From: Candidatus Heimdallarchaeota archaeon
Lineage (GTDB): Archaea; Asgardarchaeota; Heimdallarchaeia; Hodarchaeales; Hodarchaeaceae
Length of the DNA stretch: 64,000 nt
Assembly: GCA_020353515.1 (NCBI GenBank)
Contig: CP070695.1
Coordinates: forward strand, 2,390,966-2,454,965
Direction: 5' to 3'
Part shown: positions 1 to 64,000 of the stretch, in pieces
Position numbering within the stretch: position 1 is the first letter of the stretch
Layout: the number at the start of each line of letters is the position of its first letter
Program-made: the position numbers and the translations under genes
The notes under the pieces: model-generated
Databases searched by the model: none
Told to the model about the DNA's origin: nothing
What the model saw: the letters and a program-made list of their open reading frames with translations, nothing else

Positions 1-78
1 CTCGGCAATCCCTATTGATGGGACTAATAATAGCAAGAAGATACTGATTGCTATCATAAATGAAAATTTTTTTCTCAT
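1..78 (-). CDS. N-terminus of a secreted/membrane protein (runs off the left edge)
   Basis: ATG at 78 preceded by GAGGA; reads MRKKFSFMIAISIFLLLLVPSIGIAE, with a basic n-region and hydrophobic h-region typical of a signal peptide. Confidence 0.6.
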   Translation of the reverse strand, partial: MRKKFSFMIAISIFLLLLVPSIGIAE

Positions 79-228
79 TCTTGTTTCCTCGTTTTTTAAG
101 AAGTCTTTATTGAATAAAGATTCAGGTACAATTTCTAATTATCAAAAAATATAAGAGTTTCCAAATGGTAACACGAAAAATATATTCTAAAATGGATTTA
201 CCATTCATTCAAATTTCTGATATTGATT

Positions 229-870
229 TTATTCGACTGCTACATGATCAATTTCTCCTAATTTAACTCGTCCTATGAGAAAGAGTAACCAGCTTGGTAA
301 GAGGAGAATCATACTAAAAGCAGATTGAAGATATAAGTCGCTTCCTATTATCGCAAAAACTACTCCTATAAAGAGAGTAACATGTTGAATTAATCTAATA
401 TTTGGTTTAAGAACAAAAAAATACCGACTATAAGAAATTAGAATCAGAACTATTCCTATTAACAAAAAGGTTATGAATGAGTTATTGGAAAACCAATTAG
501 GATATAAAAAATACATTAGAAATAATAATTCAGCAAAAACAATGCTTAGGAAACTCCCTACGCATCCAGAACAAATAGAATGCTCTCCAAGCTGAAATTC
601 ATGATCAACTTGTAATGGAGGAGGATGATGATTGAGGTCAATTCTACAGCTAGGAAACAATCCTGAAAAGGAGAATTGAAAATGAAGGAGTCTAGGAATA
701 ATCGATAATCCTGCAAACATAAACATTCCAATTAAAAATTGCCGTGTGATCCAATCCTCATCCAAGGGACTTGAAATATCTCGAGTCAGAATTGTAGCTA
801 TGCAGATACTGACTATCAACACGGAAAAGGGAGTACCGATAATCAAGGCTTTTTTTATAGCAGTATTCAA
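229..870 (-). CDS. Multi-pass membrane protein with a CxxC motif (possibly DUF2085-like)
   Basis: About 6 hydrophobic helices; ICSGCVG motif preceded by a His-containing loop. Confidence 0.55.
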   Translation of the reverse strand: MNTAIKKALIIGTPFSVLIVSICIATILTRDISSPLDEDWITRQFLIGMFMFAGLSIIPRLLHFQFSFSGLFPSCRIDLNHHPPPLQVDHEFQLGEHSICSGCVGSFLSIVFAELLFLMYFLYPNWFSNNSFITFLLIGIVLILISYSRYFFVLKPNIRLIQHVTLFIGVVFAIIGSDLYLQSAFSMILLLPSWLLFLIGRVKLGEIDHVAVE

Positions 871-981
871 AAGGAAGCACCTATGAATTGATGTTCAGTT
901 AGGTTGAGGAAGAAATTTAAAACTACCTAAGAACTTATGCTGTTTTAGTGAATTCAGACTAGTTCCCTCGAGATGAGTTAA

Positions 982-1977
982 GTGAAATTCATGGTTACAG
1001 GTGGTAGTGGTTTCGTAGGGAGTCACATTGTTGATGCTTTAGAAAAACATTTTCCTCCCTCAAGCATATCACTAATTGTTCGTAATCCAACGAAAGTAAA
1101 AATACGATCAGAGGCAGGAATTACTGTTTTTCAAGGGGATATTACTAATCTTGAATCATTACACCGTGTTATGACAGATTTTCGTCCTAATGTTGTAATT
1201 CATGCCGCAGCACTGGCAGATGATTGGGCTCCCCTCTCAAAATTGATGGAGACAAATGCTCAAGGTACTCAAAATATAATTGATGCAATGGTTCAATCAT
1301 GTACAGCTGATTTGCTGATTCACATTTCTTCCTCAGGAGTTTATCCTAGAAAAACTTCTGTTCATTTAGCTGAAGATACTCCATATGGGCCATATGGTGA
1401 TTACCATAAATCTAAAGTAGCTGCGGAAGAGATAGTCAAGGCTACAATGGAAAAGAGACTTGTAAATACTACAATAATACGCCCACCCAACGTTATGGGA
1501 ATTAGAGATTTCACACATATGGCAAGAATATGTCAGGCCATTAAAAAAAGGAAATTTCCCATTATAAATGAAGGTAAGGCCATTCAGACATGGGTAGCTG
1601 CAGAGGATTTAGCACAAGCAGTCATTCTTGCTATAAACCTGCAAAAAAAGGCAAGTGGTCAAATATATAATGTTAAATCATTTGAAATATCTGTGAAAGA
1701 ACTTTACAATCAAATTGCGTCAAGATTAAACATTACAAAACCTCCCAAAAAATATTCTTACCGTTTAGCATATATCGGAGGATTTATTTCAGAAATTATT
1801 GGAAAATTAAAACAAAAACCCTCTACTCTTAATCGTTACCGTGTTATCAAATTTGGTAAGGATCGCCTTTTTGATGATTCAAAAATTCGTTCTGAGCTGA
1901 ATTATCAACCTATAGCGTCAGCAAAAGATACAATCGCAGACACGGTGACATGGCTACAAAAAGAAGGAATAGTATGA
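982..1977 (+). CDS. NAD-dependent epimerase/dehydratase (extended SDR, 3-beta-HSD-like)
   Basis: TGGSGFVG Rossmann motif, HAAA, YHKSK (YxxxK), IIRP. Confidence 0.9.
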   Translation: MKFMVTGGSGFVGSHIVDALEKHFPPSSISLIVRNPTKVKIRSEAGITVFQGDITNLESLHRVMTDFRPNVVIHAAALADDWAPLSKLMETNAQGTQNIIDAMVQSCTADLLIHISSSGVYPRKTSVHLAEDTPYGPYGDYHKSKVAAEEIVKATMEKRLVNTTIIRPPNVMGIRDFTHMARICQAIKKRKFPIINEGKAIQTWVAAEDLAQAVILAINLQKKASGQIYNVKSFEISVKELYNQIASRLNITKPPKKYSYRLAYIGGFISEIIGKLKQKPSTLNRYRVIKFGKDRLFDDSKIRSELNYQPIASAKDTIADTVTWLQKEGIV

Positions 1978-1990
1978 TTGATGTGAGTTT

Positions 1991-2488
1991 ATGGAAGCAA
2001 GATACATCATTAGAACATTATGTTATGCGCTAGAGAATCAAGTACGTTTTGTTACCAATGATTTAAATGATGAGGATCTACGGTGGAGATCTGATATTGG
2101 ATCTCCAGCCATCGGATGGATAGTAGGTCATGTATTGGTTGGACATGATATGATTGCTAGTCATCGGTTTTGTGGAAATGCAATAATCCTCTCTGAAGAG
2201 TATAGTACCAACTTTGGAATGGGTACTAATGGAGATTTTCCTGAACCTTTCACTTTAGATGATCTTTTTATTAAATTTAAACAGGTAAATGGGAAAATAA
2301 CTAAAGTTCTGAGTGATAAAAATGATAAGTGGCTTGAAGAATTTTATGATGACTCTGGATTCCCTCCAAATTGGCAAAATAAAAATATCGGAAAAGCGTT
2401 CATTTTGCATTTTAACCATCAATTTACCCATACAGGGCAAATCTTAGAAATCAGACGAATGCGGGGTCGAGGAGCATGGGGGTTTTAA
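1991..2488 (+). CDS. DinB/YfiT family protein
   Basis: IGWIVGH and HQFTHTGQI His triad. Confidence 0.85.
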   Translation: MEARYIIRTLCYALENQVRFVTNDLNDEDLRWRSDIGSPAIGWIVGHVLVGHDMIASHRFCGNAIILSEEYSTNFGMGTNGDFPEPFTLDDLFIKFKQVNGKITKVLSDKNDKWLEEFYDDSGFPPNWQNKNIGKAFILHFNHQFTHTGQILEIRRMRGRGAWGF

Positions 2489-2508
2489 TAGCTTTGTAAA
2501 TTCTAAAG

Positions 2509-3543
2509 ATGAGGAATTTGGACCAGAAGATTGCGAGAATTGTCAATGTGGAATGGATAGCTCAAGAACTACAACAAAAGTTTGAAACTACTGGACCATT
2601 AATTGAGGTTGTTGTTGATATCGTTCCAAAAACTATCCAGGTGAAGAAAGAAGCTTACAAACCGTCCCACTATCTTATTATCCAAGGGTCTTTCGATCCT
2701 CCTACTTCATCGCATATAAATCTTATTTCAAAAGCAATTTATCTTCACTCTAAACTCTATGCGTCAAACAAAATTAAAGTTTTACTCCTACTCTCGCTTT
2801 CTCATGTTGATAAAAGAATAGATGTCTTAAATCGCTCATTATTAGGTTATAGAGTCGAAATGCTAGAAAATTTATATTCTTCTCTTAAGATAAAAACCCC
2901 CATTTCGATTGGTTTGTCAAATGTGGCCCGATACATTGATTTAATTGATGCTATTCGGCAATTTTTTCCTAAAATAGAAAAATTATCATTTGTTATGGGG
3001 ATGGACGTCTTTAAGAAACTTCTGGATGCTTCTTACTACTCAAAGCCTGTCGAAGAAGTGTTACATCTGATTTTTAGAGCTAATTACTATATTGCAGGTA
3101 GAAGGGACGTTTTTTCAAAAAAAGAATTTGATACATTCCTCAATAAACATTTACACCAGAAATATCACCAATACGTTCATTTCTTATCTTTATCAAAATC
3201 CTATAGATTTCTAAATGCGACATCAATTCGAGAAAAATATTCTAATGATCAACCCATTCAGGAATTGTATACTCACTCCACGATAATTAAATATTTGAAA
3301 AAGAATAATATATACCGTCTAACACCAAAATGGATTGCAACGAAAATCGCAATCCATTTAGTTGTCCAATTGACATTAGAATCAGGTAAAGATCAAATAA
3401 TAGCAATTAAGATCTTGAGACAGTTGTTACCTGAAATTGAAAGAAAACCTGATTTGCAACAACAACTAATTAATGACTACAAATCCAAAAAAACAGAAGA
3501 AATTTCCAAGAGATGGAACCAATTAATCAACCTAATTTCGTAA
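2509..3543 (+). CDS. Cytidylyltransferase-like nucleotidyltransferase (NMNAT/NadD-like, Pof1-like)
   Basis: QGSFDPPTSSH (degenerate HxGH), LLLSLSHVDK, FVMGMD, NATSIRE. Confidence 0.75.
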   Translation: MRNLDQKIARIVNVEWIAQELQQKFETTGPLIEVVVDIVPKTIQVKKEAYKPSHYLIIQGSFDPPTSSHINLISKAIYLHSKLYASNKIKVLLLLSLSHVDKRIDVLNRSLLGYRVEMLENLYSSLKIKTPISIGLSNVARYIDLIDAIRQFFPKIEKLSFVMGMDVFKKLLDASYYSKPVEEVLHLIFRANYYIAGRRDVFSKKEFDTFLNKHLHQKYHQYVHFLSLSKSYRFLNATSIREKYSNDQPIQELYTHSTIIKYLKKNNIYRLTPKWIATKIAIHLVVQLTLESGKDQIIAIKILRQLLPEIERKPDLQQQLINDYKSKKTEEISKRWNQLINLIS

Positions 3544-4124
3544 AAGAACTCCAAGAAATAATAGATGGGGTATTTGATCCAATAAAATCTACATATGCAA
3601 TTTCTTACGGATTACTCCACGCATATACCAAGAGGTATATCATTCCATTACTTCATAAAAATGATTTAACAATAGCAACCGTAGAACTAACTACATGTGG
3701 TCTAATAAGTGATCTACTTACAGGATCAAGTGGTGCCTCACACATATTTATTCTAGGGATGATCCCCTACTCAAATGAAATGAAAATTAAATTAGGAATA
3801 GAAGATGAGGATTTATCATTTGGAGGATATGGAGTTGCTTCTCCAGAGACAGCTAAGCAACTAGCAGAGCGAATAAGAGAGTTTTCTGGAGCTAATATTG
3901 GTCTTGCAGAAACAGGTTTAATATCATCATCAGAATTAGAAAAGAGAAGAACAGAAAAAAAAGCTGGAGAAGTGTATACAGCGATTTCTTTTCACGAAGA
4001 GGTTTTAGTAACAAGGTTATCAATCCAAGAGGATCTAAAAAGAAGAGAAATGCGTCAAGAAATAGCTTACCGTGTTTTACAGTTTCTAGGAGATTTTTTG
4101 AAAACTCAGGTAACTGATGACTAA
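3513..4124 (+). CDS. CinA C-terminal / PncC (NMN deamidase)-like protein, divergent
   Basis: ATVELTTCGLIS..GAS..F...YSNEMK..LGI and GVASPETA align with PncC AESCTGG...YSNEAK...GAVS; overlaps the upstream gene by 31 nt. Confidence 0.8.
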   Translation: MEPINQPNFVKELQEIIDGVFDPIKSTYAISYGLLHAYTKRYIIPLLHKNDLTIATVELTTCGLISDLLTGSSGASHIFILGMIPYSNEMKIKLGIEDEDLSFGGYGVASPETAKQLAERIREFSGANIGLAETGLISSSELEKRRTEKKAGEVYTAISFHEEVLVTRLSIQEDLKRREMRQEIAYRVLQFLGDFLKTQVTDD

Positions 4125-5665
4125 TTGTTTACCTCATAGACAACATCAAGTAACGTTCCATCACGATATTCTACAACTGTGCAAATTTCATCTGTGAATT
4201 CTAGTTCTGGTGGTGCAGCTTGACTATAAGCCATATCCTTTAATTCAGTGATATCTGTTATTTCAATCCCTCCTTTTGATAACATATTTCTTAACTTAAC
4301 TCTTTTTGGATTTACAGCTATCCCAGCATCTGTTATCAAGACATCAATCATTTCACCTGGAGTTGAAACAGTTGTGACCCGATCTCGTACAATCGGCACC
4401 TTCCTAGCAATTGGACAGGTAATAATTGTTAATTGAGCAGCTGCGGCATCAGTATGACCTCCGATACCGTGAAGTAACAAACCATCAGAATGTGTATTAA
4501 CATTTACATTGAAATCTACGTCAATTTCAGTTGCTCCAAGGGCGACCACATCTACATAATGAGCAAGAGGACCACCAGGGGCCCAAATATTATAGGAATT
4601 TTGAGCAGACCATTCATAATGACAAGGATTTTCTCGTAAGGATTTCGCAGCAACAAGGTCAAAGGATTGTCCATCAAAGATCTTTCTGACTAACCCTTCC
4701 TCTAACAACTTAACTGCGGCTCCTGTAGTTCCCCCATGAATAAAAGATCCTTGAATTTCTCTTTCAATCATTATTTCGTGGAGGAATTGGGTTGTGCCAA
4801 GAGAAACCCCCCCTGCTCCTGCTTGAAATGACATCCCCTCTTTCACATAACCAGCTGCTTCAGCTACTTTTACTACTTGTTCTGCAATTTCTAAATGACG
4901 ATCAGTAACATTTCTGCCGAGAGAGCCCGCAACTATCTTTTTCGGATCTCCAATACGATCTACTGTTACTATATAGTCAACTTTATCGCCTCTTATGCTT
5001 ACAGGATAAACAGGTTCGTCTGTCAATAGATTATCAGTAACTAAAACGACTTTATCAGCGTAAATAGAATCAGTCTCATTAGCAAAACCACAGGCCCCAT
5101 AAGCAGAGGGTCCTTGACATCCATTCATATTACCCATTTCATCCACCGCAGGAGCAGCTATGAAAGAAACGTCAAGATGAAGTTCTCCGCATTCTACAGC
5201 GCGTGCTCGACCCCCGTGCGAACGTAAACTGGTTGGAATGTTTAATTCTCCTGTCGAAACAGCTTTTCCAATAGGACCATTCATCGATCCAGAAATACAG
5301 CTAATTACTCCTGAATGAATATGTTCAATGAGAGGTTCGTGATTAGGAAATAAAGCAGTAGATGCTATAGTTAAATTCTTGTAACCCATACTCGCTATTG
5401 TGTCCATCACCTCACAGATAACAAAATCGCCGTATCTGAGGTTGTGGATAAAGCCAATGGTCATACCATCACTGAGATTGACCTTGGAGATTACCTGTTC
5501 TAAATCATCAAATATTCGTTTTGTTTTAGTTGTAGTAATGTATGGAGAGTACTTACGACCGATTTTAGATCCTTTAGGTGCCGTTGAATATGCTCCTGCG
5601 TAAGGGATATATTTTCTTCCGAAGATTTTTTCTGGGACATTTCTTCTAACTGCGTTTATTACCAT
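4121..5665 (-). CDS. citF: Citrate lyase alpha subunit / citrate CoA-transferase
   Basis: LSDGMTIGFIHNLRYGD, RSHGGRARA, SFQAGAGG, LGATEIDVDFNVNV, GIGGHTD, VEYRDGTLLDVV. Confidence 0.9.
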   Translation of the reverse strand: MVINAVRRNVPEKIFGRKYIPYAGAYSTAPKGSKIGRKYSPYITTTKTKRIFDDLEQVISKVNLSDGMTIGFIHNLRYGDFVICEVMDTIASMGYKNLTIASTALFPNHEPLIEHIHSGVISCISGSMNGPIGKAVSTGELNIPTSLRSHGGRARAVECGELHLDVSFIAAPAVDEMGNMNGCQGPSAYGACGFANETDSIYADKVVLVTDNLLTDEPVYPVSIRGDKVDYIVTVDRIGDPKKIVAGSLGRNVTDRHLEIAEQVVKVAEAAGYVKEGMSFQAGAGGVSLGTTQFLHEIMIEREIQGSFIHGGTTGAAVKLLEEGLVRKIFDGQSFDLVAAKSLRENPCHYEWSAQNSYNIWAPGGPLAHYVDVVALGATEIDVDFNVNVNTHSDGLLLHGIGGHTDAAAAQLTIITCPIARKVPIVRDRVTTVSTPGEMIDVLITDAGIAVNPKRVKLRNMLSKGGIEITDITELKDMAYSQAAPPELEFTDEICTVVEYRDGTLLDVVYEVNN

Positions 5666-5791
5666 TAGAAATAGCCTCTGATAACTAATTTCCCCTAGAA
5701 GTCAATTTCAGGGTGTCAAAGAAAAGGGCAAAAATCTTTTGTAACAGGTAGGAGAAGATTGAGGGAGATAGGTATTGGTCGAATATATCTA

Positions 5792-6526
5792 TTAATGACT
5801 CATAAGTAAAATGAATACAATGAATATTATCCCTAATCCCAATATAGTAAGGTTAAATTTTGAAGCTTCCATCTCTGATTCAGGAAGTAACCTACTAGCT
5901 CCAATGTAAAGTAATGTACCAGCAGATAACGCTAATAATATACCTAATTGAGCATCTCCAATATTATAAACAAATGGAAAGGCGAGAATTGCCCCTAATG
6001 GAGTGGAGATAGATGCTGCCAAGAATGAGAATATTAATGATCTTCTTTCACTGAATCCAGCCTTTTTTAGAAGTAAAAATGTTATAATACCTTCAGGAAT
6101 TTCGTGAAAAACCATTGCAGTAGAGGTAACAACACCTGTGATCATACTCACGTTGAAAGTAACCATATATATTATGCCATCAACAAATGAATGAAGCCCA
6201 ATACCCCAAGCTGAAATGATTCCAAGGCTATAATATTGTTTTTCTTCTCGGTTAAAAGAGCCATGATCATCTAAGAATCTATCATATACATGTAATGATA
6301 AGAATCCTAGTAACACAAATAGAGGCGCACTCACATTCAATTCAATTGATTCTGGGATGACATGTAATAATGATACCGCTATCAATAGTCCTGCTGCAAA
6401 ACTCATGAAGTAAAAAACATTTCTTTGACCCCATTCTTGATACTTCCATATAATAATAATCCCTATAGATGTACTAATAGACGCGATTAAGCTGAAAATT
6501 ATCGCAAGGCTAGGTTCTGGAAGCAT
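5792..6526 (-). CDS. ZIP family metal transporter
   Basis: FAAGLLIAVSLLHVIPE, LHSFVDG, HEIPEG, AGTLLY; about 8 TM helices. Confidence 0.92.
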   Translation of the reverse strand: MLPEPSLAIIFSLIASISTSIGIIIIWKYQEWGQRNVFYFMSFAAGLLIAVSLLHVIPESIELNVSAPLFVLLGFLSLHVYDRFLDDHGSFNREEKQYYSLGIISAWGIGLHSFVDGIIYMVTFNVSMITGVVTSTAMVFHEIPEGIITFLLLKKAGFSERRSLIFSFLAASISTPLGAILAFPFVYNIGDAQLGILLALSAGTLLYIGASRLLPESEMEASKFNLTILGLGIIFIVFILLMSH

Positions 6527-6546
6527 TATATTAACCTCTTTTCTTG

Positions 6547-6987
6547 TTAATTTTTATCGTTTAGACAAATTCTTTCGGACAAGACAGCTTCTTGTAGCTT
6601 ACAATCGTTACTGCAATTAAATTTATTTTTAACTGCATTTACAAAATCACAGGAAACAGTGGGAGTTAAACATAGTGTTTCCTTCTTTCTAATATCTTCT
6701 GAGAGATCAAGCGTTTCCTCAAAATATCTTTCAAGTAAATGCATATGCCAATTAAGATGTAAAGCCTCCTCGTTCCCTTTACCTGTTAATTCTACAACTC
6801 TATGAGGTTCCCATTCAACCAATTGGAATTTTTTCAGTTTTTTTATCATAGTGTGTAGAGATTGCCTAGTTCGGGAAAAACCATATTCATTTGTTAATAC
6901 TTCAAAAAGATGTCCGGCAGTGATTGGTTTCTTTCTTACATAAAGGAATAGAAGAATCAATTTCTCAGAGTCTGAAAATTCTACCAT
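6547..6987 (-). CDS. DtxR/MntR family metal-dependent regulator
   Basis: wHTH (TMIKKL...VELTGKG), HLLERYF..TLD dimerisation helix; directly upstream of the ZIP gene. Confidence 0.75.
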   Translation of the reverse strand: MVEFSDSEKLILLFLYVRKKPITAGHLFEVLTNEYGFSRTRQSLHTMIKKLKKFQLVEWEPHRVVELTGKGNEEALHLNWHMHLLERYFEETLDLSEDIRKKETLCLTPTVSCDFVNAVKNKFNCSNDCKLQEAVLSERICLNDKN

Positions 6988-7270
6988 TTTTTATCATCAA
7001 TCAAACATTTTTATAATGCCTAGAGTAATTTTATTCCGTTTATAGCTATTTACCAATCAGTTTTAAAGGTAGCTGACAAATATCAATAATCTTTAAATTC
7101 AAAAATAAAGCAATTAAATAATGTTAGTACCCTAATTAAATTATTAAATATTAATAAAAGAACATCTAGATTGATTTTAATTCTGTGTACAATTTTTAGA
7201 GCTTCTCCTAAAGGAATAACGTTTTAAAAATGACAAGACTCATAATAAAAACGATAAAAACTGTATATCA

Positions 7271-8149
7271 ATGTCACATCAATTACACAGAATTACAGAC
7301 AATATTCATTTAGTACAAGGGAAAAATAACGGAAAATTTCCTTTTTCTCATTCCATCCTAATTTCTGGTGATTCAAAAGAAACCATCCTAATTGATACAG
7401 GATGTGGTATTGAAAATCTTAAATCACTAAAGGATGAATTTCAGATAAACTGTGTGATCAATTCTCATACTCATCCTGACCACTCTGCGGGTAACTGGCT
7501 TTTTCGAAATAATACAGAGGAAATTATGGTTCCTGTTGAAGGATTTAAAACTAGTGGGAATATTTTTGCATTATCTAACAGATTTACTGAACCTGGAGAG
7601 ATTGCTAAATACTGGAGGAATCATGTTCCAAGAATAATGGGAATGAAGAATTGCACTCCAACACAGAGCTTTGACCACAAATCAGTTTTTATCTTTGAAA
7701 ACGTTAAACTTCTCCCCATTTATACACCAGGACATACTATTGACCACTACTGTTTCTATGAACCAAATGACAAAATTCTATTTTCTTTTGATATAGATTT
7801 GACTTCTTTTGGTCCCTGGTATGGCCATCGTGAGTCAAGTATCCCTCAATTTAAAGAATCGATTACTAGGCTTAAAGAATTAGAAATTAATACTCTAGTT
7901 TCATCACATAAGGGTATACTAACAGAAAATATCCAAGACCAACTAGATAGTTTTTATGCGAAATTTGAAGAAAGAAAAAGAAAAATTAGTACTCTATTTC
8001 AAAATGGAGCCCTTACTATCAATCAACTTGTCGAAGAAAAACCAATTTATGGAGAATTTCCATATGCAAAGCCTTTACTCCGTTATTGGGAAATACAAAT
8101 GATAAAAAAGCACTTAGCAGAGATCAAACATCAATCTAATGATTTATAG
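7271..8149 (+). CDS. MBL-fold metallo-hydrolase
   Basis: LIDTG, SHTHPDH, TPGHT, SSH. Confidence 0.92.
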   Translation: MSHQLHRITDNIHLVQGKNNGKFPFSHSILISGDSKETILIDTGCGIENLKSLKDEFQINCVINSHTHPDHSAGNWLFRNNTEEIMVPVEGFKTSGNIFALSNRFTEPGEIAKYWRNHVPRIMGMKNCTPTQSFDHKSVFIFENVKLLPIYTPGHTIDHYCFYEPNDKILFSFDIDLTSFGPWYGHRESSIPQFKESITRLKELEINTLVSSHKGILTENIQDQLDSFYAKFEERKRKISTLFQNGALTINQLVEEKPIYGEFPYAKPLLRYWEIQMIKKHLAEIKHQSNDL

Positions 8150-8373
8150 GTTATGACAAAAAGATTACGTGTTGCCTACCTTGAAAGGTGGGTTGAGTGT
8201 TATGAAAGCATGTTGACTTGCGTAGGAGTAATCATAAATTCTATACGTTTCTAAAATAGTTATAAATTTGAAAAAATTAGCCTAGAATTTCCCTTTTTCA
8301 TGATTTATCCCACTTCTGACATTATTCATAGCTTCGTGTCATATTTGAAAATCTTTCTCATATATATATTGGT

Positions 8374-8844
8374 ATGGTATCTCTTTTCTCATCGAAAAAA
8401 AACACAAAATTCCCAAGGATTTCGTTAATTATGTCCGCTTCAGAAGATTATGAATTAAATAGTTTAATGATTGTTGAGGATAATCCAGACTTGCAGGAGT
8501 TCTACACGATTTTATTTGAGACAACCCCTTGGAGAATTATTTCCCAGACTGATAATTGTTTAATAGCGAAAAAATGTTATACTGATATTTTTCCAAAGCC
8601 TACAATAGTATTGATTGATATTGAACTTCCTGGATGTTCTGGATTTAGTGTTGCTCGGTACATTCTGAAAAATAACCCAGTTCAGAAAATTGTTTTTATT
8701 AGTGGTAAAGTAGACTTGATGAATGATTCATCAATCCCACCTGATCTATGTACCATTCCAAGGATGCCTAAACCATTTCATTTTAATGACTTGCTTGATA
8801 TTTTGGACAAATTAACATCTTCTTCTCAATTAATCTGTTCATAA
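8374..8844 (+). CDS. Stand-alone response regulator receiver (start may be the Met at about 8431)
   Basis: IVEDN, VLIDIELPGCSG, FISG, KPF. Confidence 0.88.
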   Translation: MVSLFSSKKNTKFPRISLIMSASEDYELNSLMIVEDNPDLQEFYTILFETTPWRIISQTDNCLIAKKCYTDIFPKPTIVLIDIELPGCSGFSVARYILKNNPVQKIVFISGKVDLMNDSSIPPDLCTIPRMPKPFHFNDLLDILDKLTSSSQLICS

Positions 8845-9012
8845 GATTAAAATCTATAGAGTTTTTTGAAATAATCTATAATTCTGATTGACATACACCA
8901 CAAGTAGATGAATGTAAACATATTTTTTCTTCAGAAGATCTTTAATTTTAATAATCCTAAGTTTGAAATACTCTTCTTAGATCAGGATTTAAGGATGAAT
9001 CGATGATGTACT

Positions 9013-9440
9013 AAGCGGTGATCGTTCATCTATTCATGTGAGAACTGTAGGAGGTTATGAGGGATCATTTGTTGTTGTTGTGTGTAGAGGATGTCTTGAT
9101 CCACCATGTGTTTCTGTTTGTCCTATTGAAGGAGCTATCCGAAGAAGAGAAAAGGGAGGGGGAGTTCTAATTGATAGAACAATATGCAACTCAGAAGATT
9201 GTCACCATGAATGTGTGGACGCCTGTCCAAAGAACTGAGGATGAATTATTAAACTTAAGGATAGAAATCCAAAGAAAGCGAATTGAAACAAAATTACGAT
9301 TTGGATACGAATATGATACGACAATTGAAAAACTTCCAAATCGTATCTATGAGATGCCAACTGCTCATGGATTACTTTCTGAAATTTAATTAAAAAATCT
9401 CTATAAAGATTATGAAGCTCTCTTAGAAAAGCGATATTAA
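9013..9440 (+). pseudogene. Collapsed remnant of a 4Fe-4S dicluster protein plus the C-terminus of an aldehyde:ferredoxin oxidoreductase
   Basis: SSIHVRTVGGYEGSFVVVVCRGCLDPPCVSVCP...CVDACP lacks both ends and abuts, in another frame, EDELL..EIQRKRIETKLRFGY...LPNRIYEMPTAHG, which has an in-frame TAA at 9387-9389 and continues LKNLYKDYEALLEKRY* to 9440. Confidence 0.7.
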
Positions 9441-9445
9441 AAGAC

Positions 9446-10282
9446 CTAGAGAGTTTGTGCAACTTGTTTAGCTTTTCGGTTGATTATTAGATTAGAAAAT
9501 AAGATTAGTATTATTGACAAAATAAACGCAATGATAGGAACCCAAAATAATACGTTATTACTTGGTTGTAACCAAAGGACGAGTATTGTTGCCACAAGAC
9601 TGGGAATAAATAAGTAAGCTCCAGTCCTTAAAATCCAAAAACCATTTGTACCATGTTTGTGATCAAAGCGTCTAGGAAGACCACCGAAGGAAGCAGCATC
9701 ACCAATTATTCGATTAAGCTGTTCTTTTGGAGGTGAGGACGGAAAGTGAACTATCACTCTTTTGAATTTCTTTCGAAATATACCGAATGTAATTAGATTA
9801 AATATCCCAAGAGTAAGAGCTAATACAAGTTCGAATCCAAGCACAACGACTGGTCCAATGATGGGAGCTAAGAAAATCAGAAGTAAGACCACAGCAATGA
9901 TCAGGAAAAAAATGATGAAAGCTCCTGATGAATCACTACTAGTATCACAATCTCCAGTTCCTGAACAATCCGAAGAGGTGCAATCAGCTGCTCTTGAAGA
10001 TTCTCTTCGACCTGACCTCGTTCGAATGGTAGTGCGATCACGATCTGTTGGATAATGTGGTGTACGACCACAACGGAACCCTCCACACCAGTAATAACCA
10101 TGCCAGCAGCTTTCTTCAGCTAAATAGTACGTTCCTTCATCGCCAAATTCACGTCCTTCTTCTCGAGGACAAATCGTGTCACGACTCCTTAATGGAAATA
10201 TTTCTGCGGTTACTCCATGATTATTACATATTTCCTGTATAGTATTAGAAGCAATCCCGTTAAATTCAATATCCATTATCAA
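9446..10282 (-). CDS. Hypothetical membrane protein with a Cys-rich, Asp/Ser-rich N-terminal region
   Basis: CWHGYYWCGGFRC, DCTSSDCSGTGDCD, then 4 TM helices. Confidence 0.65.
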   Translation of the reverse strand: MIMDIEFNGIASNTIQEICNNHGVTAEIFPLRSRDTICPREEGREFGDEGTYYLAEESCWHGYYWCGGFRCGRTPHYPTDRDRTTIRTRSGRRESSRAADCTSSDCSGTGDCDTSSDSSGAFIIFFLIIAVVLLLIFLAPIIGPVVVLGFELVLALTLGIFNLITFGIFRKKFKRVIVHFPSSPPKEQLNRIIGDAASFGGLPRRFDHKHGTNGFWILRTGAYLFIPSLVATILVLWLQPSNNVLFWVPIIAFILSIILILFSNLIINRKAKQVAQTL

Positions 10283-10312
10283 TTCCCCATGATTCTGATT
10301 TCATTACTAGAT

Positions 10313-11341
10313 TCAGGAACAAAACCTCTTTTTAATTATACGAAGTGCTTGAAGTTCTCCAAATAATAATAATTTAGATCCAGGTACAACTTTATCCTCA
10401 GAATCAGGATGAGCAATCTTATCGATCGCCAAAATGGAAATTTTGTATAACTCTTCAAAGTTTTCTACCTGAATTGGCTCAAATTGTGAATCTAATGTTA
10501 ATTCCATCAGATGAAACTCAGTATCGCCCTTTTTAGACTTAAGAGATTGAATAATCCCATCTTCGAAGCTTGTTGCGACAAAAGCAGGAGCAGCGATTGC
10601 GGATGTACTTATGGCTGCATCAATGTCAAATAAATCTGTAACTTTTTGAGCGAAATCTTGATCAAAAGCACGGATAACCGTTCGTAGTTCTTTATTCAAT
10701 CCCTTTGCTTTGGAGGCGATCTTAAAGTTCATTAAATCATCATTTGTGACTGCTAACAAGGCTCGAGCTTTTGAGACATTTGCTTGTTCCAGTATTACGT
10801 CCTTACTTGCGTCTCCAAAAATAACAGCAATATTCGGATCTTCAAGAAGCTGCTCTAGTATTTCTGTATGTTTTTCACTTTCAACCGTGATAACAGTTGT
10901 TTGAATTTCGTCGTCAGCCAATTCTCTTAGAATTCGCGTTCCAACATTCCCCAATCCTACCAAAATCGTGTGATTCTCCATTGTGTTTGCCAACCATTCA
11001 TTCCAGGTGTGTAAACGATATCTAAAAGTAAAAGCGACCATTCCAAATTCAATAACCCCAATCCCGATTAGCACCAGACCTAAAAAAGGATATACCACAT
11101 AAATCAGTTTTATTATCAGTTCACCCTCATGAGGAAAGGTATAAACTTCCATTGATAATAATAGGGCAATTGTGGCAAATATTGAATCAAGAATATCCCC
11201 AGAAAATTGAGGATCGTAAGATGAATGATAAAAAAGCTGGAATATTAATGTACCACTAATAATTGTGATTAAAAGAATTATTAAAACTACTTTAAGCTGA
11301 CTAAAAGCTAAGAGAAAGCTTCTTAGAAAGACTTTAACCAT
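10313..11341 (-). CDS. Potassium-channel-like protein with RCK (TrkA-N/C) domains
   Basis: 2TM plus pore-like helix; HTILVGLGNVG, GDAS, AVTNDDLMN; no TVGYG filter. Confidence 0.8.
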   Translation of the reverse strand: MVKVFLRSFLLAFSQLKVVLIILLITIISGTLIFQLFYHSSYDPQFSGDILDSIFATIALLLSMEVYTFPHEGELIIKLIYVVYPFLGLVLIGIGVIEFGMVAFTFRYRLHTWNEWLANTMENHTILVGLGNVGTRILRELADDEIQTTVITVESEKHTEILEQLLEDPNIAVIFGDASKDVILEQANVSKARALLAVTNDDLMNFKIASKAKGLNKELRTVIRAFDQDFAQKVTDLFDIDAAISTSAIAAPAFVATSFEDGIIQSLKSKKGDTEFHLMELTLDSQFEPIQVENFEELYKISILAIDKIAHPDSEDKVVPGSKLLLFGELQALRIIKKRFCS

Positions 11342-11455
11342 TTTAATAGTTCCTTCAGCTTTGCAGGGTCATCTGAACAACAATTTAAAGCAATAGTGAT
11401 CTTATTAATAATTTATTAGTCACAAACAAAATCGTATGGATATAAGGGATGAACA

Positions 11456-12298
11456 ATGAGACGCTTTGTAGTCGGTGGTAACTGGAAGATGCAAATTTCA
11501 CAGGTCGAAGAGGCCGTGAGAATTACTGAAAATATAGCAAACGCGATAAAAAATATTTCAATGGTTGATGTATTCATTGCTCCCTCTTTTAACGCCCTAT
11601 ATTCAGTTGGAAAATCTATTTCAAATACGAATTTAAAATTAGCAAGCCAAAATATCCATTATCTTGAACAGGGGGCATTTACTGGAGAAACTTCAATTCT
11701 TTCCTGCATTAATGCTGGTTGTGAGTATGTCATTCTTGGGCATAGTGAACGACGACGGATATTTGGGGAAACAGGTGAGAATATAAATCAAAAAGTCTTG
11801 AAAACATTGGAAAAAGGTCTCAAAGCAGTTTTATGTATTGGAGAGACTGCGAAAGAACGTGCTGAAGGCCGTGTTAAAGAAGTTAATCAAAGTCAGCTAG
11901 CTGGGAGTTTGAAAGGGGTATCTCAAACCCAAATTGAAAAAATAATCATAGCATATGAACCAGTTTGGGCAATCAACAACAAATTTCTAAATCCTGATAT
12001 TGAAATCAAGCCAGCTACACCACATCAAGCCAGTGAAGCTCATGCAATGGTTCGTGATTGGTTTAGGCAAGAATATGGAGACTCCATCGCCAACTCAATC
12101 CAGATTATTTACGGTGGGTCAATGAACCAGAAAAACGCCGAAGAACTCCTCAAAATAGATGATATCGACGGGGGATTAATAGGTGGAGCATCCTTGACCG
12201 CAAAAACCTTTCTACCAATTATACGCTCTGCAGAGAAACTTTCAAAACAGGATCCTGAATATGAATGGGATAGTAATACTCTGAGGTTTAGAAAATGA
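11456..12298 (+). CDS. tpiA: Triosephosphate isomerase (bacterial/eukaryotic type)
   Basis: GGNWKM, GAFTGE, GHSERR, AYEPVWAI, YGGS, DGGLIGGASL. Confidence 0.97.
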   Translation: MRRFVVGGNWKMQISQVEEAVRITENIANAIKNISMVDVFIAPSFNALYSVGKSISNTNLKLASQNIHYLEQGAFTGETSILSCINAGCEYVILGHSERRRIFGETGENINQKVLKTLEKGLKAVLCIGETAKERAEGRVKEVNQSQLAGSLKGVSQTQIEKIIIAYEPVWAINNKFLNPDIEIKPATPHQASEAHAMVRDWFRQEYGDSIANSIQIIYGGSMNQKNAEELLKIDDIDGGLIGGASLTAKTFLPIIRSAEKLSKQDPEYEWDSNTLRFRK

Positions 12299-12450
12299 AA
12301 TAGTATTTTATTCCTAGAGTTGTAATCAATAACATCAGGAATAATTTCGTGACCTTCTTGGCGTTTTACCTATGCAACGTTTTTATAGACAAATTGCATA
12401 ATAAAACTTACGTGGTTTTCTGAAACTAAAACCCCTAAGGAGAGCATAAA

Positions 12451-12657
12451 ATGGATTCCACCTATAAAGTTATCCAACTAGTTGGTTCCTCCCCAACAAG
12501 TTGGGAAGAGGCGGTTACACACGCTGTTGAGAAAGCTTCTAAGACCCTTCGTGATTTACGTATTGTCACAGTTGATGAGCTAGATTGTCGAGTTGAAGAG
12601 GGCAAAATAACTGCTTTTCGAGCGCGAGTTCGTCTCAGCTTCAAGATGGAAGGCTAA
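12451..12657 (+). CDS. Dodecin (flavin-binding)
   Basis: YKVIQLVGSSPTSWEEA...ASKTLRDLR...VRLSFK. Confidence 0.92.
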   Translation: MDSTYKVIQLVGSSPTSWEEAVTHAVEKASKTLRDLRIVTVDELDCRVEEGKITAFRARVRLSFKMEG

Positions 12658-12706
12658 GATTTAGTCTTCTTTATCATTCTTTTTTTTTCAAGGAAAGAAA
12701 ATCTTA

Positions 12707-13141
12707 ATGAGCAACAGGAAATACCCTCAGAGACCTTGGGTCAGTGCACACGGCATTATTTTTGACCAACAAAAAGAAAAGATACTTCTGACTAAAAGAG
12801 CAGCACCTCCCAAGGCTTTATTTTGGTTTCCACCTGGAGGAGCGATTGACCTCGGTGAAACTGTGGAAGAGGGCTTGAAACGAGAAATTCTCGAGGAAAC
12901 CGACATTGTAGTTAAGAACCTACAGTTTATCAATTATATTGATGGAATAACTCCTGATTCGAATGGTAAAGTTAAATATCATTTCGTTGTGTTCATGTTT
13001 GAAGCAGAGTATTTTAAAGGCACAATAAAAGCTAAAGACGATGCATTGGATGTAAAGTGGGTATCTATTGAGGACATAATGTCTGAAACTATTCCCGTAC
13101 CATCAGAATTAATTTCTATTTTAAAAGAAACGAAAAAATGA
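12707..13141 (+). CDS. NUDIX hydrolase
   Basis: Nudix box GGAIDLGETVEEGLKREILEETD; DDALDVKW. Confidence 0.93.
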   Translation: MSNRKYPQRPWVSAHGIIFDQQKEKILLTKRAAPPKALFWFPPGGAIDLGETVEEGLKREILEETDIVVKNLQFINYIDGITPDSNGKVKYHFVVFMFEAEYFKGTIKAKDDALDVKWVSIEDIMSETIPVPSELISILKETKK

Positions 13142-13180
13142 CCAGAGAAGTTAAATCATCATTTTTTTTTATTTTATAAT

Positions 13181-13993
13181 CTAACTATTTTCACTGATAA
13201 TTTTTTTAATTGCCGCCATATAATCTTCTGGACCAATTAATAGTAGGTCGTTATGTCCTGCCCCAGGTACGATTAGAATATTCTTCTCTTCACTTGCAAC
13301 GTTTTTATGGAGAGCAACACCATCCTCTAAGGGAATTATTACATCATTTTCTCCATGAATAAATAGAGAAGGAATCCTGACATTTTTAATAAGAGGGAGA
13401 GTAGAAGCAACCTCTTCTTTTTCTGGAGGTAACATTGAAGAAGGGATACCTAAACGTCTAAGGAGATTATAAGTGTAGGCAAACCCACTTTCAATAATCA
13501 AGCAGACTAGTTGATTTTGGTAATGGGCCGCGATTTCAATTGCTGAAGCACTTCCAAGAGATCTACCCATTACTGAAACTGATCCTAAGAATTTATTTTC
13601 GAAGAGATATTTTCTAAACTCTTGATAAATCGCATGAGCATCTTTAATCATACTAGAAAAGGTTGGATACCCAGTACTTTGGCCATAACCTCTATAATCA
13701 GCAACAAAAAGGTTTATCCCCAACTGTTGGTAAGTCGGCCCTATAAAATCATAATCAGTTGCGATTTCTCCGTTACCATGGAAAAATAAAATTGTTGGAG
13801 CAAGTTTATATTCATTTGTCCGGTAGAAACGCCCTACAATATTAATATCCCCCTTTATAGGAATTGTAAGGGAGTAAGTATCGTTTGTTTCTCGGGACGC
13901 TCCTTGATGCCTTCGGGGGTAAAAAATAAACCGTACCAAATCAGGATGATCAAGGAATGTTAAATCTCTCTCTTCAGAGCTCATAATTAACAC
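13181..13993 (-). CDS. Alpha/beta hydrolase (ABHD17/BEM46-like)
   Basis: FFHGNGE, DYRGYG, GRSLG, IHGEND, GAGHND. Confidence 0.92.
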   Translation of the reverse strand: MLIMSSEERDLTFLDHPDLVRFIFYPRRHQGASRETNDTYSLTIPIKGDINIVGRFYRTNEYKLAPTILFFHGNGEIATDYDFIGPTYQQLGINLFVADYRGYGQSTGYPTFSSMIKDAHAIYQEFRKYLFENKFLGSVSVMGRSLGSASAIEIAAHYQNQLVCLIIESGFAYTYNLLRRLGIPSSMLPPEKEEVASTLPLIKNVRIPSLFIHGENDVIIPLEDGVALHKNVASEEKNILIVPGAGHNDLLLIGPEDYMAAIKKIISENS

Positions 13994-14014
13994 AATGTCC
14001 TAAACTTAAATTTC

Positions 14015-14755
14015 TCATGTTATCGGTACAAGGATGTCGAGAATTATTTTAATTACAACCATTATGGGAGCATAAACAAAAATTGAAGCTATTAAATCCC
14101 AGATGTAATGTTCTCCTAGGTATATCACGGAAAAAGAAAAGAAAGTTACCAAAATTAAAAAGAAGAGAATACCCACAATCCAACCAGACCAAGAATCATT
14201 CAAAAAGAAGAAGAAGCATAAGAGGGCGCCTGCTAGCATCATCCCAAAATGATTACTTGGTAAGCCATTATATAATAGTCCATTTACGTTATCGCTCTGC
14301 TTAAACTTTAGAAGTCGAATCGGAACCACTGGTAATTCACGGTCAAATTGATCCCATCGTATTGGAACCACTACAGGGAATAAAAATTGAATAGTCATCG
14401 AGGTTCCCCACGCGGTCAAGACCATTATGCCATATCGCCAAGCATTTTCCCCTTGTAGTCCACAGATAAAGATTTCAATTGCAACAGTTACAGCGAACAC
14501 CCAAAACCAGACTTGAATAGTAATAAAATCGAGGAACTTCCCCAATGTCTCATTAGATCTAAGATGTTTCTGTAGAAATTGCGTTGGATTGGGATTCATA
14601 AAAATAGCTCGATTGCGAACTCGGTCGGGAGTCTGCCATTTATTAGCACTTAACCAAAATATGAGCATTACAATCATTAGAAGTAGTAAAAAAACATTGA
14701 AAGGTACTGCAAATGCTTCTTGGTAAGCCTCGATTATTTCATTTAATACACCCAA
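14015..14755 (-). CDS. PAP2 superfamily membrane protein (Aur1/IPC-synthase-like, PAP2_3)
   Basis: LFPVVVP, GLPSNH, YLGEHYIWD motifs; about 6 TM helices. Confidence 0.78.
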   Translation of the reverse strand: MGVLNEIIEAYQEAFAVPFNVFLLLLMIVMLIFWLSANKWQTPDRVRNRAIFMNPNPTQFLQKHLRSNETLGKFLDFITIQVWFWVFAVTVAIEIFICGLQGENAWRYGIMVLTAWGTSMTIQFLFPVVVPIRWDQFDRELPVVPIRLLKFKQSDNVNGLLYNGLPSNHFGMMLAGALLCFFFFLNDSWSGWIVGILFFLILVTFFSFSVIYLGEHYIWDLIASIFVYAPIMVVIKIILDILVPIT

Positions 14756-14877
14756 GACATCACCGACTAGAACTGTACATTCTTTGAAATAAGGTAAGGA
14801 GGTAGAAATTTGTCTCAGTTCTTGTATATTACGCTAAAAAGAGAAAATCACTTTTTAATCAAACTGCGAAATAATTA

Positions 14878-15294
14878 CTATTTCTTTTTCTTATGCGATT
14901 TTATGAATCCTGACACATCTAAAAATGACTGTGCTTTCTCAAAATCAGCTTCATCTACTGAAAGGGCAATCTCTGCATTTTTTGCTATAAAACGTAAGAC
15001 ATAAAATGACAGAAGCCGAATTCCTTGATCTTTAAACAGTTGAGTAAAATGCCCAAAGGATCCTGGTTCATCAGGAATTGATGCAATCAAAATATCCTGA
15101 GTTGAAAACGGAATATTTAGTTTTTTTAGGACATTTATTGTACCTTTTATATTATCAGTGAATAAAACGGCTGTACATACCCCAAAGGCACTTGTACCTG
15201 CCATTGAGACGATATCAATGTCTTGTTGGCCCAAAGCTTTTCCGATCTTGGCGAGCGCATCACTATTTTCAAGATGAATTACAAATTGCTGCAA
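14878..15294 (-). CDS. Tandem ACT-domain protein
   Basis: LENSDALAKI..ALG..DIDI; IPDEPGSFG..TQLF...GI. Confidence 0.8.
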   Translation of the reverse strand: MQQFVIHLENSDALAKIGKALGQQDIDIVSMAGTSAFGVCTAVLFTDNIKGTINVLKKLNIPFSTQDILIASIPDEPGSFGHFTQLFKDQGIRLLSFYVLRFIAKNAEIALSVDEADFEKAQSFLDVSGFIKSHKKKK

Positions 15295-15363
15295 TCATAA
15301 CCCCTCGTGCTAGAGTATTTTACTCAATGTTTGTTTATAAAGTTTCACTGCTACAGAGATTTA

Positions 15364-16128
15364 CTATAAATAATGAGGAAGCTCTGTGATATTAGTAATA
15401 GTATTATGGATATCGAAGTCTTTTATTTTTTCTTTTTTTGATTCGTCTTGAGAAGAATATACCCAAAGAGCTTTAATGCCAAAAGATAAAGCTCCTTTAA
15501 TATCAGCGACAATCTCATCGCCTACATGAAGTACATGTTCTTTACTACGATAAGATAAACCTGATAATGCAGCAGAGAACACCTTGGGACTTGGTTTTCT
15601 CCAACCAAGATCTCCAGAGAATACAACCTGATCAAAATAGCTGATTATATCATATTTCCTAAGAACATCCCAGCCATTTGGAGCCCAAGAATGGTTTGAT
15701 GTTAATACTAAAGTATATTCATTTTCTTTCAAATAATCTAAAGTCTTAATCAATCCTGGAAACGCATGAATTAACGGTAATGCTGACTCAAAATAAAATT
15801 GAATTATCTCTGTTGCTAATGTTGATAATTCTGAGGATATTTCCGTAGAACTCTTTAATACTTCATATAGAATCTCATCATTTCGAAATTCCCTTTCAGT
15901 CTCTTTGTCGTGGATTTTTTGGCGAACAGAACTGTAATAATCTGTAATTATGTTATCCATGGTTATGTCAGTAATATATTGCTGAAGTCTTGGAAATTCA
16001 AGTAGTGCTTTTTCCATATGAGAATATAAATCAAAGGAGCTACGATCTACATACACAAGAGTGTTAAAAAGATCCAATGAAATAACATCAAAATTCTTTG
16101 GCGACATTCGGTTTATCTCCTCAATCAT
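15364..16128 (-). CDS. HAD-superfamily hydrolase
   Basis: DLFNTL, LTSN, RKPSP, HVGDEIVADI. Confidence 0.92.
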   Translation of the reverse strand: MIEEINRMSPKNFDVISLDLFNTLVYVDRSSFDLYSHMEKALLEFPRLQQYITDITMDNIITDYYSSVRQKIHDKETEREFRNDEILYEVLKSSTEISSELSTLATEIIQFYFESALPLIHAFPGLIKTLDYLKENEYTLVLTSNHSWAPNGWDVLRKYDIISYFDQVVFSGDLGWRKPSPKVFSAALSGLSYRSKEHVLHVGDEIVADIKGALSFGIKALWVYSSQDESKKEKIKDFDIHNTITNITELPHYL

Positions 16129-16325
16129 GCGGGGAAATGACGATATTTCATATACGTAAGAGTGAGTCGACGTGCTAACAATCGCCTGAGCGAACCTTGG
16201 GATTTTAACACAGAAGCAAAGAGTATACGGGGATCTTGGATTACTTTCTCCATGTTAGGAAAGGTTCCTATCGGAAGTCCTTTTGTAACGATTTCACCTT
16301 TGAGTAAATTGCCATAAACTCTCAT
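16125..16325 (-). CDS. Small basic hypothetical protein
   Basis: 66-aa ORF filling the gap between two same-strand genes, with an ATGA stop/start overlap with the HAD gene. Confidence 0.45.
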   Translation of the reverse strand: MRVYGNLLKGEIVTKGLPIGTFPNMEKVIQDPRILFASVLKSQGSLRRLLARRLTLTYMKYRHFPA

Positions 16326-16370
16326 TAATCATCTATCCAATATTTAAAGATGTAAGAAAAAACCATTATG

Positions 16371-17927
16371 TCATCCAGAAAATGTTTCAGGTGAGAACTT
16401 AAACATTCGTGCAAATTTCATTAGAAGATCCATATCATCAGTGGTGATATTGACTTTACCAGCCAGCATCGCTTGCATAGCATCTTGCTTTCCTAACATA
16501 ATATGCTTCCACGTAATAGAGTCTGTTGATACTTTCATTGTGGCTTGATCTGATGTAGCTTCTTCTACACGACATTTTTGATTCTTTATATATAACAACC
16601 AAGAATGCGCATCAGAAAAATCAAATTGAATTAAAGCAGTGACGCCCTCTGCTCTTTCAGGACGGAAACCTTTAGGAATCTGGGACATCATTGATGAAAA
16701 ATCAATATCTAAATCTTGAATTTTCTCTGCTGGTCCTCGTTTTTGTTCGATATAAACTTCTCTTTGAATAAGGAACCGCATAATTTCTGATGTTCCTCCA
16801 CCAATGGTTCCTAGACGAGCATCACGATAAAATTTTTCAATTCCAGAGTAATCTTTAACATATCCTTCCCCGCCAAGGATTTGGATTGCCATATCTGTGA
16901 CTTTTAACGCTGCTTCTGTTGCAAACAGTTTAGCCATGGTGGCTTCTTTAGTTGCTGGTTGTTTTCGTTCTATCATCCTAGCTGCGGAAACAGTCATTAA
17001 TCTACTAGCTCGCATGAGTGTTGCCATGTCAGCAATTTTAAACGATATTGCTTCAAAACGTGATATTGGTCTTCCAAATTGAACTCTATTCATTGAATGT
17101 TCAACAGCTGTTTCAAAAGGTTTTCTCATACAACCAAGGGATTCAGCTGCAATACCAACCCGCTCAGTGTCTAATTCATCCATTAAAATTAAAAATCCTT
17201 GATTCTGTTTACCAAGCATATTTTCAGGAGGAACCCTCATATCATCGATTTTAAAATGAGTATTACAAACTCCACGTCGACCCATAAGATCAAAATCTTT
17301 GATCACTGTGAATCCCTCCCATTTTGTTTCGATTATGAATGCTGACATACCTGACTTACTGTCAACAGATTGATCTGTTATTGCAAAGGTCACTATCTGA
17401 TCCGCGATCGATCCATTTGTAATGAACCTTTTCTCACCGTTTAATATCCAAACTTGTTCATTTTCGTCCCAAGTGGCTTTTGTTTCCATACCTGCAGTAT
17501 CACTACCGACATTCGGTTCAGTGATAGCAAGTGATCCTATTGTTTTTCCTTTTGCTAATGGTAATAGATATTTTTGTTTCTGTTCTTCAGTTCCAAATCG
17601 CAATATAGGGATTGCAGAGAGCGTACAGCTCGCACCAAATCCCATTGTTAGAGCTGGACTTACAGCAGAGATTTCTTCACCTGTAAGGAGTTGAAACATT
17701 AAAGATTTGCCCAATCCACCGTATTCTTTAGGAATCATTATCCCAGCGAAACCCTCTCGTCCCATTTTTTGCATGAGATCGCGCCACATATGGTCTGGTA
17801 GTGGGGCATCGGTTTCAACCTTCTTAGCAATGTGTTCAATTTCTTTCTCTACAAATCTTCTAGCAACCTCACGAAATATGAGTTCTTCTTCATTGTAGAG
17901 TATTTCTTCATCATTAATCAAGGTCAT
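16371..17927 (-). CDS. Acyl-CoA dehydrogenase fused to a C-terminal SCP2 domain
   Basis: ITEPNVGSD, LNGEKRFITNG, RVQFGRPI, IGGGTSEI; C-terminal FRPERAEG...DAMQAMLAGKV. Confidence 0.93.
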   Translation of the reverse strand: MTLINDEEILYNEEELIFREVARRFVEKEIEHIAKKVETDAPLPDHMWRDLMQKMGREGFAGIMIPKEYGGLGKSLMFQLLTGEEISAVSPALTMGFGASCTLSAIPILRFGTEEQKQKYLLPLAKGKTIGSLAITEPNVGSDTAGMETKATWDENEQVWILNGEKRFITNGSIADQIVTFAITDQSVDSKSGMSAFIIETKWEGFTVIKDFDLMGRRGVCNTHFKIDDMRVPPENMLGKQNQGFLILMDELDTERVGIAAESLGCMRKPFETAVEHSMNRVQFGRPISRFEAISFKIADMATLMRASRLMTVSAARMIERKQPATKEATMAKLFATEAALKVTDMAIQILGGEGYVKDYSGIEKFYRDARLGTIGGGTSEIMRFLIQREVYIEQKRGPAEKIQDLDIDFSSMMSQIPKGFRPERAEGVTALIQFDFSDAHSWLLYIKNQKCRVEEATSDQATMKVSTDSITWKHIMLGKQDAMQAMLAGKVNITTDDMDLLMKFARMFKFSPETFSG

Positions 17928-18203
17928 TACGGATCATCTTACAAAAATAAACTTAAATACTATATTATCTTTGATATTTCTTCTTTTTAGGGCTGTACGA
18001 CAATTTTTGAGGTGAGTGCTATAGACTTTTTTCGTCAGTTCACTTGCTAGTTGCTGTTTATTGTTTCTGATTTTTCTTTTTATTCCTTACCACTATTTTC
18101 CTATAAAACTATCGATTTTTTCGAAATTCTTCTTAATAGACTAATTTATATACGAAAAATAATTAATTAATATCCTGCTTTCAATTCTAGACTTCAGTTT
18201 AAG

Positions 18204-19916
18204 GTGACTGATCCGATGAGTCAAGAACCCTTTTTTTGGAAAAAAAACTGGGACGAGGGTGTAAAAGACTTAGATCCACGTATATGGGAAACAACTTATC
18301 CCCAAGCAATTAGAGACACTTTTGAAACATTAACAGATAATCTAGCCCTTGAATACCTAGGAATAGAAATTACGTTTGGTGAATTAGATCGTTATTCTAA
18401 TCAATTTGCTCATATGTTGATTGAAGAGGGTTTTCAGGTTGGTGATCGGATTGGGATTAACTTACCGAACATTCCACAGTTTGTAATAGCTTTACTAGGT
18501 GCACTAAAAGCGGGGTGTGTTGTCACTGGTGTGTCTTTCCTTCTTTCTGAAGATCAGTTACTCTACCAGCTAAATGACGCAGAAGCAAAAGGAATTGTAA
18601 CACTAGACGCAATCTTCGAAAAAAGGTTGTTAAATATTGCTCCACAGCTACCAAACTTAAAATTATATGTTTGTACAAGCATAGGAGGTTTTTTACCTAA
18701 GATTAAACAGGTCTTAGGGAAATTACTTGGTAAGATTCCTATAGGGAATGTTGTACCTCTTAGCGGAAAAACAGTCATAGATTTTATGGATATTCTAAAA
18801 ACGAACCGTTATCCGACAATTTTACCAGAGAATACCTTAACTCCTGATGATATTGCTTACGTACTCTATACAGGGGGAACCACTGGCCCACCAAAAGGGG
18901 CTATGCTCACCCACCGTAATATCATGTCAAATATATTTATGGTAATGAAATGGTTGAACTGGGAGAAGGGTAGCGGGAGTGCACTGTCAGGGTTTCCTTT
19001 TTTCCATATAGCAGGATTATTTTTTTGTGAAAACTGTATAATTCTCGGATGGCCTCAATTACTTGTCCCAAATCCTCGAGATACAGACCATATTTGTAAA
19101 TTGATGAAAAAATATCAACCTACATGTGTTGTAAACGTACCCTCTCTTTTTCAAATGCTACTTGAGAATCCTAAGTTCAAGGAATTAGACCATTCGAAAT
19201 TAGACACATGCATTTCTGCAGCAGCCCCTTTTCCAGTGGAATCCCAAAGGGAACTTGAGAGTATCGTGGGAAAAGAGAAATTACTTGAAGTCTATGGTAT
19301 GACTGAAACTTCCCCCTTAACGACAATGAATCCCTATCTTGGTGTTAAAAAGTTGGGTACTATTGGTTTACCTATAATGAATACCGATATAAAATTAGTA
19401 GAACCCTCAACTGGAGATGAGATTAAACTAGGTGAACCTGGTGAGATTTGCGTGAAAGGTCCACAAGTAATGAAAGGTTACTGGAACAACCCTGAAGCTA
19501 CAAAACAAACGATTGATGAGAATGGCTACATTCATACTGGAGATGTAGCAATCATGGATGAAGATGGATACCTCCGTATTGTAGATCGTATAAAAGATAT
19601 GATTATTGTTAGTGGTTTCAAGGTCTTTTCGACTAAATTAGAAGACACCCTCACCCAGCATCCAGCAATAAATATGGTTGCAACCATTGGTATTCCCAAT
19701 CCAGACCGTCCAGGTTCAGAGCTAGTTAAGGCTTACATCACACTTTCCCCCAATTTTGAGTTTGATGGAAACAAAGATCGGTTAACTAAGACAATTATCG
19801 AATGGGCTAAAGAAAAAGTTTCTCCATATGAAGTTCCAAAAATCATTGAGATACGTGAGGAATTACCTCTAACCACTGTTGGCAAGGTAGATAAAATACT
19901 TCTACGGAAAGAATAG
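18204..19916 (+). CDS. Long-chain fatty acid--CoA ligase
   Basis: YTGGTTGPPKG, YGMTE, HTGD, DRIKD, VGKVDK. Confidence 0.93.
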   Translation: MTDPMSQEPFFWKKNWDEGVKDLDPRIWETTYPQAIRDTFETLTDNLALEYLGIEITFGELDRYSNQFAHMLIEEGFQVGDRIGINLPNIPQFVIALLGALKAGCVVTGVSFLLSEDQLLYQLNDAEAKGIVTLDAIFEKRLLNIAPQLPNLKLYVCTSIGGFLPKIKQVLGKLLGKIPIGNVVPLSGKTVIDFMDILKTNRYPTILPENTLTPDDIAYVLYTGGTTGPPKGAMLTHRNIMSNIFMVMKWLNWEKGSGSALSGFPFFHIAGLFFCENCIILGWPQLLVPNPRDTDHICKLMKKYQPTCVVNVPSLFQMLLENPKFKELDHSKLDTCISAAAPFPVESQRELESIVGKEKLLEVYGMTETSPLTTMNPYLGVKKLGTIGLPIMNTDIKLVEPSTGDEIKLGEPGEICVKGPQVMKGYWNNPEATKQTIDENGYIHTGDVAIMDEDGYLRIVDRIKDMIIVSGFKVFSTKLEDTLTQHPAINMVATIGIPNPDRPGSELVKAYITLSPNFEFDGNKDRLTKTIIEWAKEKVSPYEVPKIIEIREELPLTTVGKVDKILLRKE

Positions 19917-19919
19917 ATT

Positions 19920-20582
19920 TTGCATATTGTATATCTGTATGGATTTGCCTCTGGACCTCAATCAAATAAAGCACAATTCTTTAAAAGAAAATTTGCTTTT
20001 TCAAACGTACCCTTCGATATATTTGATTACATTCCAGATAAAGAAAGCTTTACAAGTATGAGGTTGAGTATCTTAACAAATAATCTCCACGAATATATTG
20101 AAATGGAACATTCTGGGGAAAAAGAGCTAATCCTTTTTGGTTCAAGTTTTGGTTGCCTTGTCTCTGCTTGGTATACATACCTACATCCAGATAAAATCAA
20201 AAAGATGATTTTTATGGCACCAGCTTTAGGATTTTCAGCAAGGCGCATTGTAAAATTATTTGAAATTCCTCTTAATCTGTGGAAAAATCGAGGAAACGTC
20301 CCAGTCTTTCATTATAGATATAACCAAGAGATTCCCTTAGCCTATTCCTTCTATAATGATCTATTATCCAATCCCCCCCCAGAAATCAGTAAAATGAGAA
20401 TTCATGTTCCTACTTTGATATTTCATGGGAAATTTGACGATGTGGTACCATTATCTTGGAGTCAACAATTCATAGAAATTAATCCAGAAGCTTCACTTCA
20501 TATTTTGAATGGAGATCACCAGTTATTAAATCAAAAAGAAGACATGTGGAAGATTGTTAAAGATTTTCTCAATAGAGATTGA
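19920..20582 (+). CDS. YqiA/YcfP-like alpha/beta hydrolase (esterase/thioesterase)
   Basis: YLYGFASGPQSNKA, GSSFG, HGKFDDVVP, GDH. Confidence 0.88.
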   Translation: MHIVYLYGFASGPQSNKAQFFKRKFAFSNVPFDIFDYIPDKESFTSMRLSILTNNLHEYIEMEHSGEKELILFGSSFGCLVSAWYTYLHPDKIKKMIFMAPALGFSARRIVKLFEIPLNLWKNRGNVPVFHYRYNQEIPLAYSFYNDLLSNPPPEISKMRIHVPTLIFHGKFDDVVPLSWSQQFIEINPEASLHILNGDHQLLNQKEDMWKIVKDFLNRD

Positions 20583-20967
20583 AGATAATTTCTTCTAAAA
20601 TTTCGCGTAATTTCTTTATTTGTTCTTCCATTTCCTTCCCTTCCTCAGTTATTGCTCTCTGTTTCCATATAAATGAGTTACTCGACAATAATGGCCAAAC
20701 AGAGATGCCAGTATTTTCTTCATCTTGAATTTCTAGAAGTGGTGCAAGTATTCGCTCCAAATGTTGATGGATTTCATTTGAAATACGAATATTTGTAAGT
20801 GGGCAAAAGAAATGATTATTCTGAGGTAGAAGAGGGCGTGCATCTTGTGAAAAACAAAGAGAATCTTTCCCCATCTGAGCAACGCAGCCTGCTTGGAAAT
20901 CACCAACTAAGATGCGAAAAGGGCAAAAAACTCGTTGAGTGATGATTAGTGTCCTCATCACTCTCAA
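20569..20967 (-). CDS. Hypothetical 4-Cys protein, paralog A
   Basis: FCPFR..FQAGCV.Q.G..S.C...D.RPL...CPL shared with the adjacent gene. Confidence 0.7.
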   Translation of the reverse strand: MRVMRTLIITQRVFCPFRILVGDFQAGCVAQMGKDSLCFSQDARPLLPQNNHFFCPLTNIRISNEIHQHLERILAPLLEIQDEENTGISVWPLLSSNSFIWKQRAITEEGKEMEEQIKKLREILEEIIFNLY

Positions 20968-21133
20968 TGTTAATTCTATAATTTTTAAACCTTGTCAAAG
21001 AAAATATCAGTAAGTAGATTAAGTGTTTTAATAAATGCAATTAATATTGATCTCAAGATTTATGGCTATTAAATCATTCTGTTTTTAACATTAAGCAGAT
21101 CTCTGAATTCATAATCGAAAAATCGTGAGTTTT

Positions 21134-21559
21134 TTAAGTAAGATTGAGTACTATTTCTTGTAATTCCTCCCTCACTCTTTTACTGAGATGTGAAATTTCC
21201 TTCCCCTTGTCTGTGACTAATTCCCTTGTTGGAAATGTAATCTTAGAATCACGGCAAAAAATTGGCCATAAATTCATTGTTAACTCATGTTCGTCCTGAA
21301 CTATTAGAATTTGAGACACAATTTGATCAATTTCTTGATATGTTTCTTGTGATAGGCGTAATTTTGTTACTAGAGGACAGGTATAATAATGGTTTTTAGT
21401 GTCGTCTGTTTCACGCTGGATTAATGGTCGCTGATCTCTTGTATAACAGAAAGAATCTCCTAACTGGAGAACGCACCCTGCTTGAAAACCAGGCTTCGCA
21501 ACTCGAAATGGGCAGAATCCTCTTTTTTCAGTTATCATGAACTTTTTCACATCGATCAT
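21134..21559 (-). CDS. Hypothetical 4-Cys protein, paralog B
   Basis: Same motif set as 20569..20967, plus shared QDE...WP and T..GKE. Confidence 0.72.
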   Translation of the reverse strand: MIDVKKFMITEKRGFCPFRVAKPGFQAGCVLQLGDSFCYTRDQRPLIQRETDDTKNHYYTCPLVTKLRLSQETYQEIDQIVSQILIVQDEHELTMNLWPIFCRDSKITFPTRELVTDKGKEISHLSKRVREELQEIVLNLT

Positions 21560-21711
21560 ATTTTTTAAACCTTGCTAATATCCAGTTCTCCACTTGATTA
21601 AGCGAACCTGCTAATGTCAAGTGTTATAATTAAAGCGAGGTTAGGCAATTCTAGGCAATTCACTTAGAAGCGATAGTGTTTTCCTTTGTTTTTCAAGCTT
21701 TTAAAAGCTGA

Positions 21712-22455
21712 TTGGGTATGTTTTCAGAAGAGATTTCGGATGAAGCCCGAAAATGGATAATTTGGTTTTTCTTAAAGACTAATTTGGTCATCTTTGGCTT
21801 TTTTTTCTTATTAAATGCCTTCATATACCAATCATTATTAACCCTGATTATAGCTTCTGCATTGTTGCTAATAGGAGGGATATTAGTCTATCGTGATATT
21901 CAATCTGACCCTTATCAGATACTCAGACTACTAAAGATTCAAATTCTGGTATGGTGGAGATTACGAGGTCCTTTTATACAACGAAAACCTTTTTTCTACC
22001 ATTTTCCTGAAGGCAATCAATTACAACAGCAGGATTTAATATGTTCAATTTCCGTTTCGCAAAAAGAACTGTTGGAGGGAGTTAGTAAGATTATATCTAC
22101 AAAAATAGCTCAAATATGCCCTGAGTGTGGTGGAAAACGAAGTGAGTCAATGACTGTTCAGATTGAGTGTTCTCATTGTCAAAATGGGCGAGTAATGCAT
22201 CCGTTAGGGACAATACTCATCCCAGTTCCCTGTAAAAACTGTCTAGGAGTCGGGTGGACTCCTGTTAAGCCATGTTCTGTCTGTCGAGGGAAAGGAAGTG
22301 TTTGGGGAAAACAGAAGATTCGTGTTCAGATTCCACCCAATTCGTCAGCAGGTACAAAACTTCGTATTCCAGCATTAGGAAGAGTTGATCCAAAAACTCT
22401 CCAACAGGGAGATCTATTTCTTAAACTTAGGAAGAAATTATTTAACATAATTTGA
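21712..22455 (+). CDS. Membrane-anchored DnaJ zinc-finger/C-terminal domain protein lacking a J domain
   Basis: 2 N-terminal TM helices; four CxxCx(G)xG-type repeats; RVQIPP...KLRIPALG...GDLFL; no HPD. Confidence 0.8.
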   Translation: MGMFSEEISDEARKWIIWFFLKTNLVIFGFFFLLNAFIYQSLLTLIIASALLLIGGILVYRDIQSDPYQILRLLKIQILVWWRLRGPFIQRKPFFYHFPEGNQLQQQDLICSISVSQKELLEGVSKIISTKIAQICPECGGKRSESMTVQIECSHCQNGRVMHPLGTILIPVPCKNCLGVGWTPVKPCSVCRGKGSVWGKQKIRVQIPPNSSAGTKLRIPALGRVDPKTLQQGDLFLKLRKKLFNII

Positions 22456-22480
22456 AGTTGAAGATCAAGGAAGAATTAAG

Positions 22481-23668
22481 ATGAATAACATTAATTTAAA
22501 GCAAACTTTGATTAATGAAGCAAAAGAACTCGGAACTTATATAATTGAAAAGAGACGCCATATTCACATGTTCCCTGAAACCTCATACGAAGAGGAAAAA
22601 ACAGCTACCTTCATTGAAGACGAGTTGCATAAAATAGGATACACGACACAACGAACTGCTAAAACAGGTGTACTAGCAATCCTTAAGGGAACTATGGAAG
22701 GGAAAACAGTTGCTCTTCGTGCTGATATTGATGCTTTGAACATTACAGAAGAGAATGATGTTCCATACAAGAGTAAGAATCCTGGAAAGATGCATGCTTG
22801 TGGACACGATGCTCACGTTGCTATGTTATTGGGAGCCGCTAAAATTTTATTTAAATACAAAGATCACTTACAAGGTACAGTTAAACTCGTTTTTCAACCA
22901 GCTGAAGAAGGAGGAGGAGGAGGAAAGAAAATAGCGGAAGAGGGACATGTTGATGATGTTGATGTGATTTTTGGAATTCATGTATGGCATGAACTACCAA
23001 CAGGAGTAATTGGAACACGAAAGGGAGCAATGATGGCATCTGCAGATGACTTTGCAATCACGATCAAAGGAAAAGGTGGACATGCTGCAGCTCCCCATCA
23101 GTCCATTGATCCCACAGCAGTTCTTGCGGATATTTATAACGCTCTCCAGAAACTAATTAGTAGAGAAATTGATCCATTTGCAAACGTTGTTCTTACTTCT
23201 CCAATGTTTGAAGGTAGTGATGCTTTTAATGTTATACCTCCTCAAGCAATGTTAAAGGGCACATTTAGGACAATGGATCCTGAAGTAAGAGATCATATCA
23301 TTAAACGAATGAAAGAAATAGTAGAAGGGTATACTAAAGCTTGGCGTTGTGAGGGGAACGTTGAGTTAGGCATTGTTGCTGCCTATCCTCCTGTATTAAA
23401 TGATCCTCAAACTGTAGATGAACTAACAGAGATCCTTCAGGAATTAGACACTGTCACAACTATGGAGCCTACTATGGGTGGAGAAGACTTTGCTTTCTAT
23501 CTCGAAAAGACCAAAGGGGCTTTCATGGGACTTGGTATTTATAATGAAGAAAAAGGTATAACTTCTCCACACCATCACCCAAAATTCGATGTTGATGAAT
23601 CAATACTATGGAAAGGAACAGCGATTCACGCCCTTTTAGGTTTTTATTCCTCTCTTATTAGCTTTTAA
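22481..23668 (+). CDS. M20D amidohydrolase/carboxypeptidase
   Basis: LRADIDAL, MHACGHDAH, FQPAEEG, GKGGHAAAPH, GGEDF, HHHPKF. Confidence 0.95.
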   Translation: MNNINLKQTLINEAKELGTYIIEKRRHIHMFPETSYEEEKTATFIEDELHKIGYTTQRTAKTGVLAILKGTMEGKTVALRADIDALNITEENDVPYKSKNPGKMHACGHDAHVAMLLGAAKILFKYKDHLQGTVKLVFQPAEEGGGGGKKIAEEGHVDDVDVIFGIHVWHELPTGVIGTRKGAMMASADDFAITIKGKGGHAAAPHQSIDPTAVLADIYNALQKLISREIDPFANVVLTSPMFEGSDAFNVIPPQAMLKGTFRTMDPEVRDHIIKRMKEIVEGYTKAWRCEGNVELGIVAAYPPVLNDPQTVDELTEILQELDTVTTMEPTMGGEDFAFYLEKTKGAFMGLGIYNEEKGITSPHHHPKFDVDESILWKGTAIHALLGFYSSLISF

Positions 23669-23674
23669 TTTTAC

Positions 23675-24535
23675 TTACTCCTTTTTTCTGGTTTCCATTG
23701 TCCAGAAGAAGAGCCAAGCGAAAGAAATAGAGAGGACAACAATTATTCCAAAAAATGTTAATGCATTATTTACATCAATTCCTGTTGCGATACGCTCGTC
23801 CTCAGTCATGAGAAAGAAGTTAGTAATGAAAAATACTCGAAAATAGGTGGAGAATTCTAATATATCTTCAGTAGCGAATCCTAAAAAGACCGAACTAAAA
23901 ATAAAGAAAGGTATTACAAAAAAAACAAATATTGGAAAACCACTACTCAAGCCACTTAAAGATCTAAATTTCATAACCATTGTATTACCTAAAATTGTAA
24001 CTGCGAGAGGGACAAGGGAGACAATAATCAAAATAAGAAAGGCTAATGTAAATTGATCTGGAGAAATTGGTAGATCCTGCTGCCACATGAAAAAGGCTAA
24101 TACACAAGCAATCCAAGTGAACAAACTTGTTACTATTAATACGATTACAGCTGTAGCCGACTTACCTGCAAATAGTTCAAATCTTTTTGTAGATGATAAC
24201 AGGATTTCAATGGCAGATTCATGAAGAAATAATTCCTGAATCACGACTATCGAAACTAGAATATTGATGATATAAGCAAAAGTAACGAAAATTTGTAGAA
24301 CATGACTTGCAAACCATTCATAACCATTCTTGTGCAAATAGATCTCTAATGAAGCAGTTTGCCCAGCATAACTAACATATAACAATGTTGGGACAAAACA
24401 AAACACTAACAAAAATAATATCCGATTTGATAACAAATATCGTTTAGTTTCGTATTTAAAGACAATAAAACAATTTCGGACAGAAAGCCATATTCCAATG
24501 AAAAAATCATTAAGAAACATCCCAAGTTTACCCAT
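23675..24535 (-). CDS. ABC-2 type exporter permease
   Basis: About 6 TM helices; immediately downstream of an ABC ATPase. Confidence 0.75.
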   Translation of the reverse strand: MGKLGMFLNDFFIGIWLSVRNCFIVFKYETKRYLLSNRILFLLVFCFVPTLLYVSYAGQTASLEIYLHKNGYEWFASHVLQIFVTFAYIINILVSIVVIQELFLHESAIEILLSSTKRFELFAGKSATAVIVLIVTSLFTWIACVLAFFMWQQDLPISPDQFTLAFLILIIVSLVPLAVTILGNTMVMKFRSLSGLSSGFPIFVFFVIPFFIFSSVFLGFATEDILEFSTYFRVFFITNFFLMTEDERIATGIDVNNALTFFGIIVVLSISFAWLFFWTMETRKKE

Positions 24536-24537
24536 GA

Positions 24538-25188
24538 TTAGTCCTCTTTTTCAATTGGAAATCGTATCTCCCGAAAATTGGTAAAATGCTCTTTATTGTG
24601 AGAAGCTGCAATTACGATGTTGTTGTTTTCAGTGTACTCTTGCAAGAATCTTTTCAGTTTTGCCCTCATTTCTTGATCTAGGTTATCATATGGTTCATCA
24701 AGTAGTAAAACATTTGGGTCATTCAATAGTGCTGAACACAGTCCTAAACGTTGGCGCATCCCTTCACTATAGACGCTGACATCAATGTCACGCCACTTAG
24801 TTAATCCAAATTCATCTATTAAATTTAATGCTCGATTCTTAGGATCCTTTAATCCCATTAACTTACTAAGATAAAATAAGAAAGTTAACCCAGAGATTCC
24901 ATGATGGAATTTACATTCTTCGGGCATAAATCCCAGTAAATTTAACAAAGCTCGGCTTCTTCTTCTTGTATTATATCCGTAGATTAGAATATTCCCTTGT
25001 GATGGTGTCAACAAAGAAGCAACCATTCGTAACAGAGTTGATTTTCCTGAACCATTGGGTCCTAAGAGTAATACAGAGTCACCTGCAGAGATTGATAGCG
25101 ATAAATCGTCAATTACTTTAATCCTAAGACTTGCTCTCCAAACTCGAAAAACTTTGCTTACATTTTGAATTTGAATTTCTTCACCCAA
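24538..25188 (-). CDS. ABC transporter ATP-binding protein
   Basis: GPNGSGKST, YSEGMRQR, LLLDEP, SH. Confidence 0.93.
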   Translation of the reverse strand: MGEEIQIQNVSKVFRVWRASLRIKVIDDLSLSISAGDSVLLLGPNGSGKSTLLRMVASLLTPSQGNILIYGYNTRRRSRALLNLLGFMPEECKFHHGISGLTFLFYLSKLMGLKDPKNRALNLIDEFGLTKWRDIDVSVYSEGMRQRLGLCSALLNDPNVLLLDEPYDNLDQEMRAKLKRFLQEYTENNNIVIAASHNKEHFTNFREIRFPIEKED

Positions 25189-25222
25189 CGTTTCTAATCA
25201 TCCTAAACTGTGTAAATAAGGA

Positions 25223-26167
25223 TTGTCTCCAAATAGGAAAAGCTTTTTGGAGTTAGCTAAATGTATAAAATTAACATTAAACAATTATCAAATACTGATA
25301 GAAAGAGTTTTTTCATCAAAGCGAATAACAAACATGATGAGACTTAATACTAAACTCCTTTCGTTATTGCTAATTATTCTCTTTTTAACAGTATTCTATC
25401 CGCTTAAAGCAACAATCGCAGTACCAAGAACTGACCAACGATTAGTACCGTTCATTGGAATGGTAGTAGATTATAAACTGAAGGTTAGAATTGATGGGAT
25501 AATCCCAGTTACAGCGAATTGGACGGTCACCTGGGAGCAATATAATAAAACCACACCGAGTGTTTTTATCTCAAATTTAACAGTCCAATCTTTATATATT
25601 ACATTATTCACATTAGGGGTTAGGGATCGGGAGTCAGGAATAATTATTGAAAACATCACATCCCGTCAAGTACTGTATGTCAATCTAACGGACACAACAT
25701 TTCTCCAAATGCTATATAGCACATATTTTTCTCCTGACAAACCCAATTACTCTCCATTTTATATCAATACTACTGAGATAACCATTGGTGATCATATCAA
25801 CGTTTATAGCTTTAATATGACTGTTATTACAGCTAACCGTACACGTGTTGCTGATTTTGGATGGCGAGACGTTTGGATCATCCAAGTAATTGCTAAAGAA
25901 ATCAATGTTGAGCATTTCATCCGATTAATTTATGACAATACTACAGGAGTGCTTGTTGGAGGAAGGATAGAAACGCGTTGGTTCCAAGGGAATGAAACAC
26001 TACGTGATTATAAAGTCGAAATAATTTGTCAATATACAAATGCACTGGAAAGACATCTTATAATAATTGAAACGAATAGAATATTAGTTATTCTTGTGAG
26101 CTGTATCCCAATTATCCCCTCTCTTGCCAAAATCTTGCGAATGAAAGAAATCGAAGGTGGATTATAG
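25223..26167 (+). CDS. Secreted, C-terminally anchored glycoprotein (real start probably MMRLN at about 25334)
   Basis: Signal-like LLSLLLIILFLTVFY, beta-rich body with about 11 N-x-S/T sequons, C-terminal hydrophobic helix. Confidence 0.7.
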   Translation: MSPNRKSFLELAKCIKLTLNNYQILIERVFSSKRITNMMRLNTKLLSLLLIILFLTVFYPLKATIAVPRTDQRLVPFIGMVVDYKLKVRIDGIIPVTANWTVTWEQYNKTTPSVFISNLTVQSLYITLFTLGVRDRESGIIIENITSRQVLYVNLTDTTFLQMLYSTYFSPDKPNYSPFYINTTEITIGDHINVYSFNMTVITANRTRVADFGWRDVWIIQVIAKEINVEHFIRLIYDNTTGVLVGGRIETRWFQGNETLRDYKVEIICQYTNALERHLIIIETNRILVILVSCIPIIPSLAKILRMKEIEGGL

Positions 26168-26184
26168 TTTCTAAGTTATTTTTC

Positions 26185-26436
26185 TTAAGAACTCGCATTC
26201 AAGGAAATGACGGGAGGATTAGAAAAAAATGTATGATTTATTGAGTCTTTGAAACTATCAATTGTGAAATTATTACCAGCTTCATCATGAATAGTAAACT
26301 GAGCTTCAGAAACAAGTACTTCTAATACATCATAAGCCATCGTAGGGTAAAAGGAATTACCTGTAAAAGCACCTAGTGGAATAATCCGATGCTCGTTCTC
26401 TGATGTTTTTCTTTCTAAGTAATAGTAAGAAGGCAT
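26185..26436 (-). CDS. Hypothetical protein
   Basis: 83-aa ORF in an intergenic gap; no motif recognised. Confidence 0.5.
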   Translation of the reverse strand: MPSYYYLERKTSENEHRIIPLGAFTGNSFYPTMAYDVLEVLVSEAQFTIHDEAGNNFTIDSFKDSINHTFFSNPPVISLNASS

Positions 26437-26578
26437 TTTCTATTATCTTCCTTTTGATAAGCTGACATTAATTTCTCTTCAATTTATTAAAGAAAACATC
26501 AGATATTATCTCGAGAATATCAAACGCTAAGTCTGGTTCACATTCTAATTTTTAAGAAAAAAAAAAGGAGAAGTTATG

Positions 26579-28987
26579 TTAATATACCATACGACTATAA
26601 AGCATGTCGGGAAGGGAACTACGCCAAGTTCTCCAAGCAATGAGGCTAGTTGATAACAGTACACAAAGACCAATAATAACAAATAGGAAGACCCACAATT
26701 CTATTGGAACAACTGCTGGAAGATATAAATCAGGGAGAATAAATTCATAAGTTGGCTTTAACAAAACAATACTAAGAGGAACTCCAATGAAAAATCCAAT
26801 AATGCCATAAATTAGGTTCTCAATGAAAATCAGTTTTAATATAGTTCTCCGTTCTGACCCCATTGCTCGTAAAGCGAGAAATTCCATTTCACGTTCCATC
26901 ATAGCAAGAGACATGCTCGAAAATGTAAATAGAACGAGCGTAGCTAGACCTAGTAGGGCCACAAGCATTAAGATTTGCAAAAAAATACTTAGTAATTCCA
27001 TGATTGTTTGTTTGGCCTCATTACTATCAATGTACGCATAAGAACCGAATCTCTCTTGAATGAGCTTTTTTACCTCAGTTTTACTCGCTTTCGATATTGA
27101 TTCTTCAAAATCAAATACGAAAGCTGTCACATTTTCCATGAGCCCAATTTGTTGAACATCCGTAAAATGGTTTTGAATTCCTTCAATAGTCCAAAGTATA
27201 GTATTTTCTGCTATTTCACCAGTTACTCCGGCTATTTCTACACTAATATTAGATCGTAGATCAAAACTTAAGGAAATCTCATCTCCTGACTTTTTCTCTA
27301 ATTCTGTTGCTAAATTATTTCCTAAAAGGATTTTATCCTTATTGATTACTTTTGTACCCGATATAACATTATAGTCTCTTAACGAAGAATTTTGATGAAA
27401 AGCTTGCAAAGGAATCCGTCGATTCCCAATCCAAACAGATGTATATACAAAACCTTCTACATCAGAGATCTCCGGAATATTCTGTTGAACCCATTTTTTA
27501 ATATCCTTTTCAGCTTCTGGTTTTACTAAGAGTACTTTAACATCATATTTTTCATAGAAAGTATAATTTTGATCCAATGCATATACATAATCGTAGAATA
27601 AGCTTGAAGAGACAACCAAAATTACCATGGAAGCTGCGACCACAATCGCGGTCGAAAAAGACCGTCGCTTATTCATAAAAACGGATCTAAGTGGTATTTT
27701 GGAGACCAATCTCCTAAAAATTCTAAATTTAAGAAAAATTCGTTCCAGTAATGGTTCTCTACCAAGTTCACTCGTAGAATATGGAGCTCGCAACGCTTCA
27801 TGAGGAGTTAATTGTAGTATCGGAAGAGTAGCTAATATAGAAAAAATTAGGACTAATATTAATGCTAAAAGAGTTATTCCAATCCAATTGATGGGATTAG
27901 AAGAAATTACAATTACTGTTAATCCGAAGACATTAATTCCAATATTTACCAACAAAAATGTGGTTAATGCTGCTCCAATCCACCCAAGAATTATCCCAAT
28001 TAAACCTAAGATCAAACCAAATCCTGTGTAATGATTTAGGATTGTCTGATTTTTTGCACCTAATGCTCCATATAATCCAATATGGCTACGTTGTGCCATT
28101 ATTAGCTTACTTAAGGAATTATATATTGCAAGTGACCCCACGATTAGAGCAAAAAGTCCAAAAACGAATCCAATCTTCTCCATTGCATCAGTTCGCAGCT
28201 CTAACCAACCACGTTCCATTGATTCGTCCCAATAAATCACATTTTGAATTTTATTTTCGCCTAAAACAGGAGAAAGGGCTTGATCCGCCTTTTGGTTTGC
28301 ATGGTTTGACCTTTCTTGAGTTTTAACTAAGATTTCATTAATTCCAGTTAAATTAAACTTCTCATGTAGCATTTCAAGAGGCATATAGATAATACATAAA
28401 TCTCCCAACGTTATAACATTCGTCTGTTCATCTACAACAAAAATATACTCACTATCAGCAACAAATCCTGCTATTGACACATTTACCATTGAATTTCTAA
28501 AAAGAATTGAAAGATCGTCATTTAATTTTGCTCGAGCACCTAGAGGGAGAATGTTCCCAAAATGCTGTTCTACCAACACTTGATCATTAGATAGTTTATC
28601 ACTCCCAGTCCGAAGCTTTAACTTATTGATCTCAGTTTTTTTAAAATCTACGCCAATCAAATAGGCTTTATGGATCTTATTGTTGTGAATTACAGTAGAA
28701 TATTCAAAAATTCGTCCTTCCAATTCAGTTATCCCTGCTGTCTCCCTTTCAGACTCACTGAGAAGTGAAGATATTTCGTTTTCAGGCACATATTCCGTTA
28801 GTCGAATTCTTAAATCAGCATTGTTGAATTGACGATTAGTTTCTGCTACTGATTCCATAGCAGAGTCTTTTAAGTTAATTAAACCTAGTCCTAATGTAAG
28901 GGCAAGAAAAACTGCTAAGATAATCATACTAGAGCGGAATTTATTGAATCTAATCTCCCGAAAAATCTTCTTAGTAAGAATTTTCAA
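26579..28987 (-). CDS. FtsX/MacB-like ABC permease (two-repeat, about 800 aa)
   Basis: QRSHIGLYGALG and EREMEFLALRAMG motifs; two extracellular domains. Confidence 0.9.
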   Translation of the reverse strand: MKILTKKIFREIRFNKFRSSMIILAVFLALTLGLGLINLKDSAMESVAETNRQFNNADLRIRLTEYVPENEISSLLSESERETAGITELEGRIFEYSTVIHNNKIHKAYLIGVDFKKTEINKLKLRTGSDKLSNDQVLVEQHFGNILPLGARAKLNDDLSILFRNSMVNVSIAGFVADSEYIFVVDEQTNVITLGDLCIIYMPLEMLHEKFNLTGINEILVKTQERSNHANQKADQALSPVLGENKIQNVIYWDESMERGWLELRTDAMEKIGFVFGLFALIVGSLAIYNSLSKLIMAQRSHIGLYGALGAKNQTILNHYTGFGLILGLIGIILGWIGAALTTFLLVNIGINVFGLTVIVISSNPINWIGITLLALILVLIFSILATLPILQLTPHEALRAPYSTSELGREPLLERIFLKFRIFRRLVSKIPLRSVFMNKRRSFSTAIVVAASMVILVVSSSLFYDYVYALDQNYTFYEKYDVKVLLVKPEAEKDIKKWVQQNIPEISDVEGFVYTSVWIGNRRIPLQAFHQNSSLRDYNVISGTKVINKDKILLGNNLATELEKKSGDEISLSFDLRSNISVEIAGVTGEIAENTILWTIEGIQNHFTDVQQIGLMENVTAFVFDFEESISKASKTEVKKLIQERFGSYAYIDSNEAKQTIMELLSIFLQILMLVALLGLATLVLFTFSSMSLAMMEREMEFLALRAMGSERRTILKLIFIENLIYGIIGFFIGVPLSIVLLKPTYEFILPDLYLPAVVPIELWVFLFVIIGLCVLLSTSLIAWRTWRSSLPDMLYSRMVY

Positions 28988-29005
28988 TTGTTTCTCACCT
29001 CTACT

Positions 29006-29710
29006 TTAATTTACAGATGAATGATCTTCGACGGATTCAATTTGTCCATCTTGAAGATGAAATACCCGTTTCGCTTTTTTGGTGATACTTATATCATGAG
29101 AAACAACAATATAAGTCCCCCCGAACTCTTCATTAAGGTTCTTCATAAGATCAGCAATTTTCTGTCCTGTATTATAATCCAAATTCCCAGTTGGTTCGTC
29201 AGCAACAATAATTTCTGGATTTTTCACAAGTGCACGTGCGATGGCCACTCGCTGTTGTTCTCCCCCTGATAGTTGGCTGGGAAAACGCTTAGTTTTATCT
29301 CCAAGACCAACAGCAGTTAGCATCTCAAATGCTCGTTTTTTGATATTTTTTCGATCCCCCTTAAACTCAAGTGCCAAAGCAACATTCTCCCATGCTCGAA
29401 GAGAAGGAATGAGATTGAAGAATTGAAAAATCCAACCAACGCTATTTCTACGATATTCACCTAGCTGTCCAGCCCGCCATTGGGTAATTTCTTCTCCCTT
29501 GATCTTTATACTCCCCTTAGTCGGGGAATCAATCCCCCCGATCTGATTAAGCAATGTAGTTTTACCGGATCCAGATGGTCCAAGCACGACAACAAATTCC
29601 CCTTCATACACTTCCATAGAAATACCACGTAAAGCATAGACAATATGGTCACCTAGTGTGAATTCACGATGCAGATTCTTAACAATAACCATAGGTTCTT
29701 TCGTTGCCAT
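29006..29710 (-). CDS. LolD/MacB-type ABC ATPase
   Basis: [33 protein letters not shown]. Confidence 0.95.
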
Positions 29711-29793
29711 TTTAAAATCTCTATTTTTCTTTTTTTTACATATTAGCTGATTTTTTTTTTCTATGATAATATTAAACTTTCAATCCAAATAGA

Positions 29794-30498
29794 TTGTGCT
29801 GTATATATCAGGGACTTTATAAGGGATCGATAGAAGAAAGCCACATGCGAAAAGTAACCATCCATTTAAGTCCTAAATTTTTATTTGAGTTCATTCCTAA
29901 TGAATTCTTTAAGACTTGTGAGCGCGTAGAAGGAAAAGCAATACTAAAATATGATTTAGGGAAGGGGGTTAAAATAGTCGTTAGTGAAATTCACATGAAA
30001 CCTGGGTTCATGATTAAAGATATGAAAATCCCTCCTGCATTAACTTTACTTGATGTATTAGAAAAAAAAAGAAACAAATATGTATGCTTAGTCAAAGTTG
30101 AATATTCAGATGAAAAGCTTGAATTTATCAAGTTGTTTGATCTTAAGAATATCATTTTTGACCTCCCTGCATCTCTATCTGAGGATAAGTTATCATTTTC
30201 ATTTATTGGCGATACGGAAACAATAAAGGAATTATTGAAACTCATTGAGTCATTAGGGCCTATTACAATAGATTCTGTTCAGAAATATCCCTTATCTGAA
30301 CTGAATATTTTCTCACCTTTAACTGAACGACAACAAGAAATTATTACTCTAGCTAAACAGACTGGATATTATGAAATCCCAAGAAAAATTAGTACTGAAG
30401 AGTTATCAAATAAATTAGGTATATCAAAATCAACCCTAACAGAACATCTGAGAAAGGCTGAAAATAGAATAGTTTCATCTCTTTTCAAGGGAATCTAG
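29794..30498 (+). CDS. Bat/HTH-10 family transcription regulator (start probably MRKV at about 29845)
   Basis: LTERQQEII..A...GYYEIPRKI...ELS..LGISKSTLTEHLRKAE. Confidence 0.9.
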   Translation: MCCIYQGLYKGSIEESHMRKVTIHLSPKFLFEFIPNEFFKTCERVEGKAILKYDLGKGVKIVVSEIHMKPGFMIKDMKIPPALTLLDVLEKKRNKYVCLVKVEYSDEKLEFIKLFDLKNIIFDLPASLSEDKLSFSFIGDTETIKELLKLIESLGPITIDSVQKYPLSELNIFSPLTERQQEIITLAKQTGYYEIPRKISTEELSNKLGISKSTLTEHLRKAENRIVSSLFKGI

Positions 30499-30541
30499 AT
30501 GACCAATGACTTAGAGAAAGGGATTAAAGAATATCTCTCAT

Positions 30542-30790
30542 CTAGTAAAAATAAAATACAGGCCAATAAACAATAGAGGGCAACCACGACGAACCCCTAT
30601 AACCATGAGCACGAAATTTTGCATCTATCTTAGGATCCAGTTTTGCTTTGACCTCTTTTAAGATGACCCCCATTCCATCAACCTGAAAGAATTCATTTAC
30701 CTTTTCTATAAGTGAACAAGAGTTGAGATCTGACTTCAATGACGTTGGAATATCAGACTCACATGTTTTTAAATGAAGTTTTGGTTGCAT
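30542..30790 (-). CDS. Hypothetical protein
   Basis: 82-aa ORF; no motif recognised. Confidence 0.35.
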   Translation of the reverse strand: MQPKLHLKTCESDIPTSLKSDLNSCSLIEKVNEFFQVDGMGVILKEVKAKLDPKIDAKFRAHGYRGSSWLPSIVYWPVFYFY

Positions 30791-30949
30791 GGACTTTTGT
30801 CCCGTAAGAATAGATATTCATTAATTGTTGATCAAACAAAATTTCAGTAATCAGTAGATAGAGTGCTTTGTAACAATTCTTCCTTGAATTTACTCCATTC
30901 TTAAGTTAATGAAGCTGAAAATAGTACTTAGGAAGAAAATTCGATAGAT

Positions 30950-31192
30950 TTAACCAACTTTTGTCTCAGCAAGTCGAATGTCATCAGCTTTAATGGTTTT
31001 ACGACCTGAATGACCCGCAATCTCTACCGCGTACTTAGCGATTTCCATACCTCGGTTAGCGATAACCTCATTCAGACTAGCGATAGCATCAGCTGAAACC
31101 CGAAATGCTCCCGCATCTCTAATGAGTTTTTCGACACGCGCACCTGCAAAGCCAGTTTTCCCTTCTGATTTGGCTGCTTTCTTTTTTGGCAT
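30950..31192 (-). CDS. Archaeal histone with a Lys-rich N-terminal tail
   Basis: Histone fold ARVEKLIRDAGAFRVSADA...AGHSGRKTIKADDI; tail MPKKKAAKSEGKTG. Confidence 0.95.
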   Translation of the reverse strand: MPKKKAAKSEGKTGFAGARVEKLIRDAGAFRVSADAIASLNEVIANRGMEIAKYAVEIAGHSGRKTIKADDIRLAETKVG

Positions 31193-31256
31193 TTTTTTCC
31201 CTTCAATTCTTCAAATAGAGTCAATTAATCACGTTCATAAAAATAATCCAGCGTTC

Positions 31257-31264
31257 TTTATAAA
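31257..31264 (-). promoter_or_regulatory. Putative TATA box of the histone gene
   Basis: TTTATAAA about 65 nt upstream of the histone ATG, within the 88-nt gap. Confidence 0.4.
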
Positions 31265-31280
31265 TTTAACCTCTTGTATC

Positions 31281-32552
31281 TTAGAATGGTTCAATTGTAA
31301 AAGGGGGTTGATCAGTACTGAAAAGTTTATCTAGTAATTTGAGAAATCTTGTATCTGATAATTCAACCAATCCATAATTATAAAGTTTTGAGAGTCCAAC
31401 AGCACCCATTATTAGACTGGAAAAACGTGCAATATCAATAGACATTTCAACCTCGTTGTCTTCTTGGGCTGAAATCACCTTTGGTTTTCCTTTTTGAAAA
31501 TGAATGATATATGATCCATTATTTTCAGGTATAAAAGTATCTTGAATGGAAATTTTTAATTTAATGCTCTGACCCCCAAAACAATGATCAGATAAAAGCG
31601 AGAAGAATTTAGTTACATTAATCACCCTGTACATAATCCCTACTCCTTGGATATTGCTCTCTTGAAAGATATGAAAGATACTCTCATTACCACGGCTACG
31701 TGGTTCCTTTAAAAAATGATGAAAATCGTGATCATGAGTATTGTAAAGGATTCTATGAACTTGATCTTGCTGAGTGGCTAGAAATGTTAGGAGTCCACGA
31801 AAAGCTTTAGGTGATTCGTAAATAAACTCCATGATATGGATATTATGTTGAAGCCAACTCCCTCCTTCTACTTTTCTTATTCGAAAAGCGAGATAGCCAA
31901 TTAATCTCTCATCTTCCCGATAGCCAATGACTTTCATACCGCTAAGCATTTGGTTAAAAGTACTACTACCGTCTGATCGTAATATCATTCCATGAGTTGA
32001 TGTCGCATATCGATTAAAGCACTCTGAAAGGGATTTAGCGTCTTCTAGTGTTAAGTATGAAATATTGTCCTTTTGGGTTACAGAGAGTGATTTCGGTTCA
32101 AAACTGTATTGATTCATCTTATTTCCTATTCCATACCCCATCTTTGCATAAAAATCTGGCCGAAACGGGTATAGACACGTTAAGCAATATCCACGATCAT
32201 AATAATGATTATGAGCAAATTCCATTAATTCTTTAGAAATATGCTCTTTTTTGTGCAAAAGATCAACACAGACCTCTCCTATCCCCCCACAGTCCACAAT
32301 TTGGTCTGTATATAGATTTATCTTAAAATCATAAAGAATTATTCCGCCCACTAATGTGCTATCCTGAAAACAACCATAAAAATTCACAGCTGCATTTTCG
32401 TTATTAGTTTTAATCCACTCTTCTATTTTCTGTCTCTTCATTTCTCCTGTAAATTTATCTGGTACCGCACCAGGATAAGCCCCAGCCCAGATTTCTAGGA
32501 AAGAGTTAAAATCCTTGTCCACTAATTTTCTAATAACTCTCTTTTTCTTCAT
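31281..32552 (-). CDS. Eis-like GNAT acetyltransferase (tandem GNAT + SCP2-like domain)
   Basis: IGEVCVDLLHKKEH, LYPFRPDFYAKMGYG, MYRVINV, D.FIPENNG, C-terminal Phe (IEPF). Confidence 0.9.
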   Translation of the reverse strand: MKKKRVIRKLVDKDFNSFLEIWAGAYPGAVPDKFTGEMKRQKIEEWIKTNNENAAVNFYGCFQDSTLVGGIILYDFKINLYTDQIVDCGGIGEVCVDLLHKKEHISKELMEFAHNHYYDRGYCLTCLYPFRPDFYAKMGYGIGNKMNQYSFEPKSLSVTQKDNISYLTLEDAKSLSECFNRYATSTHGMILRSDGSSTFNQMLSGMKVIGYREDERLIGYLAFRIRKVEGGSWLQHNIHIMEFIYESPKAFRGLLTFLATQQDQVHRILYNTHDHDFHHFLKEPRSRGNESIFHIFQESNIQGVGIMYRVINVTKFFSLLSDHCFGGQSIKLKISIQDTFIPENNGSYIIHFQKGKPKVISAQEDNEVEMSIDIARFSSLIMGAVGLSKLYNYGLVELSDTRFLKLLDKLFSTDQPPFTIEPF

Positions 32553-32580
32553 ATCTTTTTCAATCCTGTTTTTTTGAATC

Positions 32581-33240
32581 TTATGAGAATATTACTCCAT
32601 TTTCCGTTATCATTGTAATAGGATCGCTCAATGCTGCTGGCAGAGTTAAAGCAAGTGTTTTTTCTGTTTGTTCCTTCTGAAAATGATGAACATGCCCTGC
32701 TACTAGAATTGCAGGTTGAAATTGATCAACGAGCTTTCTTACTTTTTTGTTACCACAGTGTGGAACCATTTTTGTATGAAAAGGATCACTACATTGATCT
32801 GCTAAACCAAAGGCTGGTTCATGGGAAACTAAAACATCAAGATCCTTTGGAATAGACGCTGGTTCATGTAAATAATCAATACCAAAGAAAAGTAATCCTG
32901 TTAATTCTTTAAGTCGGTCAAGATGTTCATTTAGCCAGAAAAAGTTGTGAATTCTCTCGAGCTTATAATGTAGTTTTTCTTTCCCCCAGGTTTCTTTGTT
33001 TCCCTTTATACTAAAAAATGGCAATGGGAATTCAAAATCGTCCTGTTTAGGATATTGATGATAATTAAAGACATCTCCACAACAAATACAAAGATCAACC
33101 GTCTCAGCGACTTGAAATAACCGGGTGAAATTGCCCTCAAAATCAGCACTAAGAAGGATTTTCATTACAAGTTCCCTATGAAAATTGGTCTTCAATACAA
33201 TCATAACAAAGAGTAATTTTCGCATCATCTTTCTTCTCAA
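32581..33240 (-). CDS. Calcineurin-like metallophosphoesterase (start probably MKILL at about 33165)
   Basis: SADFEG, CGD, KGNKE, SHEP, AGHVH. Confidence 0.85.
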   Translation of the reverse strand: MRRKMMRKLLFVMIVLKTNFHRELVMKILLSADFEGNFTRLFQVAETVDLCICCGDVFNYHQYPKQDDFEFPLPFFSIKGNKETWGKEKLHYKLERIHNFFWLNEHLDRLKELTGLLFFGIDYLHEPASIPKDLDVLVSHEPAFGLADQCSDPFHTKMVPHCGNKKVRKLVDQFQPAILVAGHVHHFQKEQTEKTLALTLPAALSDPITMITENGVIFS

Positions 33241-33778
33241 TGATCTTAGCGCATTCTGTACAAAACAGTTTCAAGCATTCTGAACATTTCATTATTCCAG
33301 GTTCGTTTTTACAGCGTTGACAGTAATACTCTGAGGAGTCCTTTCCTAATTTTGATACGAGCTTTTCTAAGATTTTTTTTATAGTTTGAGGATCCTTAAT
33401 TGCACTAGATTCAACCCAAAATTGTTCAGTGAAGTTAGAAAAATCATCTTCTAACAATTTAGAAGGAAAGAAGTCTTGCAGTGAAGAAGTCTCAAGAAGA
33501 TCAAGATCAATCCTCAAAGTCGCTTTTGGAAAGATAAAAACATATTTCCGACCTTTAATCTTTATTTCTAACAACCCAATTAATCCTGCTTCTTCTAATG
33601 CAGTTAAATGGAAATCAAGTCCTGCTCTTTGAAGACCAAAGTGAGTGATTAATTCAGTTTTGATTAAAAATTCTTCTTTTGTGATATAATCAAAAATTTC
33701 TAATCGTTTCTTGTTAGAAATTGCTTTCAGTATTGTTTCGAGAGAAATATCAGATTGCATACTGGTACACATTGACAT
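33176..33778 (-). CDS. ArsR-like wHTH protein with a C-terminal 8-Cys zinc finger
   Basis: LKAISNKKRLEI...DFHLTALEEAGLI; C-x2-C-x8-C-x2-C-x4-C-x2-C-x14-C-x2-C. Confidence 0.85.
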   Translation of the reverse strand: MSMCTSMQSDISLETILKAISNKKRLEIFDYITKEEFLIKTELITHFGLQRAGLDFHLTALEEAGLIGLLEIKIKGRKYVFIFPKATLRIDLDLLETSSLQDFFPSKLLEDDFSNFTEQFWVESSAIKDPQTIKKILEKLVSKLGKDSSEYYCQRCKNEPGIMKCSECLKLFCTECAKIIEKKDDAKITLCYDCIEDQFS

Positions 33779-34014
33779 AAAGCTTGAGATTCTAATAATT
33801 CAACGATAGCTATATTAGATATTTTTTTTATTAATTATTGGTTTATCTCAGTAAAAAAGGTAAATTGACAAACCATAGTAAAAGCTGTTCACATACGTAA
33901 ACTTTTTTTTACTGTTTCATTAAAAACCTAAAAATTACTTTACCTGTTTCACTCTCTATACAATAATTCTTTTTACAGTCAAAACTTAAATGTTCTTATT
34001 TTAGAACTTAAACA

Positions 34015-34716
34015 GTGAGAAAAATGAGTGAACCAATTGTTGAAATCGATTCTCTTTCTAAGGATTATCAAACTGGTGAAATTACCGTCCGTGCTTTAAC
34101 TGGTGTGGATTTACAAATCGAAAAGGGGAATTTTGTAGTGATTCTTGGGCCCAGTGGATCTGGAAAAACCACGCTACTCAATTTAATTGGTGGTATTGAT
34201 GCACACACAAGTGGATCGATTAGAGTTAATACTAGAGAATTAACTAAATTAACTGAAAAGCAACTCACTGAATTTCGTAAAGAAGATGTTGGCTTTATTT
34301 TTCAATTCTACAATTTAATTCCGACGCTTACAGCTGTTGAAAATGTGGAGTTAGCTGCGCGACTAAGGTTTCCACGTCGTATAGCATATGAACGATCTAT
34401 GAAGATGTTGAAGACTGTAGAGATGGATGATAAAGCCCTAAAATTTCCATCACAACTTTCAGGGGGAGAACAACAGCGTGTGGCGATTGCACGCGCCCTT
34501 GTAAAGGAGCCAAAAATCGTTCTAGCTGATGAACCAACAGGGAATCTTGACACAGAAACAGGGGAGCGAATATTAAAAGAAATGCTAAGAATTTGTAAAG
34601 AAGAAGGAACTACCTTCCTAATTGTTACTCATAATGTCACAATTTCAAAACTCGCAGATTATATAATATATTTGAAAGATGGACAAATTTTTGGTACATC
34701 AAAAGGTCAATCATAA
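34015..34716 (+). CDS. LolD/MacB-type ABC ATPase
   Basis: [33 protein letters not shown]. Confidence 0.95.
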   Translation: MRKMSEPIVEIDSLSKDYQTGEITVRALTGVDLQIEKGNFVVILGPSGSGKTTLLNLIGGIDAHTSGSIRVNTRELTKLTEKQLTEFRKEDVGFIFQFYNLIPTLTAVENVELAARLRFPRRIAYERSMKMLKTVEMDDKALKFPSQLSGGEQQRVAIARALVKEPKIVLADEPTGNLDTETGERILKEMLRICKEEGTTFLIVTHNVTISKLADYIIYLKDGQIFGTSKGQS

Positions 34717-34733
34717 AATGAGGAGGGTCAATC

Positions 34734-37160
34734 GTGTTACTACTACGAAAAGTGATCAGAGATCTTAGGAAGAATAAAGCTCGTTCCTTACCTATCATCA
34801 TTCTGATTTCAGTTAGTCAGGCTGCTAGTATCCTCTACATCGAAGTTGGTGTACTTATGGATGCTAGCTGGCAACAATACTTTCAAGAAGGAAATGTCGG
34901 AGATGTTTGGATAGATACAATTCCCATATCTCCAACTGTTTTCAATCAATCAGTTCTAAATAAATGGCAACAGATATACTCAATTAAGACAATCCAACCA
35001 AGATTATACTTTAAAGGGCATCTAATGGTACTTAATAAGAAGGTACCAGTTGAAATTGTCTCATTACCAGCAAATAATTCAAACTCAGTTAATAGTATAA
35101 TAACAAAAGATAGAAGTTACTTTACGGATTATTCTGAATTTAATGGTGTCTATATTGAACAATCATATCTAGAGTTTCATAATCTTGAAAATATTAAAGA
35201 AATACCACTCACGATTGATTTTGGCACACACTCAAAAGATCTGAATCTCACATTACTGGGAGGAGCTTTTAGTCCTGAATACCCAATGAAAGCAGGTGAG
35301 GGAGGATCTCAACAACAATTTGAGTTTTCAGCAACGTTTGCACAATATTTGACAATGAGTATCTTCCTAAGAACTGATTATCTACAAAAGGAATTATTTC
35401 AAGGCCAAGAGATTTATAACCAAATTTGTATTTCTCTAACTGATAAAAGTGAAATAAATTCTTTTATTCAATATTTACAGACAGATGAATCACTTCTGAA
35501 TATGTACACTATAGACATAAAGAAATATCCGGCTTTAATTGAGGATATGGCTTTTATCATGATTTGGGTTGGATTTGGAGTAGCATTTTTCTTTCTTCTT
35601 ATATCAATATTTCTAACCTATACTGTAGTTAATCGGTTTATTGACGAACAAAAACCACAGATCGGAGTTATGAAATCATTAGGATATTCGAATGGCTATC
35701 TCTTAAGAAGAAATTTATTTTATGGGGTTGTTTTAGGATTTATAGGTTCCTTTTTTGGGAATCTTGTTGGAGGATGTATTGGGATAGTCATAGCAGATCT
35801 TGCGCTAGGGTCATGGCTTTCGCTTCCATATATTGTAATTACCTTACCCACCAAAGAATTCCTCATATTGCTTTGCATTACCATTATGATTTCCATATTT
35901 GCTTGTTATGTCTCTGCTCGTAGAATTCTTAGAATTTCCCCTCGGGCTGCTATTCAACCAGTCATTCTTGAAAGAAATATTACTACATTTATTTTAGAAG
36001 ATATTTTTCAAAAAATATTTCAATTTCGATTATCTGTACCCGCTAAATATTCCATTCGTAATGTTTTCATTAATCCTAAACGTACATTAGCAACAATTAT
36101 CTCACTACTCATGGCTGTTGCTCTTGTTGGTGGAGTATTAACAATTGTTGCTAGCGTTTTTGAGGGAGGGTCTTTAATGTTTGAATCTGAAAATTGGGAT
36201 GCTCAGATCACTCTTACAAATGCTCAACAATATTCAGAGGTTAAATTCGATATTCTAAATCAAATTCCAAATCACGAATCTATCATTCTGGAACCTATGC
36301 TAATTGATTTCGCTAAAATAAGAGAATCAACAGATAATAATGATATATGGACCAAAATCACCTTTACAGCTCTACCTCTGAATCATAGTTTAATAATCCT
36401 TGACTCCCTCTCAACGGGATTCTCTAGCGAAACATCAGTAATGATTTCCTCAGACCTTGCTAAACAACTAGAGGTTGATATTGGGGATCAGTACACACTA
36501 CTTGGACGAAATGGAACACAACAGACCGTTGATATCCAAATAATACTACCACAACACCATGTTTCTAGTTTCTATATCCCAATTTCTCTAGGAAATTACC
36601 TGTCGTTTGGAAATAGTACAAATCAGATGGTAAATGGCATTCTTCTCGCAGGACTGGCATCTGAAGATGAGATTACTCCATTGAGTAGAAATTATTCCGT
36701 CATATTGAAGTCTGATCTGATAAAGCAAACAGAGTCTTGGTATATGATGATGAGCTCAATCCTATTTGGAGTACTCTTCCTAGTCCTTATAATCGCTGGT
36801 ATGATCATTTACTCGATTATGTCTATTAGCATTGCAGAACGAAAGGATGATCTCACCATTATGCGATCACTAGGTATCCATAATAAGAATATTTACCTCT
36901 GGGGAATGTTGGAAGTGCTGATTTATTCGCTATTGGCAAGTGTAGGATATTTTATTGGATTCTACATATCTGCCTGGTACATGGACATCCTACAGCAACT
37001 CATGCAACAACCACAAGGCGTTTTCAAATTGTCATTCACTCATTACCTATTAGCATTGAGCTTTGGATTTGCAGCAGCAACACTGGGACAATTCTTGGCT
37101 CTTCGTTATGTGTTAAAACAGAGAATTGCTCTAGTTACAAAAGAAAAGATGTTTGGTTAA
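34734..37160 (+). CDS. FtsX/MacB-like ABC permease
   Basis: EQKPQIGVMKSLGY, ERKDDLTIMRSLG; 8 TM helices. Confidence 0.9.
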   Translation: MLLLRKVIRDLRKNKARSLPIIILISVSQAASILYIEVGVLMDASWQQYFQEGNVGDVWIDTIPISPTVFNQSVLNKWQQIYSIKTIQPRLYFKGHLMVLNKKVPVEIVSLPANNSNSVNSIITKDRSYFTDYSEFNGVYIEQSYLEFHNLENIKEIPLTIDFGTHSKDLNLTLLGGAFSPEYPMKAGEGGSQQQFEFSATFAQYLTMSIFLRTDYLQKELFQGQEIYNQICISLTDKSEINSFIQYLQTDESLLNMYTIDIKKYPALIEDMAFIMIWVGFGVAFFFLLISIFLTYTVVNRFIDEQKPQIGVMKSLGYSNGYLLRRNLFYGVVLGFIGSFFGNLVGGCIGIVIADLALGSWLSLPYIVITLPTKEFLILLCITIMISIFACYVSARRILRISPRAAIQPVILERNITTFILEDIFQKIFQFRLSVPAKYSIRNVFINPKRTLATIISLLMAVALVGGVLTIVASVFEGGSLMFESENWDAQITLTNAQQYSEVKFDILNQIPNHESIILEPMLIDFAKIRESTDNNDIWTKITFTALPLNHSLIILDSLSTGFSSETSVMISSDLAKQLEVDIGDQYTLLGRNGTQQTVDIQIILPQHHVSSFYIPISLGNYLSFGNSTNQMVNGILLAGLASEDEITPLSRNYSVILKSDLIKQTESWYMMMSSILFGVLFLVLIIAGMIIYSIMSISIAERKDDLTIMRSLGIHNKNIYLWGMLEVLIYSLLASVGYFIGFYISAWYMDILQQLMQQPQGVFKLSFTHYLLALSFGFAAATLGQFLALRYVLKQRIALVTKEKMFG

Positions 37161-37175
37161 AGACAAATTCCATAT

Positions 37176-40100
37176 TTATTGAATAATCGGTATTTCCTCT
37201 CGAGGGATGCTCTCTTTAGATACTAAGATATTTACTTCAGGACTACTTCCTACCCAAAGGGCTTTGTATACTACTTTTGTCTTAACCTTAAGAATCTTGA
37301 AGATGTCTAATGCTTCATTAAGAATTAAGGGTGGTAGATCTCTTAATTTGTTTTGAGCAAGAGACTTATCAAAAAGGTTTATTTGGGCTTGAGGATCTTC
37401 GATATTAACATCTAGATTAGATTTAATAATTACCAAGCGTTTAAGTGCATTTAATGATGATCTAGAAATATTCTTACTTATTGGATCCCCCCGCTTTATT
37501 CTCTGTTCAATTTCCTTTAAACGCTGACAATCTATCAGGAAGGGGGAAAGAAGAGTTAATGGGAAATGCTGTTTAAACACTTTTTGTGCAATAGGGCCTA
37601 CAAAGCTTTCTTCCACAACCCCCAATTCAGGTAGAGATATCTTTTCTTCAAGACCTCTTGCAATAGCGATAAATGTGGACTTAATGTATTCTGGGGGTTT
37701 CTCTTTCAAAAAGAGGAAAATTCTAAATGAAGGGGAAGAAATAATCTGGATTTGAACCTTATTCTTCTCAATAACGCTTGTTTTAATATTATCCTTTGTT
37801 TGATTATCAAATAAATCGGAGTCTGTTTCAATGAAGTAATTGACGATATCTGATTGAAATGATTCTAAAAAGGTATCGATCCCAACGGAAAGACCGCTTA
37901 ATACATCCTGTATCGCATTGCTTGATTGATACATAATATTGCTGACGCTATAGACAGGGAGGCCTACAGCTGTGGTCGCTAGGATCACATAAGTGTTCAA
38001 TATGGAATCTAACTTCTGTTGAAATTCACTGATATCAAATAACTTCTGTTTTTTACGTTTTTGATAGGTAGTTGAAACTAGATAAAACAGAGATACAACT
38101 AATACCGTAACCACAACTGTTAAAATGATAGCTTCTATAAGAAAGTCAAACAAGGAAGGAGGAGGTAGGAGGAAAGTGTAATCCTTACTGATTGAATTCT
38201 TCGAGTGATAAACTGAATCATACACCTCGATGAACCATTTAAAAGTAACTGTTCTGGTAAAAGACAACTCAGTTATATGATAGGTTTGATTAAAAGTCAT
38301 TAGAACTCTATTAATGTGTAAATCTGACCCAAATCCGCCTGTATTTTCTGGAGAAGTGAATTCATAGTTCAGGTACACTTCAGAGACTCCTGAACCCCAA
38401 TCTGAAACATTAACCCAAAAAAGTACTGTTGTTCTGTTAATCTCTTCAATTCCAGCCAAATGGATTATTGGTTCCCACCAATCAAACATCTGACTTGAAT
38501 TAGTGTATATACTTGCCTCATAATAACCCTCAAGGACTCCATAATCAATTATTCGCATATAATAAGAGAAATTATGCATATATTCAATAGGTAACATAAA
38601 TGTATAATGAATCTCGTTAGATATCATCCTCGTTTCAATTAAAATCCATTTGTCAAGGGTATTATCTATCACTGATAGTGTTACATTATGCGAGTTGAAT
38701 GGATCATGAATCTTACACCAGAATAAGATTTCTCCGATATTTGATACTGATGCATTTATTCCATAGTTCACCATTCTTGCGGGTTGAAAGTCGGATGTCT
38801 TCTGATTAATCTCTCCTATGCTTAGGTTATTGAATGCCTTATCATATAACAAAATGTTGTAATTAAAGGATTGATTACAATCCATGGTAATTGAATGTAT
38901 ATAATGTGTTCCATTATAATGCATTTTTGCAGTTTTTGTACCTAGATTTTTTCCATTAGGGCAATTTATTGTTAGATTGACTCCATCAATAGAACCAAAA
39001 GGGTCAGAAGCTTCAGCCCAAAAAATAAGATGACTCTGATATTGATTCAGAGTTGTGTTTCTATAACCAAAATTATTACAAATTGGATCTGTTTTATCAT
39101 ATATCACTACTTCTTGTGGTGTCGTATAATCATAATTTTCACTCTTATCAAAGGCAGTAATATAATAATAGAATGCAATTCCAGGTTCAAAACCATGGAT
39201 TGAGTAAGTATAAAAATTCCCAGAATGATTCCACTGCATAGTTTCAGTTTGATGGTGTATATGAGTATAATCCAAGAGTACAGATGAATTATCATCAAAT
39301 AATCCACTACCATCGTCTATTACTTCAGCCCAGATTGTAACAGTCCCATTCTGAAACACAATTGCATCTGTTCCTTTAATTTTAGGAGGAGCATGATCAG
39401 AAGTTGTTATAATTTTAATAATGTCTCCCAGATTCCCTGCGTTGTCATTTACCCAGACTTTAATTTCCACTTCTTCTCCAAATGGAAATTCATAAGATGT
39501 TTTATAACGATAAAAAGTATCGTATTCCATTTCTATTGTTATATTGTTCCCTGAATACGCAAAATTAATGTAGAATGAATTGTTTACATAATGAGTATCC
39601 CCAAATGGATCGATTGCGTACGCAAAGACGGTGATCTCGCCATCTTTCTCTGTAGAGCTTTCAATTGAATATATAATCTCTGGAAGAACTGTATCAGACA
39701 ACGTAAAGTTCGAGGCTTGATTAATTCCAGGATTAAACCAATTCTGTGTTGTATCAACTGTGGATACATAATACCAAAGATTCTGTAAATTGTATTCAAG
39801 TGAATAAACACGAACAAAATATGTAATATCAGATACTTGATACATTGAGAGATTAGTCCATGAACCAAAATAATTCTGTGTATACAATAAATATGCAGAG
39901 GTATCATTAAAAGGCCAATCAGTAATTTCAGCAAAGAAGTCTACTGTACCATTTCCCCAGTCTGTTTTCCAATAAGAAGCGATTGGTACTGAATTATCAT
40001 GTATAATGAACGGTCCCCGTGTTTCAGATGAATTCGGGTTGTTAGCATAATCTGATACAGTAATCCAATAATAAATAATATCATTGTATTCAAACTCAAA

Positions 40101-43100
40101 ATTATAATAATAATGGTCTTCTGATTCAATCATAACGAAGGAATGGGTTTCACCATTTATATTAACATGTAATTGCACACTACTCTCATTTATGCCGCTT
40201 TGATAATGATTTTGATCTTCAACAGATACGTAAATCTCTACATGACCATGATAATGAGTAATAAAATTGTCTATGATATCACCTTCATTAATTGGGGGTG
40301 ATTCATGGTCTTCAGGTATAATTGTGTGAAAAGAAGGAGTTAAGGATAATTTTGACCCATTTTCATTACCCAGGCTATCGACAGCAGAATAAATTGAAAA
40401 ATTCAACAGCTCACCATAATATGCTTCGATATAGCACACCCAAAACCCAGAAGCGTTTTGATGCATATCTACAAAAGAATCATTTATCTGCAAGACAACA
40501 GGATCCATAACTAAACTCATATTATCAGTAATATTTGCATAAAATTGAAGAGTTCCATTACCATAATCAATAACATCATATTCGACAATATTGGGAGGAA
40601 AACCATCACCTAAGTATAAAGAATACAGTTGTGTTACCACAGTATTGTTAGCTATATCAATTGCTATAATATTGTAGAAAATCTGGACATTTCTATGAGT
40701 CAATGTATCAAGTGCGGTTGCATTATAATATTGGTCACCATTAAATGCCTCCATTGTAAAATTTTCATGAATAAGCACTACCTCATTTGTTATATTGACA
40801 ACAGTTAAATTCAGAAGCACTTCGAATTTACTCCAATCCGAGACATCTGTAAAGAAAGTTGAGGCATTGTCAAGGAGAATAGATTCATTCATAAAATAGA
40901 CATTCTGGATTGTTGGAGGATCATTATCGATAAATTCGGAGATTCTTATATTGAGTTCAAATTTAGGATTAATTTGATAAGTCGAATTAGCTGAAAATTC
41001 AAGGAAAGAAAGTGTACTGTTAACCGAGTCTTCAAACTCAACTGTTATATTATAGTAATCATAAGGTAGATTTGTAAAAGTAGTGTATCCTGTAATTGTC
41101 GTATTTTGGGTCCAATTAATAGCTGTATTGTAAGCATTTGTAATGTTCACCCTAGCATTGGGAACAATTCTATTGTCTAAGTCTAAAACTTTAACACGCA
41201 CCGTTGCATTCTCAGGCCCTCTTTGAAGGTCCGCGATGGTAATTCCATATACATCATTATTTTCATTATCAAAATAAATTGTATAGAGTCTTTCCGATGA
41301 AATGAAATTAGTTCGTAAGGCAATCCATGCAGCTTGTACAGTGCTCACTTTTTTTTCTGATCCCCATGTGTTCCCCCCATCAGTCGAGTTTTTTATATAA
41401 ACTGTTTTATCGCTGATATAAATTGCAAATAAAGTATTATTTGAAATATCATAAGCAGGTTTTACTTCATCTCCACCTATTCCGCAATTCGTGACCACAT
41501 CAGTCTTTTGATTCCAAGAACGGTTATGATCAAAAAATATCCAAGTTTCTAAATCCCCTGTTGCATTTAGAACGTCATTATTAAGTGTAAGATAAATTGT
41601 ATGAGTATTTGGATTAATTGTTGCTCCCCAATTAGCATTATTATTATAATTATCCTCTGGAGCCTCTATTTCAGAAATGATTGTTGTTACAAAGGTTGGA
41701 GAGGCGTCCCAGGCATTCAAGTCACTGTGATACACAAAAGAATAAAGGGAGTTGGCCGTAGAGTCCTCATAAATACAAAGGACATCCCCATCACTTAAAG
41801 GAAGGAGCTGTCCATGATCATCATCATCATTAAGAAAAGAGTAGGAGGGTGTAATGTCATACCAACTTGTATTATGTTTTGCAAATTGAGGACCATTATA
41901 CATCCAAGAAGCGCCAAAAATATCTCCTTCAGTTGTAACTGTTACAGCACCTCCCCCATCAGGCGCATTGTGGGACCCACCTGAAGACATAATTACTGAC
42001 CACCCACCACCTGAAGTGTCATCTTTTGTATCAAGGTAATTATATACCATTTGATCGTTCAAGATTGAATTTACAATAATATGAATCTTAGTACCAGTAT
42101 TATTAGGTGTCCACTGATCAAACCAACAACTGAAACTGCGAAACCGATATTCAGGGGGACCACAATCAATATTCACTGGACCTTCCCAAGTAGTTCCATT
42201 ATCAATTGTTTTATAATAAACAATTTCAGCCATACCCCCATTTGTCTTTTGGAAAAAGAGATATCCGTGAGAATCGTTAATAAAAACAATACTGGGTCCT
42301 GGATTATATTCATCTGTAGCATCATATACCGCATTATCAATAATGATCTCTAATCCATCGGAGGGAACATCGTGATCTCGTTGCTCTTCAATACCAACAA
42401 CATAGAAGTTTGTAGGATCATGTTGGTTATTATACTCTGTTGTGATCCAATCCGTAGACATCACCCCATTAAAAAGGCGTAACTCATCAATTACACCAGA
42501 AAATTTCTCATCTGCAGCTTGATCAAGAGTAACACGACCAATTCGATAATCTCCAGTCGTTCCAAAGGTAGGAATACCAGTGATAGATCCAATACCCCCC
42601 TCACTGACACTATCCTTATATATAAGTCCTACACCATTCGTCCTATCGTTCGTTGCGACTATATGAATCCACGTTGTTCCAGGCCATGATCTAGTAGCAC
42701 TATCTACATATTCAAAACCCCCTCCTCCTTCCACTTTTGAATAAAGACCTCCGTCAGTGTTATGTGAATTATCAGTACCAGCGAATGTTAACGCCATATC
42801 ATAATTTCCAGTGTAAAAATGACCAAAGATAGGCATAGATTCACTAGAAGTATCGTCGAAAGTAGTATCTAATCGCACCCATGTTGAGATACTATAATTT
42901 CTTGATCCGATACCAGGATTCCATACACCTAGATTAATATAATCATCAATTCCATCGAATCTTCGGGCCCGACCAATTTTCCCCACCTCATCAATAGACC
43001 CTTGGTTTGTTCCATCTGGACTATTTAAGGAAGAACCCGTTAAATCTGTACCCAAATGCCATACTCCAACGTAATTATCACTCCAAACACCCGTGGTATT

Positions 43101-43718
43101 TTCTTGACTTCCAATGGTAGAATTCCCATAATACATTGAAATAGTGGTATTTACATCACTTGAGAGAAACGGAATCCGAATCCATGCGACAAGTAACGCA
43201 TGAGAGCCATTGAAGGCCACATTAAAATGCTCGATTTCGTGATCCAGTGTTTTGTTTAATGAGTCTATGAAGATTATATCATCCCCATCTACTTGTGTAT
43301 CATAACGAAGATCATTATCATAAAGTACAACAAGAACTGGAAAATCTCTTAAATTAGCTGCCACATTATCTGAATCAATAGTGATATTTTTACGATACTG
43401 AAAAGAAGGAGCTGCCCACCCTTCTACTTGAATATCAGCTTTCACAGGGAACGAATCAAAAGATGCTTCCTCTTTTATAAGGTCAGTACTCTCAGTCAAA
43501 TCTGAATTCACAAGGTTTAATCCTTTACTAACACTATTAGGTAAATCCTTACTGAATGTATCACTTTTAAGCTTTAATACTTTTATGGGATCATTTCTGC
43601 CATCAGATGCTTGATTGCTGAGAGAGAACGCAGTAGCGACAAATTGAATAATAAATATTACGAAAAGCAGGTATGTGAGAAATTTAAGCCTCAATTTCCA
43701 TCTTTTGCGTTCAAACAT
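37176..43718 (-). CDS. Giant receptor-like surface protein: DUF2341, LamG, Asp-box region, about 9 Ig-like repeats, TM, cytoplasmic longin/roadblock-like domain
   Basis: N-terminal signal; YRKNITID..DFPVLV..LDHEIE..AWIRIP..MYYGN (DUF2341); FDGIDDYI..FSGVIDELR (LamG); TIDNGTTW and STDGGNTW Asp-boxes; repeated D..PP.I starts; TM IILTVVVTVLVVSLFYLV followed by KRKKQK; about 300-aa cytoplasmic tail. Confidence 0.8.
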   Translation of the reverse strand: MFERKRWKLRLKFLTYLLFVIFIIQFVATAFSLSNQASDGRNDPIKVLKLKSDTFSKDLPNSVSKGLNLVNSDLTESTDLIKEEASFDSFPVKADIQVEGWAAPSFQYRKNITIDSDNVAANLRDFPVLVVLYDNDLRYDTQVDGDDIIFIDSLNKTLDHEIEHFNVAFNGSHALLVAWIRIPFLSSDVNTTISMYYGNSTIGSQENTTGVWSDNYVGVWHLGTDLTGSSLNSPDGTNQGSIDEVGKIGRARRFDGIDDYINLGVWNPGIGSRNYSISTWVRLDTTFDDTSSESMPIFGHFYTGNYDMALTFAGTDNSHNTDGGLYSKVEGGGGFEYVDSATRSWPGTTWIHIVATNDRTNGVGLIYKDSVSEGGIGSITGIPTFGTTGDYRIGRVTLDQAADEKFSGVIDELRLFNGVMSTDWITTEYNNQHDPTNFYVVGIEEQRDHDVPSDGLEIIIDNAVYDATDEYNPGPSIVFINDSHGYLFFQKTNGGMAEIVYYKTIDNGTTWEGPVNIDCGPPEYRFRSFSCWFDQWTPNNTGTKIHIIVNSILNDQMVYNYLDTKDDTSGGGWSVIMSSGGSHNAPDGGGAVTVTTEGDIFGASWMYNGPQFAKHNTSWYDITPSYSFLNDDDDHGQLLPLSDGDVLCIYEDSTANSLYSFVYHSDLNAWDASPTFVTTIISEIEAPEDNYNNNANWGATINPNTHTIYLTLNNDVLNATGDLETWIFFDHNRSWNQKTDVVTNCGIGGDEVKPAYDISNNTLFAIYISDKTVYIKNSTDGGNTWGSEKKVSTVQAAWIALRTNFISSERLYTIYFDNENNDVYGITIADLQRGPENATVRVKVLDLDNRIVPNARVNITNAYNTAINWTQNTTITGYTTFTNLPYDYYNITVEFEDSVNSTLSFLEFSANSTYQINPKFELNIRISEFIDNDPPTIQNVYFMNESILLDNASTFFTDVSDWSKFEVLLNLTVVNITNEVVLIHENFTMEAFNGDQYYNATALDTLTHRNVQIFYNIIAIDIANNTVVTQLYSLYLGDGFPPNIVEYDVIDYGNGTLQFYANITDNMSLVMDPVVLQINDSFVDMHQNASGFWVCYIEAYYGELLNFSIYSAVDSLGNENGSKLSLTPSFHTIIPEDHESPPINEGDIIDNFITHYHGHVEIYVSVEDQNHYQSGINESSVQLHVNINGETHSFVMIESEDHYYYNFEFEYNDIIYYWITVSDYANNPNSSETRGPFIIHDNSVPIASYWKTDWGNGTVDFFAEITDWPFNDTSAYLLYTQNYFGSWTNLSMYQVSDITYFVRVYSLEYNLQNLWYYVSTVDTTQNWFNPGINQASNFTLSDTVLPEIIYSIESSTEKDGEITVFAYAIDPFGDTHYVNNSFYINFAYSGNNITIEMEYDTFYRYKTSYEFPFGEEVEIKVWVNDNAGNLGDIIKIITTSDHAPPKIKGTDAIVFQNGTVTIWAEVIDDGSGLFDDNSSVLLDYTHIHHQTETMQWNHSGNFYTYSIHGFEPGIAFYYYITAFDKSENYDYTTPQEVVIYDKTDPICNNFGYRNTTLNQYQSHLIFWAEASDPFGSIDGVNLTINCPNGKNLGTKTAKMHYNGTHYIHSITMDCNQSFNYNILLYDKAFNNLSIGEINQKTSDFQPARMVNYGINASVSNIGEILFWCKIHDPFNSHNVTLSVIDNTLDKWILIETRMISNEIHYTFMLPIEYMHNFSYYMRIIDYGVLEGYYEASIYTNSSQMFDWWEPIIHLAGIEEINRTTVLFWVNVSDWGSGVSEVYLNYEFTSPENTGGFGSDLHINRVLMTFNQTYHITELSFTRTVTFKWFIEVYDSVYHSKNSISKDYTFLLPPPSLFDFLIEAIILTVVVTVLVVSLFYLVSTTYQKRKKQKLFDISEFQQKLDSILNTYVILATTAVGLPVYSVSNIMYQSSNAIQDVLSGLSVGIDTFLESFQSDIVNYFIETDSDLFDNQTKDNIKTSVIEKNKVQIQIISSPSFRIFLFLKEKPPEYIKSTFIAIARGLEEKISLPELGVVEESFVGPIAQKVFKQHFPLTLLSPFLIDCQRLKEIEQRIKRGDPISKNISRSSLNALKRLVIIKSNLDVNIEDPQAQINLFDKSLAQNKLRDLPPLILNEALDIFKILKVKTKVVYKALWVGSSPEVNILVSKESIPREEIPIIQ

Positions 43719-44008
43719 TTCATTATACTCTTGAATTTTTCAACCTTTACCAAGTAATGACCAGAGTCTCCTCTAATACTTTCTCAAGTTATAAAGGAAT
43801 TCCAACGCGTGGAAGCTCTAGCAGGAGAGAACTTCTACGACAAGTTCATTTGGGGCATATGATGAGCAGCAAGTATAAGTTAGGGTAGAGATTATTAAAA
43901 TTAACCAAATAAAATATGCGAAAACGTAAAAAATACTTAAAAGAAATTTTATTCATTCGTTTCCCGATAAAAAACCGTAATCTGTTATTAGCGGAACAAT
44001 CCTTCCTC

Positions 44009-44569
44009 TTATTGATATAATTTTGTAATTATCATTTCCCCAAGTGCAGAAAAAGCATAATCAACATTTGTTCCATCTTTAGCAGAAGTAGAGTAATATT
44101 CGATCTGTGAGTCTATGTTTGAGTATTTATTGACTAAATTATTGTCAATATGATCCCTCACAGTGTTAAAAGAAATTTTGATCTCATCAATCAAATCCAT
44201 TTTATTCCCTAAAACAATTATTGAGGCACTAGGTAATTCAATATTTTTTGAAAATTCTTTAAGCCACCTTTCCATGTTTTCCAGAGATCTTGGCCTAGTA
44301 AGATCAAAAACTATAAATGCTCCCGCTGATCCTTTGTAATACAATCTTCGTACTTGATCGAAAGCTGGTTGACCAGCTAAATCCCAGATTTGAAACCGAA
44401 TATCTTTCGGACCATATTCTGTATCTAAAGAAACTTGTTTAGATTGAAAATCTGAACCTAAAGTTGGAGTATATTCTAATGGAAACCCTTTTCCAAGATA
44501 CCTGTTGATTAGAGAGGTTTTACCCACCTCACCATCGCCCAGTATGCAGATTTTCGCAAGTAAAGTCAA
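44009..44569 (-). CDS. Rab-like small GTPase, copy 2
   Basis: GDGEVGKTS, YTPTLG, WDLAGQ, NKMD, SAK; no C-terminal Cys prenylation motif. Confidence 0.95.
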   Translation of the reverse strand: MTLLAKICILGDGEVGKTSLINRYLGKGFPLEYTPTLGSDFQSKQVSLDTEYGPKDIRFQIWDLAGQPAFDQVRRLYYKGSAGAFIVFDLTRPRSLENMERWLKEFSKNIELPSASIIVLGNKMDLIDEIKISFNTVRDHIDNNLVNKYSNIDSQIEYYSTSAKDGTNVDYAFSALGEMIITKLYQ

Positions 44570-44594
44570 TTCACAATCATTCTATTTCTAATGT

Positions 44595-44620
44595 AATTAA
44601 ATTTAAAAACCTAAAGTAAT
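44595..44620 (-). promoter_or_regulatory. Duplicated promoter of GTPase copy 2
   Basis: Plus-strand aattaaatttaaaaacctaaagtaat closely matches 45332-45356; contains minus-strand TTTTTAAA. Confidence 0.5.
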
Positions 44621-44728
44621 TACTACTTCAGTATTTTATCACATAAAAAAGGGATAAAAACTCTCCACTCCTGATCTCGTTCTTAATATCATCATTTATA
44701 TTATTCTAGGATAATTCCTAGCCAATCT

Positions 44729-45304
44729 TTACAAATCTCCCTTGGAGGAGTAATGTAGTTCAATTATTCTCCTCCCAAGTAGAGAAAAAGCTTTGTCTAC
44801 GTTTTCCCCAGTCTTTGCAGAGGTTTGGTAATATTCAATATGAGGATCTACGTTTGAGAATTTATCCACCAAATGATTATTTATATAACATTCAATAGTG
44901 TCGGGAAAAACCTTAACTTCATCAGTTAAATCCAATTTGTTCCCTAAAAGGAATATGGATGATTTTTCCGTTTGTATATTCTTCGAAAATTCATCTAGCC
45001 ACTTGTCCAAGTTTTCTAAAGAATCAGAGTAGGTTAAATCGAACACCAGGAATGCACCTGCAGATCCTTTATAGTACAACTTCCGAACTTGATCGAAGGC
45101 TGGTTGACCAGCTAAATCCCAGATTTGAAACTGAAGATCTTTACGACCTAATTTCGTGTCCAAAGTAACCTGTTTACTTAGAAAATCGGATCCTATTGTG
45201 GGTATATATTCTGTCGTAAAACCTCTTTTGAGATAGCTACTCATTAGCGATGTCTTTCCTACCTCCCCATCACCAAGTAGGCAGATCTTCGCAAGTAGAG
45301 GCAA
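44729..45304 (-). CDS. Rab-like small GTPase, copy 1
   Basis: GDGEVGKTS, YIPTIG, WDLAGQ, NKLD, SAK; close paralog of 44009..44569. Confidence 0.95.
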   Translation of the reverse strand: MPLLAKICLLGDGEVGKTSLMSSYLKRGFTTEYIPTIGSDFLSKQVTLDTKLGRKDLQFQIWDLAGQPAFDQVRKLYYKGSAGAFLVFDLTYSDSLENLDKWLDEFSKNIQTEKSSIFLLGNKLDLTDEVKVFPDTIECYINNHLVDKFSNVDPHIEYYQTSAKTGENVDKAFSLLGRRIIELHYSSKGDL

Positions 45305-45331
45305 TTTTCAATCATTTAAACTTATACCAAA

Positions 45332-45356
45332 AATTAACTTAAAAATCTAAAGGAAT
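45332..45356 (-). promoter_or_regulatory. Duplicated promoter of GTPase copy 1
   Basis: aattaacttaaaaatctaaaggaat matches 44595-44620 at a similar distance from the TTG start. Confidence 0.5.
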
Positions 45357-45421
45357 AGGATTTCAGATATCCTCTCACAACTTCAAGAAATAGGTCTCCT
45401 CACAAGAGGATTTTATTTTTT

Positions 45422-46027
45422 TCAACTTGATTTGATCTCATCAAAAGCATTCATTATATCTTCTGCTATCATTTTTCTTTTACTTTTTTCAATGAGATAA
45501 TTTTTCCCTGTTTGTAGATATGAAGGAAACGCTCGCTTTTCTTTGTAATAAAATTTTTCTTTCCGAATTTTATAAGTAGAACCACTAGGTATGACTCTTT
45601 TGCCTATTTTTCGTTTAGTAATATAGTAAAAAGCTTTAATTGCAACATCCCCCATTAACAGGAAACATTGAACATTTGGAAATTGAGATATCTCTTTCTC
45701 CAATATTTCTGAACAGTTTTTTATTGTTGCTGCTGAGACTGAATAACCAATCTTTCCACATTTAATTGCTGTGGTAATGTATACACCCTTGTCAAGAATT
45801 TCATCTATACTCGAAACATTGATACCTGCATCCTTGAAGGCATTAATCGTTGTTTCCAGATAAAATGGATTATTATCAGCATAAAAATAATCTTTCAAGT
45901 TATGTGGTGGAGCTTCTGAGATCATCAGTATTTTAATTGACTCAGGATCAATATCTATATCAGGTCGTATATAACACTCCTTATTAATGTCTTGACAAGG
46001 AAAATTATGACAATCTACGTCTTTCAC
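45422..46027 (-). CDS. Uracil-DNA glycosylase-like family protein
   Basis: ILMISEAPP, YITTAIKC, IKNC..ILEKEI, LLMGDVA. Confidence 0.8.
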   Translation of the reverse strand: MKDVDCHNFPCQDINKECYIRPDIDIDPESIKILMISEAPPHNLKDYFYADNNPFYLETTINAFKDAGINVSSIDEILDKGVYITTAIKCGKIGYSVSAATIKNCSEILEKEISQFPNVQCFLLMGDVAIKAFYYITKRKIGKRVIPSGSTYKIRKEKFYYKEKRAFPSYLQTGKNYLIEKSKRKMIAEDIMNAFDEIKSS

Positions 46028-46069
46028 GTTTATAACCCTTCTTTGTCTTATTGTTTCTTCATGTAGAAG

Positions 46070-47317
46070 TTATAGTGAAAGAATTAACCAAAAAATGCCA
46101 TACATAATAATAACTACAATTAAAAGAAGAAAAATTGTTAATCCATATTTAGCGAAAATCCCTGGAGTGTATGGTTCAGGTGGAAGAAAATGTTTTAATG
46201 GTTCGTTTTCATCAAATATCATCTCAATATTTCGTTTTTTCAGCTCCTCAAAGAATAAATCTGGAACAGTAGCAGGTAAAGCTTCTGGGGGGAGAACTCC
46301 CGTTCCACTTATTTTTCCTTCAGCATAAAATTGAGCTGCAATTGCTGCAGGAATTCCTGTAAGCTCACCCATGGCAATACTCGGTGTACAATAAACCCAA
46401 TGGACAGGTTTATCATTATAAGATCCAAAAATATCTACACGTGCCGATGAGGCTGGGATTCCCCCTGTTGCGAAAAGCTTCTCAGTTGCATGAATAACTT
46501 TAGCCCAAAATTTTTGGCGAGATCTGCCTTGAATCAGATGAAGGTGTTTAAATGATTCCAAAACTTTGTTATTCCAATCAGGTGTCAATCCCCCTTTTAG
46601 TGTACACTCCGTAACATTCGGTAAGAATCTGGGAATTGAAACTGGTTCAGGATGTCCCCAATCAAAGATATTCACTTTGTTAATAGGGAGTGGAAAATCA
46701 ATTTTGACATTTCCTTTTCCAGCAGGCGCATTTATGAATTTTCCATTTTGATAAGAAGGAAAACTTCCCGTTACAGCATAATAAACGTGGAGAATCACTG
46801 CAAAACCCTCCGAATCAGCTGCCCCTCCTGCCCAGGATATATTAAATCGTACAGGGCCAGTATCTAGTTTATTATATGCACGAAGAGCCATCAAATTTGT
46901 CAAACCTGGAGTCCAACCATATCCAATGAAAATTGGGATACTGGCTTCTTTAGCAGCAATATCCATTTCCAGTACTTCTTGAGTAGGATCAGGATCATCA
47001 CATATATCAACTAAAGGAATTTTTGCTTCAATAGCAGCACGAGCAATTTTAGGGCCGAAGAAGTAGAATGGGCCAATGGCTGAACAAGCTATATCATAAT
47101 TCTTCATTAGATGAACTAGTTCGATATGATTGGTAGCATCAACTTTAACGAAATTTAATCGGGAGTCTTTCAATTGGGACATCAATTGGGTCGCCTTTTT
47201 CTCATTAATATCCGCTATTCCTATTTCTGTCCACATCGTACCAAATTTCACTGCATCTTTGACAATGTAACTTCCCATGTCTCCTGCTCCACCTAAAATT
47301 AATAATTTCACATTCAT
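46070..47317 (-). CDS. Saccharopine dehydrogenase-like oxidoreductase with a C-terminal TM helix
   Basis: LGGAGDMG, AIGPFY, DICDD, GWTPGLTN, GHPEP; terminal LTIFLLLIVVIIMYGIFWLIL. Confidence 0.88.
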   Translation of the reverse strand: MNVKLLILGGAGDMGSYIVKDAVKFGTMWTEIGIADINEKKATQLMSQLKDSRLNFVKVDATNHIELVHLMKNYDIACSAIGPFYFFGPKIARAAIEAKIPLVDICDDPDPTQEVLEMDIAAKEASIPIFIGYGWTPGLTNLMALRAYNKLDTGPVRFNISWAGGAADSEGFAVILHVYYAVTGSFPSYQNGKFINAPAGKGNVKIDFPLPINKVNIFDWGHPEPVSIPRFLPNVTECTLKGGLTPDWNNKVLESFKHLHLIQGRSRQKFWAKVIHATEKLFATGGIPASSARVDIFGSYNDKPVHWVYCTPSIAMGELTGIPAAIAAQFYAEGKISGTGVLPPEALPATVPDLFFEELKKRNIEMIFDENEPLKHFLPPEPYTPGIFAKYGLTIFLLLIVVIIMYGIFWLILSL

Positions 47318-47561
47318 TCACCGTTTTTCTGTGATTAAGTCTCCAATGATAAAAGGGCTGCTTTGGTGTACCCCAATCTTCCTTGATTGATAATTTTCGT
47401 AGTAAATTCACCACCAATGAGTGAATATCGTGAAGAAATCAGTAGTATTAGATTGTATGATATAATAAAATTTACCCTCCCAAAATTTGGTTCATAGTAA
47501 TTTTTTGAACCATTTATTCCTAGCTTTTATCAGTATAAGTTAATTGATGGTTGATTAGATG

Positions 47562-48773
47562 TTATTTTAGCTCTAATGATTTTTCCAATGTCGAAAAATT
47601 ACGATGACCTGTTTTTTCTACCGCAACAGTATCCTCAATTCGAATTCCCCATTTACCTGGATAATAAACCCCTGGCTCGACAGTTACGACATCCCCCTCA
47701 GCTAAGATGCTCTTTCTTGTAAAACTCAAGTAAGGCATTTCACCAATGGTCAAACCAACTCCGTGACCTAAACCATGAATAAAACCCTCTTCCATAGCCA
47801 TTCCAGGGTGTTTCATATAGTATAAAGGAGTTTTATGATTGCGCTTTTCAAGAATTTCACACACACTCTTGGAAATTACTTGACCATCAGTACCAGCGGT
47901 AATTTGGTCAAGGGCGGTTTGTTGAGCTACAGCAACATCCTCATACATTGTTTTAATTTCCTTAGATGCATTCCCGATAACAAAAGTTCTCGTTGTATCA
48001 AAACAATACCCTGAGGAAATATCCTGCGGGAATATATCAAAAACAATAGGAATTCCTGTCTTAATTTTCCGTTCGGGGGTTCCATGGTTATGAGGATCAG
48101 CCCCATCTGGGCCTGGAGCAAAAATTGTATCATGAACTGCTAATAAATTTGTCTCAACAAGCTTTCGATTAATAAAGGCCTTTACATCTGAAACTGTTAA
48201 GGAAGTCTGCTTGTACTGAACAGTATCCCCAGATACAGAACTGTTTCTGAGCATTTCCAAAGTTTTTCGTACCACAACTTCAGTCTTATTGGCTACATCA
48301 GCAATTAGATCAAGTTCATGGGAACTCTTTGTTCGACGAACTCGCTCAATTAAATCCGGTTCTGCGAGAACTTCATAACCTTGTTGCTCTAAACGACGTG
48401 TAATATCAATAGCTTGACCTGCTTCAATCATTCCGCTCAGAATAATTTTTTTCTCCACACCCAGTTCTTTAAGTACTTTATCATACATTCTTATTCGAGC
48501 TTCATCAATTCCGTGGTCTTGTATCAACTGGAGATAATTATAGTGAGAGCTTGATAGTACATTTTTGACCAAACCCTTTTTAGCGCTCCCGATATCGAGA
48601 TCTCCTACAATTAGTAAAGGATCCTCACCAGCTTTCTTAATATATAACCCACCTCGTGGAATGTTACAACCACAGACATAAGTAAGGGAAGGATTGCCAG
48701 ATGTACTCTGTCCTGTGATAATAATAGCCTCAACATTGACCTTATCTAGTTCAGTATCTAAATCCTCAATCAT
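47562..48773 (-). CDS. Xaa-Pro peptidase (M24B)
   Basis: DPH, FDIFP, DTTRT, HGLGHGVG, TVEPGVY, RIED. Confidence 0.95.
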   Translation of the reverse strand: MIEDLDTELDKVNVEAIIITGQSTSGNPSLTYVCGCNIPRGGLYIKKAGEDPLLIVGDLDIGSAKKGLVKNVLSSSHYNYLQLIQDHGIDEARIRMYDKVLKELGVEKKIILSGMIEAGQAIDITRRLEQQGYEVLAEPDLIERVRRTKSSHELDLIADVANKTEVVVRKTLEMLRNSSVSGDTVQYKQTSLTVSDVKAFINRKLVETNLLAVHDTIFAPGPDGADPHNHGTPERKIKTGIPIVFDIFPQDISSGYCFDTTRTFVIGNASKEIKTMYEDVAVAQQTALDQITAGTDGQVISKSVCEILEKRNHKTPLYYMKHPGMAMEEGFIHGLGHGVGLTIGEMPYLSFTRKSILAEGDVVTVEPGVYYPGKWGIRIEDTVAVEKTGHRNFSTLEKSLELK

Positions 48774-48880
48774 TGTTAATCATTTTCCATTAGATCATTT
48801 TTCGTTTTCTTTTAAGCCCAAAAATCGGGTTTATAAAAAAGAATTTGTACTAACTGATCAGAGCCTTATATTGTGGAGGA

Positions 48881-48912
48881 AAAAGAAAAAGGGAGAATAA
48901 CCCTTTTCTCCC
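48881..48912 (-). terminator. Hairpin plus U-tract downstream of the PGF-CTERM gene
   Basis: GGGAGAA(48891-97)/TTCTCCC(48906-12) stem followed on the minus strand by a T-run. Confidence 0.5.
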
Positions 48913-48965
48913 CATTTAAGTGTCTCACACTCAACCAATGGAGTTTTGAAAGTCTATAAGCTCAA

Positions 48966-51900
48966 TCAATGTCTTCTTCGCAAGAAAACAAGTACTGATA
49001 ATATAGCAAATCCTGCAATTAACGCTGTAAAGCCTGGTGTTGATACACTAGGACGCTCGATACTTGTGGTTGATGTGGATGGTTCAGGTTCTGTTGTGGT
49101 GGGAGCCGTAGTACCGTCAGGCTCAACTGGAATCGTAGTTGTAGGTTCTGGTTCAGGTATCTCAACCGTGAACCAAACACTTGTTTCCCCTGTATTTCCG
49201 ACGAGATCACTCGTATAGATAACAAGATAATGTGAACCTTCTGATAATGACCCTAGTAAAGTATTACCTGTGATAGTTATATTTGTGGCCCCATCCAGAG
49301 AGTACCCAATCCAGGAAGCGGGTTCGTCGATTGTAAAGTCAATCCAGACTTCATCTGTTGTATATGTGACATTCATCGGACCAGCTAGGTCAATATTTGG
49401 ATTAAGGGTGTCTATTGTAAACCAATCAACAGTAAAACTACCTGAATTTCCTGCAAGATCGTTGGTATAGATGGTAACATTATGGGTGCCTTCCGAAAGG
49501 GAGTCTAGTAACTTGTTTTCTGTAATTGTCACATTTGCAGCCCCATCGAGAGAATACCCAATCCACGAAGTGGGTTCATTCACAGTAAAGTTTAACCAAA
49601 TACTGGAGCTGGAATAACCTTGATTGGTAGGATTAGTAATGGTTATCTTAGGTGGATTAACGTCGTATTGACCCCATACTCGGAAGGAAAAATCAAACCC
49701 AGGATCTGATTCTTCTAAGCTACTGATTCCCCGATAATAATTGGAACTCACTCCAGGGATACCTCTCCAGTAATAACGATTTGCTGGTCCAGTAGATGGG
49801 GTATCAGTGCAAATGGAAATGTTGTAGGACTGACCAGCTATTAAGTGTAATGAACCAGGGATCGAGATATTCACCCAACCCAAAATGGTGATATCAGTTG
49901 GAAGTATCATTGTTTGCCATAGAATGTTTTGACCTTGTGATATATTAATCAAAACATTGCCAGGATCTCCATCTCTTGTGATATAAAGATCTAACCGTGT
50001 TAAGGTATCATAGACTGGGATAAATTCTTGCCAGCGGATTAAATCCTCATCAAGCATGACAGAAAGGCCTGTACTATCTTGGACTTGATCTAAATATGCA
50101 CTTCTATCGCAGAACAACCCTGTGGTCTTGAACGCATAGTCGAATGTAGGATTACTTGCCTGTTTATTAGTAATTCCCCGTGTATAATTAGATATTGGAT
50201 GGCCCATCCATAAATAATATTGGGTCAAAGGGATGTAGGGATCCTCACTCCGTACATAAATATAGTAAGAATTCTCTGGAATTAATGACAATGGCGCAGG
50301 GAAAGATATACTCACCCAACCTTCTGTCACAGGCATATCAGCTTCGAAGATAGTAGTAATCCAGAGTGTTGATTGATCATCAGTAATATTCACTAGGACA
50401 TTCCCAGGATCACCAATTCTTTTGAAGTAGAGGTCTAGTTGAGTTAACGTGGAATAATATGGTTTGAATTCTTGCCACGCATTCCAAGAATTACTAAAGA
50501 AATAACCTTCATCAATACTATCCTGGATTTGATCTGTAAACCCACTAAGATCACTCGATCGGATCCATGTCCGAAACGCGTAGTCATATGTAGGCCAACC
50601 TGACTGCACATTTGTATCACCTCGAGTATAATTGGATACAATGTGACCGCTCCAGGCATAATAATGTGTACCTGAAACCATAGGATCAACACTCCGAATA
50701 TAGATATAGTAGGAATTTCCAGGAATTAAAGGAAGAGCGGATAGGAAGGAAATACTCACCCAGCCACCTGGTGCTGGGATCTCCGCTTGGGAGACAGTGG
50801 TATTCCAAACAGTGGTCTGACCATCGGTAATATTCACCAAAACATTCCCTGGATCCCCCATTCTCTGGATATTGAGATCAAGTTGAGTTAACGGGGCAAA
50901 TAATGGTACAAATTCTTGCCATGCGTTCCATGAATCAGTAAAAGCAAAACCATAATTCACAGCTTCTTGTACTTGGTCTAGGTAAGTAGCTGTATCACTT
51001 GGAGTACTCCATGTTCTGAAAGCAAAGTCATATGTGGGCCAACCATCACCAACACTAGGCATTCCTCTATAATAATTGGACTTAATAAATCCCCTCCAGA
51101 CATACTGGTTGTCAACATCAGGAGAAGGAGCATCACTTCCAACAGAAATAAAATATGATTGTTCAGGAACCAAAGGGAGGGCAGGATCAACTGAAATGTT
51201 TATCCAACCAAAAGTGTTGATATCTGCTTCCAAGATGGTGGTATTCCAAAGCGTTCTGTGTCCATCACTTATTTTAATTTGCATATTCCCAGGATTGCCG
51301 TATTTGTTAATATAAAGATCCAAACGAGTCAGGGTTGAATATAAAGGCTTGAATTCTTGCCAGCGGATTACTTCAGCTTCAAACCAAAAGCCGTAATTAA
51401 CTCCGTTTTGTGTCTGGTCTAAATATATCTCTCTGTCATTTGATAGACTCCATGTCACAAAAGTAAAATCAAAATTAGGTTGAGTAGTGATGCTACTAAC
51501 TCCGCGTGTATAATTAGAGTTGAGATGCCCATCCCAAGTATATCGATCACTAGTGGATGTAGAATCTGTGTCACTCCTAACATAGATGTAATACAACCGC
51601 TCTGGGATTAAAGGAAGCGCTGATTCCAGAGTAATGTTCACCCAAGTAGCCCCACTCATAATATTTGCTTCCAATACAGTGGTGTTCCATAAGGATTGCT
51701 GGCCATCTGTAATGTTAACCAACATATTCCCAGGATTACCAATTTTATCAACATTAAGATCTAATCGAGTTAAAGTAGAATACATTGGTCTGAACTCCTG
51801 CCAGCGAATTACTGTGTCATCAAACCAATAACCATAGTTCTCGTCTCCCTGTGTTTGGTCTAGATCTTCACCTATCTCATAAGCTCCTGATGTTTGAAAT

Positions 51901-51986
51901 ATAAAAAAGCCTGATATAATCAGCAAGAACATTCCTAAAATTAAGAACATTGACTTTTTCTGTCTTTTAATAGTGAACATTATCAT
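48966..51986 (-). CDS. Cell-surface glycoprotein: five ~150-aa repeats, two Ig-like domains, Thr/Pro/Glu linker, PGF-CTERM-like sorting signal
   Basis: Signal peptide; five LDQ.Q...WQEF.P...TL..LDL...G.PGN...SNY.RG...D..F.TW units; two WIGYSLDG units; STPGF-TM-RRRH C-terminus. Confidence 0.88.
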   Translation of the reverse strand: MIMFTIKRQKKSMFLILGMFLLIISGFFIFQTSGAYEIGEDLDQTQGDENYGYWFDDTVIRWQEFRPMYSTLTRLDLNVDKIGNPGNMLVNITDGQQSLWNTTVLEANIMSGATWVNITLESALPLIPERLYYIYVRSDTDSTSTSDRYTWDGHLNSNYTRGVSSITTQPNFDFTFVTWSLSNDREIYLDQTQNGVNYGFWFEAEVIRWQEFKPLYSTLTRLDLYINKYGNPGNMQIKISDGHRTLWNTTILEADINTFGWINISVDPALPLVPEQSYFISVGSDAPSPDVDNQYVWRGFIKSNYYRGMPSVGDGWPTYDFAFRTWSTPSDTATYLDQVQEAVNYGFAFTDSWNAWQEFVPLFAPLTQLDLNIQRMGDPGNVLVNITDGQTTVWNTTVSQAEIPAPGGWVSISFLSALPLIPGNSYYIYIRSVDPMVSGTHYYAWSGHIVSNYTRGDTNVQSGWPTYDYAFRTWIRSSDLSGFTDQIQDSIDEGYFFSNSWNAWQEFKPYYSTLTQLDLYFKRIGDPGNVLVNITDDQSTLWITTIFEADMPVTEGWVSISFPAPLSLIPENSYYIYVRSEDPYIPLTQYYLWMGHPISNYTRGITNKQASNPTFDYAFKTTGLFCDRSAYLDQVQDSTGLSVMLDEDLIRWQEFIPVYDTLTRLDLYITRDGDPGNVLINISQGQNILWQTMILPTDITILGWVNISIPGSLHLIAGQSYNISICTDTPSTGPANRYYWRGIPGVSSNYYRGISSLEESDPGFDFSFRVWGQYDVNPPKITITNPTNQGYSSSSIWLNFTVNEPTSWIGYSLDGAANVTITENKLLDSLSEGTHNVTIYTNDLAGNSGSFTVDWFTIDTLNPNIDLAGPMNVTYTTDEVWIDFTIDEPASWIGYSLDGATNITITGNTLLGSLSEGSHYLVIYTSDLVGNTGETSVWFTVEIPEPEPTTTIPVEPDGTTAPTTTEPEPSTSTTSIERPSVSTPGFTALIAGFAILSVLVFLRRRH
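49670..51865 (-). repeat. Five tandem ~445-nt intragenic domain repeats
   Basis: Recurring aattcttgcca-like (WQEF) element at about 50025, 50470, 50910, 51355 and 51795. Confidence 0.85.
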
Positions 51987-52184
51987 ATTAATTATTATCT
52001 CCTTGCATGTAAGTGATGACTCTTAAAAATTCTCCTTCCCGATGTATAAATAATTTTCTAAATGAAGGATTTTCTCTCGTCTATAAGGATAAGGAATCCC
52101 AACATTAAAGAGAAGGAGATTAATTCAATTTTATACCAAGTAAATATCATAAAATAAAAAAGAAAGTATTACGGGGTAATTTTT

Positions 52185-53225
52185 ATGCCAATTGAAACAA
52201 AAATTACCAATATGTTCGGAATTAAACATCCTATTATTGCTGCACCAATGGCTCCTTTCCACACTACTGAGCTAACTATTGCGGTTTCCGAAGCAGGGGG
52301 ATTAGGTGTTCTTTCTCAAATTGGTCTTCTAGATGAGGACAGAAATCCTGTTGATGTGATGAAAAAGAATATGCAGTATGTTGTTGAACATACAGACAAA
52401 CCTTTCGGATTTAATATTCGAACTTCTAGATTAGAACCCTTTGCATCAGCTTTATGTTCTGAAATCCCAAAATTCATCCTAGGAAATCGAAGAATAAAGG
52501 AGCAGTGCGTTTATGCTCTAACAAGTGCAGGCTCACCAAAACCACTCCCAAGTTCTAAATCGTTTCAGGAATTGAAAAGGAGCTCTCAGATTAAGCATTT
52601 TCATGTTGCGCCAGCTTTATGGTTAGCTAAAAAATGTGTTGATACTGAAGTCGACGGATTAGTTGTTACAGGTAATGAAGGGGGTGGACATCAATCATAT
52701 GAAAAGGTGAGTTCCCTTGTACTTCTTCAGCAAGTACAGCAAGAATTTCCAAATATTCCCCGTATTGCATGTGGAGGTTTTGCGACAGGTGAGGGATTAG
52801 CTGCAGCTCTATCACTTGGAGCAGGCGCAATTGCCATGGGATCCCGTTTTATCGCTTCAAAAGAATGTGAATTTCATGATACATACAAGAATGTCGTTCC
52901 ACCTGCTAAAGCTCAAGATACCATACTTGTTACAGGGATATTAGGTCCTATTCGACTGTGGAAGAATAAGTATAGTCTCCACCACGATTTGGTAGCTACT
53001 AAGGAGGAAAAGATAACCCAGGAATCAGGGATGGATAAAGAAGAATTGGGGGCAGCAGCACGAGCATATGATTTAGCATACCAAGGAAATGTCGATGATG
53101 GGGCAGTTCTTCTAGGACAAAGTATTGGTCTGATTGAAAGCATTGAAAATGTTTCAGTTATAATTGAAAGAATAGTGAGAGACGCTGAAAAAGCGATTAA
53201 AGATACAGTAAGTTATTTCAAATGA
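52185..53225 (+). CDS. Nitronate monooxygenase / FabK-like flavoprotein
   Basis: HPIIAAPM, VSEAGGLG, EGGGH, ACGG, MGSRF, GQSIGLI. Confidence 0.9.
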   Translation: MPIETKITNMFGIKHPIIAAPMAPFHTTELTIAVSEAGGLGVLSQIGLLDEDRNPVDVMKKNMQYVVEHTDKPFGFNIRTSRLEPFASALCSEIPKFILGNRRIKEQCVYALTSAGSPKPLPSSKSFQELKRSSQIKHFHVAPALWLAKKCVDTEVDGLVVTGNEGGGHQSYEKVSSLVLLQQVQQEFPNIPRIACGGFATGEGLAAALSLGAGAIAMGSRFIASKECEFHDTYKNVVPPAKAQDTILVTGILGPIRLWKNKYSLHHDLVATKEEKITQESGMDKEELGAAARAYDLAYQGNVDDGAVLLGQSIGLIESIENVSVIIERIVRDAEKAIKDTVSYFK

Positions 53226-53338
53226 TGAAATTATACAAAATAGATTGAGGGATTTATACAAAAAATAAACACAAAGTTGGTTTACATACAATCCTCTCTG
53301 AAACCCAGAAGGTACCACACTATCTACGTGATAAAATC

Positions 53339-55057
53339 ATGATTTCACCAAATTCTGAAAAAGACCATTTAGGAAAAGACTTCATTCGTAAAATGATTTC
53401 GGAAGATGTGAAAAATAATAAAAACAATGGCCGAGTCCATACCCGTTTTCCTCCTGAACCAAATGGCTGGCTCCATATAGGCCATGCAAAATCAATTCAT
53501 CTCAATTTCACTATCGCAGAAGAATTCAATGGATTATGTAATTTACGGTTTGATGATACTGATCCGGCAAAAGAAAGTATGGAATACGTTGAAGCCATAA
53601 AAAAAGATGTTCAATGGCTTGGGTTCGATTGGGAGGATAGACTCTATTTTGCTTCAGATTATTTTGAACAGTTATATCAATTTGCTATAGAACTGATTAA
53701 AGCTGGTAAAGCGTATATCTGTGATTTGAGTGTTTCCGAAATTAAAGAACAAAGAGGAACCTCTGAAGAACCAGGGATTGAAAGTCCGTATCGGAACCGA
53801 TCAGTAGAGGAAAATATTGATTTATTCGAGAGGATGCGTAAAGGAGAGTTTGAAGACGGTTCCCGAGTGTTACGGGCTAAGATTGATATGACTTCTCCTA
53901 ATATGCTAATGCGTGATCCAATTATGTACCGAATCAAGAGAGAAGCACATTATAGAACTGGAAACGATTGGGTAATTTATCCCAGTTATGATTATACTCA
54001 CGGTCAGTCTGATGCAATCGAAGGAATCACACATTCACTCTGTTCTTTGGAATTCGAAACTCATAGACCTCTTTATAATTGGTATAGAGATCAATTGTTA
54101 ACTTTAAACTTACTTAAATTCTGCCCAGAGCAGACTGAATTTTCACGATTGAACTTGACATATACTGTTATGAGCAAACGACGCTTATTAGAATTGGTTG
54201 AAGGTGGACATGTTTCTGGTTGGGATGATCCCCGTATGCCAACTCTTGCTGGTTTACGAAGACGTGGACTGCCCCCTGAAGCTATTAGGCGTTTCTTAGC
54301 AAAAGTAGGCATTTCTAAAAGGGAGAACTATATTGATGTGGGTCTCTTAGAATCCTGTATTCGTGAGGAATTGGATGAAACGTGTAAACGTGTGATGGCT
54401 GTATTACGGCCTTTAAAGGTTATCATCCTGAATTATCCTGAAGGTGTTGTTGAAGAGTTAGAGGCATCCAATCATCCTAAAGATTCAAGTATGGGCTCGC
54501 GAAAAATTCCATTTTCACGGATACTGTATATAGAGCGTGATGATTTTCTTGAAGATCCACCTAAAAAGTTCTATCGATTAGCTCCTGGAAGAGAAGTCCG
54601 ATTACGATATGCCTATTTCATCAAATGTGTTGATGTTATCAAAGACGGAATAAATGGCGAGATTAAAGAAGTACATGTGACTTATGATCCAGAGACTAAA
54701 GGAGGATTTGCTCCAGATGGACGTAAAGTGAAAGCTACTCTCCACTGGGTTTCAGCGAACCATGCAATTCCTGCAGAAGCACGTTTATATGATCGGCTTT
54801 TTATTAAGGAAAATCCAATGGACGATGCTAACTTCATTAAAAATCTAAATACTGATTCATTAGAGAAGCTAACCTGTTTTGTGGAATCAAGTCTTGTGAG
54901 TGCGGCTCCAGGAATGAGATACCAATTTGAACGATTAGGATATTTCTGCGTGGATTCAGTTGACTCCTCAGGTAAACGACTGGTCTTCAATCGAACAATA
55001 ACTTTACGCGATACTTGGTCTAAGCTCAAACAATCCCAAAAAAGGATGAAAAAATAA
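53339..55057 (+). CDS. glnS: Glutamine--tRNA ligase (bacterial-type GlnRS)
   Basis: [45 protein letters not shown] (GlnRS-specific; GluRS has HxxRG here), [39 protein letters not shown]. Confidence 0.95.
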
Positions 55058-55094
55058 TTTATCCTTTTATCACAAAAATCTAGTAATTTTACGT

Positions 55095-55112
55095 CCTTTT
55101 CATGTTAAAAGG
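55095..55112. terminator. Short hairpin between the converging glnS and tRNA genes
   Basis: CCTTTT-catgtt-AAAAGG inverted repeat. Confidence 0.3.
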
Positions 55113-55116
55113 GTGA

Positions 55117-55188
55117 CAGCCCCGCCCAGAATCGAACTGGGGTTATAGGATTCAGAGTCCTAAGTGATAACCGCTACACCACGGGGCT
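55117..55188 (-). tRNA. tRNA-Gln(CTG)
   Basis: AGCCCCG/CGGGGCT acceptor, TAGGA-CTCTGAA-TCCTA anticodon arm, CCCAG-TTCGATT-CTGGG T arm; discriminator G; no encoded CCA; no intron. Confidence 0.96.
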
Positions 55189-55233
55189 CATCATGCGAAT
55201 CATCATATTTAAGTCAAGTATAGAAGAAAGAAA

Positions 55234-55306
55234 CAGCCCCGCCCAGATTTGAACTGGGGTCGAGAGGGTCAAAGCCTCTTATGCTAGTCCACTACACCAC
55301 GGGGCT
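55234..55306 (-). tRNA. tRNA-Gln(TTG)
   Basis: AGCCCCG/CGGGGCT acceptor, AGAGG-CTTTGAC-CCTCT anticodon arm, CCCAG-TTCAAAT-CTGGG T arm; discriminator G; no encoded CCA. Confidence 0.96.
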
Positions 55307-55410
55307 TCAATATCTTTCTTTTTCTGATTGATAATATCCACTCTCAAAAATCTATATATCTGTTACTTTTGAATTGATTCTCTCAAAGAACCCTTTAAAT
55401 TTCTCTGAAT

Positions 55411-56904
55411 TTAATTTCCATTATTTTTAGGAATTGAGAAAGAAAAATTACTGCCTCCATCTTCTCCTTCTGATTCAACCCAGATTCTCCCCTCATGTAA
55501 TTCGACAATGGATCTTGAAATATAAAGACCTAATCCAAGTCCTTGACCTTGAACCCTGGTGACATTTTCGTTCTTTTGTAAATCAAAAATATTATCAAAA
55601 TCATCAGGATGAATTCCTCTTCCCTCATCTTTAACTGAAATCACGTACTCATGTGTAGTTTCTCTTATTGTAACGACAATTTCCCCCTCATCAGAAAATT
55701 TGACTGAGTTTTCTATCAAGTTGCGGAGTACTTGGTCAATCCTGTCTGGATCAATGTTTACTTTGTCAAATGATTCATCATCTTGTATCATATAACTTAT
55801 CTTCAGGTTATTTTTCTCAACATATTTTTGCATATTTTTTACTGTATTCACAACAATTTCTCTCAAATCAACTAACTCTTTTTCTAATTCAAATAAACCT
55901 CTCCTCAAACGAGCTAAATCATAACTCATATCGGTCATTTTTTCTATTCGATGATAATTTCTTTGAATAACATTGAATGTTTTTTGACGTTGTTCCTTAG
56001 TTAAATTTCCTTTGTTTTCATCCCGATGGAGTAACTCGATATTCCCCCACATTATAGATAATGGTGTCCGCATCTCATGTGAGGCAAAATCCATCAACTG
56101 ATTCTTAATTTCATCTAATTCCTTTAATTCTTCAAGTTGGAATTCAATAATCTGCCACGCGATATCCCTTAGGTGTTTCCGAGTAAGGACAATTATAATA
56201 ATACAGATTACTAATCCAACGGTATTTAAAACCCCTCCAATAAATAAGAAGTCTGTTGTCCGTCCAATGGCTTTGATTGTTTCCCCAATTCTACCAAACA
56301 ACCATGCAACAGCAAAGAACTTCAAATATTCCTGTTTTACAAGGAATTTTCCTTTTTTGGGGAAAAAAATGTTCGAAAACCTTTGTGAAAAGCAGGTTAT
56401 TACAAAAAATCCAATTATTGATTCTGCTACCAATAGAAATAGGAAGTACCATATATCTGTCAAGAACAATTGAAAAACCGATGCAAGGATCAGAGTTCCC
56501 CGATCAAGTAGTAAATATCTAAGTATGGAGAAAAAACCAAAAAACAAGCAAATTCCAACAAGAATTTTCTGAATTGTGTTTTGATATGAGAATTCTGCTT
56601 CTGCAATTACAAATAAAGATAGAAAAATTAACAAGGAAGTAATTGAAATTATTGTTAAGACACTAGTAACAGTATTGAAAAATTCTAATCCTTGGCTGTA
56701 CAAAGAGACATAGAGATACTGAGTAAAGTGATAACCAGTCATAGCACTGTAGGTGACTAATAAAGCTTTGTTTATCTGCGTACGAAGGTCTTGACCATCA
56801 AGAAGATAGAATAATCCCATGAAAAGGAACAACAAGGATAAAATGGTATTAGATACGTATATAAACGATAAATATATATTTGTTAATGTGATAGCCAATA
56901 CCAT
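55411..56904 (-). CDS. Multi-TM (about 7) sensor histidine kinase
   Basis: ASHEMRTPL H-box, NLIENSVKF, DEGRGI, GLGLGL. Confidence 0.94.
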   Translation of the reverse strand: MVLAITLTNIYLSFIYVSNTILSLLFLFMGLFYLLDGQDLRTQINKALLVTYSAMTGYHFTQYLYVSLYSQGLEFFNTVTSVLTIISITSLLIFLSLFVIAEAEFSYQNTIQKILVGICLFFGFFSILRYLLLDRGTLILASVFQLFLTDIWYFLFLLVAESIIGFFVITCFSQRFSNIFFPKKGKFLVKQEYLKFFAVAWLFGRIGETIKAIGRTTDFLFIGGVLNTVGLVICIIIIVLTRKHLRDIAWQIIEFQLEELKELDEIKNQLMDFASHEMRTPLSIMWGNIELLHRDENKGNLTKEQRQKTFNVIQRNYHRIEKMTDMSYDLARLRRGLFELEKELVDLREIVVNTVKNMQKYVEKNNLKISYMIQDDESFDKVNIDPDRIDQVLRNLIENSVKFSDEGEIVVTIRETTHEYVISVKDEGRGIHPDDFDNIFDLQKNENVTRVQGQGLGLGLYISRSIVELHEGRIWVESEGEDGGSNFSFSIPKNNGN

Positions 56905-57078
56905 TTCACCTTATATCAAAATTCGAGATTTTTGGAAGCACTCTTAAATTAACCCAAAATATAACTTCAAGATTAGAGTGTCCTCTTTTCTCTAAATCAA
57001 CAATATTATGTAAAAATAACTAAACATATCTAGAGAACTTGTTCTGAAATTCAGCAAAAAAATTGATTTATTGCCTAG

Positions 57079-58236
57079 TTAAGATACAGGTTTCCACAAA
57101 ATGCCAAGCTCTTCAGCTTTATCACGAGCTAGGGTCAATTCTTCAAAGGTAATCCCTCGATTGATTTCGTTAAACTTATCACTGTGCCTACGAACCTGAT
57201 GCATTGGCCGATATTGCCCCATTATATTAACCAACGCTTTTGGGACGTTTTTAGCACACCATTCTAAGATTGGGTAAGTATCAGCTTCTATTCGCCCTGG
57301 CATTACTAAATGTCGAATTACAATCTCACCAGATCCTTGATCGTGCGCCATTTTTATGTTCCGAGTAATTACTTCCCAATAATTTGGGATTTTGGACATC
57401 CGTTGAGCAAAATGGTTATCAGCGTATTTTAAATCAGGAAGCCAGAAATCCATGACTTCTAGCAAAAGTTTCATCCCCTCAATACTAAGATACATATTTG
57501 AATTCCATAATTGACAAATATTAACCTTGAAATCATGTAAAGAATACAGAATAACATGAAGGTTCGAGGTAGGATCACCACCAACCCAATTAATGTTCCG
57601 GGCTCCTTCACGTGCTAGTGCTCCTGCTATAAGGGCAATTTGTTGAGGAGTTCGATCAACCCCGTCAAGAATTTCCCCACTTTTTGTATCTCGCCATTCT
57701 TGACTTATGGAATGATTCTGACAAAAAACACATTTAAATGTGCATCCTGAGAAAAAAATTGTTCCTGAAGGTCTTAAGACTGTCTCTTCTCCTGTATGCA
57801 GAAAAGCAGAACTAACAATTGCATCCTTTCCTACTTTACAAACACCAAGTTCCCCAGTTTCACGATTTTTCTGACATTTACGCTCACAAAAACAACATTC
57901 TTTCAGCATCTCATTAGCAATTTTAATCTTCAAATCAAGAAAGGAAGGCTTTACTGATGCCGGAACTTTATTTGAGTGAACTCCTTGATCATATTCTGTT
58001 ATAAAGGATGAAAATTCTTGAGTCAATCGTTCGTGTTCTTGCCAGAGAGTAGATAAATCACTATTTAATTTGATATCTGTCGAAATTCCTTTTGCTAAAA
58101 GATAGCGTGCGATTTTTTCTTCTTTAATTAGTTGATAATAGCGGTTTAGGCGACTAACAACTTCAGGGATTTTCCATACAGAAACAGAATCAGGTCGTGT
58201 ACGCCACATTTTTCTCTGATATATTTTGAACCTCAC
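57079..58236 (-). CDS. Radical SAM protein, PflX-like
   Basis: CCFCERKC..NR, HTGEE, SGTIFFSGCTFKCVFCQN..IS, LPDLKY, IRHLVMPG, MGQYRP. Confidence 0.9.
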   Translation of the reverse strand: MRFKIYQRKMWRTRPDSVSVWKIPEVVSRLNRYYQLIKEEKIARYLLAKGISTDIKLNSDLSTLWQEHERLTQEFSSFITEYDQGVHSNKVPASVKPSFLDLKIKIANEMLKECCFCERKCQKNRETGELGVCKVGKDAIVSSAFLHTGEETVLRPSGTIFFSGCTFKCVFCQNHSISQEWRDTKSGEILDGVDRTPQQIALIAGALAREGARNINWVGGDPTSNLHVILYSLHDFKVNICQLWNSNMYLSIEGMKLLLEVMDFWLPDLKYADNHFAQRMSKIPNYWEVITRNIKMAHDQGSGEIVIRHLVMPGRIEADTYPILEWCAKNVPKALVNIMGQYRPMHQVRRHSDKFNEINRGITFEELTLARDKAEELGILWKPVS

Positions 58237-58309
58237 ATATTAAAAAATGTCTAGAAGATTATAGGATTCTATTCTGTGATAACCACATTTTCAAGAATGT
58301 ACAGACATT

Positions 58310-59101
58310 TTACAGAAATGTGAGTAAGAATAATGTTGAAATACCGACTAATATGAAAATTAAACCCATAGCAAATGTTAAAGTTGTTTCATTTAACCTG
58401 TTTGAAAATACGGAACCCACACTACCACTAATTACCGCCCCAATGCTAATAATCAATCCATATTCAAAATTAATGTATCCCTGAATTGAATACCCTATCA
58501 CACCTGAAAGAGCAATGATTGCCATGATCGCTGTCGCTGTCCCAACAGCAGTATGAGGGGGATACTGGAATATCACCAATAACACGAAAATTATCATCAT
58601 CCCGCCCCCTGCTCCAAATATTCCACTCATTAAACCGATAAATAATCCGATCGATGATATAACAATCTCTTTTTGCCGTTCTGACTGAAATATTACTTTT
58701 TGTGATCCTGTTTTTTCAGGAGTCTTTCGTTGTTTGAAACTCCTAAACAGGATGATTATCCCGATTCCAATGAAAATCAAGCAAACTAAATTACTTAAAG
58801 AAGCTTCACCTGTATTTACAGCCACTAGTACTCCTATTTGGGAACCCACTAAGGCAGTAATAATTAATAGGAGAGTAGCGCGTAAATCGACTTTTTCCTT
58901 ACGAAAAAAAGATATAGCAACAATGGTGGCACCAACCATATCAACGAATAAACTTGTTCCAATCGCAGAATAGATTGACGTTGAGTAGAATAGGAGGAGG
59001 ATAGGGACAACAAACACAGATCCGCTTACGCCAAGAAGACTGATAATAAGTCCCACAGCTAATCCTAATATCAAGAGGCTACTTAGAGTTAAGAAATCCA
59101 A
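58310..59101 (-). CDS. TauE/SafE family sulfite exporter-like protein
   Basis: LLGVSGSVFVVP, AIGTSL, IFGAGGG, AVGTA duplicated halves. Confidence 0.9.
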   Translation of the reverse strand: MDFLTLSSLLILGLAVGLIISLLGVSGSVFVVPILLLFYSTSIYSAIGTSLFVDMVGATIVAISFFRKEKVDLRATLLLIITALVGSQIGVLVAVNTGEASLSNLVCLIFIGIGIIILFRSFKQRKTPEKTGSQKVIFQSERQKEIVISSIGLFIGLMSGIFGAGGGMMIIFVLLVIFQYPPHTAVGTATAIMAIIALSGVIGYSIQGYINFEYGLIISIGAVISGSVGSVFSNRLNETTLTFAMGLIFILVGISTLFLLTFL

Positions 59102-59114
59102 CGTTTTTCACCTC

Positions 59115-60101
59115 TCAGATCATTTCTGGATTGAGTGTTCGATTATCAAACTGAGTTTTCAACTTATTGTATTCCATACGACTAAATGGACACTCTTTAA
59201 TGCAAACAGAACATCCATGATAGTCTAAAAACACAGGAAAACAGTACTCATTTGTAATATGCGTCAATAGGCCATTTTCATGTAAAGTGGGTTCTTCTTG
59301 AATAGCAAATCCAGGGCATTTTCGGATGCAACGACCACACGTTTGACAAAAGTGTGCTATCCATTCGTGAGGATTTCCTTGCGCAATTGGTAAATTCTCA
59401 ATACTAGTGTAGATAGCTGTGAGTCTTACTCGTGGCCCGTTTTCAGGAGTGATTATTAAACCATGTCTCCCATGGTATCCAATTCCAGCAAGTTCTGCAA
59501 GAGGAGGATATAGTACTAAACCTCCCAACGGATGCCCTGCTTGAACAGAAAAACCTTCTTGTCTAAGAAATGTAGTCAAGCGATTTGATGTTTTACCAAG
59601 ATCATCATATGTTTGCATTATCATATAAGCTGTTTCTGAACTTGGTGCTTTCTCTATTTTATCTCTATCCATTTCCATTGAAAGAATGATGACATTTTCG
59701 TGTAAAACAGCCTTATCTTTAAAAATCAATTTTCTTGGCAGCTTTATATACCCGATTGACGAGATTCCTAGTGATTTTGCATAGTTCTCAAAGGCTTGAA
59801 GTTGTTCATCTGTAATCGTTTTTTTCGAAACAACAGGATTTTGATCAATTGTTGTTAATGATCTCTTGATATTCTTGATATTAGAGGGCATTACTCGCAT
59901 TGTTCGAAATGAAGTAATCGGAAGTCTAGAATAATGCTTTACACCTTCGAGTACTATATCAAATCGCTCTGGTGATTCCTTATTACTCTTGATAACATTT
60001 TTATGACTGCTAAACTTAGATTCTTTGTTTAAAATACTCTGAAATTGCCATGTGGCCAAAGAATTCACAAAAAAATTCATTAGTCTAGCTCTGATACCCA
60101 T
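59115..60101 (-). CDS. Reductive dehalogenase / QueG-like corrinoid Fe-S protein
   Basis: LAELAGIGYHGRHGLIITPENGPRVRL, FCQTCGRCIRKCP..AI, C...GCSVCIKECPF. Confidence 0.85.
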   Translation of the reverse strand: MGIRARLMNFFVNSLATWQFQSILNKESKFSSHKNVIKSNKESPERFDIVLEGVKHYSRLPITSFRTMRVMPSNIKNIKRSLTTIDQNPVVSKKTITDEQLQAFENYAKSLGISSIGYIKLPRKLIFKDKAVLHENVIILSMEMDRDKIEKAPSSETAYMIMQTYDDLGKTSNRLTTFLRQEGFSVQAGHPLGGLVLYPPLAELAGIGYHGRHGLIITPENGPRVRLTAIYTSIENLPIAQGNPHEWIAHFCQTCGRCIRKCPGFAIQEEPTLHENGLLTHITNEYCFPVFLDYHGCSVCIKECPFSRMEYNKLKTQFDNRTLNPEMI

Positions 60102-60177
60102 ATCGGCACCTGAAACGAGATAACAATGCTGTTTTCATATCTATTTTGCAGAGTTTTTTAAATCACATTAAAAATTG

Positions 60178-60903
60178 TCATTCTATCATCTCATTGATTT
60201 GTTTTACAATCGCTGAGATCATGATATCAACAATTACTTTTCCTTTTTCTCGTGTTGCTACGGTGGGATCCCCCCAGATTCCAGTTGGAGAAAAATGACC
60301 ATCACCTTTTGGATCTCGTGTTAATCCTCTTCTATTTGGTCTCAAATCTAAATCTTTGACCGCTTTGGACATATCCACTGTATCAGGAGCTATGTGAAGC
60401 ATGATGGAAGTTTCTTCTTCATCAGCGTGAGATCCTCCCTCTTGAACAAGTAGATTATCGGGTAATTCTTTGGAGATGTCTAGGACATTGAAATACTTTA
60501 GAGTTATATTTTCCTCACCTAGGATCTTTGCTGCCTGTTCTAATGGCAGGAGAGTAGAAACTCCAGTGTTTAGTATGTAAAATTTCTTAATTCCATACAA
60601 ACTCATTGATTGACAAATCTCTACTACTATACTGCAGAAAGTTTCCTTTTTGAGTGTAATAGAGCCTGGATATTCTGTAAATGCGGGATAATACCCATAC
60701 TGTAGTGTTGGAAGCACAATTGTAGGAATTTTGTCTTTCACTTGTTCTTTAAGAAATTCTGCTAACAAGAAATCGTTATTCAGTTGTAAATGGGGCCCAT
60801 GTTCTTTGGTACGAGCTCCTAGAGCTATTAGAGCTACTTCATAGCTATTAATAGTTTCTTCTGCCTCAATCCATGTTAAGTTCTCTAATTCTATACTTTT
60901 CAT
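60178..60903 (-). CDS. Creatininase family amidohydrolase
   Basis: LTW.E, EHGPHL...ND, YPGSITL, HADEEETS, GDPTVATREKG. Confidence 0.92.
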   Translation of the reverse strand: MKSIELENLTWIEAEETINSYEVALIALGARTKEHGPHLQLNNDFLLAEFLKEQVKDKIPTIVLPTLQYGYYPAFTEYPGSITLKKETFCSIVVEICQSMSLYGIKKFYILNTGVSTLLPLEQAAKILGEENITLKYFNVLDISKELPDNLLVQEGGSHADEEETSIMLHIAPDTVDMSKAVKDLDLRPNRRGLTRDPKGDGHFSPTGIWGDPTVATREKGKVIVDIMISAIVKQINEMIE

Positions 60904-61056
60904 CCCAATCTACTTCAATTTACTAATACATGATTTTTGATTAGATAGAAAGAGAGATAATCATTGCATATTAAGATTATTCTTGTCTTCTTAAAAGTAA
61001 TTTCTGATAAATCATCAAAGGAATAATGCATTTTCCTGAATTTTAAGGCGAAATTT

Positions 61057-61818
61057 ATGGAAGAAAAGAAAGAGAATACTTTTACTAGTCTTTTTGATGA
61101 TGCTAAAGCCGTAGATATTAGAGGATGGGACTTTTCTTACGTTAAGGAGAGGATGACTTCAGAACCTCTTCCTTGGGACTATAGAAAGATAATCCTTCCA
61201 TATGTAAAAAAAGCAAACTGCATGTTAGACATGGGTACTGGAGGAGGAGAATTTCTATCATCATTAGATCCATTACCAAAGGTTACATTTGCAACAGAAG
61301 CGTATCCCCCCAATATTCCTATTGCAAAAGAGACACTTGATGGCTATAACGTTAAATTAGTTCCAGTAACACAACACGAAAAACTACCTTTACCTGATGA
61401 TTTCTTTGATCTGATAATCAATCGTCATGAATACTATTGCCCAGAAGAAATATACAGAATACTTAAACCTCAAGGAATATTTATTACCCAACAAGTAGGA
61501 CGACTCAATAATATTGAATTAAATCGATTTTTTGGTGATGTGAGTTACAAAGATTGGGAATGGGATCTAAAATACGCATCACAACAATTGAAGACGAATG
61601 GATTCAGCATACTTAACAGTGAAGAAGCCACAATAAATGAATATTTTAGAGATATTGGAGCAGTAGTGTTTTATCTGCGTATAATCTCATGGCAGATCCC
61701 TAATTTCAATATTGATGAAAACATCAAGAAATTTAAGGAATTACATTCAATAATTCAGAAAGATGGACTATTCAAAACTCATGCTCATCGATTTTTGATT
61801 ATCGTAAAAAAAGAATGA
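61057..61818 (+). CDS. Class I SAM-dependent methyltransferase
   Basis: GWDFS, LDMGTGGGE, FDLIINRH, FITQQVG. Confidence 0.92.
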   Translation: MEEKKENTFTSLFDDAKAVDIRGWDFSYVKERMTSEPLPWDYRKIILPYVKKANCMLDMGTGGGEFLSSLDPLPKVTFATEAYPPNIPIAKETLDGYNVKLVPVTQHEKLPLPDDFFDLIINRHEYYCPEEIYRILKPQGIFITQQVGRLNNIELNRFFGDVSYKDWEWDLKYASQQLKTNGFSILNSEEATINEYFRDIGAVVFYLRIISWQIPNFNIDENIKKFKELHSIIQKDGLFKTHAHRFLIIVKKE

Positions 61819-62038
61819 AATTAACAACATTAAGTTGAAAATACTGCATTTCCATTGATTTAATCTACAAATAGCTTTTGAAATCCCAGGAAAGGAGCCA
61901 CTGTTACATTAAAACGAGTTTTTCTTCTATATGCCTTTAAAATACAATAATCAGATTCTCTAATTTGGATAAATTCTTATATTCTCAATGTGATTATTTG
62001 TTTATCCAATAGTTATCTTGGAAAGGTGAAAATAACAA

Positions 62039-63109
62039 TTGGCTACAGTAACTTTATGCTGGCAAATCTCTAATATCCTTTTGTTATTCACCTTATTCAT
62101 AGCTGTCCTCGGCTTATTAAGTCGAATTCATTGGATTTCGATTGGTCGTATCAGTAGATATAATGTTTCTTTTTTATTATTTTATATATTTAGTATTTGT
62201 GCGATATTTTTGCAATGGTTAGTTATTAATGGTTCTTTGATGTTCTTGCCGTCTTCATCAACCTATACTTATATCGCTCTTTGGTTCAAGGGGGCCTTAT
62301 GTTCTTTAATCTTGTCCTCATTCTTTCTTATCTACATTGGTCAGCACAGTTTTGTGATTAGAAAATTTTCGACATAAAAATACTATTCACACTTTATCGC
62401 AGTATTTTATTTCTTTTGTATTGGAATCTTGATCTTTTTAATATTCACTGATGTAACAGTAATTGATATTATTGATAATAGCCCCTCGTTCGATTTTAAT
62501 CCTCCTATTACTCTTGTTTTAACTGCTTTATATGGCTCACTCAGTGGAGGATTGTTCGCTTTTATCTCATTGCGATCGAGAATCCGAACGTTTAAAGAAC
62601 CAGTTAAGGATTTAATACCAATATATCCATTTTATCTAGGGTTCACTTTAATTGGAGGATGTTGCCTCATATTTATTGGTTTCATTATAATTTTTGATCC
62701 AGTTCTAGGTTCTATGTGGCCATGCTTACGGATGTTCTTATCTTCCACTATCTATCTTATCTTCTTATGGTTTCCAACAATGGAATCAATGTTTGAGATC
62801 TTTTTTCAAAGCCGTATGGACAGAATTGAAACAGTACTGGGTAGGGACAAAGTATTAGACATTATCGATCACGATCTAGCTAATGTTACACAGATTCTCC
62901 ATACATATTTTGAAACAATTCAACTATCTGATCAGGAGAGAGAGTTTTTAAAGAAGCAAGTTGACCGCATGAACAAACTAATAACAGAATCACGAGCTAT
63001 AGTGATACACGAAGATGATATGTTAGTACAGGAATTAATGAGATTTTACAAATCAACACGTGTTCAAAACAATCTTTTAGATAAATCCAAAACAAAAAAA
63101 GAAGCCTAA
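62039..63109 (+). pseudogene. Multi-TM sensor with a HisKA-like helix, interrupted by one in-frame TAA and lacking an ATPase domain
   Basis: ORFs 62039..62377 and 62429..63109 are in the same frame; the sequence between them is open (KYYSHFIAVFYFFCIGI); DIIDHDLAN H-box near the C-terminus. Confidence 0.65.
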
Positions 63110-63265
63110 AACCATTAATTTTCTGTACCGACTGGATTCTATAATACTTTCTTGCCATTTAATAGAATGGATGATTCATTGGGATTTGTAAATCCATTTA
63201 GTAAGGTTAAAAAATTCTTACTCATTTATTACATATTTTCATAAAAAACAGCAGGTGAATATTAG

Positions 63266-63886
63266 ATGAAAACAAATCAAGTAATAAAAATAATAATTCC
63301 ATTAGTACTCTTATTGGGTGCCGCTACTGCTTTTATTGTTGCGGTTATTGGTAGCCAGCAAGTGAATACTACAGCAGAGACTCAAGAGTCAAATCAAGCT
63401 ACTAGTGCCTACATAGCTTTCCTCTATATTGAAGGTGTTGATGGTGAAGCTCAAGCACAGGATCATGAAAATTGGATTGAGGTTCTTGCTTATTCCCATA
63501 ATGTTATGACCGCGGATCCAACAGGTGCAGTCCGCACTGCAGGCTCAGTACAGCACGCTCCACTTCGGATTACCAAAATGGTAGATAAGGCCTCACCTAA
63601 ACTGTACGAAAAGTGTGTTAACGGTGAAACGATCGTTTCAGTAAAACTGGATTGCTGCACAGCCTTTGGCGAAGACTTGAAAGTGTTCTATCAAATTGAA
63701 CTGCAGAATGCAATGATCACTTCAGCTCAAGATTTTGGTATAGTAGCAGGAGAAGGAATTCCTACTGAGACTGTTTCTTTCACATATGAATCCATTAGAT
63801 GGACATATTCGGAATTTGATGCTGCAGGTCAAAAAAAGGGAGATATACAAACACCTTGGATCTCCACAGAGACCTCAGAAACCTAA
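63266..63886 (+). CDS. hcp: Hcp (type VI secretion tube) family protein with an N-terminal signal/TM helix
   Basis: FLYIEGVDGE...HENWIEVLAYSH, HAPLRITKMVDKASPKLY..C.NGE.I, YQIEL.NA.I, PTETVSFTYESIRWTY; GGTGA RBS at 63254-63258. Confidence 0.9.
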   Translation: MKTNQVIKIIIPLVLLLGAATAFIVAVIGSQQVNTTAETQESNQATSAYIAFLYIEGVDGEAQAQDHENWIEVLAYSHNVMTADPTGAVRTAGSVQHAPLRITKMVDKASPKLYEKCVNGETIVSVKLDCCTAFGEDLKVFYQIELQNAMITSAQDFGIVAGEGIPTETVSFTYESIRWTYSEFDAAGQKKGDIQTPWISTETSET

Positions 63887-63913
63887 TAAATCAAGAAAAA
63901 CCGTTGACCAATA

Positions 63914-64000
63914 ATGAAAAAGTCGAAGACTCCTTTTTTAATAGTCATATTCGCATTAGTCGGTTGTACCTTGAGCCCATCTATAGCTAATCAACAAACT
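63914..64000 (+). CDS. N-terminus of a secreted protein (runs off the right edge)
   Basis: MKKSKTPFLIVIFALVGCTLSPSIANQQT; signal-peptide-like; starts 27 nt after the hcp stop. Confidence 0.6.
   Translation, partial: MKKSKTPFLIVIFALVGCTLSPSIANQQT

Follow-up and report, generated by a model that had tools for sequence, protein, structure and literature searches.

A predicted longin tail on a giant archaeal surface glycoprotein and its genetic coupling to Rab-like GTPases

Ras-superfamily GTPases number in the dozens in Asgard genomes, which also encode many proteins of the longin and roadblock types. Within a window of 64,000 nucleotides (the whole stretch of Candidatus Heimdallarchaeota DNA that was analyzed), two Rab-like GTPase genes stand next to the gene of a giant surface protein, P0001. 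A preliminary description of this DNA had likened the cytoplasmic tail of P0001 to longin and roadblock domains, and the locus raises the question of whether a surface receptor could be coupled to small GTPases of its own. We addressed the topology of P0001, the fold of its tail, the link between tail genes and GTPases, and the readings of that link.

Organization of the locus and topology of P0001

The genes for the two GTPases, P0002 and P0003, were both intact and located upstream of P0001 on the same strand (Table 1). A gap of 290 bp separated P0002 from P0001, and 159 bp lay between the two GTPase genes. Given gaps of this length with oligo-T tracts and AT-rich promoter-like elements, co-transcription of the three genes is unlikely and they form no tight operon; the GTPases had been described as lying immediately upstream, which holds for gene order and strand but not in the sense of an operon. 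The other neighbors encoded an ABC transporter, a UDG-like protein, and a saccharopine dehydrogenase. Sequencing runs matching this stretch were sediment-metagenome DNA only, with no RNA runs listed.

Table 1. Features of the P0001 locus, with positions in the window
Feature	Residues	Nucleotides	Strand	Basis
Giant single-pass surface glycoprotein P0001	2180 aa	37176..43718	-	ORF call
N-terminal signal peptide or anchor	aa 9-35	43614..43694	-	Hydropathy scan
DUF2341	aa 144-211	43086..43289	-	Pfam E 2.6e-9, above cut-off
Laminin_G_3/concanavalin-A-like lectin domain	aa 255-425	42444..42956	-	Pfam E 2.5e-13, above cut-off
Asp-box region (two motifs)	aa ~460-830	41229..42341	-	Motifs at aa 504 and 778
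Prealbumin/Ig-like unit	aa 839-917	40968..41204	-	Pfam matches under the cut-off: CarboxypepD_reg (E 1.5e-5), Big_1 (E 0.008)
Nine ~100-aa repeats	aa 931-1851	38166..40928	-	Periodic 'D..xPxI' starts, common skeleton (MAFFT alignment)
Transmembrane helix	aa 1859-1884	38067..38144	-	KD score up to 2.88; then Lys/Arg-rich stretch
Juxtamembrane helix before longin domain	aa 1887-1907
Cytoplasmic longin domain (predicted)	aa 1907-2057 (tail residues 22-172)	37548..38000	-	AF2 model and structure matches
C-terminal helical domain of tail	aa 2058-2168	37215..37547	-	AF2 model of domain alone, pLDDT 92
Rab-like GTPase 2, P0002, TTG start	186 aa	44009..44569	-	Pfam Ras E 4.2e-39
Rab-like GTPase 1, P0003, TTG start	191 aa	44729..45304	-	Pfam Ras E 3.6e-41

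P0001 is a type-I surface glycoprotein, with 59 N-x-S/T sequons in its 1823-aa ectodomain versus 2 in its 296-aa tail. This agrees with the preliminary description, which had given a sequon-rich ectodomain with DUF2341, LamG, and Asp-boxes, one transmembrane helix, and a tail of about 300 aa; the tail, formerly placed at nt 37176 to 38070, was found at nt 37176 to 38066. The Asp-box region had no Pfam match and is probably a BNR/sialidase-like propeller. The nine repeats share the skeleton 'D..xPxI ... f.a.v.D ... Y.i.a.D..N'. They had been reported as about nine Ig-like repeats, and the count stood, while the Ig/cadherin-like fold is presumed from the sequence pattern alone. In an ORF adjoining a paralogous locus, a BNR_2 match was recorded.

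Predicted fold of the cytoplasmic tail

An AlphaFold2 model of the tail, built with 40 homologues, reached a pLDDT of 85.6 and a pTM of 0.81. Its secondary structure (E24-31, E36-41, H49-79, E94-100, E103-109, E113-119, H125-141, H152-166) comprised a five-stranded antiparallel sheet in the order beta-beta-alpha-beta-beta-beta-alpha-alpha, and the beta-beta-alpha-beta-beta-beta-alpha order read earlier from the sequence recurred in it. All 50 top rows of a VIA search with this model were longin or roadblock domains, and the 37 chains at Z of at least 8 were all longin. The best matches were Sec22b (Z 10.2, 124/128 aa aligned) and Ykt6 (Z 10.2, 128/137 aa aligned); others were synbindin (Z 9.9), Fuzzy LD1 (Z 9.0), Trs23 (Z 8.9), and Mon1-Ccz1 (Z 7.1 to 7.3). 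Foldseek placed TRAPP sedlin and Trs20 on top, and its rows with a probability near 1 were likewise all longin or roadblock domains. By predicted structure, tail residues 22 to 172 are thus a longin fold, and of the two names given to the tail before, 'longin' fits better than 'roadblock'.

At the sequence level, Pfam gave no match to the P0001 tail even at E≤10, with none above cut-off for Longin (PF13774), Robl_LC7 (PF03259), Sybindin, Sedlin_N, or Fuz_longin_1, and these longin and roadblock sequence families were rejected as its home. A phmmer search of the tail against the PDB returned only noise (E>0.3), and a profile of 40 tails against the PDB came back empty. Among 40 tail-family members searched with Pfam, one matched Fuz_longin_1 (E 3.6e-4), one matched Robl_LC7 (E 0.12), and none matched NPR2/NPR3. 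A language-model Atlas search with the tail retrieved only Asgard clusters (0.90), with recognition below the reliability mark. Conserved tail residues included R114, Q70, and the S56-G57 helix.

The last ~110 residues of the tail, which the preliminary description had not set apart, form a separate and conserved helical domain. The best VIA match of this domain was the MccB N-domain (Z 5.4), followed by Fur/Zur and Rpa2 winged helices (Z ~4), and no Foldseek match was found at E≤0.001; these weak likenesses hint that it may be winged-helix-like. A SEA-complex chain (8adl_S) matched it at only Z 3.6, with GATOR1 NPRL chains outside the top rows. A relation to the NPRL2/NPRL3-like longin proteins, in which a longin is joined to an NPRL2-specific C-terminal domain, may still exist.

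Tail genes are genetically coupled to one dedicated clade of Rab-like GTPases

Among 1.84 billion proteins, 54 representative clusters carried the tail, which was C-terminal in all of them. Of 40 family members, 39 had a transmembrane helix directly before the tail, and sequon density across the family was 3 to 6 per 100 aa outside versus 0 to 1.4 inside. The family was concentrated in one Asgard genus, with the tail present in 17 of its 21 genomes versus 4 of the 379 other genomes sampled from the phylum. The proteins sharing the tail ranged from 250 to 2550 aa, and their ectodomains were highly variable, with lectin-like, propeller-like, and Ig-like modules.

P0002 and P0003 were 66% identical to each other and carried Ras-superfamily G1-G5 motifs (GDGxVGKT, the switch I T, WDLAGQ, NKxD, and SAK), with Rabs as their closest relatives. 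Motifs G1-G5 were intact in P0003, including the catalytic Gln (WDLAGQP), and this Gln, Q67, was invariant in the GTPase clade described below. The best PDB sequence matches of the two proteins were a Thorarchaeota Rab, Rab11, Rab38, and Rab7; for P0002, the Thorarchaeota Rab 7ezb, Rab11, and Rab7 were best. Neither protein had a prenylatable C-terminal Cys, the sequences stopping 8 to 15 residues past the last helix, and a C-terminal Cys occurred in only 1 of 18 clade members. We call them 'Rab-like' because the prenylatable Cys tail is missing, as in other archaeal proteins, for which membrane localization via protein-protein contacts has been proposed (PMC4915359).

A Ras-family gene was located within 500 bp of the tail gene in 15 of 19 informative loci, compared with a baseline of 1.3% for ORFs of at least 300 aa in the source genome; nearly all of these loci are from one genus and many hold orthologous positions, and they are therefore not independent events. 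The genomes carry about 35 to 50 Ras-like genes each, and the tail neighbors came from one specific clade, which grouped 19 neighbors and 1 orphan among 47 Ras-like sequences (SH-aLRT 98). Of the 12 clade members that scored best in five other genomes, 10 adjoined a tail gene, and 4 of 5 congeneric genomes without the tail were also without GTPases scoring in the clade range. Tail and GTPase distances co-varied (Mantel r 0.77, a value matched by 0 of 5000 permutations), which shows linked inheritance, not contact. The tail genes are thus genetically coupled to one dedicated Rab-like GTPase clade, and the adjacency seen in the source genome proved to be both conserved and specific.

The arrangement varied between loci. 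In one subgroup (L037, L038, and L043), the GTPase gene abutted the 3' end of the receptor gene with gaps of about 0 to 30 bp. In genome G071, the positional orthologue of P0002 was a pseudogene and an intact copy was found downstream of the receptor; P0003 grouped in the tree with the upstream GTPase of this orthologous locus. The distant tail member P0036 had a GTPase directly upstream. Of three tail paralogues in the source genome, one (genome positions 1499658 to 1504496) had no clade GTPase nearby; a GTPase 2.2 kb from it was rejected as a partner since it belongs to a different clade. No clade GTPase was found near L040, the likely counterpart of this paralogue, or near the distant member P0046, and L045 had no GTPase neighbor. 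Orphan clade GTPases also existed, and in genome G068 a clade-range GTPase was found with no tail gene on its 16.6-kb contig.

Such a pattern could arise without any direct interplay, if the GTPase genes were neighbors by descent in one young genus and the longin tail served another purpose, such as dimerization of surface proteins, anchoring to cytoskeleton, ESCRT, or other scaffolds, or SNARE-like autoinhibition. Lasting synteny would be expected from the near confinement of the family to one genus, the loci without a GTPase neighbor fit the same account, the intergenic gaps at the P0001 locus suggest separate transcription units, and non-GTPase partners are common among longin domains. Nevertheless, we regard this explanation as unlikely, given that the neighbors stem from a single clade of the many Ras-like genes per genome, that the clade is mostly missing from tail-less genomes, that the adjacency outlasted changes of side and copy number as well as pseudogene replacement, and that the pairing recurs in the divergent lineage of P0036.

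A predicted complex of two tails with the GTPase also argues, weakly, against an absence of interplay. It scored 0.39 versus 0.00 for the best of 3 controls, a value in the range where, by the tool's own grading, predictions lacking a strong prior are wrong in more cases than they are right, and longin-GTPase complexes are in the training data. The runs agreed in at least 59% of contacts, with a partner pLDDT of at least 72. In calibration, 58 of 80 solved complexes and 2 of 110 mismatched pairs attained this mark; only 7 of those 80 solved complexes, and both passing mismatches, did so with a score of ≤0.60. The prediction lends weak support to the suggestion that the tail may bind the neighboring GTPase.

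Candidate roles of the tail and relation to known systems

Because P0002 and P0003 lack a prenylation Cys and an N-terminal anchor (no lipid-anchor motif was present at either end of P0002), they would reach the membrane only via a protein partner. The best explanation, which we favor with moderate confidence, is that the membrane-tethered longin domain is a docking and regulatory platform for the neighboring GTPases. The tail would dock and regulate these proteins, and the membrane sites at which the switch is on would be determined by the ectodomain, through its engagement or clustering. The preliminary description had proposed a receptor that signals directly to a small GTPase, and P0001 may be such a receptor. 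Of the three grounds on which that proposal could have fallen, the fold and the conservation of the adjacency were put to the test and spoke in its favor, and the third, binding, came out weakly in favor by prediction. As for the activity of the tail, recruitment with nucleotide exchange is the likeliest, if tentative, candidate by analogy with TRAPP, Mon1-Ccz1, and Fuzzy-Inturned; within the same model, a GAP activity is distinctly unlikely, and so is pure GTP-dependent anchoring or effector binding. Many longin domains, the SNARE longins and AP sigma and mu among them, have no role in GTPase regulation, and the longin GEFs and GAPs that are known work as dimers or in larger assemblies. The single longin domain of the P0001 tail was counted against the platform model on the latter ground; that no tail residue could be designated catalytic also weighs against it.

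The direction of control could also be reversed, with the GTPase as the upstream switch and the longin tail as an effector or cargo tag, and with no information flowing from outside to inside. Binding of the GTP-bound GTPase to the tail would then serve for sorting, clustering, positioning, or turnover of the adhesin, e.g., on cell protrusions. Parallels exist in SR-beta, which binds the SRX longin domain, and in Arf-dependent adaptor recruitment. The SRX longin domain of the SRP receptor was among the structure matches of the tail model (5ck3, 1nrj, and 7obq; Z 6.7 to 8.2), the great variation in ectodomains joined to the same tail would be expected of adhesins with one sorting handle, and the coupling evidence serves this account as it does the platform model, from which it is computationally indistinguishable. 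However, no vesicle or adaptor machinery was found linked to the P0001 locus, and we consider such inside-out control improbable.

The eukaryotic longin Rab regulators (synbindin/Trs23, Bet5, and sedlin of TRAPP; Mon1-Ccz1; Fuzzy-Inturned/CPLANE) have the same fold as the predicted P0001 tail and, as proposed for P0001, a Rab-type GTPase partner. In contrast to P0001, which would carry a single longin and an unrelated helical domain on a giant transmembrane glycoprotein, they are soluble multi-subunit complexes, and no sequence-level relation (no Pfam and no PDB profile match) connects them with the tail. Each subunit of a tri-longin GEF contains three longin domains, and such GEFs act as heterodimers; a tri-longin Rab GEF (Mon1-Ccz1, Fuzzy-Inturned, HPS1-HPS4) was rejected as a model for the tail, which has one longin, its other ~110 aa being helical. 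The longin SNAREs (Sec22b, Ykt6, and VAMP7) gave the best structure matches and, like P0001, place a cytoplasmic longin on a membrane-anchored protein. They differ in that their longin is N-terminal and precedes a SNARE motif and then a C-terminal anchor, and they have neither ectodomain nor GTPase partner gene, whereas P0001 has the order ectodomain, transmembrane helix, longin and no SNARE motif.

Among prokaryotes, MglA-MglB and the bacterial Group 1 Rup systems likewise pair a gene for a Ras-superfamily GTPase with one for a roadblock/longin-superfamily partner. MglB is a soluble roadblock homodimer and matched the tail at Z 7.5 to 7.9, below the longins. A membrane protein whose cytoplasmic domain is conserved is encoded in the Rup1 neighborhood; Group 1 Rup GTPases lack the G3 glutamine, their partner consists of an N-terminal cytoplasmic domain, a transmembrane segment, and a periplasmic OmpA, and coiled-coil and output-enzyme genes lie alongside (PMC4316618). 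A Group 1 Rup module was rejected for the P0001 locus, where the GTPases keep the G3 Gln, the topology of P0001 is opposite to that of the Rup1 membrane partner, and coiled-coil and output-enzyme genes are absent. A bacterial OmpA-family cluster was among the Atlas shape matches (TM 0.37), which also included Asgard clusters of similar structure.

Roadblock/longin-GTPase systems already described in the same phylum follow the same logic of a longin or roadblock protein encoded with a Rab-like GTPase, and Asgard roadblock and longin structures were among the tail matches (8yqg, Z 8.5; 9jue, Z 8.0). An operon of LAMTOR1-like, Rab-like GTPase, and DENN genes and NPRL2-like longin fusions have been described in Asgard archaea (bioRxiv 10.1101/2020.10.19.343400), and Asgard roadblock, longin, and Rag-like structures have been published (PMC10933270). 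In MK-D1, GTPase genes generally lie outside roadblock/longin operons, and pairs cannot be matched from gene order (PMC10933270). The described Asgard partners are soluble or occur as fusions, either with two-component domains or with the GTPase, while the longin of P0001 forms a surface-receptor tail and has its own GTPase clade. The P0001-type family is thus a variation on the established pairing of longins with small GTPases, with the longin as a surface-receptor tail.

Together, the tail family and the Rab-like clade are a defined, genetically matched pair of a membrane-tethered longin and its own GTPases, and both tail and GTPases are small, soluble, and expressible. The pair opens the questions of whether archaeal longins act as GEFs or GAPs, whether protein tethering can replace prenylation, and whether close relatives of eukaryotes couple a surface receptor to a switch of the small-GTPase type. 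A bolder and rather doubtful reading is that the family is an archaeal prototype of receptor-to-Rab signaling and Rab membrane identity, in which a ligand- or contact-sensing glycoprotein with its own longin-type exchange factor would recruit and activate an anchor-free Rab-like GTPase at the contact site, with a co-evolving GTPase for each receptor paralogue. If this were true, Rabs in the lineage nearest to eukaryotes would have been targeted to membranes by GEFs before prenylation and endomembranes arose.

Architecture and setting of the giant surface protein

The genome holding the window is 4.94 Mb in one contig, and the nearest structural clusters were from Promethearchaeota (Asgard archaea). 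The giant receptor proposed in a preliminary description was confirmed in its architecture: the 2180-aa surface protein P0001 combines DUF2341, Laminin_G_3, Asp-boxes, nine repeats and one TM helix with a 296-aa cytoplasmic tail (see table). N-x-S/T sequons number 59 in the 1823-aa outer part versus 2 in the tail.

Two Rab-like GTPase genes (encoding P0002 and P0003) lie upstream on the same strand, as described. Their closest solved relatives were a Thorarchaeota Rab, Rab11, Rab38 and Rab7, every G motif is intact, including the catalytic Gln, and their sequences hold neither a C-terminal Cys nor an N-terminal anchor. The intergenic gaps of 159 and 290 bp contain oligo-T runs and AT-rich promoter-like elements, so that the genes here adjoin one another without forming a tight operon. 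A uracil-DNA-glycosylase (UDG)-superfamily gene is directly upstream of the pair and apparently missing from that position in the orthologous locus of genome G071. On the other side, the genes of an ABC ATPase and an FtsX-type permease run toward the giant gene and stop 15 bp short of its 3' end; this permease also adjoins the orthologues of the giant gene in two other loci (L046 and L050).

Features of the window and of related loci (aa, residues of P0001; own genome, that holding the window)
Feature	Position	Strand	Basis or remark
Giant surface protein gene (P0001)	37176-43718	-	ORF, 2180 aa
N-terminal signal or anchor	aa 9-35		hydropathy
DUF2341	aa 144-211		
Laminin_G_3	aa 255-425		E 2.5e-13
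Two Asp-box motifs	aa 504, aa 778		
Prealbumin/Ig-like unit	aa 839-917		weak
Nine ~100-aa repeats	aa 931-1851		one shared skeleton
Single TM helix	aa 1859-1884		hydropathy; Lys/Arg-rich stretch next
GTPase gene (P0002)	44009-44569	-	Pfam Ras E ~1e-40; 66% identical to P0003
GTPase gene (P0003)	44729-45304	-	Pfam Ras E ~1e-40
ABC ATPase and 808-aa FtsX-type permease	34015-37160	+	
UDG-superfamily protein, 201 aa	45422-46027	-	GTG start; Pfam UDG E 2e-8
P0002 counterpart, pseudogene	L046:13242-13751 (= G071:C12:149208-149750)	-	
Orphan clade GTPase	own genome 2491674-2492231	-	close copy of GTPase at 2090474-2091040
Orphan clade GTPase	G074:C39:216827-217387		
Orphan clade GTPase	G063:C87:25576-26130		
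Orphan clade GTPase	G068:C104:7145-7696		
"Main"-locus paralogue (L005, L060)	own genome 2092034-2098412		715 aa
Longin-half-only match (L061)	own genome 2115591-2118758		E 3.5e-7
Longin-half-only match (L062)	own genome 3373679-3379798		E 0.004; DUF2341 and Laminin_G_3, as in P0001

The cytoplasmic tail: predicted fold, family and distribution

Sequence methods (Pfam, phmmer against the PDB, and a profile of 40 tails against the PDB) gave no match for the tail. An AlphaFold2 model from the family alignment (pLDDT 85.6, pTM 0.81) predicted a juxtamembrane helix, a beta-beta-alpha-beta-beta-beta-alpha-alpha unit (tail residues 22-172) and a helical domain (173-283). Foldseek against the PDB matched the model to TRAPP sedlin/Trs20, Sec22b, Ykt6, and roadblock and LAMTOR proteins. 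VIA, a Foldseek-independent structure search of 48,161 chains, returned synbindin (Z 9.9), Sec22 (Z 8.8), sedlin (Z 8.7) and a Lokiarchaeota longin (Z 8.4), followed by CPLANE, Lst4, MglB and Mon1-Ccz1, and all of its best 50 rows belonged to the longin/roadblock superfamily. When Foldseek's top 1000 were re-aligned, 37 chains reached Z ≥8, with Sec22b and Ykt6 at Z 10.2 over 124-128 residues of 128-137-residue targets. The three structure searches agree that the modeled residues 22-172 are a longin domain. Of the "longin/roadblock-like" label proposed for the tail, "longin" is the better name, because its matches are longer and higher-scoring than those to roadblock proteins. The C-terminal domain modeled alone (pLDDT 92) gave weak winged-helix-like matches only (best Z 5.4). 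Conservation peaks in the strands and the first half of helix alpha-1.

An exhaustive HMMER search over 1.84 billion representatives collected the tail homologues in 54 clusters, in all of which the module, of about 280 aa, is C-terminal, within host proteins of 250-2550 aa; one member touched Pfam Fuz_longin_1 (E 3.6e-4). A strongly hydrophobic segment directly precedes the module in 39 of 40 aligned members, and sequon density per 100 aa is 3-6 before that segment versus 0-1.4 in the tail, indicating that the outside-TM-inside topology is a family trait.

Of the 400 genomes covered in the phylum, 21 belong to the genus of the window; 17 of these carry the module, against only 4 genomes outside the genus. 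Besides the window gene, the own genome has full copies of 715 and 1612 aa: two tandem GTPases directly follow the former, and no clade GTPase is near the latter. The 715-aa form occupies the "main" locus, where other genomes have 1610-1650 aa; ORFs of 596 aa (BNR_2) and 671 aa (fn3) just upstream on the same strand may be pieces of an ectodomain that was split or fragmented, or genes in their own right. Two further giant membrane proteins (L061 and L062) match the tail profile in its longin half alone, with no GTPase within 20 kb of either, and comparable matches occur in most genomes of the genus.

Genetic coupling of tail and GTPase

We surveyed 20-kb stretches around tail copies in other genomes, together with the own genome. 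A Ras-family gene lay within 500 bp of the tail gene at 15 of 19 informative loci, compared with 1.3% for ORFs of at least 300 aa in the own genome, although the loci are not independent because many are orthologous positions within one genus. In most cases this gene follows the tail gene directly, in the same orientation (gap of about 0-30 bp in one subgroup). Tandem giant genes at L037 (G063:C69; 1619 and 1907 aa), L038 (G062:C152; 1624 and 1653 aa) and L039 (G061:C224; 2399 and 1942 aa) share one or two GTPase genes, forming a small receptor array.

Several observations go beyond inherited synteny. Among 47 Ras-like rows, including 28 other paralogues of the own genome, the neighboring GTPases formed a single clade (SH-aLRT 98; 19 neighbors and 1 orphan), and in an unbiased check of five other genomes, 10 of the 12 highest-scoring clade members adjoined a tail gene. 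Of five tail-less genomes in the genus (completeness 71-93%), four also had no GTPase in the clade's score range, and the fifth had an orphan. Tail and GTPase distances correlated (Mantel r 0.77; 0/5000 permutations as high), indicating that the pairs duplicated and diverged as units. At the orthologous G071 locus, the P0002 counterpart is a pseudogene (75% identical; one TAG and three TAA stops), with the receptor gene instead followed immediately by an intact paralogue (68% identical). The conserved adjacency on which the preliminary description depended is thus borne out, with a dedicated clade. Among distant family members, a Ras-family gene lies immediately upstream of P0036 and 1.2 kb from P0042, and P0046 has none nearby. 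Orphan clade GTPases away from tail genes number about one per genome.

Predicted binding and a putative mechanism

Complex prediction with two tails and P0002, each with its own alignment, scored 0.39, with the three controls at 0.00 at best; part of this score may reflect the predictor's memory of solved longin-GTPase complexes. Runs agreed in at least 59% of contacts, with partner pLDDT of at least 72. Of the benchmark's 80 solved complexes, 58 reached this mark, and of its 110 mismatched pairs, 2; at scores of 0.60 or below, only 7 of these 80 did so, along with both of the passing mismatches. The prediction weakly supports tail-P0002 binding, to which the score adds a small increment; alternatively, tail and GTPase may act without any direct interplay.

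The reading as a receptor signaling directly to a small GTPase is partly supported, by the architecture, the predicted longin fold and the specific genetic coupling. A tethered longin domain would dock and regulate an anchor-less GTPase at the membrane. Recruitment with exchange would rank first among activities, judging from the analogous longins of TRAPP, Mon1-Ccz1 and Fuzzy, followed by GAP activity of the MglB and FLCN or NPRL2 type and by nucleotide-dependent anchoring of the SRX/SR-beta type. In a rival scheme, the GTPase would instead control the adhesin inside-out.

Archaeal Rab-like proteins are without prenylation sites, and membrane localization via protein contacts has been suggested (Surkont and Pereira-Leal, PMC4915359). 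Asgard archaea have a LAMTOR1-like, Rab-like and DENN operon and NPRL2-like longin fusions (Liu et al., bioRxiv 10.1101/2020.10.19.343400). GTPases of MK-D1 are generally not encoded with roadblock/longin genes, so partners cannot be matched there (Tran et al., PMC10933270). In bacterial Rup1 neighborhoods the membrane protein has the reversed topology and the GTPases lack the Gln (Wuichet and Sogaard-Andersen, PMC4316618), whereas P0001 has the outside-TM-inside order and its neighboring GTPases keep the Gln. The literature searched held no account of a surface glycoprotein that carries a longin as its cytoplasmic tail and is paired with a Rab-like clade of its own. This arrangement is a variation on the longin-small-GTPase theme. 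The finding matters because the longin tail and its GTPase, whatever their putative function, are a matched pair fit for expression, from close relatives of eukaryotes.

Follow-up and report, generated by a model that had tools for sequence, protein, structure and literature searches.

A bacterial-type glutaminyl-tRNA synthetase gene linked to tRNA-Gln genes with bacterial-type identity bases in a Hodarchaeales (Asgard archaea) genome

The glnS gene and the adjoining tRNA-Gln genes

The locus described here belongs to a metagenome-assembled genome (MAG) deposited as Candidatus Heimdallarchaeota archaeon (GCA_020353515.1). The window, that is, the whole stretch of DNA analysed, comprises 64,000 nucleotides of contig CP070695.1 (positions 2,390,966 to 2,454,965). 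It includes glnS, the gene of a glutaminyl-tRNA synthetase (GlnRS), which converges on two tRNA-Gln genes of the opposite strand (Table 1). The original prediction, made from the sequence alone, had put the distance between glnS and the tRNA genes at about 60 nt, in agreement with the spacer measured up to tRNA-Gln(CUG).

Table 1. Features of the glnS locus (positions are those of the window)
Feature	Position	Strand	Basis
glnS, bacterial-type glutaminyl-tRNA synthetase, 572 aa	53339..55057	+	ORF, TIGR00440, Pfam, alignment to E. coli GlnRS
Convergent spacer, glnS stop codon to 3′ end of tRNA-Gln(CUG), 59 nt	55058..55116		coordinates
tRNA-Gln(CUG), 72 nt, intron-free	55117..55188	-	ARAGORN + Rfam
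tRNA-Gln(UUG), 73 nt, intron-free	55234..55306	-	ARAGORN + Rfam

The identity of the protein is supported by profile searches and by alignment. In NCBIfam searches it reaches 715.4 bits with the glnS equivalog model TIGR00440 (cut-off 425.8 bits), whereas with the archaeal gltX model it obtains 345.3 bits and remains under the cut-off of 401.75 bits. The class I signatures HIGH (residues 46-49) and VMSK (residues 277-280) align with H40-H43 and V267-K270 of E. coli GlnRS, and the motifs YDYTH and THSLCSLEF occupy residues 217-221 and 231-239. The residues by which the E. coli enzyme selects Gln (R30, Y211, S227, C229, and F233) are all kept in the alignment, as R36, Y217, S233, C235, and F239. 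In archaeal GluRS, the C229 column is Arg in 6 of 6 aligned sequences, and the S227 column is V, I, or A in the GluRS of the same class of archaea. The claim that the gene carries true GlnRS motifs and not those of archaeal GluRS is borne out by these data.

Pfam domains span residues 33-539 and consist of the class Ic catalytic domain PF00749 and the two beta-barrel anticodon-binding domains PF03950 and PF20974. As originally predicted, the protein gave no Pfam match to the eukaryotic N-terminal domain (PF04558) or to the GatB/YqeY C-terminal domain (PF02637). Its match to the GlnRS/YqeY fusion model NF011291 is limited to profile positions 7-566 of 769; given also the missing PF02637, the NCBI name “GlnRS/YqeY fusion” is misleading for the homologs that bear it. 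Among the solved structures, that of Pseudomonas aeruginosa (5bnz) is matched with 696 bits, followed by those of E. coli (666), human (469), and yeast (407); identity to characterised GlnRS is about 55-58% in full-length alignment. From its sequence, the open reading frame can be regarded as a genuine GlnRS of bacterial type, which would be catalytically active. Taken by itself, this glnS is an unremarkable representative of a family already known.

The two tRNAs, in turn, are of mixed character. The tRNA-Gln(CUG) has the archaeal A1-U72, G2-C71, C3-G70, and G10, and the tRNA-Gln(UUG) has an archaeal acceptor stem with A1-U72; both carry G73 and A37 in addition. The linked pair had been taken for both tRNA-Gln genes of the organism, but it makes up only two of the four present in the MAG, all of which share G10 and the acceptor stem with A1-U72, G2-C71, and C3-G70. 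The two unlinked genes are A73/G37; their UUG copy is situated in another piece of 308 kb, and their CUG copy contains an intron. Linked and unlinked tRNA-Gln(UUG) are identical at 58 of 73 positions, with the same acceptor stem, which argues that the linked tRNA-Gln are modified native archaeal copies and not imports. Many tRNAs of this MAG contain introns according to the intron mode of ARAGORN. Without that mode 15 tRNAs were reported, and with it the fourth tRNA-Gln was miscalled as Phe, for which reason a covariance model was used.

The identity set of E. coli tRNA-Gln, confirmed by reviews only in part, comprises G73, a weak 1-72 pair, G2-C71, G3-C70, G10, U35, G36, A37, and U38. The linked archaeal tRNAs have G73, the weak A1-U72, G2-C71, G10, U35, G36, and A37, but C3-G70 in place of G3-C70 and an A or C at position 38.

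Host genome, distribution, and tRNA-Gln genes of related archaea

The MAG record measures 4.94 Mb and is nominally one contig, with an estimated completeness of 96% and an estimated contamination of 7.4%. Its reading as a closed genome was rejected, as more than 100 pieces are joined in it by runs of 100 N. The window sits in a piece of 219 kb with a uniform GC content of about 0.35. A search of the MAG for SSU rRNA gave no match. The homologs closest to the GlnRS share 70-90% identity with it and bear the labels Hodarchaeales, Hodarchaeota, or Heimdallarchaeota, and two genes of Ras-family GTPases are found 8-9 kb upstream of glnS on the same contig. The host is a MAG of the Hodarchaeales (Heimdallarchaeia, Asgard), a lineage assigned by the labels of the homologs.

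Of 41 related genomes, 24 have a GlnRS scoring above the cut-off. The synteny of glnS with tRNA-Gln genes recurs in at least 12 MAGs besides this one and in two additional families, and contigs from independent assemblies of two sediment metagenomes span the junction of glnS with its upstream gene (NMO) as well as the glnS-tRNA-tRNA junctions. Contig cover was lacking for parts of the locus in run X2 and for positions 55290-55504 in run X1. A strain variant in the second sample has 27 nt in place of 70 nt in the spacer region and keeps the glnS-tRNA link. Among the sequencing runs in which the locus was located, none was an RNA run. The original prediction had asked whether the contig might be chimeric at this locus and whether the arrangement exists in relatives; no chimerism was found, and the synteny is conserved. 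On a wider scale, GlnRS was detected in 41 of 400 Asgard genomes, confined to three families of one class, designated here f1 (11 of 21 genomes), f3 (21 of 31), and f4 (8 of 12), and none was found in the approximately 330 other Asgard genomes among the 400 searched. In the literature searched, an archaeal GlnRS is mentioned a single time, in passing in a preprint, as a neighbour of coxABC in Hodarchaeales and Kariarchaeaceae. That neighbourhood does not apply to the present MAG: at 96% completeness it yielded no COX1, and up to a distance of 9 kb glnS has no cox gene beside it.

The genes of the indirect route are encoded in the same MAG. They consist of an intact archaeal GluRS gene (478 bits) and of gatE (550 bits) and gatD (455 bits), which are adjacent and uninterrupted; gatE is above the cut-off in 37 of the 41 relatives, GlnRS-bearing ones included. 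The MAG encodes AsnRS, and no gatB was found in it, so that GatDE would have no role for Asn and would serve only the formation of Gln-tRNA. It had been proposed that this lineage gained direct Gln-tRNA synthesis and clustered the enzyme with its substrates, and a search for gatD and gatE had been suggested as a check. The clustering holds, as the linkage is conserved in relatives; a switch of route does not, as both gat genes are present and intact. Retention of GluRS and gatE-gatD indicates that GlnRS was added to the indirect route and did not replace it. Two routes to Gln-tRNA, as judged from gene content, thus appear to coexist in this genome.

The tRNA-Gln inventory was obtained with a covariance model built from these tRNAs and run on 41 genomes. 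In the genus of the host (g1), a G73/A37 pair of CUG and UUG tRNAs is present in 12 of 12 genomes that have GlnRS, and it adjoins glnS wherever the contig shows the neighbourhood; at least 10 of these 12 genomes have A73/G37 tRNA-Gln elsewhere. GlnRS was not found in 10 other genomes of the genus. Seven of them have only A73/G37 tRNA-Gln, in one (G021) the G73 pair is present at the end of a contig, and in the remaining two (G010 and G016) no tRNA-Gln was identified by the model. Families f2 and f5, in which GlnRS was not found, have A73/G37 tRNA-Gln only. In f3 and f4, a tRNA-Gln(UUG) with A37, but with A73, is placed directly downstream of glnS; genus g8 of this group has an additional CUG tRNA with G73, and the sole CUG isoacceptor of f4 is A73/A37. 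G73 is therefore not strictly required by GlnRS, since the f3/f4 enzymes coexist with A73 tRNAs.

Part of the joint absence of glnS and G73 tRNAs is to be expected, since neighbouring genes go missing together from incomplete MAGs. Nevertheless, glnS is absent from 10 of 22 genomes of genus g1, against about 3 of 22 expected from the completeness figures alone, and real variation in its presence is therefore likely. A literature search found no paper describing covariation of tRNA-Gln with an archaeal GlnRS.

Variation is also seen in the enzyme. In E. coli GlnRS, D235 reads the tRNA base pairs 2-71 and 3-70. In the alignment, 44 of 49 near bacterial GlnRS have D or N at this position, against T or S in f1, V or I in f3/f4, and I, T, or V in eukaryotes; the GlnRS of the window has Thr. 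This change is consistent with an adaptation to an acceptor stem devoid of G3-C70. The other acceptor-contact change with respect to E. coli, L136 to Ser, was also considered as adaptive and was rejected, Ser being present in only 2 of 6 f1 sequences.

Origin of the cassette and alternative readings

The explanation that best accommodates these observations, and which as a whole is considered rather probable, is an old transfer from bacteria, made usable by the later adaptation of native tRNA-Gln copies, with the GatDE route continuing in parallel. Horizontal transfer would have brought a bacterial-type glnS into an ancestor of three families of the Heimdallarchaeia, after which the gene would have been passed on largely vertically, with losses. 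As the archaeal A73/G37 tRNA-Gln fits the identity set of this type of enzyme poorly, the native copies beside glnS would have gained A37 in all three families and, in the Hodarchaeales genus of the host, G73 as well. The enzyme would have lost the Asp that reads G3-C70 in E. coli. The resulting cassette of glnS, tRNA-Gln(CUG), and tRNA-Gln(UUG) would make Gln-tRNA directly, and the ancestral non-discriminating GluRS with GatDE would continue to act on the A73/G37 tRNA-Gln encoded elsewhere.

The last part of this account presumes that each route has its own tRNAs. An active GlnRS could also operate with no division of labour, the four tRNA-Gln serving both routes, G73 and A37 representing tuning or neutral change, and the linkage reflecting co-regulation or chance retention. 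Such an arrangement would agree with the A73 tRNA-Gln that coexist with GlnRS in f3 and f4, among them the A73/A37 sole CUG isoacceptor of f4, with the retention of GatDE (gatE in 37 of 41 relatives), and with the preservation in all four tRNA-Gln of A1-U72, the pair said to be read by GatDE. It is doubtful, however, in view of the constant association of G73/A37 with GlnRS in the genus of the host (12 of 12 genomes) and of A37 being missing from every lineage lacking GlnRS, the contig-edge pair of G021 aside. Moreover, CUG and UUG tRNAs are kept as a complete duplicate set. Most of the linked genes lack introns and most of the unlinked ones have them, which suggests that the two sets are long-separate gene lineages.

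The bacterial source of the enzyme rests on sequence comparison and phylogeny. Related forms of GlnRS occur across many bacterial phyla, 65-79% identical to a bacterial query and 58-67% identical to the GlnRS of the window. Identity of the latter rises to 68-70% with Desulfobacterota-type proteins and amounts to 56-61% with the archaeal GlnRS of f3/f4, below that to the bacterial forms (58-70%). A FastTree phylogeny rooted on archaeal GluRS separated a eukaryotic clade from one of prokaryote type, which contained the Asgard sequences. IQ-TREE recovered a single Asgard GlnRS clade (SH-aLRT 96.5, UFBoot 98), nested in bacteria beside sequences of Thermodesulfobacteriota and Gammaproteobacteria (node support 99.7/97). 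The nesting was obtained with FastTree and with quick and full IQ-TREE searches, also after removal of long-branch bacteria. Furthermore, two insertions (window GlnRS residues 140-143 and 455-461) occur in the Asgard enzymes and in every bacterial GlnRS, but in neither eukaryotic GlnRS nor GluRS; they conflict with a placement of the Asgard enzymes as sister to eukaryotes to the exclusion of bacteria. A transfer of GlnRS from bacteria into the ancestor of f1, f3, and f4 therefore seems likely. In the same IQ-TREE analysis, one MAG sequence labelled Ignavibacteriota falls inside the Asgard clade.

The nesting within bacteria is not statistically secure. The IQ-TREE backbone is ladder-like and sorted by branch length. 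In AU tests based on full tree searches, forcing bacterial monophyly cost 50 lnL under LG+F+G4 (p-AU 0.094) and 19 lnL under the better-fitting LG+C20+F+G4 (p-AU 0.26). These values, which do not reject a split of Asgard plus eukaryotes from bacteria, would suit a history in which the GlnRS of Heimdallarchaeia, far from being a late import, is sister to all bacterial GlnRS, owing to an Asgard-like donor to bacteria or to a single very early basal exchange. A backbone sorted by branch length is expected from long-branch attraction, with the eukaryote branch drawn to fast bacteria. The families with GlnRS are those of the Heimdallarchaeia usually placed nearest eukaryotes, the D235 column of f1, f3, and f4 has the eukaryotic state, and the two shared insertions are equally compatible with this history. 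It is nonetheless thought unlikely. All free searches nest the Asgard sequences in bacteria, even when the long-branch bacteria are left out, and the node uniting them with three bacterial sequences has a support of 99.7/97. Asgard GlnRS are 60-70% identical to those of many bacterial phyla, against 56-61% between Asgard families. GatDE and A73 tRNAs are retained alongside GlnRS in all Asgard archaea that have it, as expected of an add-on, and no GlnRS was found in the approximately 330 other Asgard genomes.

The probability is low, too, that GlnRS was born in the stem of Heimdallarchaeia and proto-eukaryotes and passed vertically to eukaryotes, with all bacterial GlnRS derived from an Asgard-like donor. 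If this were true, the G73/A37 tRNAs would record the first separation of the direct from the GatDE route. The original prediction held that an Asgard host would bear on where GlnRS originated. The host is indeed an Asgard archaeon; any bearing on where eukaryotic GlnRS came from hinges on the phylogeny, and the data lean against it, with the best trees nesting the Asgard enzymes in bacteria and two insertions shared with bacteria. It was also anticipated that deep nesting within a bacterial clade would mean a late transfer. The nesting is found in the best trees, but a transfer shared by three families would be old.

That the protein is a paralog resembling GlnRS but with a different function, for instance charging with Glu or a task outside translation, is very improbable: the acceptor-contact positions equivalent to L136 and D235 differ from E. 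coli (Ser and Thr), but HIGH, VMSK, and the Gln-selecting residues are intact, the full-length identity to characterised GlnRS is about 55-58%, and the score is well over the TIGR00440 equivalog cut-off. Bacterial contamination or a chimeric join, which might be suspected from the number of N-spaced pieces, the 7.4% contamination, and the bacterial type of the protein, is effectively excluded by the uniform GC of the 219-kb piece, the nearby Ras-family GTPase genes, the archaeal A1-U72 of the flanking tRNAs, whose acceptor stem is that of the other tRNA-Gln of the genome, and the same arrangement in at least 12 other MAGs and two further families, with independent contigs across the junctions.

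Comparison with known systems and significance

Bacterial GlnRS, exemplified by E. coli GlnS (1GTR, 1QTQ) and by the P. aeruginosa enzyme (5BNZ), resemble the GlnRS of the window in the three domains with no appended ones, in full-length scores of 666-696 bits, in HIGH, VMSK, and the Gln-selecting residues, and in both bacterial-type insertions. The differences are the archaeal host, the Thr and Ser at the D235 and L136 equivalents, and the tRNAs, as the bacterial substrates have U1-A72 and G3-C70 and the presumed substrates at the locus A1-U72 and C3-G70. The eukaryotic cytosolic enzymes (human 4YE6, yeast 4H3S) share the enzyme class, the Gln-selecting residues, and a non-acidic D235 column with f1, f3, and f4; they differ from the GlnRS of the window in having the N-terminal domain PF04558 and neither of the two insertions, match it with only 407-469 bits, and make up a clade of their own.

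The archaeal indirect route, consisting of non-discriminating GluRS and GatDE acting on A73 tRNA-Gln, is apparently intact here, together with tRNA-Gln of the A1-U72/A73/G37 type. In described archaea it is the sole route, whereas in this genome a direct route with tRNA genes of its own stands beside it. In Helicobacter pylori, as reviewed, GluRS2 similarly represents a synthetase of the Glx family that changed together with acceptor-stem identity elements of tRNA-Gln; that case, however, concerns a GluRS duplication within the indirect route, and the present one a putative foreign GlnRS with modified native tRNAs. A further parallel is offered by a 2026 preprint reporting CCA-adding enzymes of bacterial type in Hodarchaeales and Heimdallarchaeaceae and not in other Asgard archaea. 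Also in this case a bacterial tRNA-handling enzyme is found in the same lineages, but in Hodarchaeales it replaced the archaeal enzyme, whereas for GlnRS the archaeal route was kept.

Reviews up to 2022 list GlnRS in no archaeon. According to a 2022 review, position 73 of tRNA-Gln is A in archaea, G in bacteria, and U in eukaryotes, and the absence of GlnRS from archaea is explained by the orthogonality of A73 tRNA-Gln to the bacterial (G73) and eukaryotic (U73) enzymes. The locus constitutes a natural counter-example to GlnRS-free archaea. The enzyme family was already known; new are its occurrence in an archaeon, the hybrid character of the tRNAs, and the presence of two routes side by side. 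The locus is a conserved cassette in which a bacterial-type GlnRS, probably acquired by an old horizontal transfer, adjoins tRNA-Gln with bacterial-type identity bases. It also seems to reveal how this obstacle was overcome: copies of the native tRNA-Gln adjoining the acquired glnS gained bases that the enzyme reads, and the old route was kept together with its tRNAs. With its four tRNAs and three enzymes, a single organism now allows a direct test of the 25-year-old orthogonality hypothesis, and it may hold a natural pair of orthogonal Gln-tRNA systems. GlnRS would also be the second bacterial tRNA-handling enzyme in the Asgard lineages closest to eukaryotes.

GatE classes and the inheritance of glnS

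Two classes of GatE, the subunit of the archaeal amidotransferase GatDE that is retained beside GlnRS, occur among the relatives, namely in f4 genomes, in genome G019 and generally in the source genus, g1. Five genomes of family f4 (G025, G027, G029, G031, and G037) carry two GatE proteins each, scoring approximately 645 and 430 bits. In genus g1, GatE scores fall into two groups, one at approximately 540-560 bits and the other at approximately 335-350 bits, which correspond to two GlnRS subclades. This agreement lends support to glnS having been inherited vertically in g1.

Further GlnRS homologs and their NCBI name

The GlnRS genes of families f3 and f4 contain open frames of approximately 650-690 codons (loci L024, L025, L026, and L022), and in several of them a Met codon lies further upstream, adding approximately 45-60 residues. 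The additional residues begin with a conserved helix-like segment, "...NPELRKDA..I.EILEKKI...", and this N-terminal extension, which the window's enzyme lacks, may be a new appendage.

The GlnRS from a MAG labelled Ignavibacteriota (L140, contig CAVZWL010000026.1) is placed within the Asgard clade, where its sister group is the f3/f4 sequences (SH-aLRT 98). This placement suggests either that a bacterium received the gene back from archaea or that the contig was mis-binned. In P0004, a close homolog of 832 aa from an ENA metagenome, the catalytic domain and the first anticodon-binding domain are each represented by two stretches, owing either to duplication inside the gene or to faulty assembly. 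At NCBI, the archaeal homologs are named "glutamine--tRNA ligase/YqeY domain fusion protein" because of a partial match to model NF011291; the YqeY domain is absent from these proteins.

Unusual tRNA-Gln genes and their 3′ ends

The fourth tRNA-Gln gene of the source genome is assigned as tRNA-Phe by ARAGORN. Its position 33 is C instead of the near-universal U, which is kept in the orthologues of sister genomes, and the gene may be decaying now that the CUG copy with G73 is present. The tRNA-Gln-like gene of genus g8, a member of the f3/f4 group, has an anticodon loop of apparently 6 nt (UUUAGG) to which ARAGORN can assign no anticodon; it may represent a pseudogene or an unusual decoder.

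Location of tRNA genes and of other genes in the window
Feature	Location	Strand	Remarks
Hcp-like (T6SS tube) protein gene	window 63266-63886	+	
Two Ras-family GTPase genes	window 44009-45304	-	
tRNA-Gln-like gene, genus g8	L025:1135-1206	-	A1-U72, A73; between glnS and tRNA-Gln(CUG)
tRNA-Gln-like gene, genus g8	G032 C72:6538-6609		same kind as L025 copy
tRNA-Gln-like gene, genus g8	G040 C30:9307-9378		same kind as L025 copy
tRNA-Gln(CUG), fourth copy	G000 C1:3963582-3963689	-	A73, G37; intron ~36 nt; outside window

Among the glnS-linked tRNA-Gln genes of L019, L021, and L023-L028, the 3′ CCA is encoded in some and not in others, and it is not encoded in those of the window. Bacterial-type CCA-adding enzymes have been reported in these Asgard lineages (preprint, 2026), and the mixed encoding of CCA may be relevant to them.

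Follow-up and report, generated by a model that had tools for sequence, protein, structure and literature searches.

The window analysed here is the whole stretch of 64,000 nucleotides of Candidatus Heimdallarchaeota DNA; it is part of a single 4.94-Mb contig, and the genome is archaeal. It carries a glnS gene for a glutaminyl-tRNA synthetase (GlnRS) and, beside it, two tRNA-Gln genes, the nearer of which (anticodon CUG) lies 59 nt from the glnS 3' end in convergent orientation (Table 1). ARAGORN reads the anticodons as ctg and ttg, both on the minus strand, and Rfam model RF00005 scores the CUG gene at 62.1 bits and the UUG gene at 57.5 bits, with a gathering score of 29 bits. A tRNA-Gln covariance model, built from 22 diverse Asgard tRNA-Gln genes, gives 87.1 bits for the UUG gene and 80.5 bits for the CUG gene. 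All four stems pair in both genes, which are intron-free and do not encode CCA.

The two genes, which are paralogs and hence not independent observations, start with AGCCCCG and end with CGGGGCU-G, and have in common A1-U72, G2-C71, C3-G70, G10, U35, G36, A37 and G73. The 10-25 pair is G10-C25 in the CUG gene and G10-U25 in the UUG gene. The anticodon loops, CU-CUG-AA and CU-UUG-AC respectively, place A at position 37 in both tRNAs, followed by A38 in the former and C38 in the latter. The variable loops have 4 nt (UAAC and CGAC), and G18 and G19 are retained. In the D-loop, U precedes A21 where canonical genes carry C, and the D-loop of the CUG gene has 8 nt, one nucleotide less than the canonical one. 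The ortholog of the UUG gene in a related genome (G020) encodes ...GGGGCT-G-CCA; as CCA follows directly after the G, the discriminator G of the window genes is truly position 73. A preliminary description of the locus had listed the AGCCCCG acceptor end with its first three pairs, G10, A37 and G73 for both tRNAs, and ARAGORN, Rfam and the encoded CCA of the ortholog confirm these assignments.

Table 1. glnS and the four tRNA-Gln genes of the genome. Positions without a prefix are those of the window.
Feature	Position	Strand	Evidence
glnS, bacterial-type glutaminyl-tRNA synthetase, 572 aa	53339..55057	+	TIGR00440, Pfam, homolog scores, tree
tRNA-Gln(CUG), glnS-linked class	55117..55188	-	ARAGORN; Rfam RF00005; tRNA-Gln covariance model; stem check
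tRNA-Gln(UUG), glnS-linked class	55234..55306	-	ARAGORN; Rfam RF00005; tRNA-Gln covariance model; G020 ortholog
Canonical tRNA-Gln(UUG), G37/A73	C1:2761946-2762018	-	covariance model, sequence
Canonical tRNA-Gln(CUG), 35-nt intron, G37/A73	C1:3963581-3963689	-	covariance model, 73.7 bits

The glnS product matches TIGR00440 at 715.4 bits (cutoff 425.8) over profile positions 1-524, which bears out the earlier assignment of the neighbouring gene as a GlnRS. Pfam finds tRNA-synt_1c and both anticodon-binding domains, and the translated sequence contains the signature motifs HIGH and VMSKR. The protein scores 696 bits against Pseudomonas aeruginosa GlnRS (5bnz) and 666 bits against Escherichia coli GlnRS, compared with 470 bits for the human and 407 bits for the yeast enzyme; it is bacterial-type and full-length. 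Its best NCBIfam match is the GlnRS-YqeY fusion model (positions 7-566 of 769), a match that spans the GlnRS part only, the YqeY domain being absent. It has been reported that an unpairing loop of E. coli GlnRS opens the 1-72 pair of the tRNA via Leu136 (PMC2978374). The unpairing-loop region is kept in the window GlnRS, with Ser142 at the equivalent of Leu136; Ser is found there in 7 of 11 sequences of the genus and in none of 78 bacterial sequences. The equivalent of Asp235 is Thr or Ser in the genus (Thr in the window enzyme), Val or Ile in two further archaeal families with glnS (f3 and f4, see below), and Asp, Asn or Val in bacteria. A co-adaptation on the protein side at these two sites was considered and rejected as too weak, since three of the lineages with Leu also have G73 tRNAs and neither site tracks G73.

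Next to be considered are the other tRNA-Gln genes of the genome. The covariance model finds exactly four, at 90.6, 87.1, 80.5 and 73.7 bits, and the next match, at 57.6 bits, is a tRNA-Glu. The two genes outside the window form a second UUG and CUG pair, and both carry A73 and G37, the bases that the preliminary description had given for model archaeal tRNA-Gln. The acceptor stem AGCCCCG/CGGGGCU is identical in the canonical and the window genes, and CCA is encoded in none of the four. The intron of the canonical CUG gene sits at the canonical 37/38 position within a bulge-helix-bulge motif. ARAGORN calls this gene (as C1:3963581-3963690) a tRNA-Phe(GAA), a reading that was rejected because the tRNA would have to lack nucleotide 26, have a variable loop of 3 nt and be split by an intron at 32/33. 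Its identity as Gln(CUG) is backed by the 37/38 bulge-helix-bulge, the score of 73.7 bits and nine orthologs. Position 33 of the gene is C, in contrast to the near-universal U33 of each of its nine orthologs in the genus. In its intron mode ARAGORN also reports two 'tRNA-Pyl(CUA)' genes (C1:2333099-2333206 and C1:2804467-2804667); we doubt them because of the miscalled Gln(CUG) gene, and they are probably mis-spliced readings of other tRNAs. The machinery of the indirect route is also encoded: there is a single archaeal GluRS (478.5 bits), and gatE and gatD are adjacent and intact (GatE 550 bits, GatD 455 bits). Both tRNA-Glu genes of the genome carry A73. The proposal that native tRNAs were re-tuned at the window locus is not upheld, as the native pair persists together with GluRS and GatDE and the window genes are an extra set.

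The two classes were then compared across the genus. Among its 21 other genomes, glnS scores above the cutoff in 11 and was not detected in 10. In ten glnS-positive genomes, the window genome included, the linked tRNA-Gln genes share a contig with glnS and converge on it as they do in the window. The linked pair of G015 lies about 117 kb from glnS, and for glnS-positive G018 no tRNA match was obtained. In total, the linked class comprises 22 genes in 11 genomes, all glnS-positive, with 20 of the 22 on the glnS contig. Given this one-contig linkage, the co-occurrence of glnS and linked tRNAs among metagenome-assembled genomes is non-independent evidence. All 22 linked genes have A37 together with G73, a count that includes two genes with a D-loop intron (G003 and G008) and a third, from G019, whose intron lies close to the T arm. 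In G003 and G008, the linked UUG gene carries an insert of about 33 nt after A14-G15 (L015 and L007, respectively), and in G019 (L021/L012) an insert of about 30 nt separates the variable region from the T stem of the linked UUG gene; ARAGORN and simple patterns overlook linked UUG genes with such non-canonical introns. The canonical class is represented in the genus by 14 genes from 11 genomes, all with G37 and A73 and most with introns of 27-41 nt at 37/38. Both classes were demonstrated in eight glnS-positive genomes, and the glnS-negative members in which a tRNA-Gln gene was found (G001, G017 and G021) showed the canonical class only.

When mature tRNA-Gln sequences of the genus (15 from the linked and 13 from the canonical class) are aligned, exactly three of the 73 columns are fully class-diagnostic: the D-loop base before A21 (column 21; U in linked versus C in canonical genes), N37 (column 38; A versus G) and N73 (G versus A). 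G10, U35 and G36 are common to both classes and thus do not discriminate between them. The preliminary description had named positions 37 and 73 before the canonical paralogs were seen, and these are two of the three diagnostic columns; it spoke of two changed positions and missed the third, in the D-loop. By simple arithmetic, the chance that both N37 and N73 fall among three randomly fixed sites of 73 is about 0.001. All four stems form in each aligned sequence of either class, with a common U13-U22 as the sole non-standard pair, and compensatory double changes are present in both classes alike; this argues that both are structurally constrained and maintained. The three sites stay fixed over a divergence of the genus at which GlnRS identity falls as low as 67%. 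Each linked isoacceptor is slightly closer to the canonical gene with the same anticodon, and the quartet sites are split 4 to 5, favouring neither one nor two duplications for the origin of the linked pair.

In the wider Asgard census, glnS is restricted to three families of one class, namely f1 (with the window genus), f3 and f4. Its score passes the cutoff in 34 of 61 members of this class, compared with 0 of 123 genomes belonging to the phylum's other classes. GatE is kept in 55 of the 61 class members, those with glnS among them, and is above the cutoff in all glnS-positive genomes of the genus. To tabulate N73 and N37 with and without glnS, as had been suggested, we used 69 tRNA-Gln genes of Asgard genomes without detectable glnS (57 from outside the class, 8 from families f2 and f5, and 4 from the genus). 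G73 occurs in 1 of the 69, A37 in 9, and the combination of A37 and G73 in none, as compared with 22 of 22 linked genes; the tabulation supports the combined signature, while A37 by itself is also found without glnS. The nine A37/A73 genes belong to families f14 and f27, in which glnS was detected in none of 25 genomes (many of them 98-100% complete) and none of 2 genomes, respectively. The single G73 case, with G37, comes from family f11 (G109:C14:31834-31895, no glnS found) and is the sole G73 tRNA-Gln encountered beyond the window genus.

The glnS-bearing families f3 and f4 provide the other half of the comparison. Their tRNA-Gln genes have A73 throughout except for one U73, and encoded CCA in many of them makes the N73 call unambiguous; G73 as a general requirement of archaeal GlnRS therefore does not hold. 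Every glnS-adjacent tRNA-Gln that could be read has A37 (20 in the genus, together with those of G024, G056, G058, G025 and G033). Two complete glnS-positive f3 genomes (genus g7) have a single tandem pair, UUG with A37 and CUG with G37, and the latter is their only CUG isoacceptor. In f4 there are two copies of the UUG isoacceptor gene: one lies next to glnS and has A37, and the other is unlinked and carries G37 in G025. The unlinked tRNA-Gln(UUG) of G033 (f4; L134:21-96, plus strand) has A37, the eukaryote-type discriminator U73 and an encoded CCA, and its G025 ortholog is G37/A73. A 3' CCA is encoded in many tRNA-Gln genes of the class (L118-L126 and L131-L134, from f2, f3, f4 and G017, and L014 from G020); this may be connected with a report that Heimdall-group archaea have CCA-adding enzymes of mixed types (preprint 10.64898/2026.05.29.728689). 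These distributions give G73 the appearance of an adaptation confined to the genus. A37 is not limited to lineages with glnS and is dispensable in them, being present without glnS in f14 and f27 and replaced by G37 in the sole CUG isoacceptor of glnS-bearing f3 genus g7, which weakens it as a GlnRS-specific adaptation. The suggested co-adaptation of the tRNAs to the neighbouring GlnRS is partly supported: it may hold for G73, and A37 fails the refuting condition set out in the preliminary description.

The genus GlnRS proteins share 62-67% identity with many bacterial enzymes and 56-61% with the f3/f4 archaeal GlnRS. In a quick maximum-likelihood tree (LG+G4) of the archaeal GlnRS and 40 bacterial sequences from many phyla, a supported branch (SH-aLRT 95) has the archaeal enzymes all to one side, with the genus and f3+f4 as sister clades (support 100 each). 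On this placement, a separate glnS acquisition by the genus was rejected; a single old acquisition from bacteria fits best. The f3/f4 frames (L008:1483-3450, minus strand; L009:1114-3105, plus strand) encode proteins of about 650-670 aa with an N-terminal extension of about 90-115 aa, which the window enzyme lacks. The extension is without a Pfam match and was not retained as a YqeY-like tRNA-binding domain; it might offset the missing G73 in the A73 families.

We propose that the window probably holds a module for direct glutaminylation, in which a bacterial-type GlnRS has its own G73/A37 tRNA-Gln pair as preferred substrates. From the gene content, the two tRNA classes, their fixed differences and their distribution, all directly observed, we infer which enzyme charges which tRNA as well as the direction and the selective cause of the changes. 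In the proposed scheme, the linked CUG and UUG tRNAs would be derived from the archaeal tRNA-Gln scaffold by changes at three positions that are now fixed (A73 to G73, G37 to A37, and the D-loop C before A21 to U), and GlnRS would preferentially charge the resulting tRNAs. In the tRNA bound to E. coli GlnRS, an intramolecular contact made by G73 stabilises the hairpin of the acceptor end. With the anticodon splayed out, U33 and A37 form a pair, which would favour A37 over m1G37. G73 would accordingly be the main gain, giving the acceptor end the hairpin conformation needed by an E. coli-type GlnRS, and A37 would remove m1G37 and permit the U33-A37 pairing in the loop. For the native G37/A73 tRNAs, the single archaeal GluRS would go on attaching Glu, and GatDE would go on amidating it. 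As this GluRS is presumably non-discriminating, GatDE could not be lost, which would account for its retention everywhere. The D-loop change and G73 may also reduce recognition by GatDE and GluRS. How far the association of G73 with glnS can be generalised is limited, since G73 goes back to one evolutionary change within one genus (n=1), and the f3/f4 GlnRS belongs to the same clade and has A73 tRNA-Gln, so that the enzyme family can evidently do without G73.

An alternative is that the fixed changes serve insulation rather than attraction: they would act mainly as anti-determinants, with G73 repelling a GluRS that reads A73 and/or the D-loop change impeding D-loop reading by GatDE. The two routes would thereby be kept apart, and GlnRS itself would be fairly tolerant of N73. 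Both tRNA-Glu and both canonical tRNA-Gln carry A73, so every presumed GluRS substrate is A73, and the third diagnostic site lies in the D-loop, which GatDE reads together with A1-U72 (PMC2330236, PMC9499178); in f3 and f4, GlnRS of the same clade coexists with A73 tRNAs, which suggests an enzyme that does not depend critically on N73. On the other hand, the discriminator is irrelevant to GluRS2 of Helicobacter pylori (PMC2777447), and the linked tRNAs keep the A1-U72 pair needed by GatDE. We regard it as unlikely that insulation is the whole cause, and it is compatible with a direct-glutaminylation module rather than exclusive of it. A stronger form, in which GlnRS with the G73/A37 tRNAs and GluRS-GatDE with the A73/G37 tRNAs are two mutually insulated systems and thus a natural orthogonal pair, can be put forward only tentatively; because they retain the A1-U72 determinant of GatDE, the linked tRNAs may also be GluRS/GatDE substrates. 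If the systems are insulated, they would show that direct glutaminylation can be installed in an Asgard-type host by duplicating and re-identifying tRNAs, the native ones being left unconverted, and each route could be under a control of its own, such as nitrogen or oxygen status.

The differences could also be neutral, the linked genes having arisen by a chance duplication next to glnS, with accidental fixed differences and tRNAs interchangeable between the routes. The G73 genes all come from one genus, in which one ancestral change could suffice, A37 and G37 vary freely among Asgard families regardless of glnS, G73 occurs once without glnS (G109), and tRNA gene clusters beside unrelated genes are common. 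Neutral divergence would nevertheless have to place both sites predicted from GlnRS biochemistry among only three fixed sites of 73, with the chance of about 0.001 given above, while other positions vary and show compensatory changes in both classes; both isoacceptors carry all three changes, and 10 of 11 genomes have retained the linkage to glnS. We consider this explanation improbable. That GlnRS and the linked set are midway through replacing the indirect route, with the canonical tRNAs and GatDE as decaying relics, is very improbable: the unusual C33 of the canonical CUG gene in this genome (U33 in its nine orthologs) and the introns of canonical genes, absent from most linked genes, could be read in this way, but canonical genes are conserved in 11 genomes with intact stems, conserved splice geometry and compensatory changes, GatE is above the cutoff in every glnS-positive genome of the genus, and glnS is undetected in 10 of 21 relatives, which makes the indirect route the constant and the GlnRS module the accessory.

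A direct-glutaminylation module in this genus would bear on a long-standing explanation. It is stated in a 2022 review that archaea lack GlnRS (PMC9499178; likewise PMC2330236), and the absence has been explained by the divergent identity of archaeal tRNA-Gln, with A73 and A1-U72 (PMC9499178, PMC2330236); archaeal tRNA-Gln is charged by neither E. coli nor yeast GlnRS, which has been proposed as a barrier to acquisition (PMC2330236, PMC9499178). GlnRS beside cox genes has been mentioned for Hodarchaeales and Kariarchaeaceae (Appler et al., preprint 10.1101/2024.07.04.601786), and the transfer of GlnRS to Archaea is mentioned in passing elsewhere (PMC8879553). In the searchable literature we found only such passing mentions of GlnRS for these archaea, nothing on the tRNAs, and no archaeal GlnRS with a dedicated, re-identified duplicate tRNA-Gln set. 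The genus offers a natural experiment on the tRNA-identity barrier to GlnRS, with matched tRNA pairs, three differences and both routes in one genome, and the sister families f3 and f4, with the same enzyme lineage and A73 tRNAs, are a built-in control. A charging comparison could reveal whether G73 (and A37 and U20b) lets a bacterial GlnRS use an archaeal tRNA body. As the lineage is an Asgard one, the result would bear on how direct glutaminylation is installed on an archaeal translation apparatus.

Several elements of the arrangement have precedents. The coexistence of direct and indirect routes and the partition of tRNAs between class Ib enzymes are already known in bacteria (H. pylori, Acidithiobacillus ferrooxidans and Deinococcus radiodurans), and dual Cys routes are known in methanogens. 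D. radiodurans shares a prokaryotic GlnRS that coexists with an amidotransferase, GatCAB. There GatCAB serves Asn, not Gln, and the GlnRS has a C-terminal YqeY domain, which the window enzyme is without. Methanogens with SepRS/SepCysS and CysRS likewise have a direct and an indirect route in one archaeon, but both use the same tRNA-Cys, and we know of no dedicated duplicate tRNA set for the dual Cys routes. In that system, only the enzyme of the indirect route uses G37 as an identity element (PMC2330236). The GluRS1/GluRS2 pairs of H. pylori and A. ferrooxidans also place two related class Ib synthetases in one cell and partition their tRNA substrates by a few acceptor or D-arm features (PMC2777447, PMC9976931). 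In those bacteria the enzyme specific for tRNA-Gln attaches Glu, needs GatCAB and serves a single tRNA-Gln population. The window genome instead has a GlnRS as its second enzyme, and duplication has given it two classes of tRNA-Gln genes.

The nearest relatives are the two parent systems. In the archaeal indirect route, for which Methanothermobacter thermautotrophicus is the paradigm, a non-discriminating GluRS and GatDE act on an A1-U72/A73 tRNA-Gln. GatDE recognises A1-U72 and the D-loop (PMC2330236, PMC9499178), in the latter positions 19/20, and canonical archaeal tRNA-Gln has the discriminator A73 (Marck and Grosjean, as cited in PMC9499178) and a four-nucleotide variable loop (PMC2330236). 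The genome shares with this route its GluRS, GatD, GatE and two canonical-type tRNA-Gln, and the linked tRNAs share A1-U72 and the 4-nt variable loop; they differ in G73, A37, the altered D-loop base and the neighbouring GlnRS. In the E. coli system, GlnRS recognises its tRNA by G73, the first three acceptor pairs, G10, U35 and G36 (PMC3467082), with G73 as a major element (PMC2777447, PMC3467082). The window GlnRS is about 58-60% identical to the E. coli and P. aeruginosa enzymes and has the domain order of the E. coli system (1GTS/1QTQ family), and the linked tRNAs share with E. coli tRNA-Gln G73, G2-C71, G10, U35, G36, A37 and a 1-72 pair that is weak but inverted. They differ from it in having A1-U72 instead of U1-A72, C3-G70 instead of G3-C70, and A38 or C38 instead of U38; on the enzyme side Ser142 replaces Leu136 and Thr replaces Asp235, and the host is an archaeon that also retains the indirect route. 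The linked tRNAs are hybrids, as the preliminary description had recognised: they depart from the canonical archaeal class in lacking A73 and from the E. coli class in lacking G3-C70, U38 and the orientation of the first pair, and combine features of both.

What the first reader, a model, noticed from the sequence alone, without database searches (positions are those of the whole stretch)
63266..64000. Hcp tube protein with a signal/anchor helix, starting an apparent operon of exported proteins
Seen: a well-conserved Hcp domain is preceded by a basic-hydrophobic N-terminus (KIIIPLVLLLGAATAFIVAVIG) and a Gln/Thr/Ser linker with an NTT sequon. The next ORF, 27 nt later, also starts with a signal peptide. 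No sheath, baseplate, VgrG or ClpV gene is present upstream in the window. Established: T6SS Hcp has no signal peptide and polymerises in the cytoplasm inside a TssBC sheath. Inference: this Hcp is Sec-exported or membrane-tethered and may build extracellular rings or tubes (a surface filament, pore or contact conduit), a possible undescribed archaeal repurposing of the tube fold.
Basis: partly seen in the sequence, partly recalled or inferred. Interest (0 to 1): 0.85.

Follow-up and report, generated by a model that had tools for sequence, protein, structure and literature searches.

The report
Exported Hcp ring protein, Asgard archaeon
An Asgard archaeon with no injection machinery carries a true copy of the bacterial type VI "syringe tube" protein Hcp behind a conserved membrane-anchor/export helix, always next to the same anchored surface glycoprotein gene, so the tube fold seems to have been reused at the cell surface for a job still unknown.

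Summary
Window 63266-63886 (+) encodes a 206-aa protein with three parts:
- a basic N-terminus followed by a 22-residue uncharged helix;
- a 17-residue polar linker with an NTT sequon;
- a full-length Hcp/TssD domain (PF05638, 1.2e-36; Foldseek to Hcp1 4W64, 2.6e-14).

The leader is translated and under selection. It is present in all 59 Asgard-type homologues examined and is as conserved as the Hcp domain (61% against 55%). The closest leaderless relatives sit inside canonical bacterial T6SS clusters.

The closed 4.94-Mb genome has one Hcp and no TssC, phage sheath, VgrG, gp25, PAAR or gp19 match. TssC is absent from all 400 genomes of the phylum sampled.

The gene 27 nt downstream encodes a signal peptide, an Ig-like beta-sandwich, a Thr/Ser stalk and a Heimdall-CTERM-like anchor. 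It follows Hcp in 25 of the 30 Hcp loci that the phylum survey returned. Within the genus, the same 17 of 21 genomes carry both genes.

Best reading: a T6SS-independent, two-protein cell-surface module, probably a membrane-tethered Hcp ring. Ring assembly, anchor retention, partner binding and function are all inferred.

The cultured Lokiarchaeum ossiferum carries the pair, so this can be tested. I found no paper describing it. This scan has already flagged the same module on other Asgard DNA.

The parts
63225..63231 (+). TTTATTA, a TATA-box-like element about 35-41 nt upstream of the start codon (inferred promoter)
   Evidence: Read directly from the sequence. Not tested.
63254..63258 (+). 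GGTGA Shine-Dalgarno-like motif, 7 nt before the ATG
   Evidence: Read directly from the sequence. It supports the upstream ATG as the start.
63266..63886 (+). Leader-bearing Hcp gene (206 aa)
   Evidence: ORF; PF05638 1.2e-36; TIGR03344; AF2 model plus Foldseek hits to Hcp1 structures; 38 full-length Asgard homologues.
63266..63355 (+). N-terminal leader: basic n-region (residues 1-8) plus a 22-residue uncharged helix (residues 9-30). Predicted signal-anchor with the N-terminus inside, or a long signal peptide.
   Evidence: AF2 helix 6-28. Median length of the uncharged (h-region) stretch is 21 residues in 59 homologues. Pairwise identity is 61% against 55% for the Hcp domain. Synonymous changes are abundant.
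63356..63406 (+). Polar linker (residues 31-47) with the N-glycosylation sequon NTT (63365-63373). VN(T/A)|(S/T) could instead be a signal-peptidase site. The alternative GTG start at 63362 is rejected.
   Evidence: Alignment A1. A sequon is present in 39 of 59 leaders.
63419..63808 (+). Hcp/TssD beta-barrel domain (residues 52-181)
   Evidence: The full Pfam profile is matched. pLDDT is above 90 over most of the domain. TM-score by target is 0.69-0.88 to crystal structures of Hcp. The best PDB sequence match, 7FCF, has E = 2.5e-29.
63914..64000 (+). Start of the partner gene (224 aa; continues to L002:1554, the equivalent of window 64588). It encodes a signal peptide, a ~150-aa Ig-like beta-sandwich, a Thr/Ser/Glu stalk, and PGF + TM + RFKRKK (Heimdall-CTERM-like).
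   Evidence: It lies directly downstream of Hcp in 25 of the 30 survey loci.

Best explanation
This is a T6SS-independent, two-gene cell-surface module of Asgard archaea.

Gene 1 is a true Hcp/TssD homologue that has gained an N-terminal signal-anchor. The Sec pathway inserts the helix with the N-terminus inside, and the Hcp barrel ends up outside the single membrane on a ~17-residue, probably N-glycosylated, linker. There it most likely forms the usual hexameric ring. All six N-termini leave one face of the ring, so the ring lies flat on the membrane, held by six helices.

Gene 2 is co-transcribed. It is a type-I surface glycoprotein: a cleaved signal peptide, an Ig-like domain, a glycosylated stalk, and a Heimdall-CTERM sorting or anchor signal.

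The two proteins work together as part of the S-layer-less glycoprotein coat. The most likely role is as a binding or contact device, with the Hcp ring serving as scaffold or receptor for the partner or for an outside ligand.

Shown: the domain identity, the conserved translated leader, the gene pairing, and the absence of injection machinery.

Inferred: export, N-in/C-out topology, retention of the helix, ring formation, physical association with gene 2, and the function.
For: - Hcp identity.
- Leader conservation: the leader is present in all 59 Asgard-type sequences examined, with a median uncharged (h-region) stretch of 21 residues, which is TM length rather than the 7-15 usual for cleaved signal peptides.
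- Leader under stronger constraint than a targeting signal: leader identity is 61% against 55% for the Hcp domain. The partner's own signal peptide serves as an internal control: 38% against 61% for its domain.
- Leader is translated: 79 synonymous against 66 nonsynonymous codon differences in leader codons.
- Topology: lysine or arginine residues precede the helix, and an acidic linker with a sequon follows it (positive-inside rule).
- No injection system: no TssC, sheath, VgrG, gp25, PAAR or gp19 match in the closed genome, and TssC in 0 of 400 genomes of the phylum.
- Contrast with relatives: the nearest leaderless relatives (32-36% identity) lie in complete T6SS clusters.
- Pairing: the partner lies directly downstream in 25 of 30 loci, and Lokiarchaeia loci have partners of the same build. 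Within the genus, the same 17 of 21 genomes have both genes and the same 4 lack both.
- Partner is a surface protein: Heimdall-CTERM match at 25.7 bits, one of about 30 such ORFs in the genome.
- Ring geometry: solved hexamers of GspE-, Vps4- and TrwK-Hcp1 fusions carry the partner on the N-terminus of Hcp1, so N-terminal extensions are compatible with the ring.
Against: - No signal-peptide or topology predictor was available. VN(T/A)|(S/T) after the helix fits the -3/-1 rule for signal peptidase I, so the helix may be cleaved.
- The Lokiarchaeia homologues have shorter h-regions (13-17 residues) with VQA/VQS-type sites that look like ordinary cleaved signal peptides.
- Ring formation was not modelled.
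- In one family (f6) the downstream gene is a different, large secreted protein, so the partner is not universal.
- No expression data could be obtained.
- The partner's Heimdall-CTERM score is borderline in one scoring (21.6 against a cut-off of 24), and no Exosortase_EpsH-type enzyme was found.
Confidence: 0.55

Rival explanations
1. The leader is a long but cleavable Sec signal peptide. Mature Hcp is released outside the membrane as free rings, which may stack into tubes or filaments, possibly decorated or capped by the anchored partner protein.
For: - VN(A/T)|(S/T) directly after the helix is a legal signal-peptidase I site and is conserved.
- Lokiarchaeia homologues have typical signal-peptide-like leaders (13-17 residue h-region, VQA|V, VQS|T).
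- Head-to-tail stacking of Hcp rings is easier without six tethers.
- Cultured Hodarchaeales show unexplained extracellular filaments (bioRxiv 10.1101/2025.02.26.640444).
Against: - The h-region is 20-23 residues in the window's clade.
- The leader is more conserved than the mature domain, unlike the partner's signal peptide.
- The conserved N-x-S/T would be removed with the leader if cleavage followed VN(A/T).
- The reported filaments are 15-25 nm thick, against roughly 9 nm for an Hcp tube (the latter from memory, not checked here).
Confidence: 0.3
2. The Hcp domain faces the cytoplasm (helix N-out/C-in), or the true start lies downstream (GTG at 63362). The protein would then be an ordinary cytoplasmic Hcp serving an unrecognised contractile system.
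For: - A GTG codon exists at residue 33.
- NCBI annotated the Harpocratesius homologue at 163 aa, without the leader.
Against: - The leader is conserved at the protein level, with many synonymous changes, in all 59 homologues.
- An SD-like GGTGA precedes the upstream ATG.
- The charge distribution favours N-in/C-out.
- No sheath, baseplate, spike or tube genes are found in the closed genome, and there is no TssC in 400 genomes of the phylum.
Confidence: 0.05
3. It is a functionless relic of a horizontally acquired bacterial hcp gene.
For: - The nearest relatives outside Asgard are bacterial T6SS Hcps.
- Distribution in the phylum is patchy: 26 of 400 genomes.
Against: - The ORF is intact in all loci, with strong conservation from Heimdallarchaeia to Lokiarchaeia.
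- The partner gene is conserved alongside it, and the two are present or absent together within the genus.
- GC content is not far from the genome's (40.9% against 35.8%; 5.7% of windows are as high).
Confidence: 0.03

Closest known systems
Hcp/TssD, inner tube protein of bacterial type VI secretion (PF05638, TIGR03344; e.g. A. baumannii Hcp1 4W64, P. aeruginosa Hcp1 1Y12, 7FCF)
   Same: Homologous across the whole domain: 32-34% identity to 4W64 and 7FCF, TM-score by target up to 0.88, and the family's invariant residues are kept. The nearest leaderless relatives are encoded between tssC and tssA in complete T6SS clusters.
   Different: - It carries a conserved N-terminal TM-length leader and linker.
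- It is found in archaea.
- The genome has no sheath, baseplate, spike, PAAR or membrane-complex genes.
- It is paired with an anchored surface glycoprotein rather than with T6SS genes.
Orphan hcp-effector pairs, and Hcp as receptor or chaperone of small T6SS substrates (Silverman et al. 2013; Hcp-ET fusions). From memory, not checked here.
   Same: An hcp gene outside a main cluster is followed directly by its specific companion gene. The companion's folded domain (~150 aa) is within the size range said to fit the Hcp lumen.
   Different: The companion here has its own signal peptide, stalk and C-terminal anchor. It is exported independently and shows no toxin or immunity features. No binding could be shown.
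PGF-CTERM / archaeosortase-sorted surface glycoproteins of Euryarchaeota, and NCBIfam 'Heimdall-CTERM domain-containing surface protein' (NF045529). This comparison is for the partner gene.
   Same: Signal peptide, Thr/Ser-rich stalk, then (T/S)PGF + TM helix + basic tail. The Heimdall-CTERM model matches, and about 30 such ORFs occur in this genome.
   Different: The globular domain belongs to a small Asgard-only family with no Pfam match: 48 representatives at 50% identity among 1.84 billion proteins. No Exosortase_EpsH-type enzyme was detected in the genome.
Engineered N-terminal fusions to Hcp1 used to force hexamers (GspE-Hcp1 4KSR/4KSS, Vps4-Hcp1 6AP1, TrwK-Hcp1 7O42)
   Same: They show that every protomer of an Hcp ring can carry an N-terminal extension emerging from one face. 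This is the geometry proposed for six TM tethers.
   Different: These are artificial constructs whose fusion partners are soluble ATPases, not a membrane helix.

Membership tests
Hcp/TssD protein family (PF05638 / TIGR03344) | Sequence match above the curated cut-offs over the full domain | tested here: met
   PF05638 scores 126.3 bits against a cut-off of 23.5, covering profile positions 1-129 of 129. TIGR03344 scores 88.4 against 58.9.
Hcp/TssD protein family (PF05638 / TIGR03344) | Hcp beta-barrel fold | tested here: met
   The AF2 domain has pLDDT mostly above 90. There are 65 PDB matches at E <= 0.001; the listed top 50 are Hcp proteins or engineered Hcp1 fusions. The best is 4W64 at 2.6e-14, and TM-score by target reaches 0.88.
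Hcp/TssD protein family (PF05638 / TIGR03344) | Assembly into hexameric rings | not tested
Ring assembly is inferred only from homology and from N-terminal fusion precedents.
Functional T6SS inner tube | Leaderless protein that polymerises in the cytoplasm | tested here: not met
   A conserved basic + 20-23-residue hydrophobic leader is present in 59 of 59 Asgard-type homologues.
Functional T6SS inner tube | Genome encodes sheath TssB/C, baseplate TssE (gp25), and spike VgrG/PAAR | tested here: not met
   There is no VipB, Phage_GPD, GPW_gp25 or PAAR match in the closed 4.94-Mb genome. VipB is found in 0 of 400 genomes of the phylum. The E. coli control genome gave matches for all four families.
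Extracellular contractile injection system / phage-tail-like particle | Phage-type sheath, gp19-type tube and gp25 baseplate wedge | tested here: not met
   No match for PF04984, PF06841 or PF04965 in the genome.
Heimdall-CTERM surface proteins (NF045529), for the partner gene | C-terminal PGF-like motif + TM helix + basic tail matching the model | tested here: inconclusive
   The hmmscan score is 21.6 bits, below the cut-off of 24. The genome search gives 25.7 bits, over the cut-off. The motif TPGFTILS...RFKRKK is conserved in the family.
Heimdall-CTERM surface proteins (NF045529), for the partner gene | N-terminal signal peptide and extracytoplasmic domain | tested here: met
   A basic n-region, an ~11-residue h-region and SIA|N are visible in the sequence. 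The N-x-S/T sequons NST and NQT are conserved. No predictor was run.
Archaeal type IV pilin-like (class III signal) proteins, considered for the Hcp leader | [KR]-[GA] cleavage motif directly before the hydrophobic stretch | tested here: not met
   The leader reads ...QVI(K/R)-IIIP..., and no K/R-G/A is present in the alignment.

The most novel reading that the evidence does not exclude
The exported Hcp and its anchored partner build, or nucleate, one of the still unidentified extracellular assemblies of Asgard cells. Candidates are the 'complex surface densities' on L. ossiferum (PMC9834061) and the knob-tipped filaments found at the contact with partner methanogens on Hodarchaeales protrusions (bioRxiv 10.1101/2025.02.26.640444). 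Under this reading, a contractile-injection tube protein was turned into a Sec-exported contact organelle for syntrophy in the closest relatives of eukaryotes.
Probability: 0.1. Interest if true: 0.9.

Novelty: new variant of a known kind. Interest (0 to 1): 0.66.

Why it matters
- Hcp is known only as a leaderless cytoplasmic tube, chaperone and secreted marker of type VI secretion. Here the same fold is conserved across Asgard classes with an export or anchor helix and a dedicated surface partner, in genomes with no contractile machinery. That implies a second, machinery-independent use of the tube/ring fold.
- Asgard cells lack a classical S-layer in the cultured Lokiarchaeia, and they depend on surface contacts with syntrophic partners. 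The proteins behind their surface structures are largely unidentified.
- The pair is present in the cultured Lokiarchaeum ossiferum (NEF87_000442 and the next gene), so the idea can be tested directly by proteomics and cryo-ET.
- Automatic annotation labels these genes 'type VI secretion system tube protein', and sometimes trims the leader. This could mislead anyone inferring T6SS in archaea.

Tried and rejected
- **Complex prediction.** Hcp domain (residues 47-206, alignment A1) against the partner domain (A4) scored 0.17 against a mark of 0.32. The tool gave no verdict, so this counts neither for nor against binding.
- **Fold searches for the partner domain.**
  - Foldseek against PDB: nothing at E <= 0.001.
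  - VIA-align wide: best Z 5.5, generic Ig/FN3-like sandwiches.
  - ESM Atlas by structure: TM <= 0.51.
  - BFVD: only low-TM matches.
  - Atlas by features: no usable hit.
  - Pfam: no family.
  - Outcome: no functional lead.
- **Fused or longer forms of Hcp.** The search of longer proteins (362-2000 aa) found none, which is weak evidence.
- **Literature.** No paper links T6SS-type Hcp to Asgard archaea. The hits for 'Hcp' in Asgard papers refer to the hybrid-cluster protein. No paper holds the term 'Heimdall-CTERM'. The supplements of the Hodarchaeales culture paper that are held do not mention Hcp.
- **Archaeosortase.** PF09721 is not found in the genome.
- **Identity of the genome.** The cultured strains HC1 and SC1 were considered and rejected: their genomes are 7.91 and 6.75 Mb, against 4.94 Mb here.
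- **Tree.** The quick tree of 79 Hcp domains was rooted by accident on a truncated leader-type fragment. Read as unrooted, the 19 leaderless bacterial rows fall on one side. The bacterial sample is too small to name a donor.

Full report
**1. What is there**

The window is G000:C1:2390966-2454965 of a closed 4.94-Mb genome.

The ORF at 63266-63886 (+) encodes 206 aa. A GGTGA motif lies 7 nt before the ATG, and a TTTATTA box lies about 35 nt upstream.

The protein reads as follows:
- MKTNQVIK (residues 1-8);
- a 22-residue uncharged stretch, IIIPLVLLLGAATAFIVAVIGS (residues 9-30);
- a polar, acidic linker, QQVNTTAETQESNQATS (residues 31-47);
- a complete Hcp domain. PF05638 covers residues 52-181 and the whole 129-position profile at 1.2e-36. 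TIGR03344 scores 88.4 bits against a cut-off of 58.9.

An AlphaFold2 model built from a 30-row alignment gives a helix over residues 6-28, a disordered linker, and a barrel with pLDDT mostly above 90. Foldseek returns 65 PDB matches at E <= 0.001. The listed top 50 are Hcp proteins or engineered Hcp1 fusions, led by A. baumannii Hcp1 4W64 (2.6e-14, 32% identity) and 7FCF. By sequence, 7FCF scores 2.5e-29.

**2. Is the leader real?**

A GTG codon at residue 33 could in principle give a leaderless Hcp. Four observations argue against that.

- A database search found 38 proteins of about 200 aa that cover 87-100% of the query. Where a source names them, they are Asgard: Promethearchaeota, Hodarchaeota/Hodarchaeales, Heimdallarchaeota and Hermodarchaeota. 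All carry MKTNQxxRIIIPLVLLLGAATxFxVAVLxxQQVN(T/A)(S/T) or a variant of it.
- After adding loci from a phylum-wide genome survey, 59 of 59 Asgard-type sequences have a basic n-region followed by an uncharged stretch. The median length is 21 residues and the range is 11-25. An N-x-S/T sequon follows in 39 of them.
- Within the 23 aligned full-length members, residues 1-29 are 61% identical on average, against 55% for the Hcp domain and 31% for the distal linker. The partner protein's own signal peptide is a useful internal control: it is 38% identical, against 61% for its domain. The Hcp leader is therefore under more constraint than a plain targeting signal.
- Across seven relatives, the 36 leader codons show 79 synonymous against 66 nonsynonymous differences, and the nonsynonymous ones are mostly I/V/L/A/T swaps. 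The leader is translated.

**3. No injection machinery**

The genome has exactly one Hcp. It has no match to VipB/TssC, Phage_sheath_1, Phage_GPD (VgrG), GPW_gp25, PAAR or T4 gp19. Control genomes gave matches in every search, although the gp19 control stayed below the family cut-off. VipB is absent from all 400 genomes sampled from the phylum.

The 20 kb downstream hold a GNAT acetyltransferase, an ABC transporter, TrmB, a WD40 protein, a radical-SAM maturase with a sulfatase, an MFS transporter and similar genes. None is T6SS-like.

By contrast, the closest leaderless relatives (165-168 aa, 32-36% identity) lie between tssC and tssA in full clusters. Those clusters hold DotU, IcmF, VipA, VipB, Hcp, TssA, gp25, TssF, TssG and TssK, and one of them also has PAAR.

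**4. The partner gene**

The next ORF (L002:880-1554, 224 aa) has these parts:
- a signal peptide, MKKSKTPFLIVIFALVGCTLSPSIA. The Cys is conserved only in the nearest clade and the lipobox is not canonical;
- a ~150-aa conserved domain with sequons NST and NQT;
- a variable Thr/Ser/Glu stalk;
- TPGFTILSTVGIFLSTLIVLRFKRKK at the C-terminus.

The tail matches NCBIfam Heimdall-CTERM. It scores 21.6 bits by hmmscan, just under the cut-off of 24. In the genome search it scores 25.7 bits and is one of about 30 ORFs over the cut-off. No Exosortase_EpsH match exists in the genome.

The domain has no Pfam family. It models as a beta-sandwich (pLDDT about 80) with only generic Ig/FN3-like structural matches.

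The family is small and Asgard-only. The word-based search gave 33 hits. A profile search gave 48 representatives at 50% identity out of 1.84 billion proteins. All are 97-316 aa long.

Evidence for the pairing:
- The partner lies directly downstream of Hcp in 25 of 30 survey loci.
- In the two Lokiarchaeia loci below the E-value threshold, the downstream gene has the same build: signal peptide, domain, S/T stalk, TM helix and basic tail.
- Within the window's genus, the same 17 of 21 other genomes have both genes and the same 4 lack both.
- In one family (f6), the gene after Hcp is instead a large secreted protein: a Kelch propeller, a NosD-like beta-helix, or a protein with no Pfam match.

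**5. Distribution and organism**

Hcp occurs in 26 of 400 genomes of the phylum:
- 17 of 21 in the window's own genus;
- 3 of 12 in a second family of the same class;
- 4 of 14 in a Lokiarchaeia family;
- 1 elsewhere.

The genus includes the closed Heimdallarchaeota genome CP070760.1. Exact look-ups name two of the Lokiarchaeia carriers. One is Candidatus Harpocratesius repetitus, annotated at 163 aa without the leader. The other is the cultured Candidatus Lokiarchaeum ossiferum: NEF87_000442, 189 aa, followed by a 237-aa protein with no Pfam match.

The gene pair is not compositionally foreign. Its GC is 40.9% and 35.4%, against 35.8% for the genome.

In a quick ML tree of 79 Hcp domains, the 19 leaderless bacterial rows fall on one side of a branch. 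This is compatible with a single origin of the leader-bearing form, but the bacterial sample is too narrow to name a donor.

**6. How it most likely works**

The positive n-region and the acidic, sequon-bearing linker predict an N-in/C-out orientation (positive-inside rule, established knowledge). The 20-23-residue helix and its unusual conservation favour a retained signal-anchor in this clade.

Solved hexamers of GspE-, Vps4- and TrwK-Hcp1 fusions carry the partner on the N-terminus of Hcp1. Six N-terminal tethers leaving one ring face are therefore sterically acceptable. The simplest picture is an Hcp ring lying flat about 17 residues above the membrane, beside or bound to the stalked Ig-like partner.

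A long tube made of tethered protomers is hard to picture. If the leader is instead cleaved after VN(T/A), free rings or tubes become possible. Cleavage looks plausible for the Lokiarchaeia versions.

Binding between the two proteins, ring formation and the function are all inferred. I commit to a surface binding or contact device, with low confidence in any specific role.

**7. Context in the literature**

I found no paper describing a T6SS-type Hcp in Asgard archaea.

L. ossiferum has a single membrane without an ordered S-layer, covered by unidentified 'complex surface proteins' (PMC9834061). Cultured Hodarchaeales show unexplained 15-25-nm extracellular filaments with ~50-nm tip knobs at the contact with partner methanogens (bioRxiv 10.1101/2025.02.26.640444). 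Linking the Hcp module to either structure is speculation. The filament diameter exceeds the roughly 9 nm of an Hcp tube (from memory). These cultures do, however, provide the material for a direct test.

**8. Earlier notes of this scan**

The same module had already been flagged by first readers on this stretch and in other Asgard genomes. One follow-up on a Hodarchaeales genome (e1-5455028) reached the same reading. I repeated the key tests independently here, and they agree.

**9. Verdict**

This is a real, conserved and apparently undescribed variant use of a well-known protein family. It is exported or membrane-tethered, it is paired with a surface glycoprotein, and it has no T6SS. The mechanism beyond export is open.

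Noticed in passing
G065:C1:2370811-2371038 and G065:C1:1008587-1008877 (L006/L009; record CP070760.1): In the closed Heimdallarchaeota genome, the partner gene next to Hcp stops after about half the domain (profile positions 2-76). The other half (positions 54-152) matches more than 1.3 Mb away. The partner is split or rearranged, or the assembly has an artefact.
   Followed up: no
L030:1327-1908 (Candidatus Harpocratesius repetitus): The public annotation of this Hcp is 163 aa, starting downstream of the leader, while the ORF gives a 194-aa leader-bearing form like all its relatives. Start-site calls can hide the leader and make these proteins look like ordinary T6SS Hcps.
   Followed up: partly
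L017, L024, L026 (family f6 of the same class): Here the leader-bearing Hcp is followed not by the small Ig-like partner but by large signal-peptide proteins. One is a Kelch beta-propeller, one is a NosD-like beta-helix, and one has no Pfam match.
   Followed up: partly
L038:6664-10748 (Logan contig, organism unknown): A signal-peptide-bearing Hcp (P0060) is followed by a 430-aa protein with Hcp domain(s) and a 684-aa protein, beside a restriction-modification pair and an integrase. P0059 (a tandem double Hcp) and P0061 also carry signal-like N-termini. Exported Hcp-like proteins may therefore exist outside Asgard archaea.
   Followed up: no
whole genome G000 (e.g. G000:C1:4271332-4271409, 1694581-1694658): About 30 ORFs end in a Heimdall-CTERM signal above the cut-off, yet no Exosortase_EpsH (PF09721) homologue is detectable. 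The enzyme that sorts these proteins is unidentified in this genome.
   Followed up: partly
window 62039-63109 (+): Two adjacent TTG-start ORFs (112 and 226 aa) just upstream of Hcp encode multi-helix membrane proteins with no assigned function. They are not conserved next to Hcp in the other genomes whose surroundings were read.
   Followed up: no
L002:4325-4828 (-) against L002:12204-13505 (+): A 167-aa ORF resembles only the C-terminal end of the full 433-aa sulfatase encoded 8 kb away next to a radical-SAM/SPASM maturase. It looks like a gene fragment.
   Followed up: no
window 55117-55306 (-): Two adjacent tRNA genes were found by the Rfam scan.
   Followed up: no
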